Positions 1 to 32,000 are shown, numbered from the stretch's first letter. The stretch: 32,000 nucleotides of DNA from an archaeon (GCA_028279805.1 JANQMZ010000007.1:600001-632000), one strand, 5' to 3'. Translations and numbers: made by a program. Notes: generated from the letters alone by a model not told the origin.

Positions 1-426
1 AAGATAAGGGCCATGGTGTGTTGTCTCCGTTTCAATCTCATAATCTTTTAATGAAAATTTTTCTTTTTTTTCCAGCAAGGAAAGAAAATAATTGCGTAAC
101 AAAAAAGCGCTTGATTTGACCAGTTTTTTCGTTTTGCCTCCCAAAGTGCCTTGCCCCCAGCAGCCAATCGGATGGCAGGTTAAGGCAGGAATTCCTGCTT
201 TTGAAGAATGCCTGGAAGCAAAAATAAAAAAATCTGAATTATGCAAAGCCAAATGGTCAGCATTTAAAGGTTCTTTGTCAATGGTTAGCAGTTCAAAATC
301 CTTAAATGAATAAATTGGCTCGTTATCAAAAGATTTTTCTGTTTCTTTGAACGAAAAATTTTCCAAGAGCCTTTGCTTAATATTTAAATCGGCTGTATTT
401 TTTTTGGAAACAACTATTGTATACAT
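1..426 (-). CDS. dtdA: D-aminoacyl-tRNA deacylase, archaeal DTD2 type; N-terminal 142 codons, gene continues past the left edge
   Basis: Absent from the ORF track because it is open at the window edge. Minus-strand ATG at 426..424 gives MYTIVVSKKNTADLNIKQRLLENFSFKE...DFFIFASRHSSKAGIPALTCHPIGCWGQGTLGGK... The SRHSS-x-x-G-x-P-x-LT-x-H-x-x-G block is what I recall from archaeal DTD2. The + ORF 92..313 is its antisense shadow. Confidence 0.7.
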   Translation of the reverse strand, partial: MYTIVVSKKNTADLNIKQRLLENFSFKETEKSFDNEPIYSFKDFELLTIDKEPLNADHLALHNSDFFIFASRHSSKAGIPALTCHPIGCWGQGTLGGKTKKLVKSSAFLLRNYFLSLLEKKEKFSLKDYEIETETTHHGPYL

Positions 427-432
427 AACAAG

Positions 433-903
433 TCATTTTTTGTAATTTTGGGAAATTTTATCTAAAACTGTTTCAATTTCATCAAGAGAATAATTTACAT
501 CATTTCTGACCCAGTGTGAAAAAGATTCCTTTAAATCCATCCGGTCAGCCCGCGGAGCAGGATTTAAAAAATACAAATTTTTTTTTCTTACAATAATACC
601 CCATTCGATTAATTTGCTTAAATGATACCTGATTAATTTTTCTGAAACATTTAATTTGTATTTTTCTTTTAATTTTTTCTGAATATCAAAAGTGCCCGGG
701 TTGGATTTTTTTGTTATCAGAAAATAGAAAACAGTGTCCAGAATATTTAATGCGGTGTTCCTTTCATCTTTTTCCGAAACCATTCCGAAAGCCAGTGCAA
801 ACCATCTGAGCAGAGAACGCTTTGTCAGCTTTACAGAGGGGGGCAGATCCATTTTTCTTATTATGAATGTTTTTCTGATTAATTCAAGTTCCGGTTTTGC
901 CAT
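433..903 (-). CDS. Hypothetical winged-helix type DNA-binding protein
   Basis: 156-aa ORF. AGGTGA Shine-Dalgarno lies about 5 nt before the ATG. The stop is 6 nt upstream of the dtdA start, so the two are a likely operon. The segment LNVSEKLIRYHLSKLIEWGIIVRKKNLYFLN looks like a recognition helix plus wing. Confidence 0.55.
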   Translation of the reverse strand: MAKPELELIRKTFIIRKMDLPPSVKLTKRSLLRWFALAFGMVSEKDERNTALNILDTVFYFLITKKSNPGTFDIQKKLKEKYKLNVSEKLIRYHLSKLIEWGIIVRKKNLYFLNPAPRADRMDLKESFSHWVRNDVNYSLDEIETVLDKISQNYKK

Positions 904-975
904 ACAATCACCTGCGCCTTCGGCGCAAGCGCCACTGAAAGTGGCACGACGTGCAGCCTGAGTCAGCAGGCTCGG
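904..975 (-). promoter_or_regulatory. GC-rich structured 5' leader (three consecutive hairpins) ahead of the 433..903 gene; could also be an independent small RNA
   Basis: Hairpin 1 is 913-917/923-927 (TGCGC/GCGCA). Hairpin 2 is 931-935/941-945 (GCCAC/GTGGC). Hairpin 3 is 955-960/967-972 (AGCCTG/CAGGCT). The island is strongly GC-rich in an AT-rich genome. It ends at the SD (908-913) of the downstream minus-strand gene. A TATA-like CTTTAAACTATTTTTT (minus strand, about 1000-1015) sits upstream. Confidence 0.4.
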
Positions 976-1070
976 AAAAAAGTTTTTTCCTTTGGCAAAA
1001 AATAGTTTAAAGTGTTATTTAAGGTTTTTGATTAGTGTAGTTTTTAAGCTTTTTTGGAATCAATGGTAAT

Positions 1071-1427
1071 ATGGCGTTAAGGATTGAATACAGGTTTACT
1101 CCGTTAAGGCTTGTTATTGACAGAAAAGAGCCTGTTCAGATGAAGGTTACTCTTACAAATGTTGGAGCTGAACCGGAAAAAATTTCACTAAAAACAGTTT
1201 TATCAAAAGAATTGGGGATGGATAAAAGCGGTATAAAAAACGCGGCGCTGGAAAGAATTGATTCTCTGGAGCCTGGAGAATCCAAAGTTTTCTATTATGA
1301 TATAAATGCAAAGCATTCAACAACACCGGGCGAGCATCAGATTACTGTTGTGGCTGAAGAGCATTACCGGGATTATAACCACAAAAAACAGGAATACATG
1401 GTTAATGCGGAAATAAGAGTTGAATAA
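1071..1427 (+). CDS. Hypothetical protein, probable beta-sandwich (CARDB-like pattern)
   Basis: 118-aa ORF. A TATA-like TTTTTAAGC sits about 25 nt upstream of the ATG, suggesting a leaderless transcript. The alternating pattern VQMKVTLTNVGAEPEKISLKTVL...GESKVFYYDINA...GEHQITVVAEE resembles CARDB/DUF11-type strands. No signal peptide. Confidence 0.55.
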   Translation: MALRIEYRFTPLRLVIDRKEPVQMKVTLTNVGAEPEKISLKTVLSKELGMDKSGIKNAALERIDSLEPGESKVFYYDINAKHSTTPGEHQITVVAEEHYRDYNHKKQEYMVNAEIRVE

Positions 1428-1430
1428 TTA

Positions 1431-1449
1431 CACAAATTGTTGGACAAAC
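1431..1449 (+). repeat. CACAAA-N4-TGGACA intergenic motif, copy 1 (CACAAATTGTTGGACAAAC)
   Basis: Lies 3 nt after the stop of 1071..1427 and 17 nt before GTG 1466. Its 16-nt core is identical to the copy at 7877..7892. Confidence 0.6.
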
Positions 1450-1465
1450 GTTTTTTGGTGACCTC

Positions 1466-1798
1466 GTGGGACTTAAGGAAACAAAAACCGGTTTGAATAA
1501 AATAAAGCTTCTTAATTTAAATGATGGAAAAGTTTGGGAAATTTTGAATGTTGCCCGGGAAAAGAAAGGGTTTGATTCCGGCTTTATAAAAAAAATTTAC
1601 AATAACATTCTGTGGCTTAAAAAGGAAAATGAGAAGATGAGGAAGGAAAAAGACAAACATTTGGAAATTGAATATGGGGATAAGGAAAAAGCTGATGAAA
1701 TTGACAAAAATGTTGAAAAAATTGAGGAAAATATTAAACCGGTTTGGGATGAATTAGTTAAAGATTTGAAAACTGTTGAAATTGGTTTTGAAGATTAA
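1466..1798 (+). CDS. Hypothetical small charged helical protein (local paralog group, member 1)
   Basis: 110-aa ORF with a GTG start. Shares GFIKKIYNNILWLKKENEK and PVWDELVKDLKTVEIGFED blocks with the next two ORFs. Confidence 0.5.
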   Translation: MGLKETKTGLNKIKLLNLNDGKVWEILNVAREKKGFDSGFIKKIYNNILWLKKENEKMRKEKDKHLEIEYGDKEKADEIDKNVEKIEENIKPVWDELVKDLKTVEIGFED

Positions 1799-1836
1799 TG
1801 TTTTTATACCAGAAACGCTTAATTTTAGTGATTTAA

Positions 1837-2100
1837 ATGGATTTACCACACAGGCCAAGCAATAGACCTAATAAGTTTGTGAGAAGAGATTCTGTTCTTA
1901 GAGGTAAAAAAGAGCTTATAGAGCGTTTAGCCAGACAACAAGCCCGGCAAAATGGTGCCGATGTTGGAAGCCTAATGCATTATATTGAACGATTAAGGGA
2001 TGAAAACTCAAGGCGTGGGCAGCATAGTGAAGAAGCTCAGGTGTTGTGGAAAACGATTGAAGAAATTTTGAATGAGCTTGACATCCGCCTAGAGTATTAA
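1837..2100 (+). CDS. Hypothetical small charged helical protein (local paralog group, member 2)
   Basis: 87-aa ORF. TATA-like TTTTTATACC sits about 28 nt upstream of the ATG. Carries the blocks GSLMHYIERLRDENSRR and VLWKTIEEILNELDIRLEY. Confidence 0.5.
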   Translation: MDLPHRPSNRPNKFVRRDSVLRGKKELIERLARQQARQNGADVGSLMHYIERLRDENSRRGQHSEEAQVLWKTIEEILNELDIRLEY

Positions 2101-2105
2101 AATAA

Positions 2106-2124
2106 CACAAAAACCTGGACAAAG
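2106..2124 (+). repeat. CACAAA-N4-TGGACA intergenic motif, copy 2 (CACAAAAACCTGGACAAAG)
   Basis: Lies between the stop of 1837..2100 and ATG 2131. ACACAAAAACCTGGACA (17 nt) is identical to 3231..3247. Confidence 0.6.
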
Positions 2125-2130
2125 ATTTTT

Positions 2131-2598
2131 ATGAGCCGAAGAAGAGGGGAAAGAAGTAGAAATGTCAGAGATTCCGTGGAGCACATTTCACCCCACCCCG
2201 CAGCTTTTAGAAATGTTCTTGGTTTTGCTAGATTAAAGCAAATAGTTATCAGTGAGGAGGACATTGGTTTGCTGCATTCCTTTTATGAAAATTTGAGAGA
2301 AAAGAAAGATGCGGGGTTAAAAGAAGAGGCTAAAGAAATTGAATCAAAAATAAAAGAGCTTTTGGGCAAATATGGCATTTCAATGGAGGGCGTGCCTAAG
2401 CATTTCTGGAAACCCATTTTTGAGGCAGCCGATAGAAGAGGCATTGAGTTTACAAGAGAAGACCGAGATACTATACTAAGGCTGTGTGATGTTCTGGAAG
2501 ATGTTGCTGCAAAGGAAAATCCTGATCCACAAGCTTACTCGCTTACAGTTGAAGAATTGAATGCGGTTTTGCAAAAATACAATCTTGTTTATACATAA
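2131..2598 (+). CDS. Hypothetical protein (local paralog group, member 3, with extra C-terminal domain)
   Basis: 155-aa ORF. Carries the blocks IGLLHSFYENLREKKDAG and HFWKPIFEAADRRGIEFTRED. Confidence 0.55.
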   Translation: MSRRRGERSRNVRDSVEHISPHPAAFRNVLGFARLKQIVISEEDIGLLHSFYENLREKKDAGLKEEAKEIESKIKELLGKYGISMEGVPKHFWKPIFEAADRRGIEFTREDRDTILRLCDVLEDVAAKENPDPQAYSLTVEELNAVLQKYNLVYT

Positions 2599-2685
2599 CC
2601 TTTTTTTGCATATTCGACAAAAACGCAAAAAAACATAATTCTGAAGTTTTAAGCCCTTTAAACCGCTTTCCAGGAATACGCCCCC

Positions 2686-2719
2686 ATTGTGCAGCACAAC
2701 ATATATTATGCTGCATAAT
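2686..2719. repeat. Inverted repeat / hairpin ATTGTGCAGCA-N12-TGCTGCATAAT
   Basis: 11-bp arms (2686-2696 and 2709-2719) with one G:T position and a 12-nt loop. TATTATGCTGCAYAAT recurs at 7482..7497 with 15/16 identity. Confidence 0.45.
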
Positions 2720-2808
2720 CGAGGGTTGGAAAGGGGGTTGAAATTGACCTGTTTAAGGAGTTTTTTAAGGGAGTTTGTAGTTGGGTGTTTCAGGGCCTAA
2801 AAACATGG

Positions 2809-2832
2809 TTATGTATAAGTAGTTGTTGTGTG
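2809..2832 (+). repeat. TTATGTATAAGT-GTTGTG direct repeat, copy 1
   Basis: TTATGTATAAGTAGTTGTTGTGTG. Related to 3205..3230 and 5805..5830. Confidence 0.5.
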
Positions 2833-2876
2833 AAAAACTTTTAATATTACTTTGAGCATTCTCTTATTGATTTAGC

Positions 2877-3023
2877 ATGGGAAAAAGACCGAGAAGAATA
2901 TCCGTAAGGCCCGGGCAGGGAAATCAGGCAGGTTCGAGGAACCTTGGAACGGGAAACCCACAAGGGCAAAACCAAAGAAACCGGCAGATAAGACAGCACA
3001 GCAGGGGCCGGGGAAAAAAATAA
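2877..3023 (+). CDS. Candidate 48-aa basic, low-complexity micro-protein (MGKRPRRISVRPGQGNQAGSRNLGTGNPQGQNQRNRQIRQHSRGRGKK)
   Basis: Below the ORF-track length cutoff. ATG 2877, TAA 3021-3023. TATA-like CTTTTAATATT at about 2838-2848 sits about 30 nt upstream, fitting a leaderless transcript. A hairpin plus T-run follows the stop directly. The region is purine- and GC-rich relative to its surroundings. Confidence 0.35.
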   Translation: MGKRPRRISVRPGQGNQAGSRNLGTGNPQGQNQRNRQIRQHSRGRGKK

Positions 3024-3040
3024 TTAACCTTTTAGGTTAA
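3024..3040. terminator. Bidirectional hairpin terminator TTAACCT-TTT-AGGTTAA
   Basis: Perfect 7-bp stem. Followed by GGTTTTTG on the + strand and by TTATTTTTTT on the - strand. Confidence 0.45.
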
Positions 3041-3125
3041 GGTTTTTGCCTGATTTTTGTATTTTTTGGTAATTTGGGTTAAGGATAGGATGGCATAAAT
3101 TTTGCTCTTTTTGGGGATGGAATTT

Positions 3126-3144
3126 CTTTGTCCAAGAATTTGTG
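3126..3144 (-). repeat. CACAAA-N4-TGGACA intergenic motif, copy 3 (minus strand: CACAAATTCTTGGACAAAG)
   Basis: Read as the reverse complement of CTTTGTCCAAGAATTTGTG. A TATA-like TATTTTTTTATGG lies about 25 nt upstream on the minus strand. Confidence 0.55.
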
Positions 3145-3204
3145 TTGTTTCGCTCTTTAGACCCCGGCACCATAAAAAAATACAAAACAAAGAAAAGCAA
3201 GTTG

Positions 3205-3230
3205 ATTATGTATAAGTTGGTTGTGGTTTT
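3205..3230 (+). repeat. ATTATGTATAAGTTGGTTGTGGTTTT direct repeat, copy 2
   Basis: About 22/26 identical to 5805..5830. Directly abuts motif copy 4. Confidence 0.55.
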
Positions 3231-3231
3231 A

Positions 3232-3250
3232 CACAAAAACCTGGACACTA
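3232..3250 (+). repeat. CACAAA-N4-TGGACA intergenic motif, copy 4 (CACAAAAACCTGGACACTA)
   Basis: Overlaps the stop codon of the M16 peptidase gene, in inverted orientation relative to that gene. Confidence 0.6.
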
Positions 3251-4474
3251 TTTTTTACTGCGGCCCGGCTTCAGAATTATAGTGGTAATATTGTCAACCT
3301 GCAGCCTTCTTCTGGCCGTGCTTTGGACAGCTTCCGGGGACACCTTCTTAACGGCATCAATTCTGTTTAAAGGGTTTTTCCAGCCATAAAGCTCTGAATC
3401 AATTATTGCCTGTGCTTCCCTTAAAGGGTTTTCAAGATTAATAATTTCTTTTCCTTCAAAAAATTGTTTTGCTTTTTTGATTGTCTGCATGCTTTCTTTT
3501 TTGTTTCTTATTCTTTCAAGCTCTTTTACAATTAAGGATTTGATTTTTGGAATGTTTTTTTCTTCCGTGGCAACATAAACAGCAAAATAACCATATTCTG
3601 ATCCTATGTCAAAATCTGAAAAGATTCTATAACACAAGCCTCTTTTTTCCCTTATTTCCTGCTTTAACCTCCCACTTAACCCACCCCCTAAAATTGCCTG
3701 AATCAATTCAAAAGCATTGGCGTCCTCGTGATGAGCATTCATAACAGGAAACCCCAGACACAGATGCGTCTGTTGAATATCGCGTTCAAATACTTTTTCG
3801 CTTTGCTTGATTTTAGGTTTTTCAAGTTTTGATTTTTTTGTCTTTTGGGTTTTGTTTGCAAATTTTTGATTAATTTCTTTCTTTAAAAAATCAAAATCTG
3901 TGTTTCCGGATACGCATGCAACCAGATTGTTGGGGGCATAATAATCAGAATAATATTTTTCAAGGGTTGGCCGGGACATTGCTTTGATTGTTTGTTCCGT
4001 ACCCAGAATGCTCCAGCCAAGCTCTGTTCCTTTAAACGCTTCTTTGACAAAGGAATCAAAAACAAAGCTTAAAGAATTGTCATACGAGTCACGAATTTCG
4101 TTCAGAATAATGTTTCTCTCTGTTGGCATTTCTTTTTCCAAAAGCAATGAATTCTGCATGCATTCACCCAAAATATCAGTTGCCTTGTCAAGGTGTTTTG
4201 GCAAAATTTTGATATGATATCTTGTGGTTTCGTGGCTTGTAAAAGCGTTGATGTCTCCGCCTACAGAGTCAATTGTTTCTGTTGTCTGCTTGCGATTATA
4301 TTTTTCTGATCCGGTGAAAGCCATGTGCTCCAGAAAATGAGCTGCGCCATAATCTTTCTTTTTCTCATAACTTGAGCCGAATTTTGTTGCAATTTGTATC
4401 GCCGCCGACTCTTTTGCTGTTTTTCTGAATAATAAAACCAGCCCGTTATCTAAAACGGTTCTTTCAATTTCCAT
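3248..4474 (-). CDS. M16 (pitrilysin/insulinase) family zinc peptidase
   Basis: 408 aa. Inverted zinc motif HFLEHMAFTGS (HxxEH) near the N-terminus. Two-lobe M16 layout and length. Confidence 0.9.
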   Translation of the reverse strand: MEIERTVLDNGLVLLFRKTAKESAAIQIATKFGSSYEKKKDYGAAHFLEHMAFTGSEKYNRKQTTETIDSVGGDINAFTSHETTRYHIKILPKHLDKATDILGECMQNSLLLEKEMPTERNIILNEIRDSYDNSLSFVFDSFVKEAFKGTELGWSILGTEQTIKAMSRPTLEKYYSDYYAPNNLVACVSGNTDFDFLKKEINQKFANKTQKTKKSKLEKPKIKQSEKVFERDIQQTHLCLGFPVMNAHHEDANAFELIQAILGGGLSGRLKQEIREKRGLCYRIFSDFDIGSEYGYFAVYVATEEKNIPKIKSLIVKELERIRNKKESMQTIKKAKQFFEGKEIINLENPLREAQAIIDSELYGWKNPLNRIDAVKKVSPEAVQSTARRRLQVDNITTIILKPGRSKK

Positions 4475-4538
4475 AAAGACGATAGAAATAGTGTAAAAAA
4501 GTATTAAATGCGTTTAGTAGAAACAGAATTAGAGAAAG

Positions 4539-4736
4539 TTATGCTTTCGCTTTCTCTACTTTTGCCTGTTTAGCTTTATTTTCTTCTTCTTTTTCTCTTT
4601 TTGTTCTGCCGAAATTGGCATATTTTCTGTACTTGGTTTTGGTCCAAGCTTCAGGCTGAGAAGACCTGAGTTTGAATTCTTCTTTTAAAAGTTCCATTCT
4701 CATTTTCTCAGTTACATTTAAGTCCGTTGATTCCAT
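4539..4736 (-). CDS. Hypothetical small basic protein (65 aa, MESTDLNVTEKMRMELLKEEF...)
   Basis: The track ORF 4539..4907 is trimmed to the internal ATG at 4736. That ATG is preceded by GAGGAGGA (SD) and ATATATAAG (TATA-like) on the minus strand. The upstream part of the track ORF overlaps the xerA start region. Confidence 0.5.
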   Translation of the reverse strand: MESTDLNVTEKMRMELLKEEFKLRSSQPEAWTKTKYRKYANFGRTKREKEEENKAKQAKVEKAKA

Positions 4737-4880
4737 AAAAATTTCCTCCTCTTTTTTTAAAAAAAAGCAGCACTTATATATTGCTACTCCGTTATATAAA
4801 AACCTTTTTGAAATTTGCCTGCTTTTGCTGCCTTTTAAGCCCAAAAAAAGCCTTTTATAGTAGAAAAGCGTTTTGGTGTT

Positions 4881-5717
4881 ATGCTGCAAAAAGAAGCTTT
4901 GTTGCAAAAATTTAAACAGGAATTGGTTGTTGCGGAGTATTCGAAGAGAACAATTGAAACATACCTTCGTTATGTAGAAGACTTCCTTTCTTATGTAAAA
5001 AAGGATCCGGGACAGTGCACAAGAGATGATGTGGTTGGTTTTCTGGCCCAGAAAAAAGAATCGTCAGATACAAGCGGTTCGACCCTAGCTCTTGTGTTTG
5101 CCTCTCTTAAATTCTTTTTTCATTCTTTTTTGAAACACAAGATAATGGAGGATATTAAAAGGCCTAAAAAGGGCAAATATCTTCCAACGGTGCTTACAAA
5201 AGACGAAATTAAAGCGCTTTTATCCTCAATCAAAAAAAAGAGGGACGTGCTTATGGTTGAATTTCTTTACTCTACCGGTGCAAGAGTCTCAGAATGTACT
5301 AAGCTTAAAGTAAAAGATGTTGATTTTACAGAAAATATTGCAAGAGTTAAAGGGGGGAAAGGGAATAAGGATCGCGTTGTTGTTTTGTCAAAAAAATGGG
5401 CTGAAGAAATGCAAAAAAATATTAATCGTAGAAAAAAAGAAACAGAATTTGTTTTTCCAAAAGCAAACGGCAAACAATTAAGTGTTGATACCGTTCAAAG
5501 GGTTGTAAGAGAGGCTGCAAAAAAAGCAGAAATCAACAAACACGTCACCCCCCACGTTTTAAGGCATTCTTTTGCAACACATTTGCTTGAGGCCGGGGAA
5601 AGTATCAGAAAAATCCAGGAGCTTTTGGGCCATGCAGACTTGTCAACAACACAAATTTACACAAAAGTGTCAACAGATGAGCTGAAAAAAGTGGTTAGTC
5701 CCATGGACAATTTATAA
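4881..5717 (+). CDS. xerA: Tyrosine recombinase, XerA/XerC/XerD-like
   Basis: 278 aa. N-terminal SAM-like core-binding domain (YSKRTIETYLRYVEDFL). Catalytic region ARVSE...VLRHSFATHLLEAGESIRKIQELLGHADLSTTQIYT, giving the R..H-x-x-R..H..Y signature. Confidence 0.9.
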   Translation: MLQKEALLQKFKQELVVAEYSKRTIETYLRYVEDFLSYVKKDPGQCTRDDVVGFLAQKKESSDTSGSTLALVFASLKFFFHSFLKHKIMEDIKRPKKGKYLPTVLTKDEIKALLSSIKKKRDVLMVEFLYSTGARVSECTKLKVKDVDFTENIARVKGGKGNKDRVVVLSKKWAEEMQKNINRRKKETEFVFPKANGKQLSVDTVQRVVREAAKKAEINKHVTPHVLRHSFATHLLEAGESIRKIQELLGHADLSTTQIYTKVSTDELKKVVSPMDNL

Positions 5718-5804
5718 TTGGGCAGCCCGCACTTCCACCATTGCCAAAAGGCGTGTTTGATGCCCTGTTTTTTTAAATTCTGGTGAGAAAAGAAAACAAA
5801 CAGA

Positions 5805-5830
5805 ATTATGTATATGTTGGTTTGTGTTTT
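5805..5830 (+). repeat. ATTATGTATATGTTGGTTTGTGTTTT direct repeat, copy 3
   Basis: Lies 88 nt downstream of the xerA stop. Direct repeat of 3205..3230. Confidence 0.55.
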
Positions 5831-5960
5831 TTGCGTTTAAATCTTTCAGATTTTTTTATTTGAAGCGTTATGACAAAAGCACTTCAAACCGCGCTATAAA
5901 ACGGAAAACTTTAAATATAAGAAATTCCTATTATTGTCCAGTTATTTAGGGGTGTTACAC

Positions 5961-6251
5961 ATGAGATTGTCTGAATTTTTTGGGATGGATATTTATACTG
6001 TTAACGGAGAAAGAAAAGGAAAAGTTTTTGATCTTGTTATAAACCTTGAGAAAGGAAAAATTGAAACAATGACAACCGAAGCTCTCAAAGCAAGGAACAA
6101 AAAGGAAGCTAAAAAAATAATCAGCGAAAAAAGCATTCCATACAGAAGAGTAAAATCTGCCAGAGACATTATTGTTGTTTCAAACACAGAATCTGCCGAA
6201 CAGGAAGAAGAGCCTGAACCAAGAAGCAGATATTTGCATAAAAGACGCTAA
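5961..6251 (+). CDS. PRC-barrel domain protein with acidic/basic tail
   Basis: Start moved to ATG 5961 (SD AGGGGTG; TATA-like CTTTAAATATAAG at about 5908-5920). The sequence FFGMDIYTVNGERKGKVFDLVINLEKGKIETM fits the PRC-barrel pattern. Confidence 0.6.
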   Translation: MRLSEFFGMDIYTVNGERKGKVFDLVINLEKGKIETMTTEALKARNKKEAKKIISEKSIPYRRVKSARDIIVVSNTESAEQEEEPEPRSRYLHKRR

Positions 6252-6368
6252 TTTGCGCTTTTTTCTTGTTTTTTTAATTTCATAAAAATGTTTAAATTAA
6301 CTCTTCATTTATATTTATACATAAAACAGTTTTGTTTTAGTAAATATGTATAATAGTGGAAGTGTTGG

Positions 6369-6959
6369 GTGTTCAGAATATTAAAAGGATATTTTATACA
6401 ATACAAATTTATTCTGCCTGAAACTGTTAAACACACATCCTACACTTATCAAAAGCTTTTTAGAGCGCTTTATGGTTACACCCAGGCTGTAAACAAATCA
6501 ACCGGAAAAAACTACAAATATCATAGAAAAGGCGTTCTTTCAAACATGCCTTATTTCAGGCCCGGGAAAAACTGCGTCATAATTCCGGAGGGCTCCTTAC
6601 AACCCTTAACTTCCTTTTTTAAAACAGGCAAAAATCCAACACACGTTTGGCATGTTAAAGGAGAATGGAAAGCAGTTTATTATATGAATGAAAAAAAAGT
6701 CGAATTAAAAGAAGCAGTTTCGGCTTTGGAAGGCCTTGTTGAAAGAACTTATACAGACACAACAAAAGCAAAAAAAAGGCTCTCCGAAGAGCTTGAAAGA
6801 GCTGCAAAAAACGAGGTTGATGAAAGCTATAAAAGCCATTTATTATCCCAAGCAAGAGAAATCTGTACACACCCCTGGTTTTCAGAATGTCATACGGCCT
6901 CAAAAAAACTTTCTAACTTCAAAGCAAATTATGATTCTTTAAAAAAACTAACTAACTGA
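6369..6959 (+). CDS. Hypothetical protein
   Basis: 196-aa ORF with a GTG start and no early in-frame ATG. No motif I can name. The 3' end overlaps the convergent gene by 12 nt. Confidence 0.45.
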   Translation: MFRILKGYFIQYKFILPETVKHTSYTYQKLFRALYGYTQAVNKSTGKNYKYHRKGVLSNMPYFRPGKNCVIIPEGSLQPLTSFFKTGKNPTHVWHVKGEWKAVYYMNEKKVELKEAVSALEGLVERTYTDTTKAKKRLSEELERAAKNEVDESYKSHLLSQAREICTHPWFSECHTASKKLSNFKANYDSLKKLTN

Positions 6960-7394
6960 AATTTGTCTTTCTCTTTCTTTTTTTGCCTTTTTTTTGTCTA
7001 TTTTAAACAAAAGCTCTTTTTTTCGCCATTTTCTTCTTCCACCGATGCTTCTGGTTTCAAACAAGTTAATATCAACAAGGGTTTTGATGTAAGGGTATAA
7101 ACTTCGTTTATTTTTGTATTCCCCTCCAAACAATTCCTCAATTCTTCTTCTGATCTCATGCATGTTAACCCATTCATCAAATCCGACAACCTCGGTTATG
7201 TGGTATGCCTGCGTGTTTTCATCAAAAGTTAAATAGTCCCACAAGCGGTATATTTCCAAATCTTCTTTTTCATCTTCTTTTTCTTCGATTTCCTCATAAA
7301 TATTTTTCTGTATGTCCTCTTCACCAAGTTTTTGAAATAAACCGGCCAGTCCTGCAAATATTTTTTTGATCATCATTACCATAATTACCGTCAT
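6948..7394 (-). CDS. Hypothetical winged-helix DNA-binding protein with acidic N-terminal region
   Basis: 148-aa ORF. WVNMHEIRRRIEELFGGEYKNKRSLYPYIKTLVDINLFETRSIGGRRKWR resembles a winged helix. The start is uncertain: in-frame ATGs at 7394, 7382, 7376 and 7373 all lie inside the ATTAC repeat array. Confidence 0.55.
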   Translation of the reverse strand: MTVIMVMMIKKIFAGLAGLFQKLGEEDIQKNIYEEIEEKEDEKEDLEIYRLWDYLTFDENTQAYHITEVVGFDEWVNMHEIRRRIEELFGGEYKNKRSLYPYIKTLVDINLFETRSIGGRRKWRKKELLFKIDKKKAKKERERQISVS

Positions 7395-7450
7395 TACTTA
7401 TAATCATTACTGTAATGATGAGTAATAACCGTAATTACTGGTAATTACCA
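7371..7450. promoter_or_regulatory. Phased ATTAC / GTAAT repeat array (candidate operator or iteron cluster)
   Basis: ATTAC at 7375, 7384, 7393, 7406. GTAAT at 7412, 7422, 7431, 7441. Includes two GTAATTAC palindromes and the perfect inverted repeat TCATTAC-T-GTAATGA centred at 7411. A TATA-like TTTTTTTTATAAATTTTT (minus strand, about 7462-7480) lies just upstream. Confidence 0.45.
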
Positions 7451-7625
7451 CAAAATCAGTAAAAATTTATAAAAAAAAGAGTATTATGCTGCACAATAAA
7501 GCTAAAAAAAATTATTTAAACACAAGTGAGCGTTGGCATAATTGGAAAAAAATGAAATTAAAAAAATTTAAGATAAAAAAGCAAGAAAAAATAAAAAAAG
7601 TGAGCGTTTTTTTTATGATAAAAAT

Positions 7626-7699
7626 AGCGAGGGAAGGATTTGAACCTCCGACCTTCGGGTTATGAGCCCGACGGGCACTCCCGGCTGCCCCACCTCGCT
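7626..7699 (-). tRNA. Initiator tRNA-Met (anticodon CAT)
   Basis: Cloverleaf read by hand: AGCGAGG-TG-GGGC..GCCC-G-TCGGG-CTCATAA-CCCGA-AGGTC-GGAGG-TTCAAAT-CCTTC-CCTCGCT-A. The A1:U72 pair and three G:C pairs closing the anticodon stem are archaeal initiator features. Confidence 0.9.
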
Positions 7700-7873
7700 A
7701 GAGTAATACTTCCTAAAACAACTTTAAAAAGGCGTTGTTTTTAGTCTTTTTTAATTTGAAAACCTTTAAAAAAACCCAATTTTAAGTTAACAAACCAGTT
7801 TAATCTTTTTTAACAAAAAAAAAGCTTTTTCAGTCTTTAAATTGGTTTTAGCGTTTTTTTTGTTTGTGTAGAA

Positions 7874-7892
7874 ATGTGTCCAACAATTTGTG
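7874..7892 (-). repeat. CACAAA-N4-TGGACA intergenic motif, copy 5 (minus strand: CACAAATTGTTGGACACAT)
   Basis: Lies 7 nt downstream of the tfe stop on the same strand. Its 16-nt core is identical to copy 1. Confidence 0.6.
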
Positions 7893-7899
7893 CAATTCT

Positions 7900-8433
7900 T
7901 TACTTTGCTTCTTTCAAATCTTTGATTAGTTTTTCAATTTTTTTTATTTGCTTGTCTTGTTCTTTCCTCATTTTTTCAGAATTAACGGGTTCTAATACTT
8001 TTCCACAGCTTGGGCATCTAAAATTGTATTCTGCAGCCACTTCAAAGGGAAGCGCTTCACAATTGGCTTCTCCGCACATAAAAAGGCTGTGCCCTTCCAC
8101 TTCATTTTTTCTTTTTTTCATGTTTCTAAGCATTTCTTCCTGTTCTTCCACCAATATTTCTACTATCCTGTTTCTGTTTATTTCCCAGGTATATGAATAC
8201 CATCCTGTTTTTTTGTTTCTGGTTTTTTGATAATTTGATATTCCCCTGTAATGCAGCCGGCTTAAAATGGTTCTGACTTGTGTTACTTTCAGTTTCATTT
8301 TTTCGGCAACCTGTTCATCATTAAATTTTTTCCCCAGTTTTTCCTGAACATTCATAAATTTTAGGGCGTGTTCTCCTGCCGTATTTTCAAGAAAATCTTT
8401 AACTATTTTGAAAGAAATTAGTTTTTTAGACAT
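7900..8433 (-). CDS. tfe: Transcription factor E, alpha subunit (TFE/TFIIE-alpha homolog)
   Basis: 177 aa. N-terminal winged helix (FNDEQVAEKMKLKVTQVRTILSRLHYRGI) followed by a zinc ribbon (C-x4-C...CPSCG). Confidence 0.8.
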   Translation of the reverse strand: MSKKLISFKIVKDFLENTAGEHALKFMNVQEKLGKKFNDEQVAEKMKLKVTQVRTILSRLHYRGISNYQKTRNKKTGWYSYTWEINRNRIVEILVEEQEEMLRNMKKRKNEVEGHSLFMCGEANCEALPFEVAAEYNFRCPSCGKVLEPVNSEKMRKEQDKQIKKIEKLIKDLKEAK

Positions 8434-8481
8434 TTAGATATAATTTTTTATTAAAAAGGAATAAAAACCCAGCAACCTTTT

Positions 8482-9009
8482 TCACTGTTTTTTAAATTTT
8501 TTTCCTTTTTTTGAGGGAATTATCTCTATTTTTCCTTTAAATTTTTGATTCAGCTCTTTTCCTTCAAGCAGCCGGTCTAAAAAAACACTTAAAGAAGATA
8601 TTTCGCTGTGTGGCTGGGTTCCTATTGAAACATTTATATCAGATTCATCATAAACGCTTTTTTCCACTTTTTGAGAACCTATGACCACAAGAATTTTCTC
8701 CTTTTTCTTCATTTTTTCAATTGTTTTGTTGAGCGGCAAACCATACATTGTCAAATGCACAATCAAATAACCATCTTTTTTCTTTTCTTTTATTGCTTTT
8801 TTCCAGCTTGATTCAAATTTTACCTTAAATTTTCCGCCCCAGCTGTCATTTATCTTGTTTACTTTTTTAATAATTTCAGGCTCTTCTTTGCCTGATAAAA
8901 TTATTTCTTTTGCACCAAAAGCTCTTGCCACCAAACAACAATGAGTTGTGACTCTAGTGTCTCTTGCAAGCCTGTGCCCGTATCTTAACACAGAAACATC
9001 AATATTCAT
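8482..9009 (-). CDS. trm56: tRNA (cytidine56-2'-O)-methyltransferase aTrm56 (SPOUT family)
   Basis: VLRYGHRLARDTRVTTHCCLVARAFGA...HLTMYG...IGTQPHSEISSLSVFLDRLLEG closely matches my memory of archaeal Trm56. Confidence 0.85.
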   Translation of the reverse strand: MNIDVSVLRYGHRLARDTRVTTHCCLVARAFGAKEIILSGKEEPEIIKKVNKINDSWGGKFKVKFESSWKKAIKEKKKDGYLIVHLTMYGLPLNKTIEKMKKKEKILVVIGSQKVEKSVYDESDINVSIGTQPHSEISSLSVFLDRLLEGKELNQKFKGKIEIIPSKKGKKFKKQ

Positions 9010-9070
9010 GAGTATTCTGTTTTAGAAACGTATTTAATACATTTTTGGCTAAACTTAGACTGGTAATTGT

Positions 9071-10351
9071 ATGCTTGAATTAAGCTTCATTCGAAATAAC
9101 TCGGATGAAATTAAAAACACTTTAAAAAAAAGACTTCAGAATGACAAATTAGAAATCTTGAATTCATTATTAAAAGAAGACAAAAAATGGCGTGAAAACC
9201 GTCAAAAAGCAGACAAATTAAGGCATAAAAGAAATGTTTTAACAGAACAAATAAACAGGCTTGTGAACAAGAAGCAGAATGCTGCAACCCAAATTTCAGA
9301 AGCAAAAAAATTAGCCCAGCAAATAAAAAATGCTGAAGAAACGGAAAAAAAGACAATCAAAAAAATAAAACCACATTTGCTGAATTTGCCGAACATTTTA
9401 CACAAATCAGTTCCCACAGGCAAATCAGAAAAAGACAATGTTCAATTAAAAAAATGGGGAGAACCTGTTAAAAAAAACAAAATCTCGCATCACGGAGAAT
9501 TTGCTGAAAAAAACAAATGGGCCAATTTTAAAACAGCTTCAAAAATTTCAGGAGCCGGATTTTATTTTCTTTCAAAAGAACTTGCTTTAATGGAGCACGC
9601 ATTAATAAGGCTGGCACTTGACCACCTGATTTCAAAAAATTTTTCCTTAGTCAACCCCCCTCTGATGATGCGTAAAAATTTCTATGAAGGAATTGTTGAC
9701 CTGGAAGCATTTGAGAACGTTATGTATAAAATAGAGGGCAGTGATTTGTTTTTAATTCCAACATCTGAACATCCTTTGGCTGCAATGCATTTTAATGAAA
9801 TCATAAATTCCAAAGAACTTCCTTTAAAATACGCCGGCTTTTCCCCTTGTTTCAGAAAAGAAATTGGAAAACATAGCATTGATGAACGCGGATTATTCAG
9901 AGTTCATCAGTTTTACAAAATTGAACAGTTTGTTTTTTGCTTGCCCCAGGATTCATGGAAAATGCATGAACAACTTTTACAAAACACGGAAGAATTAATT
10001 AAAAAATTAAAAATTCCTTACCGGGTTATGAATTTGTGTTCTGCTGATGTGGGAAATGTTGCTTCAAAAACATTTGATGTTGAAGCATGGTCTCCGAGAG
10101 AAAACAAATATATTGAAATTGCTTCAGTTTCCAATTGCACGGATTATCAGGCAAACGCATTAAAAATAAGATATCGTAAAGGGAAAGAAAAGGAAATCTT
10201 GCACACGCTTAATGCTACTGCCATTCCAACTTCAAGAACTTTAAGGTTGATTATTGAAAATTTTCAGACAGACAATCAAACAATAAGAGTTCCCAAAGCA
10301 TTACAGGAGCATATGAACGGTTTAAAAGAAATTCCTCTAAAAAAGAAATAA
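9071..10351 (+). CDS. serS: Seryl-tRNA synthetase (type 1)
   Basis: 426 aa. N-terminal coiled-coil arm. Class II motifs: FYFLSKELALMEHALI, LIPTSEHPLAAMH, FRKEIG...RGLFRVHQFYKIEQF, LNATAIPTSRTL. Confidence 0.95.
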   Translation: MLELSFIRNNSDEIKNTLKKRLQNDKLEILNSLLKEDKKWRENRQKADKLRHKRNVLTEQINRLVNKKQNAATQISEAKKLAQQIKNAEETEKKTIKKIKPHLLNLPNILHKSVPTGKSEKDNVQLKKWGEPVKKNKISHHGEFAEKNKWANFKTASKISGAGFYFLSKELALMEHALIRLALDHLISKNFSLVNPPLMMRKNFYEGIVDLEAFENVMYKIEGSDLFLIPTSEHPLAAMHFNEIINSKELPLKYAGFSPCFRKEIGKHSIDERGLFRVHQFYKIEQFVFCLPQDSWKMHEQLLQNTEELIKKLKIPYRVMNLCSADVGNVASKTFDVEAWSPRENKYIEIASVSNCTDYQANALKIRYRKGKEKEILHTLNATAIPTSRTLRLIIENFQTDNQTIRVPKALQEHMNGLKEIPLKKK

Positions 10352-10393
10352 TTTAAACATTAGCAAACCATTTTTATTATTAAAACCCTTTTT

Positions 10394-10467
10394 GGGCCCG
10401 TAGCTCAGCCTGGTAGAGCACTGGGCTTTTAACCCAGGTGTCGAGGGTTCGAATCCCTCCGGGCTCA
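10394..10467 (+). tRNA. tRNA-Lys (anticodon TTT)
   Basis: GGGCCCG-TA-GCTC..GAGC-A-CTGGG-CTTTTAA-CCCAG-GTGTC-GAGGG-TTCGAAT-CCCTC-CGGGCTC-A. No intron and no encoded CCA. Confidence 0.92.
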
Positions 10468-10500
10468 CCTAATTTAACAGCACAAAAAGGGAAGCCAATC

Positions 10501-10574
10501 GGGCCCATAGCTCAGCTCGGCAGAGCAGCAGGCTCTTAACCTGCGTGTCGTGGGTTCAAATCCCACTGGGCTCA
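10501..10574 (+). tRNA. tRNA-Lys (anticodon CTT)
   Basis: GGGCCCA-TA-GCTC..GAGC-A-GCAGG-CTCTTAA-CCTGC-GTGTC-GTGGG-TTCAAAT-CCCAC-TGGGCTC-A. Confidence 0.92.
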
Positions 10575-10616
10575 CTAAAAGATTTTATTAAGCCTTGCTA
10601 TCCTTTTTTTTAGAAC

Positions 10617-10690
10617 GGGAAGGTAGCTCAGCCTGGGAGAGCACATGGCTGAAGACCATGGTGTCGCGAGTTCAAATCTCGCCCTTCCCA
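10617..10690 (+). tRNA. tRNA-Phe (anticodon GAA)
   Basis: GGGAAGG-TA-GCTC..GAGC-A-CATGG-CTGAAGA-CCATG-GTGTC-GCGAG-TTCAAAT-CTCGC-CCTTCCC-A. Confidence 0.92.
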
Positions 10691-10741
10691 TAATCTAATT
10701 GAATATGTCCAGGACTAACCCGGCAAATAATAAAAAAATAG

Positions 10742-10758
10742 TGGGGCTTTCAACCCCA
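10742..10758 (-). terminator. Hairpin plus T-run terminator of the polybasic gene
   Basis: Minus strand reads TGGGG-TTGAAAG-CCCCA followed by CTATTTTTTT. Lies about 25 nt after the stop at 10784. Confidence 0.5.
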
Positions 10759-10783
10759 AAATTAAACACTGCTTAAAAGAAAA

Positions 10784-11266
10784 CTATTTTCTCCTTCTTC
10801 TTTTTCTAGGAGCTGCTTTTCTGCGTTTTCTTCTCTTTGGCGCAGCTTTCTTAGCTCTTCTTTTTCTTCTTTTAGGAGCCGCTTTTTTACGCCTTCGTTT
10901 TTTAGGAGCTGCTTTTTTTGCTGTTTTTCTTCTTCGTCTTTTCTTTGGAGCTGCTGCTTTTTTTCTTCGTCTTCTTTTTGGAGTTGCTTTAGCTTTTCTT
11001 CTTTTCCTTCGTTTAGGTGCTGCTGCCTTTTTTCTTCTCCGTCTCTTTGGAGCCGCTTTCTTTGCTGTTCTCCTTTTTCTGCGTGTTGTTTTTTTAGCTG
11101 CGGTTTTTCTTCTCCTTCTTTTTGGAGCTGCTTTTCTTGTTGTTTTTCTTTTTCTTCTTTTTGGTGCAGCCTTAGCTTTTCTTCTCCTTCTTTTAGGAGC
11201 CGCCTTTTTCACTGTTTTTCTGCGTCTTTTCTTTGGAGCAGCTTTTTTTCTCCTCCTTCTAGCCAT
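10784..11266 (-). CDS. Polybasic tandem-repeat protein, ~12 x A-A-P-K-R-R-R-R-K (protamine / histone-H1-tail-like)
   Basis: 160-aa ORF made almost only of R, K, A, P and T. Strong SD GAGGTGA lies about 9 nt before the ATG, with TATA-like TTAAATATAAG further upstream and a terminator hairpin downstream. The DNA shows an imperfect 36-45 nt periodicity. Confidence 0.7.
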   Translation of the reverse strand: MARRRRKKAAPKKRRRKTVKKAAPKRRRRKAKAAPKRRKRKTTRKAAPKRRRRKTAAKKTTRRKRRTAKKAAPKRRRRKKAAAPKRRKRRKAKATPKRRRRKKAAAPKKRRRRKTAKKAAPKKRRRKKAAPKRRKRRAKKAAPKRRKRRKAAPRKRRRRK

Positions 11267-11381
11267 AAGTTTTTTTTCACCTCGTAAAAAGTTGTATCAT
11301 TTAAGCAAAAACATAATTAAACTTATATTTAAAAGTAACTTTTATTTTTTTTTTAAAATTAATTATTTTTTTTTAAAACTT

Positions 11382-12128
11382 TTACAGGTTTTGATATTCT
11401 TCGTCTATTTTGTGAACAGTTATTCCTTTTTCATCTATTGTTAAAGGATGCAAATCTTCGGAATGTTTTGTTGAACGCATTTTTCTGATATGCAAAGTTC
11501 TGTTGCTTTGTGTTCCCGTGCTCATGTAATGCAATACTATTACTCCGTCAACAACATATTCTTCTATTCCGTATTTTCCATACTTGTTTTCTCCTTCCTG
11601 TGCTTCCGAAATAAGTAACGCGGTTGCTCCCGACCTGGCAAGCATATAACTAAGTTTTAAAACAGTGTTCCGTATGTCTGAATCATTTTCAAAATTGAAA
11701 CCCAGTGAGGGAATGGAGTCAAGAACAACTCTTTTGGCGCCCATTCTTTTTATTACTCTCATGATTTCCAGCAAAAGCTTGTCAACATCAAATCCTGTGC
11801 TTGGCAAGGAAAATTCTTCTTCTGAAGGCAGGCCCAGTTTTGTTACGCTTCCGTCAATTATCTGAAGCATGTTTTCTTCTTCCAACTTTTTTAAATCCCA
11901 GCCAAACCTTAAACAATCCTGTCTTATCAAATCAGGTCGTTCATCCAGTGTTACATATACTCCCGGTTCCCTGAATTCTTTTGCTCCTTTGTAAACATAT
12001 TCAACCCCAAAAATTGTTTTGCCTGTTCCGCAGCCTCCGCTAAGCAAAACAGAGCGGCCTTTGGGAAAGCCCCCCTCTATCAATCCGTCTAATCCTTTTA
12101 TTCCTGTTTTAACTCTTTCCATTGCCAC
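11382..12128 (-). CDS. KaiC-like / RecA-superfamily single-domain ATPase
   Basis: 248 aa. TGIKGLDGLIEGGFPKGRSVLLSGGCGTGKT (Walker A). Walker B-like VVLDSIPS. Typical of the archaeal KaiC/RadA-paralog family. Confidence 0.8.
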   Translation of the reverse strand: MAMERVKTGIKGLDGLIEGGFPKGRSVLLSGGCGTGKTIFGVEYVYKGAKEFREPGVYVTLDERPDLIRQDCLRFGWDLKKLEEENMLQIIDGSVTKLGLPSEEEFSLPSTGFDVDKLLLEIMRVIKRMGAKRVVLDSIPSLGFNFENDSDIRNTVLKLSYMLARSGATALLISEAQEGENKYGKYGIEEYVVDGVIVLHYMSTGTQSNRTLHIRKMRSTKHSEDLHPLTIDEKGITVHKIDEEYQNL

Positions 12129-12162
12129 ACCTAAAAGAACATTTTGTTATTAAAATATTTAT

Positions 12163-14049
12163 CTAAATTCTTAAAACTTCGTTCACACTATCCGTTTTTC
12201 TTAATTTTTCTAAAATTTTCTCAAGCTGCTGTGAATTTGATATTTCCAGATTAAATGTGCAAACAGCTGCATTATTTTTTGAAACTCTTGCTTCTGTGCT
12301 TATTATGGCCGCCTTGTTTTTTGCTATATTGTTAAGCAAATCTGTTAAAAGACCTGGCCTGTCGAAAGCATTTACCCTTAGTTTTGTAAAATACTGGTTT
12401 TTTTTGTTTCCCCAGCCTATTTCAATTTTGTTTTTTAAATTCAGTTTTTTTGTTTCTTCACAGTTTTTTCTATGAACAACAATTTTTCTCTTAGTTGTTT
12501 TGTATCCTGTTATTTGATCGCCGGGAAGAGGGTTGCAGCATTCTGCCAGTCTTACATTTTTATCCTGTGTTGTTTTAATTCCTTTTTTGTCTTTTTCCTT
12601 TTTTTTAATTCCGGAAAGCCTTAATCCCAGCTTTCTTCTTATTTTTGTTTTGGCTTTCGGGCTTTTTACAATTCCAAGCCACTGGCTTTTTGTGTTTGTT
12701 TTGTTTGATGTAAGTATTTCAACAGTGTCTCCGTTTTCAAGCCGGTGGTCAATGGGAACCCCTTTTTTGTTTACAATTGCTTTTTCATATTTGTGCCCTA
12801 TCTCCGTATGAACAGAGTAAGCAAAATCCAAAGGCACAGAACTCTCTGGCAAAACTACAAGCATTTTTTTGGGAGTGAATACAAATATTTCTTTTTTTCC
12901 GAAATCTATTCTCATGGATTTTAACAGTTTTTCAGAGTTTTGAAATTTTCTCTGCCATTCAAGAAGCTGTTTTGCCCAGGTTAGTTTTTTGTCAAAATAC
13001 CTGTCTTTTGCAAATTTTTTATAATGCCAGTGTGATGCCACTCCTTCCTCTGCATTTCTGTGCATTTCCCAGGTTCTTATCTGAACTTCCACAACACTCC
13101 CGTTTATCTGAACTGCGGTGTGCAGGCTTTGATACTTATTTGGTTTTGGGTGTGAAATGTAGTCGTCAAAATGTCCTGTTGAATCAAATCTGTGATGAAT
13201 TAATCCAAGAGCACGGTAACAGTCAACAACATTTTCACAAATTATTCTGATTCCAAGCAAATCATTAATTTCTTTCATTTTTTTATTGCTTTTTTTTATT
13301 TTTTTATAAATGCTTGCAAAACTTTTTGGCCGCCCTTCTATTCCCGCATCAATTTTGTTTTTTTCAAGAATTTTTTTCAAGTCTTTGATTATTTTTTTTA
13401 TTTTTCTTTCTCTTTCCGTTCTTTTTTCTTTAATGCTTTTTTTAATTTTATCATAAGCTTTGGGATTTAACGCTTTGAAAGACAAATCAGTCAAAAGCCA
13501 TTCAATTTCATACAATCCCAGCTTGTGAGCCATTGGAACATAAACATCAAGATATGCTTTTGCCAGTTTTCTTGTTTTTTTTATGGGAACCTGTTCCATG
13601 TTTCTCATGTTTTCCAGTGACGCGGCAAGATTTACAAGAACCGTTCTGACATCTTCAGAGACAGCCAACAAAATTCTTGAAAGTTCGTTTCCTGAAACAA
13701 TTCCGATGTTTTTTTTTTCAATCTCATTAAGTTTTTTGAGTTCCGCAACCAAACCGGACACTTCTTTTCCGAATTGTTTTCTGAGTTCAGGTTCAAGTTC
13801 CCGGTTTTCATCCAGAACATCATGCAATAATCCTGCACAAACAGTTTCAAGTTCAACTTTTTGTTCTGCCAAAAGATAGGCCGTGTTTAAAGAGTGTGTT
13901 ATGAACGGTTTTCCTGAAAGTCTTTTTTTGTTTTTATGAACTTCTGATGCAAAATCATATGCTTTTTTTAAAAGTTTTTTGTTAAAAGAACGATTGTTTC
14001 TTGCAACAGCTTTTTTAAGCTCAGAAAAACTTCTATCTCTGTATTTCAT
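12163..14049 (-). CDS. rel: Long bifunctional RelA/SpoT homolog (HD hydrolase + (p)ppGpp synthetase + TGS + Zn-finger/helical + ACT)
   Basis: 628 aa. HD domain GLLHDVLDE. Synthetase blocks GRPKSFASIYKKI, DLLGIRIICE, HPKPNKYQSLHTAV, EVQIRTWEMHRNAEEGVASHWHYK. TGS block IFVFTPKKMLVVLPESSVPLDFAYSVHTEIGH. Also CCNPLPGD...HRKNC, and ACT-like LRVNAFDRPGLLTDLLNNIA. Confidence 0.9.
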   Translation of the reverse strand: MKYRDRSFSELKKAVARNNRSFNKKLLKKAYDFASEVHKNKKRLSGKPFITHSLNTAYLLAEQKVELETVCAGLLHDVLDENRELEPELRKQFGKEVSGLVAELKKLNEIEKKNIGIVSGNELSRILLAVSEDVRTVLVNLAASLENMRNMEQVPIKKTRKLAKAYLDVYVPMAHKLGLYEIEWLLTDLSFKALNPKAYDKIKKSIKEKRTERERKIKKIIKDLKKILEKNKIDAGIEGRPKSFASIYKKIKKSNKKMKEINDLLGIRIICENVVDCYRALGLIHHRFDSTGHFDDYISHPKPNKYQSLHTAVQINGSVVEVQIRTWEMHRNAEEGVASHWHYKKFAKDRYFDKKLTWAKQLLEWQRKFQNSEKLLKSMRIDFGKKEIFVFTPKKMLVVLPESSVPLDFAYSVHTEIGHKYEKAIVNKKGVPIDHRLENGDTVEILTSNKTNTKSQWLGIVKSPKAKTKIRRKLGLRLSGIKKKEKDKKGIKTTQDKNVRLAECCNPLPGDQITGYKTTKRKIVVHRKNCEETKKLNLKNKIEIGWGNKKNQYFTKLRVNAFDRPGLLTDLLNNIAKNKAAIISTEARVSKNNAAVCTFNLEISNSQQLEKILEKLRKTDSVNEVLRI

Positions 14050-14138
14050 TTAAAAAAACACTATGCTGGAAAACTCTTTTAATAGCCTTTTTTCAGGTTA
14101 AGCAAGTTTTAAATTAGTTTAGAGCCTTTTTTATATTC

Positions 14139-14810
14139 ATGGATTTAAAGCAACCAATTCTGTTTATCAATTTTAAAACATATGCGGAAAGCACCGGAAA
14201 AAATGCTTTGATTTTGGCTCAAAAAGCTGAACAGTTTTTGTCAAAATATTCTGTTGTAATTGTCGCCCAGCCAACAGACATAGGAATTCTTTCAAAAACA
14301 AAAATTTCAATTTTTGCCCAGCATATTGACCCTGTTGATTTTGGCTCAAACACCGGGGCAATTTTGCCTCAGGCGATAAAACAAGCGGGGGCGATCGGAA
14401 CGGTTTTAAATCATGCTGAAAAAAAATTAACCAATGAAGTTTTAGAAAAATCAATTAAAAAAGCAAAACAGGCAGATTTGATTGTAATGGCTTGTGCCGA
14501 AAATACGGAAAGAGCAAAACAAATAGCATCATTTAAAATCAAACCCGATTTTATTGCCATTGAACCACCTGAATTGATAGGGGGCGATGTTTCGGTTTCA
14601 ACCGCAAACCCCGAAATTATAACAGATACAATAAAAGAAGTTCATAAAATTTCCAGCATTCCTGTCATAACCGGTGCAGGAATTAAAACATCCGGCGATG
14701 TTAAAAAAGCAATCGAACTGGGAACCCAGGGAGTTTTTGTAGCTTCCGGAATCATCAAATCTGAAAATCCTCAAAAAGCGGTTCAGGAATTACTGGAGGG
14801 ATTTGATTGA
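14139..14810 (+). CDS. tpiA: Triosephosphate isomerase, short archaeal type
   Basis: 223 aa. INFKTY, LNHAEKK, AIEPPELIG and GAGIKT blocks. The length is typical of archaeal TIM. Confidence 0.9.
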   Translation: MDLKQPILFINFKTYAESTGKNALILAQKAEQFLSKYSVVIVAQPTDIGILSKTKISIFAQHIDPVDFGSNTGAILPQAIKQAGAIGTVLNHAEKKLTNEVLEKSIKKAKQADLIVMACAENTERAKQIASFKIKPDFIAIEPPELIGGDVSVSTANPEIITDTIKEVHKISSIPVITGAGIKTSGDVKKAIELGTQGVFVASGIIKSENPQKAVQELLEGFD

Positions 14811-15103
14811 ACAATATTCAAACCTCAAATTTTCCCGAATTGGATGAATTTGATTCAGCTAAAGCCAATGAAGCAATTGAATCTTTTTATCAAAAATATG
14901 CCAGAATTTTATCAGAAACGCCTTTGTTGTCTTTACACCACAAAGAATATTCCAAAGAAGGAAAAAGAAAAAAACACGTTATTAATGCAAAACTATCCTC
15001 GTCAAAAAAGTCAATACATTTTGAAGCATTTGACTGGAATTTTTTAACAGCATTGCAGAATACTTTGAAAGGATTGCTAAAACAATTAAAATCTGAAAAA
15101 TAA
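14807..15103 (+). CDS. Hypothetical 98-aa protein, possible HPF/RaiA (ribosomal S30AE) fold
   Basis: TTG start overlapping the tpiA stop by 4 nt, with no in-frame ATG. The pattern of predicted strands and helices (NIQTSNF / AKANEAIESFYQKYARI / LLSLHHKEY / HVINAKLSS / SIHFEAFDWN / FLTALQNTLKGLLKQLKSEK) can be laid over the beta-alpha-beta-beta-beta-alpha of E. coli YfiA/HPF as I remember it. This is a weak assignment. Confidence 0.4.
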   Translation: MNNIQTSNFPELDEFDSAKANEAIESFYQKYARILSETPLLSLHHKEYSKEGKRKKHVINAKLSSSKKSIHFEAFDWNFLTALQNTLKGLLKQLKSEK

Positions 15104-15107
15104 AAAT

Positions 15108-15380
15108 GCGAGCACACCCAAAAATGGATTCAGTTTCAAGAAATGAGTTAACCTGCTATTCCTCCTCGCCTCCGTAACCCGCAAAGCATTCCAAAACAAA
15201 GTTACCGTTGCTTTCTTCCGAATCTGGCGGGATTCGCTTTGAATTGAAATCTGTGCGGACAAAGGGTCAACGTCAGAATAACAGACCCACTCTATCAACC
15301 AAACCTCTTCTCAGGCTTCGGTTCCGGCATAAAGCGGATTTCCGGCTACAAGAGACCGCTAACCTCTCAACCTAGCTCGC
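15108..15380 (-). ncRNA. Signal recognition particle RNA (archaeal 7S/SRP RNA)
   Basis: The minus strand starts GCGAGCUAGGUUGAGAGGUUAGCGGUCUCUUGUAGCCGGAAAUCCGCUUUAUGCCGGAACCGAAGCCUGAGAAGAGG, matching the archaeal Alu-domain pattern. It contains CCCGCCAGAUUCGGAAGAAAGCAACGGUAAC, matching the helix-8 consensus GCCAGGCCCGGAAGGGAGCAACGGUAG. The 5' GCGAGC pairs with the 3' GCUCGC. TATA-like TTTTAAAC lies about 25 nt upstream. The track ORF 15086..15298 is spurious. Confidence 0.85.
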
Positions 15381-15412
15381 ATTAAAATTAGGCATCCCAA
15401 ATGTTTAAAATT

Positions 15413-16294
15413 CTAATAGAAGTTCATGCTGAGATATCTTTCCCCTTTATCAGGAAAAACTGTTGCCACTTTTTTAAACTTTTTTTTCATTTTTAAAGCA
15501 GCTAAAAGATTGGCTCCTGAGCTCACTCCGCCCAAAATGCCGTGTTTTTTTGCAAGCATTCTTGTGGCTTCAATTGCATCATCGCTTGATATATGAATTA
15601 TTTTATGAATCATTTTTTTGTTTTTTTCAATTATTCCGGGAATAAAACCATCACCAATTCCTTCAATTGAATGGTGTGCAGGATCTCCTCCTGCCAGTAC
15701 AGGCGCCTCTTCAGGTTCAACTGCAATCAGCTTAACTTTTGGATTTATTTTCATCAAAGCTTTTCCAACTCCGATCAATGTTCCTCCTGTTCCCACTCCT
15801 GCAACAAAGCAATCAATTTTTCCCAGTTCTTTTGTCATTTCTTTTCCAAGAGTTTTTTGGTAAGCTTCAACATTCCAAGGAGTGTCAAATTGTTTGACTG
15901 CAAAATAATTTTTTTTCTTTCCTAATTTTTCTTCAATTTCACATGCTTCTTTTAACAGATTTTTACTTCTTTTTGTATAAGTAAGTTTTGAACCAAAAGC
16001 CCTTAACAGCCTTGTTCTTTCATGGCTAAAAGCTTTGGGCATAACCGTGTGCATTTTGTATCCTTTTATTGTGCATACCATTGCAAAAGCAATGGCGGAA
16101 TTTCCTGAGCTTGCTTCAACAACAATGTTTCCTTTTTTGAGTTTGCCTGTTCTTTCAGCTTTTTCAATGACATATTTTGCAAGCCTGTCCTTGATGCTTC
16201 CGCTTGGATTTTCAAATTCCAGTTTTACATCAATTCCATCAATTTTTATGTGTGAGGTGTTTCCTATTGCTGAAAGAATTGTCTTGTTTTTCAT
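15413..16294 (-). CDS. PLP-dependent cysteine synthase / cystathionine beta-synthase family enzyme
   Basis: 293 aa. NPSGSIKDRLA (PLP lysine), EASSGNSAIAFAM and GVGTGGTL blocks of the fold-type II CysK/CysM family. Confidence 0.85.
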   Translation of the reverse strand: MKNKTILSAIGNTSHIKIDGIDVKLEFENPSGSIKDRLAKYVIEKAERTGKLKKGNIVVEASSGNSAIAFAMVCTIKGYKMHTVMPKAFSHERTRLLRAFGSKLTYTKRSKNLLKEACEIEEKLGKKKNYFAVKQFDTPWNVEAYQKTLGKEMTKELGKIDCFVAGVGTGGTLIGVGKALMKINPKVKLIAVEPEEAPVLAGGDPAHHSIEGIGDGFIPGIIEKNKKMIHKIIHISSDDAIEATRMLAKKHGILGGVSSGANLLAALKMKKKFKKVATVFPDKGERYLSMNFY

Positions 16295-17167
16295 TTAAAC
16301 ACTTTCAAGTTTTTGTGCAATTATCTGGCTTATATCTATTTTGCTTGTTGGATTTTGAATTGAATTTGTTGTCAAAACTTTTGCTCCTGCTTTTCTGAGT
16401 TTTGATAATGCCTTTTCAACCAACAATCCATGAACACCTATGCAATAAATTCTTTTTATTTTTTTCTTTTTTAAAAGTTTTACAATTTTTATCATAGTAT
16501 GCCCTGTACTAATAATATCATCAACAACTATTGCCTGTTTTAAATCTGTTTTAAAATTTTTTGAAATTCTCATTTCAACCTTTCTCCCAGTAATTCTTTT
16601 CTTTTTTGCAATAATGAAAGGCATTTTAATTTTTTTTGCTGTTTTTGAAACCCATTGTTTTGATTCTATATCCGGGCCCACAATCAAACTTTTTCCTATT
16701 TTTTTTTGAATATATTTTGCTATAACCGGAACCGCGCTTAAAACATGAGTTTCACATTTGTAAACCTGTGATAATTTTTTGACTCTGTGCAAATGCGGGT
16801 CAACAGTAATTAACGCATCAATTTGTCCTGATATTATTTGTGCGAAAATTTTGACTGATACAGCTTCACCTTTTTTGAATTCTTTATCCTGCCTCATGTA
16901 AGGCAAATATGGTGCTACCAGAACAATTTTCTTGGCTTTTTGCTGTTTTAATGCTCCGCATGTTAGTAAAACTTTTGCCATTATTTCATTCGGATTTTTC
17001 ATAAAATCGGCGAAAACTGCAACTTTTTTCCCTTTTACTTTTAAGGGAATTTTTGCATATGTTTCTCCGTCCGGAAAAATCTTTGTTTCAATTTTTGAAT
17101 ATTTTGCTTTAATTTTTGATGCAACTTTTTTTGCAATTAAAGAATTAATGTTCAGCACAATATTCAT
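16295..17167 (-). CDS. prs: Ribose-phosphate pyrophosphokinase (PRPP synthetase)
   Basis: 290 aa. FPDGE, VAPYLPYMRQD, DPHLH, and the PRPP-binding loop IVVDDIISTGHT. Its stop abuts the start of the downstream gene. Confidence 0.88.
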   Translation of the reverse strand: MNIVLNINSLIAKKVASKIKAKYSKIETKIFPDGETYAKIPLKVKGKKVAVFADFMKNPNEIMAKVLLTCGALKQQKAKKIVLVAPYLPYMRQDKEFKKGEAVSVKIFAQIISGQIDALITVDPHLHRVKKLSQVYKCETHVLSAVPVIAKYIQKKIGKSLIVGPDIESKQWVSKTAKKIKMPFIIAKKKRITGRKVEMRISKNFKTDLKQAIVVDDIISTGHTMIKIVKLLKKKKIKRIYCIGVHGLLVEKALSKLRKAGAKVLTTNSIQNPTSKIDISQIIAQKLESV

Positions 17168-17200
17168 GTTATTGTATTGACTGTTTTCAAATAAAAAACT

Positions 17201-18247
17201 TTATGCGTCTTCTATTCCTTTTTCTGTTATCTGATAAACGGTTTCTCCGTCGGGCAGATTTGGAGAATCAACAAGTTTTGCAATTCTTTTGGTTGCCTTG
17301 CTTTTTCTAAGATAAAGCCTTGTTTTGCTTGCATGCCCTACAACATTTCCTCCGACAGGTGCTGTAGGATCCCCGAACAAAATATCAGGTCTGCTCATCA
17401 CCTGGTTTGTTACCAGTACGCTAATGTTATGAGCTTCAGCCAGTTTCATTAACTGTCTCATGTGCTGGTTTAATTTTTGCTGTCTTTCGGCAAGTTTGCC
17501 TCTGCCAATATATTCTGCTCTGAATTGTGCAATCAGTGAGTCAACTATTAATAATTTTACATTTTTTTCTTTTATCAGCTCATCTGCTTTTTCTGTTAAA
17601 AGCATCTGATGGTCTGCATTGTAAGCTCTTGCTACAAAAACATTTTTCAAAACTTTTTGAGGATCCAATCCCCGCATTTCTGCAATCTGGCTTACTCTTT
17701 CAGGTCTGAAACTTGATTCAGTGTCAATATATAAAATTTTTCCGTTTAAACCGCCTTGTTCTTTTGGCAATTGTGCGGTTACACATAATTGAAAACACCA
17801 TTGTGTTTTTCCTGAAGCCATTTTTCCGTATACTTCAGTTATGCTTTGGGTTTCAACGCCGCCTCCAAGCAATTCATCTAATGAGGTTGAACCTGTTGTT
17901 ATTTTTCCAACGGTACTGCGTCTTTTCTGAATTTTTGAAGCTGATTCAAATCCCATTTCCAGTGCGTCTCTTGCAGCTTTGATTGCCTTGTCAGCTGTTC
18001 CATCTCCCAATCCTGCTACCTCTTTTAATTCCATGGGGCTTGCAACTGCAACGCTTTCAAGTGTCCTGTAATTTGCGTTAAAAAGTTTTTCAGCTGCCTG
18101 TGGTCCTATTCCGGGCAAATCCTGAATATCTTTTATCTGCTTTCCGCTTGTAAGCTTTTCCTCATTCAAATTTTCTTCCACTTTTTCCTCAACTTCCTTT
18201 TCTTTAACATCTTCTTTTTTTACCTGTTTTTCAATAATTTTAGCCAT
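17201..18247 (-). CDS. radA: DNA repair and recombination protein RadA
   Basis: 348 aa. Hh[14 protein letters not shown]. Walker [22 protein letters not shown]. Walker B LLIVDSL. Carries a K/E-rich ~35-aa N-terminal extension. Confidence 0.93.
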
Positions 18248-18314
18248 AATAAAACCTCAGCATCATTGTCATCTTTTTTCTTTTTAAAGTATTTTTGAGT
18301 ACATTTCCGCTGAG

Positions 18315-19679
18315 TTAAATCATTTTCAAAAGCTTTTCATTTTCCTCCTTTAAACTAAAGTTTTCCACCTGGGTAACCACAAATTCCTGTTCTTCCTGGT
18401 TTAATTTTGACTGCCTTGTTTTTCCTATAAGTTTTGAATTTTTTCCAATAATCTCGTTTCTAACATGTTGCAAAATTTCTTCAATGCCTTTTTTTTCAAG
18501 TTCGTTTTTTAATTCTTTTTTGCTTAATTCTAAAACTTTTTCAGCATTTTTTCCGAACAAAACACAGTTAATTGTTGCAAACCCATCATCCAAAACAATT
18601 GTGGCAATCAGGTTAATGTCAGGTTCTTTCACCTGCCCGCAGTCTTCACATAAAAACCCTTCATCTTCTTTTGAAACAGTTGTTCCGCATTTTGGGCAAA
18701 TTAAGTAATGCAGATTTCCCTTATTAACCGCAACAATTGTTCCCCCGATTCTGAATAATTCTTCCCCTGCTTTTAATTCATTCAGTTTTGCTTCTTTTAT
18801 TTCTTCTCCGAGCAATTCACTTAATTCCGGAATCTTAAATCCCAGCACCGGTTCTTTTAAAATTCTTGCATTCCACCCCAAATGCAGTTCCAATTCTTTT
18901 AAGCCTTTTTTTGTATAACCCCCTTCAATTTTTATCACATCCCCAACATTCAAATCTTCAACAATTTCAGCCAAATTGTTCCAGGCGGTTCCCCTCAACT
19001 CTTTTGAACCGTCATTTATTAAAAAATTTAAAACTTTTCTTTTTTCTCCCTCTTTTTCAAATTCTTTAACTGGAAAAATCCTGACAATTCTTGCAAACAC
19101 ATCAACATTCTGCATCTCCTCAGACAAATCTTCCAGTTTTAATGAAACTGTTTCAACTTTTGGCAACGTTTCAGTTTTTTTGTCCTCAGGGTCAACAACA
19201 AATTCTCCCCCGTAACCCAAATTTAGTTGAACCTGTTCCTTGTAACTTGAAGTATAACAATTTTTTAACAACAAAACAGAACCTTTTTGAACATTTTTTT
19301 TCTCCAAAGCATCAACATCTTTTCCCCAAAAAGTCAGCTTAATTTCCCCGGTTTCATCTCCAACAAGCAAATTGCACAGCTTGCCTTTTTTCCCGGATTT
19401 TTCAAATTCCCTCGGAGTATAAACATGCAAAACGCGCACAAGCAAATCCAAATTGTTCATGCCATCCTTTAACTTGTTAATTTTAATATCCTCCAAAACT
19501 TTTTTTTCAACATTCATTTCAATATCCAGTTCTTTTGCAATCATATACGCTGCCCCTTCATCAGTCAATAAACCGGCAAACTTTGTTTTCTTTTCCTCAA
19601 CCTTTGCCAAAACATCCTCTTTACCCAAATCAGAATTTTTAACAATTTTTTCAACAATTTGCTCAAACTTTAAAACCAT
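18315..19679 (-). CDS. rpa: Replication protein A (single-stranded DNA-binding, multiple OB folds plus zinc ribbon)
   Basis: 454 aa. Repeated OB-fold blocks: LVRVLHVYTPREFEKSGKKGKLCNLLVGDETGEIKLTFW, FARIVRIFPVKEFEKEGEKRKVLNFLINDGSKELRGTAW. Zn motif CPKCG...CEDCG. Confidence 0.85.
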   Translation of the reverse strand: MVLKFEQIVEKIVKNSDLGKEDVLAKVEEKKTKFAGLLTDEGAAYMIAKELDIEMNVEKKVLEDIKINKLKDGMNNLDLLVRVLHVYTPREFEKSGKKGKLCNLLVGDETGEIKLTFWGKDVDALEKKNVQKGSVLLLKNCYTSSYKEQVQLNLGYGGEFVVDPEDKKTETLPKVETVSLKLEDLSEEMQNVDVFARIVRIFPVKEFEKEGEKRKVLNFLINDGSKELRGTAWNNLAEIVEDLNVGDVIKIEGGYTKKGLKELELHLGWNARILKEPVLGFKIPELSELLGEEIKEAKLNELKAGEELFRIGGTIVAVNKGNLHYLICPKCGTTVSKEDEGFLCEDCGQVKEPDINLIATIVLDDGFATINCVLFGKNAEKVLELSKKELKNELEKKGIEEILQHVRNEIIGKNSKLIGKTRQSKLNQEEQEFVVTQVENFSLKEENEKLLKMI

Positions 19680-19849
19680 AAAAAACCTTGCCCTAAAAAA
19701 CCCTTTTAAACCCGTTTCACCGGAAAAGCACCAACCATTCGGTTAAAAAACTTTTTCTATAAGCTATTGTTTTATCGGTTAGTGGAACTTTAAGGCAAAG
19801 TTTTTTATATTAAAATAACCTTTTAGGATTGAATTTAGCGGTTTTTGGT

Positions 19850-20077
19850 ATGGTCAAAATAACTTTTGATAAAGCGGCTAAAAAGGAATTTTTAGAGTTG
19901 ATTGACAAAGAAGTTGACGAAGATGGAATGATTGTTGAAAAGTCAAATCCGAATCAAAGAGTAGTGACTTTTGACGGTCAGGAAATTTCCATAGATGAGT
20001 TTGGAGGCGTCAAAAAAGGTTCAGAAGTTTTCATAAAGAACAACATTGTTTCATTAATGAGACTTTTGAAGAGATGA
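19850..20077 (+). CDS. Hypothetical small protein (75 aa from ATG 19850)
   Basis: TATA-like TTTTTTATATTAAAA at about 19800-19815. ATG 19850 is preferred over the TTG at 19829. Ends at TGA 20075-20077, in the same frame as the next ORF. Confidence 0.5.
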   Translation: MVKITFDKAAKKEFLELIDKEVDEDGMIVEKSNPNQRVVTFDGQEISIDEFGGVKKGSEVFIKNNIVSLMRLLKR

Positions 20078-20083
20078 GTTTTT

Positions 20084-20905
20084 TTGTCTATATTTGATAA
20101 ACTTAAAAAAATATTTCATTTTCAAGGGCCACTAATCAATATCAAATTCATAAATAACTCTTACAATAATGTTGAGACAAAAAATAAACCAATACATTAC
20201 GATGCAAACACGGAAGAAACACTAATAAATCTAGATGAAATTTCTCCAAAACAAAAAAAGGGCATTAAGGCATTAATAGACGAGCATCTTAATGAAAGAA
20301 CAAACAAAATTTTACAAAAAGAAACGCAAGATTTTTTTAACGATTTACATAGTTATGATAAAAAAAACGATAGTCAAATACTAACTTTTTTTCAGAAAAT
20401 AATTCCTCCTAGTGATTTTGAGGCTTTGGAAGCATCTCTTTATCTTAGAAATGTTTTTAAAAACCAGGCGAGAATAGGAAACCAAGCTGAAAGAGAAAAA
20501 GTGAAAAAAATAAAGTTTGACATTATACAAGCTTTTGGAGAGCGAGGGAGGAACATTTCAAATTTGTGCACTTCTGGTTATTTTGAAGGCTTTCTAAAAC
20601 CTTTGTACAACGTAGTTTCAAAAAAGGATTTTAATGACTTGTATGAAATGATTGTTGGTAAAGCCGCGTTAGCTCTTTTTGTTCATGAAAAAATGTCTAG
20701 CAGAGACATAACTTCGGAAATTACCAGAAAACTTAACATTTCAATAAAATATGGGATAAAATCAATTCACATACACGGTATCGGAGTACAGAATATAGAA
20801 AAGATTAAAGGTTGTTTAAGGAAACAAGAGAAATTCTTTAATTTTTTTAAACAAAAAATACATGAAGAAAACAATATCTTGATAATGATTTTAATCCTAA
20901 AATAA
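20084..20905 (+). CDS. Hypothetical protein (273 aa), no recognisable family
   Basis: The only candidate start is TTG 20084, 6 nt after the upstream in-frame TGA. There is no early in-frame ATG or GTG. The N/K/I-rich composition looks accessory. Confidence 0.5.
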   Translation: MSIFDKLKKIFHFQGPLINIKFINNSYNNVETKNKPIHYDANTEETLINLDEISPKQKKGIKALIDEHLNERTNKILQKETQDFFNDLHSYDKKNDSQILTFFQKIIPPSDFEALEASLYLRNVFKNQARIGNQAEREKVKKIKFDIIQAFGERGRNISNLCTSGYFEGFLKPLYNVVSKKDFNDLYEMIVGKAALALFVHEKMSSRDITSEITRKLNISIKYGIKSIHIHGIGVQNIEKIKGCLRKQEKFFNFFKQKIHEENNILIMILILK

Positions 20906-20992
20906 CATGAAAATCCTTTAAATAGCCTTTTTAAATAAAAATTTTTGCAAGAATATAAAAAGTTTAAAAACCCTTTAGGGTAGGTTTTAACA

Positions 20993-21763
20993 ATGCAGTA
21001 TGGAAAATTTTACTCCCAAATGCTTGAAAAAATTGAACAAAAAAAGAAACAAGTATTCATAGTTATTGACCCGCCAAACCAAACACCGGAACAAGCTGGG
21101 CAAATTGCAAAAGAATCTCAGGAAGCAGGAGTTGATGCAATTGCAATCGGCGGCTCAGTGGGAGCACAAGGAGAACAATTGCATGAAACCATTGCACAAA
21201 TAAAAGAAAATTCTTCATTACTAACAACATTATTTCCGGGAAACATTGGAACAATTTCCCAAAAATCTGACGCAATTTATTTTATGAGCATGCTCAACTC
21301 ATTAGATCCTTATTACATTACCGGCGCTCAGATCTCCTCAGCATTTGAATTAAAAAAATCTGGCATAGAGATCATTCCAACATCTTACATTATTGTTGCT
21401 CCGGGCAGAGCAGCAGGCTGGGTTGGTTCAGCAAAACCAATTCCACGAGACTTACCATACATTGGCGCAATAACAGCTTTGGCTGGACAATATATGGGTT
21501 CAAAATTAGCCATATTAGAATCTGGTGGCGGCGCTCCCGAACCGGCTCCATTGGAAATGATTTCACATACAAGAAAACTAATTGACATTCCTTTACTGGT
21601 TGCTGGCGGAATAAAAAATGACAAACACGCTTTTGATGTTTTCAAAGCCGGAGCAGACATTATTCATGTTGGCACTGCAATTGAAGACACAAACGGTTCA
21701 ACAAAAGACATGAAAAAAAAATTAGAATCATTAGTTGCAGCCGCAAAAAAAGCATCAAAATAA
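20993..21763 (+). CDS. Geranylgeranylglyceryl phosphate synthase (PcrB/GGGPS family)
   Basis: 256 aa. TIM-barrel blocks VIDPPNQTPEQ, GVDAIAIGGS, LFPGN, ILESGGGA, LLVAGGIK. This is the archaeal ether-lipid enzyme. Confidence 0.85.
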   Translation: MQYGKFYSQMLEKIEQKKKQVFIVIDPPNQTPEQAGQIAKESQEAGVDAIAIGGSVGAQGEQLHETIAQIKENSSLLTTLFPGNIGTISQKSDAIYFMSMLNSLDPYYITGAQISSAFELKKSGIEIIPTSYIIVAPGRAAGWVGSAKPIPRDLPYIGAITALAGQYMGSKLAILESGGGAPEPAPLEMISHTRKLIDIPLLVAGGIKNDKHAFDVFKAGADIIHVGTAIEDTNGSTKDMKKKLESLVAAAKKASK

Positions 21764-21765
21764 CT

Positions 21766-29723: not shown

Positions 29724-30379
29724 ATATTGATTCAGGGACAATTAAATCAAGTCCGTTTGTAGGTGTATTAGGATTAGTGACAAATGATTTTGGTTTTTTT
29801 CCAAAAACATCGTTAAAAAAAGAAACAAAAGGTTTGGAGGATTTTTTTAAAATTAAAATAATTACAGGTTCATTGGCTCAAAGTTCTTTAATAGGGGTTT
29901 TGGCGGTCGGATTAAATTTTAAAATAGCAGTATCGGATTTGGTTCAGGAAAGTGAAAAAAAAATGATGGAAAAAAACGGTTTGGAAGTTTTTCAGGTTGA
30001 AAAAGTTTCTGCTTTGGGAAATCTTTTGGCTTTAAATCAGAACGGAGGAATTGCATCCGAATTAATTTCAAAAGAAACCGTTAAGGAACTGGAAAACTTT
30101 TTTAATATTAAAATTTTAAGAAAAAATATTGCTCAGAATGAATTGAACGGCTCTTCAATTGTTTCAACTTCAAAAGGTTTTGTTGTTAATCCTCTTGCAT
30201 CAGAAAAAGAGTTAAAATTATTAAAAAAAACATTTAAAGTTGAAGGGAATACAGCGACATCAAATTATGGTGACAAATTTGTTTCCAATGGGGTGTTAGC
30301 AAACAAAAATGCAGCACTTATCGGCTCTTTAACTTCAAACATTGAGCTTGGAAAAATTGATGAAGGTTTAAGCGGGTGA
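29720..30379 (+). CDS. eif6: Translation initiation factor 6 (aIF6)
   Basis: 219 aa. ATGA overlap with rpl31e. Repeated G-x-L-x-x-x-N pentein-like segments (GVLGLVTN, GVLAVGLN, GNLLALNQNG, GSSIVSTSKG, GVLANKNA). Conserved cluster position. Confidence 0.85.
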   Translation: MNIDSGTIKSSPFVGVLGLVTNDFGFFPKTSLKKETKGLEDFFKIKIITGSLAQSSLIGVLAVGLNFKIAVSDLVQESEKKMMEKNGLEVFQVEKVSALGNLLALNQNGGIASELISKETVKELENFFNIKILRKNIAQNELNGSSIVSTSKGFVVNPLASEKELKLLKKTFKVEGNTATSNYGDKFVSNGVLANKNAALIGSLTSNIELGKIDEGLSG

Positions 30380-30690
30380 AAATTTTGAAAAAAAAATTGT
30401 TTGAAATAACCGGAAAATATAATCAGAAAAATACACAGTTTCCTTTTACCAGAACCGTTGAAGCTTTTAATGAAAAACATGCAATTGAAACAGTGTTAAG
30501 CTTGTTTGGCTCAGAGCATAAAACCAAAAGAAGAAATATTGAAATAAATGAAGTGAAACCAGCTTCATCAGAATCCAAAAATGAAAAACCTATAACGGAA
30601 AAAATTGAAGAAAAAATACAAAAACCGGTAAAAACTCAAAAAAAAGACGAAAAAGAGGAGAAAAAAGCTGAAAAAGAAAGTAAGGAATAA
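30376..30690 (+). CDS. rplX: 50S ribosomal protein LX (L18Ae/L20A family) with K/E-rich tail
   Basis: GTGA overlap with eif6. LFEITGKY...FTRTVEAFNEKHAIETVLSLFGSEHKTKRRNIEINEVK. Conserved position before prefoldin alpha. Confidence 0.75.
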   Translation: MKILKKKLFEITGKYNQKNTQFPFTRTVEAFNEKHAIETVLSLFGSEHKTKRRNIEINEVKPASSESKNEKPITEKIEEKIQKPVKTQKKDEKEEKKAEKESKE

Positions 30691-30728
30691 ATACTTTTTT
30701 TTGTTTAAAATTTTGAAGGTGTTTTTTT

Positions 30729-31193
30729 ATGGCGGAAGAAGTTGAAAAAATTTCCCCTGAACAGTTGGGGCCATTGTATCAGAGGCAGAGAGAATTGCTT
30801 GAACAGTCAAGAGCCCAAAAACAGTCTCTTCAGGATGTTTTAATTGAATTTAATTCTGCGATTGATGCTTTGAATGAGTTAAAAAAAGCAGGAAAAAATG
30901 ATAAAATAATGTTAAGCCTGGGAGGCGGAGTTTATATTGAGGCAGTTGTTTCTGATGTTCAGAAAGTAAAAGGCAATATTGGCGGCGGTGTAATTCAAAG
31001 CATTTCCGTTGACAAAGTTTTGCTTGAACTGGAGAAAAGAAAAAATGAAACAATTAAAAGCCTTGAACTTAATGCCAAAGATGAAGCAAAACTTTTGGAA
31101 AGCATTGCGTCAATTGAACTTGCTTTGAATGCATTGCAGAGAGCAAATGCTCAAAAGCAGGGAAATGAAACTGGAACTCCAACTGTTTCTTAA
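30729..31193 (+). CDS. pfdA: Prefoldin alpha subunit
   Basis: 154 aa. Coiled coil, then beta hairpins (IMLSLGGGVYIEAVV...), then coiled coil. Conserved position before ftsY. Confidence 0.8.
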   Translation: MAEEVEKISPEQLGPLYQRQRELLEQSRAQKQSLQDVLIEFNSAIDALNELKKAGKNDKIMLSLGGGVYIEAVVSDVQKVKGNIGGGVIQSISVDKVLLELEKRKNETIKSLELNAKDEAKLLESIASIELALNALQRANAQKQGNETGTPTVS

Positions 31194-31205
31194 GCGCTGA
31201 TTTAA

Positions 31206-32000
31206 ATGTTTGACTTGTTAAAAAACAAGCTGTCTTCTTTTGGTAAAAAAATAATAAAATCAACTGAAGAAAATGAGAAAAGAACTTTATCCCCCGATAT
31301 TTCAGTTTCTTCAAAAGCAAAATCTTTAATTACCGGTGAAATTGAAATAAAGGAAAAAGATATTGAAGATTTGCTGTTTGAATTTGAATTGTTGTTACTG
31401 GAGGCAGACGTTAATGAGGAAACAACAAAAAAACTTGTTCAAAAAATTTCAGAAAAAATTGTGGGAAAAAAATTTGCAAGAAAAAATTTAAAAGAAACTA
31501 TTAATAAAGAAATCAAATCCGCGTTAAAAGAATTAATTCAGCTTGAACCAATCAACTTGTTAAAAGAAATTAATTCAAAAAAAGAAAAACCCTTCAAAAT
31601 ACTCTTTTTAGGGCCAAATGGTGCAGGAAAAACAACAAGCATTGCAAAGCTTGCGAATCATTTGCAGAAACAAAAACTCAAAATAATTTTATCAGCTTCA
31701 GATACATTCAGGGCAGCGTCAATTGAACAGCTTGAAAAACATTCTCAAAATTTAAATTTAAGATTGATAAAACACAAATACGGTTCTGATCCGAGTGCTG
31801 TTGCTTTTGACGCAATTGAATCAGCAAAAGCTTCAAAAACGGATATTGTTCTGATTGATTCTGCGGGGAGGCAGGAAACCAACAAAAATTTAATGGAAGA
31901 ATTAAAAAAAATGCACCGCGTAATAAAACCTGATTTGACCTTATTTGTCGGTGAATCCCTTTCAGGAAAAACTTTGCTGGAACAGGCAAAACAGTTTAAT
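31206..32000 (+). CDS. ftsY: Signal recognition particle receptor FtsY (N-terminal 265 codons, runs off the right edge)
   Basis: Not in the ORF track because it is open at the edge. ATG 31206 gives MFDLLKNKLSSFGKK... G1 FLGPNGAGKTTSIAKLA. DTFRAASIEQL. G3 LIDSAGR. Confidence 0.9.
   Translation, partial: MFDLLKNKLSSFGKKIIKSTEENEKRTLSPDISVSSKAKSLITGEIEIKEKDIEDLLFEFELLLLEADVNEETTKKLVQKISEKIVGKKFARKNLKETINKEIKSALKELIQLEPINLLKEINSKKEKPFKILFLGPNGAGKTTSIAKLANHLQKQKLKIILSASDTFRAASIEQLEKHSQNLNLRLIKHKYGSDPSAVAFDAIESAKASKTDIVLIDSAGRQETNKNLMEELKKMHRVIKPDLTLFVGESLSGKTLLEQAKQFN

Follow-up and report, generated by a model that had tools for sequence, protein, structure and literature searches.

A domain-less arginine- and lysine-rich repeat protein encoded by an archaeal gene, and its possible role as a nucleic acid counter-ion

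In the archaeal DNA analyzed here, one open reading frame (ORF) specifies a protein that consists almost entirely of arginine, lysine, alanine, proline and threonine. The locus raises the questions of whether such an ORF is a gene at all, whether its product belongs to a known kind of protein and what that product might do in the cell. Below, 'the window' denotes the whole stretch of 32,000 nucleotides that was analyzed, and the coordinates of the features discussed are collected in Table 1.

Table 1. Features at the polycation locus, with positions counted from the first nucleotide of the window (L129, related genome GCA_964532265.1)
Feature	Position	Strand	Remarks
Polycation ORF	10784..11266	minus	ATG 11266-11264, TAG 10786-10784; 160 aa
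Shine-Dalgarno (SD) sequence GAGGTGA	11277..11283	minus	within ACGAGGTGAAAA; 10 nt 5΄ of the ATG; 12-nt block identical in L129
Promoter block AGTTACTTTTAAATATAAGTTTA	11315..11338	minus	BRE-like stretch and TATA box TTTAAATA
Terminator, hairpin TGGGGTTGAAAGCCCCA then CTATTTTTTT	10732..10758	minus	26 nt past the stop codon
KaiC-family ATPase gene	11382..12122	minus	immediately upstream; synteny anchor
tRNA-Phe(GAA)	10617..10690	plus	convergent with the ORF; edge of the tRNA-Lys/Lys/Phe - SerRS block

The product and its host

The residues of the 160-aa product (R55 K49 A33 P12 T9 M1 V1; K+R = 65%) give a molecular weight of 19.5 kDa and a charge at pH 7 of +103.5 (about +104). As an initial annotation of the locus had stated, acidic, aromatic and large hydrophobic residues are absent, as are Gly, Ser and Cys, with Met1 and Val19 as the sole exceptions. 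The same annotation had described about 12 AAPKRRRRK-type repeats, and splitting the sequence at A-[A/T]-P indeed gives 12 units, in each of which this anchor (AAP in 11 cases, ATP in one) is followed by 6–7 basic residues, the exact string AAPKRRRRK being found in 3 of the 12 unit cores. The units are 10–14 aa in size, with a single exception of 25 aa, and about 14 clusters of 5–7 Arg/Lys alternate with the spacers AAP, AAAP, TA, TT, TV and TAA. An extended unit of 10–14 residues would measure ~35–45 Å, which approximates one turn of the DNA helix, a correspondence that is speculative. AlphaFold2, run without an alignment, returned a pLDDT of 64 and a pTM of 0.18, with a proline-free stretch (56–71) as the sole helix, and thereby predicts that the protein is intrinsically disordered and has no fold. 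No signal peptide or hydrophobic segment was found in the product.

Archaeal markers encoded in the window include SRP RNA, TFIIE-alpha, aTrm56, RadA, RPA, PcrB/GGGP synthase, S19e and L31e. The KaiC orthologues, which are 70–78% identical, are labelled Candidatus Diapherotrites or Iainarchaeum, and the closest KaiC homologue in the searched collection besides the window's own record (100% identical, on the 853-kb contig and in Logan) shows 78% identity. Because of the archaeal SRP RNA, TFIIE-alpha, aTrm56 and the Diapherotrites/Iainarchaeum-named KaiC orthologues, the host is archaeal, and as judged from these markers it is a small-genome DPANN archaeon of the Diapherotrites/Iainarchaeia. Basic low-complexity extensions were also observed on translation proteins of this lineage, namely on L31e and an L39e-like protein in the window and on SerRS in another relative (L124).

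The initial annotation had pointed out that no histone gene was visible in the window. We likewise saw no histone or Alba gene in the 32 kb, small ORFs included; however, the argument carries little weight, since the contig extends over at least 853 kb, of which the window makes up <4%, and histone genes are listed for Diapherotrites (PMC6136690, Table 1). Because Diapherotrites generally have histones, a role of the polycation in bulk chromatin is not needed a priori.

Coding status, expression signals and relatives

The sense strand of the tract is nearly pure A/G and almost devoid of stop codons, and of the other frames, three likewise run through it with few or no interruptions. Since a purine-rich strand is nearly stop-free, the openness of the ORF is no evidence of coding, and the locus could be read as tandemly repeated polypurine DNA, or as the source of a non-coding RNA, open by chance in either case, in keeping with the lack of such a protein in the cluster database and in the output of homology tools (see below) and with the fact that the counterpart in L129 was left uncalled in its annotation. 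The case for a protein rests instead on codon-position statistics and on L129, rather than on ORF length. Variation among the 12 aligned unit cores is biased toward the third codon position (mean entropy 0.82 bits, vs 0.33 bits at the first position and 0.36 bits at the second), and in the Ala/Pro codons positions 1–2 are invariant and position 3 is fully degenerate, with entropy there reaching 1.0–1.5 bits. Codon differences between units comprise 234 synonymous vs 121 non-synonymous changes, and the latter are nearly all K/R swaps. Moreover, the units differ in length by whole codons, and every one of the periods detected by TRF (6, 9, 15, 30, 33, 36, 39, 66, 72 and 144) is a multiple of 3.

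Codon usage also bears on this point. AAA accounts for 82% of the Lys codons of the ORF, and AGA and AGG for 69 and 15% of its Arg codons; the corresponding values for the 33 other ORFs in the window are 87, 67 and 18%. As this AAA/AGA-dominated usage matches that of the other genes, we regard the gene as native to the genome. Arg itself makes up 34% of the product vs 5.1% of the local proteome (a 6.7-fold enrichment) in a genome with a GC content of ~34%. Across the tract, no usable start codon was found in the plus-strand frames. The sequence is no artefact of a single assembler, as a Logan contig (L001, SRR20820740) agrees with the window at every position of a 13,615-nt stretch that includes the ORF, although the two assemblies may share reads. 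In all, third-position bias, whole-codon indels and native codon usage agree with the first impression that the ORF is not a random one.

The expression signals reported in the initial annotation, i.e. a Shine-Dalgarno sequence, an upstream TATA-like box and a downstream hairpin with a T-run, were all recovered (Table 1). A match of at least 7 nt to the anti-SD sequence occurs in just 3 of the 34 window ORFs, the polycation ORF included. The TATA box begins 67 nt 5΄ of the ATG and is one of 8 TTTAWATA sites in the window (both strands, 64 kb), and the terminator hairpin (10758-10742) consists of 7 bp, 4 of which are G-C pairs. The promoter block is ~90% identical to that of L129, whereas the flanking intergenic sequence has diverged. 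With a promoter and a terminator of its own, the gene is monocistronic, and on account of that promoter the KaiC gene gives no sign of being co-transcribed with it. The polycation gene is probably highly expressed, as these signals suggest.

We examined 11 KaiC orthologues in their contigs. In these contigs, both a TIM - RelA/SpoT - KaiC block and a tRNA-Lys/Lys/Phe - SerRS - Trm56 - TFIIE-alpha block are widely conserved, whereas the content of the slot that separates KaiC from tRNA-Phe varies, with class-I LysRS in most lineages, sometimes together with a Big_7 protein, NUDIX or others. Within the KaiC surroundings, the basic repeat ORF was absent from this slot in 9 other Iainarchaeia lineages, the occupants there being class-I LysRS, a Big_7 protein, polyprenyl synthetase and other genes. 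In a metagenome scan based on SerRS, a single relative was recovered (45% identity), and no basic ORF adjoins its SerRS gene. A functional tie between the adjacent tRNA-Lys genes and a Lys-rich gene was considered and dismissed, as the tRNA cluster is kept beside SerRS in relatives that have no such gene.

In L129, the gene order is that of the window (KaiC - X - tRNA-Phe/Lys/Lys - SerRS - Trm56 - TFIIE-alpha), and the two genomes show 58% identity in SerRS, 62% in Trm56 and 77% in KaiC. The 947-nt gap at position X holds an uncalled ORF composed of MVTKKRTTKRKAATTRKKATTKKRTTKRKAATTRKKATTKKR, 100 N and KKATTKKRTTKRKAATTRAKTRRKK followed by a stop codon, the frame of which is read on either side of the N only. 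This ORF starts with MVTKKRTTKRKAATTRKKATT, and its repeat unit is KKRTTKRKAATTRKKATT, unlike that of the window; its visible part contains K23 T20 R12 A10 (K+R 52%). Its 54-nt units match at 54 of 54 positions, and the scaffold gap falls inside the repeat. Upstream, an AGTTAyyTTTAAATATwAGTTTA block and the 12-mer ACGAGGTGAAAA are kept in both genomes and the other intergenic sequence has diverged; straight past the L129 stop codon there is again a hairpin with a T-run (z = –3.8). Alignment of the L129 ORF with the window protein scored little above composition-preserving shuffles (z = 2.1). We read the L129 ORF as a positional orthologue, in which composition, position and signals have been kept and the repeat unit replaced. 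Replacement of the unit with retention of charge and architecture is what would be expected if selection acts on the latter and not on sequence.

These observations also bear on the non-coding reading, since an ATG lies 8–10 nt past the conserved 12-nt RBS block in two distant genomes and a stop codon directly precedes the terminator in both, while the plus-strand frames have no start codons and the codon usage of the ORF is that of the genome. We consider a non-coding tract hardly credible. With frame-specific constraint, a conserved start and RBS, and one apparent positional orthologue (which contains a 100-N gap), the ORF is a real protein-coding gene under protein-level constraint.

The initial annotation had further proposed that the locus is variable in length. 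For the window gene this is plausible at most, since its repeats have diverged at synonymous sites (65–80% matches by TRF), which should stabilize the repeat, and the Logan contig does not differ from the window over the ORF; length variation and assembly breakage were seen only in its analogues, namely in L129, with its identical units and 100-N gap, and in the actinobacterial genes described below, which range from 51 to 139 aa.

Relatives of the host also encode small proteins with K/A/P-rich tails (e.g. L128:1155-1562 and L133:1684-1953), which resemble the window gene in belonging to the same lineage and in being small, monocistronic and polycationic, with a tail of 35–90 aa. They differ from it in having a conserved acidic N-terminal module of ~45 aa (M..K.[VI].[DE]II[AE]EM[RK][KR]EL), a tail that is Lys-rich rather than Arg-rich and a locus elsewhere, near TIM. 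No homologue of this N-terminal module was found in the window. An origin of the window gene from this family was rejected, because the promoters are non-homologous, the tail alignment gave z = 0.3 vs shuffles and the N-terminal module is absent.

Comparison with known and newly found basic proteins

Searches for a family returned nothing. A Pfam-A hmmscan found no family at E ≤ 0.01 and none at E ≤ 10, with the HC2/Hc1 and protamine models included, and the ORF had no match in NCBIfam or PHROGs at E ≤ 10 or among PDB sequences. A word-indexed HMMER search of 5.8 billion proteins gave 8000 candidates, none of which reached E ≤ 1e-3. An exhaustive phmmer search of 1.84 billion representatives gave a lone match, to a BUD13-like protein from a eukaryote that carries DSDTSPPRRKRH repeats; we rejected this match as a low-complexity coincidence. 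Neither the window ORF nor nine bacterial analogues had an exact sequence in a clustering of 15 billion proteins. From viral contigs, 5 loci were returned, with no comparable gene among them; one phage-like protein of 866 aa from these contigs has a long basic region. The expectation of the initial annotation that composition-blind tools would fail was thus borne out, as neither standard homology nor profile searches gave a true homologue.

As for particular families, no Pfam match to linker histone H1/H5 was obtained and AlphaFold2 shows no globular domain. For the archaeal chromatin proteins (histone fold, Alba, MC1, Cren7/Sul7d and HTa), Pfam, NCBIfam and PDB gave 0 matches, and the protein is predicted to be disordered. 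Among archaea we came across no described counterpart of the 160-aa protein, nor any family to which it belongs.

A scan of a genome collection with the back-translated AAPKRRRRK as query listed at least 120 matches, all bacterial and mostly single chance ones in high-GC genomes. Among the matches listed, 26 of 120 bacterial loci hold standalone ORFs with at least two copies of the motif. Most of these ORFs are (AAPKRRRKKAAAK)n genes of Candidatus Nanopelagicaceae, 'Ca. Planktophila' and other freshwater Actinomycetota; they encode 51–139 aa of the form MAAKRRKKAAAK(AAPKRRRKKAAAK)n. A looser, K/A-rich version ending in AAPKRRRRK was found in Limnocylindrus and another Chloroflexi MAG. Each analogue of the actinobacterial type has an AGGAG RBS and a conserved leader, the context in Nanopelagicaceae is conserved (MarR - X - MFS - PanB - NadE), and the bacterial analogues show an excess of third-position variation, as does the window ORF. 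The idea that the conserved 5΄ leader is a tRNA fragment or a known RNA was rejected, as both ARAGORN and Rfam gave empty results.

The window protein aligned with the Nanopelagicaceae proteins far better than with composition-preserving shuffles (z ~10), and with the Chloroflexi protein at a score little above shuffles (z = 2.6). Like the window gene, the Nanopelagicaceae-type genes are standalone and domain-less with a good RBS, and they resemble it closely in repeat motif and N-terminal sequence (MAAKRRKKAAAKAAPKRRRKK vs MARRRRKKAAPKKRRRK). However, they are bacterial and shorter, contain more Ala/Lys and less Arg, and lie in another genomic context. Because the likeness consists of one short motif drawn from a four-letter alphabet, convergence is inseparable from descent or transfer. 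Actinobacterial contamination or a recent transfer of the window gene was rejected, since its codon usage, archaeal TATA/SD signals and synteny are all native. None of the strings APKRRRRK, PKRRRKKAA, AAPKRRRK and AAKKAAPKRR was present in the searchable literature.

The kind of protein, an H1/Hc2/protamine-like polycation, is already known from bacteria and eukaryotes. The resemblance to protamines, H1 tails and Hc2/AlgP-type proteins noted in the initial annotation lies in the basic clusters, the short neutral spacers and the lack of a fold. Protamines consist of Arg clusters split by 1–4 small neutral residues (Pro/Ala/Thr/Val), with no acidic residues and no fold, and are presumed to work by charge neutralization; they are eukaryotic, sperm-specific and typically 30–60 aa long, with at least 50–70% Arg and little Lys. 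The window protein shares this layout of clusters and spacers, but it contains 34% Arg and 31% Lys in 160 aa and has no match to the Pfam protamine models. Protamine-like sperm nuclear basic proteins fall under the same comparison (for context, see PMC12751476).

In Chlamydia, Hc2 is a protein of 165–237 aa that is built of basic units in tandem, the number of which differs between variants; it binds DNA and condenses nucleic acid (PMC2848022). Hc2 (HctB) and the Hc2-like proteins of Bordetella and Burkholderia are similar to the window protein in that nearly the whole sequence is built of short, disordered basic units of K/R/A/T/P, and the architecture of the window protein is of the Hc2 type (65% K+R in 12 units, no acidic residues). 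The L129 unit KKRTTKRKAATTRKKATT is especially Hc2-like in composition. Nevertheless, Hc2 is bacterial and Lys-dominated, with pentamers arranged in 36-aa elements, whereas the window protein is archaeal, with 34% Arg and clusters of 6–7 residues, and does not match the Pfam HC2/Hc1 models even at E ≤ 10.

Polycationic low-complexity repeats of Ala/Pro/Lys are likewise shared with AlgP, with the C-terminal region of MDP1/HupB and with the C-terminal domain of H1; in these proteins, which are bacterial or eukaryotic, the repeats are Lys-based tails on folded domains, whereas the window protein is domain-less. DNA is compacted by the disordered, polycationic part of MDP1 from mycobacteria (PMC10810275, PMC5974015), and AlgP, an H1-like repeat protein, localizes to polyphosphate granules and spaces them (PMC9239181). 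The window protein lacks the N-terminal domain of AlgP, and its repeat unit differs from the KPAA type.

Candidate roles and wider meaning

Because the genomic neighborhood points to no pathway, we infer a function from the chemistry of the product and from the precedents above. A cytoplasmic protein with a charge of +104, no signal peptide and strong expression signals would bind the most available polyanion, which in the cell is nucleic acid. The chances are slightly better than even that the product neutralizes and condenses nucleic acid without sequence specificity, a reading for which, as regards condensation of DNA, composition is the basis. The basic clusters would act as anchors on the phosphates, irrespective of sequence, and the Ala/Pro/Thr spacers would be flexible linkers between the anchors, so that charge would be neutralized and DNA (possibly RNA) bridged or condensed; protamines, Hc2 from Chlamydia and the polycationic tails carried by H1 and MDP1 act in this manner. 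One molecule could neutralize ~50 bp. Composition and the layout of the clusters, and not the sequence as such, would be under selection, which would explain both the differing repeat unit of the orthologue and the empty profile searches. As a separate estimate, neutralizing a whole genome of ~1 Mb would take ~2 × 10^4 copies per cell, which would burden a cell of very small size heavily.

As to the main ligand, DNA appears somewhat more likely than RNA. In the local proteome, Lys reaches 13.2% vs 5.1% for Arg, and the high share of Arg in this protein, given that the genome is AT-rich, suggests that tight binding of the protamine type, and not cheap Lys tails, has been selected for. Arg-rich clusters nevertheless bind RNA no less well than DNA, and Hc2/Hc1-type proteins are reported to bind RNA too; instead of being a chromatin protein, the product might be a polycation directed at RNA or the ribosome, with a function as RNA chaperone, as counter-ion of rRNA or in hibernation or storage. 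The basic extensions that this lineage places on translation proteins (L31e, L39e-like and, in L124, SerRS) and the position of the gene within a tRNA/aaRS neighborhood fit such a role. On the other hand, with its own promoter and terminator the gene forms no operon with its neighbors, relatives without the polycation gene have the tRNA cluster all the same, and no ribosomal-protein family was matched, and we judge a role of this kind to be unlikely.

The partner might also be polyphosphate or another polyanion, as for AlgP, in which case the protein would organize polyphosphate granules or neutralize them, or the protein might be a general counter-ion of the cytoplasm that takes the place of polyamines or Mg2+. 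AlgP at polyphosphate granules offers a precedent (PMC9239181), a homologue of RelA/SpoT, a protein associated with the starvation response, is encoded two genes upstream of the polycation gene, and analogues occur in genome-streamlined planktonic bacteria. The RelA/SpoT adjacency is non-specific, however, because the RSH-KaiC block is kept in relatives that have no polycation gene, and AlgP is Lys/Pro/Ala-rich with an N-terminal domain, whereas the window protein is Arg-rich and domain-less. These alternatives seem distinctly unlikely to us.

Many DPANN archaea are episymbionts, and this speaks for a further reading, in which the product would be an exported Arg-rich effector, a cell-penetrating or antimicrobial polycation used against a host or competitor. 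Poly-Arg/Lys peptides do cross and perturb membranes (PMC13523643). Yet the product has neither a signal peptide nor a hydrophobic segment, no secretion genes lie nearby, and a protein of 160 aa with a charge of +104 far exceeds known cell-penetrating peptides in length, so that export as an effector is very improbable.

A bolder reading reaches beyond the window protein. We tentatively propose, at a level well short of an even chance, that domain-less (A/T)2-3-P-(K/R)6 polycations form an unrecognized class across domains and serve as protamine-like bulk counter-ions and condensers of nucleic acids, perhaps replacing polyamines, in ultra-small or streamlined prokaryotes. If so, the class would comprise the DPANN Iainarchaeia and the freshwater Nanopelagicaceae, with a looser version in Limnocylindrus, and it would have been missed since bias filters, clustering pipelines and gene callers drop such proteins. 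For annotation practice, it is relevant that the exact sequences are missing from the clustering, that HMMER gave no genuine match and that the L129 ORF, the apparent orthologue, was left uncalled.

To our knowledge, the known archaeal chromatin proteins (histones, Alba, MC1, Cren7/Sul7d, HTa and others) invariably contain a folded domain for DNA binding. An Arg-rich polycation that has no domain and whose strong expression signals are conserved would bring a protamine/Hc2-like principle into the nucleoid or RNA biology of archaea, and would do so in DPANN cells, which are extreme in cell volume and in their supply of ions and polyamines. That a small, conserved gene of freshwater Actinomycetota, which are abundant organisms, consists of a nearly identical repeat suggests that such polycations may represent a general solution to charge neutralization in streamlined cells.

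Conserved and variable parts of the gene neighbourhood

The tRNA-Lys(UUU), tRNA-Lys(CUU) and tRNA-Phe(GAA) cluster next to SerRS is kept across Iainarchaeia (contigs L123, L128, L129 and L131 of relatives), with a single tRNA-Lys seen in L131. The region from this cluster to KaiC is variable, and is occupied by LysRS, a Big_7 protein, NUDIX or the polycation gene. A TIM - RSH - KaiC block is kept in several Iainarchaeia relatives (L123, L124, L128 and L132-L134), and the RelA/SpoT homologue (RSH) of the window is full-length; to our knowledge, such long enzymes are unusual among archaea. Low-complexity extensions were also observed on translation proteins, namely on S19e, L31e and an L39e-like product encoded in the window and on SerRS of one relative. 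The 780-aa protein and the adjoining 393-aa protein are paralogues (36-44% identity, E=1e-65), and Pfam gave no convincing family for the former. The RadA gene of one relative contains an intein with a LAGLIDADG domain (L134:1-275), and its product is 828 aa long in the precomputed Pfam listing.

Coordinates of features in the window and in the loci compared
Feature	Position	Strand	Details
tRNA-Lys(UUU)/tRNA-Lys(CUU)/tRNA-Phe(GAA) cluster	window 10394-10690	+	adjoins SerRS
RelA/SpoT homologue	window 12163-14049	-	628 aa; HD_4, RelA_SpoT, TGS, ACT_4
Duplicated-module protein	window 21766-24108	-	780 aa; ~390-aa module in tandem
Adjoining protein	window 24118-25299	-	393 aa
S19e	window 27927-28601	+	C-terminal K/E/P/Q extension, ~75 aa
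L39e-like ORF	window 28937-29185	+	82 aa; basic C-tail
L31e	window 29190-29723	+	K/P-rich N-terminal and K/E-rich C-terminal extensions
SerRS	L124:8367-8741		K/A-rich tail at end
Acidic-N-terminus, K/A/P-tail small gene	L123:525-905; L128:1155-1562; L131:628-1020; L132:1600-1830; L133:1684-1953; L134:1409-1723
Scaffold gap in repeat ORF	L129:1347-1446		100 N
Polycation/DksA-TraR-type zinc finger	L041:3086-4057	-
Polycation/DksA-TraR-type zinc finger	L068:7786-8001	+
Viral open frame	L139:9982-12579		866 codons; IMGVR_UViG_3300046780_000888 (IMG/VR)

Small basic-tailed genes and the repeat ORF of relatives

A small gene in relatives encodes a product with a kept acidic N-terminus of ~45 aa (pattern M..K.[VI].[DE]II[AE]EM[RK][KR]EL...F.P) and, after it, an H1-like tail of 35-90 aa that is rich in K/A/P. 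Pfam gave no match for this gene, a search of 5.8 billion proteins yielded just 4 matches, all hypothetical, and it has no homologue in the window. In L129 (GCA_964532265.1), the repeat ORF is interrupted by a scaffold gap, contains 54-nt units that are 100% identical to one another, and lacks a gene call in its assembly.

AAPKRRRRK-type repeats in bacteria and a viral contig

Standalone repeat ORFs were found at no fewer than 26 loci among the 120 matches listed (including L012, L014, L025, L063, L065, L077-L080, L092, L108, L118, L120 and L121). Most of them are conserved (AAPKRRRKKAAAK)n genes of 51-139 aa from Nanopelagicaceae, Planktophila and other Actinomycetota of fresh water. In Nanopelagicaceae, their gene context is MarR - X - MFS - PanB - NadE. 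Nine of these bacterial analogues, looked up as exact sequences, were not found in the clustered protein collection, and those motif strings from the repeats that were searched did not occur in the literature searched. A looser, K/A-rich version with AAPKRRRRK at its end is present in Limnocylindrus/Chloroflexi (L003 and L018).

Polycationic regions also occur within larger proteins. Ahead of a C-terminal part rich in Gly, Ala and Gln, the long frame of the high-GC viral contig L139 has a region of several hundred residues with an extreme content of R, K and A and two copies of AAPKRRRRK. Gammaproteobacterial MAGs have a 323-aa protein in which a polycationic N-terminal region of ~150 aa, including AAPKRRRRK, is joined to a C4 zinc finger of the DksA/TraR type at the C-terminus. 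The protein resembles Streptomyces DdbA, composed of an H1-like domain and a DksA-like domain (PMC3643593).
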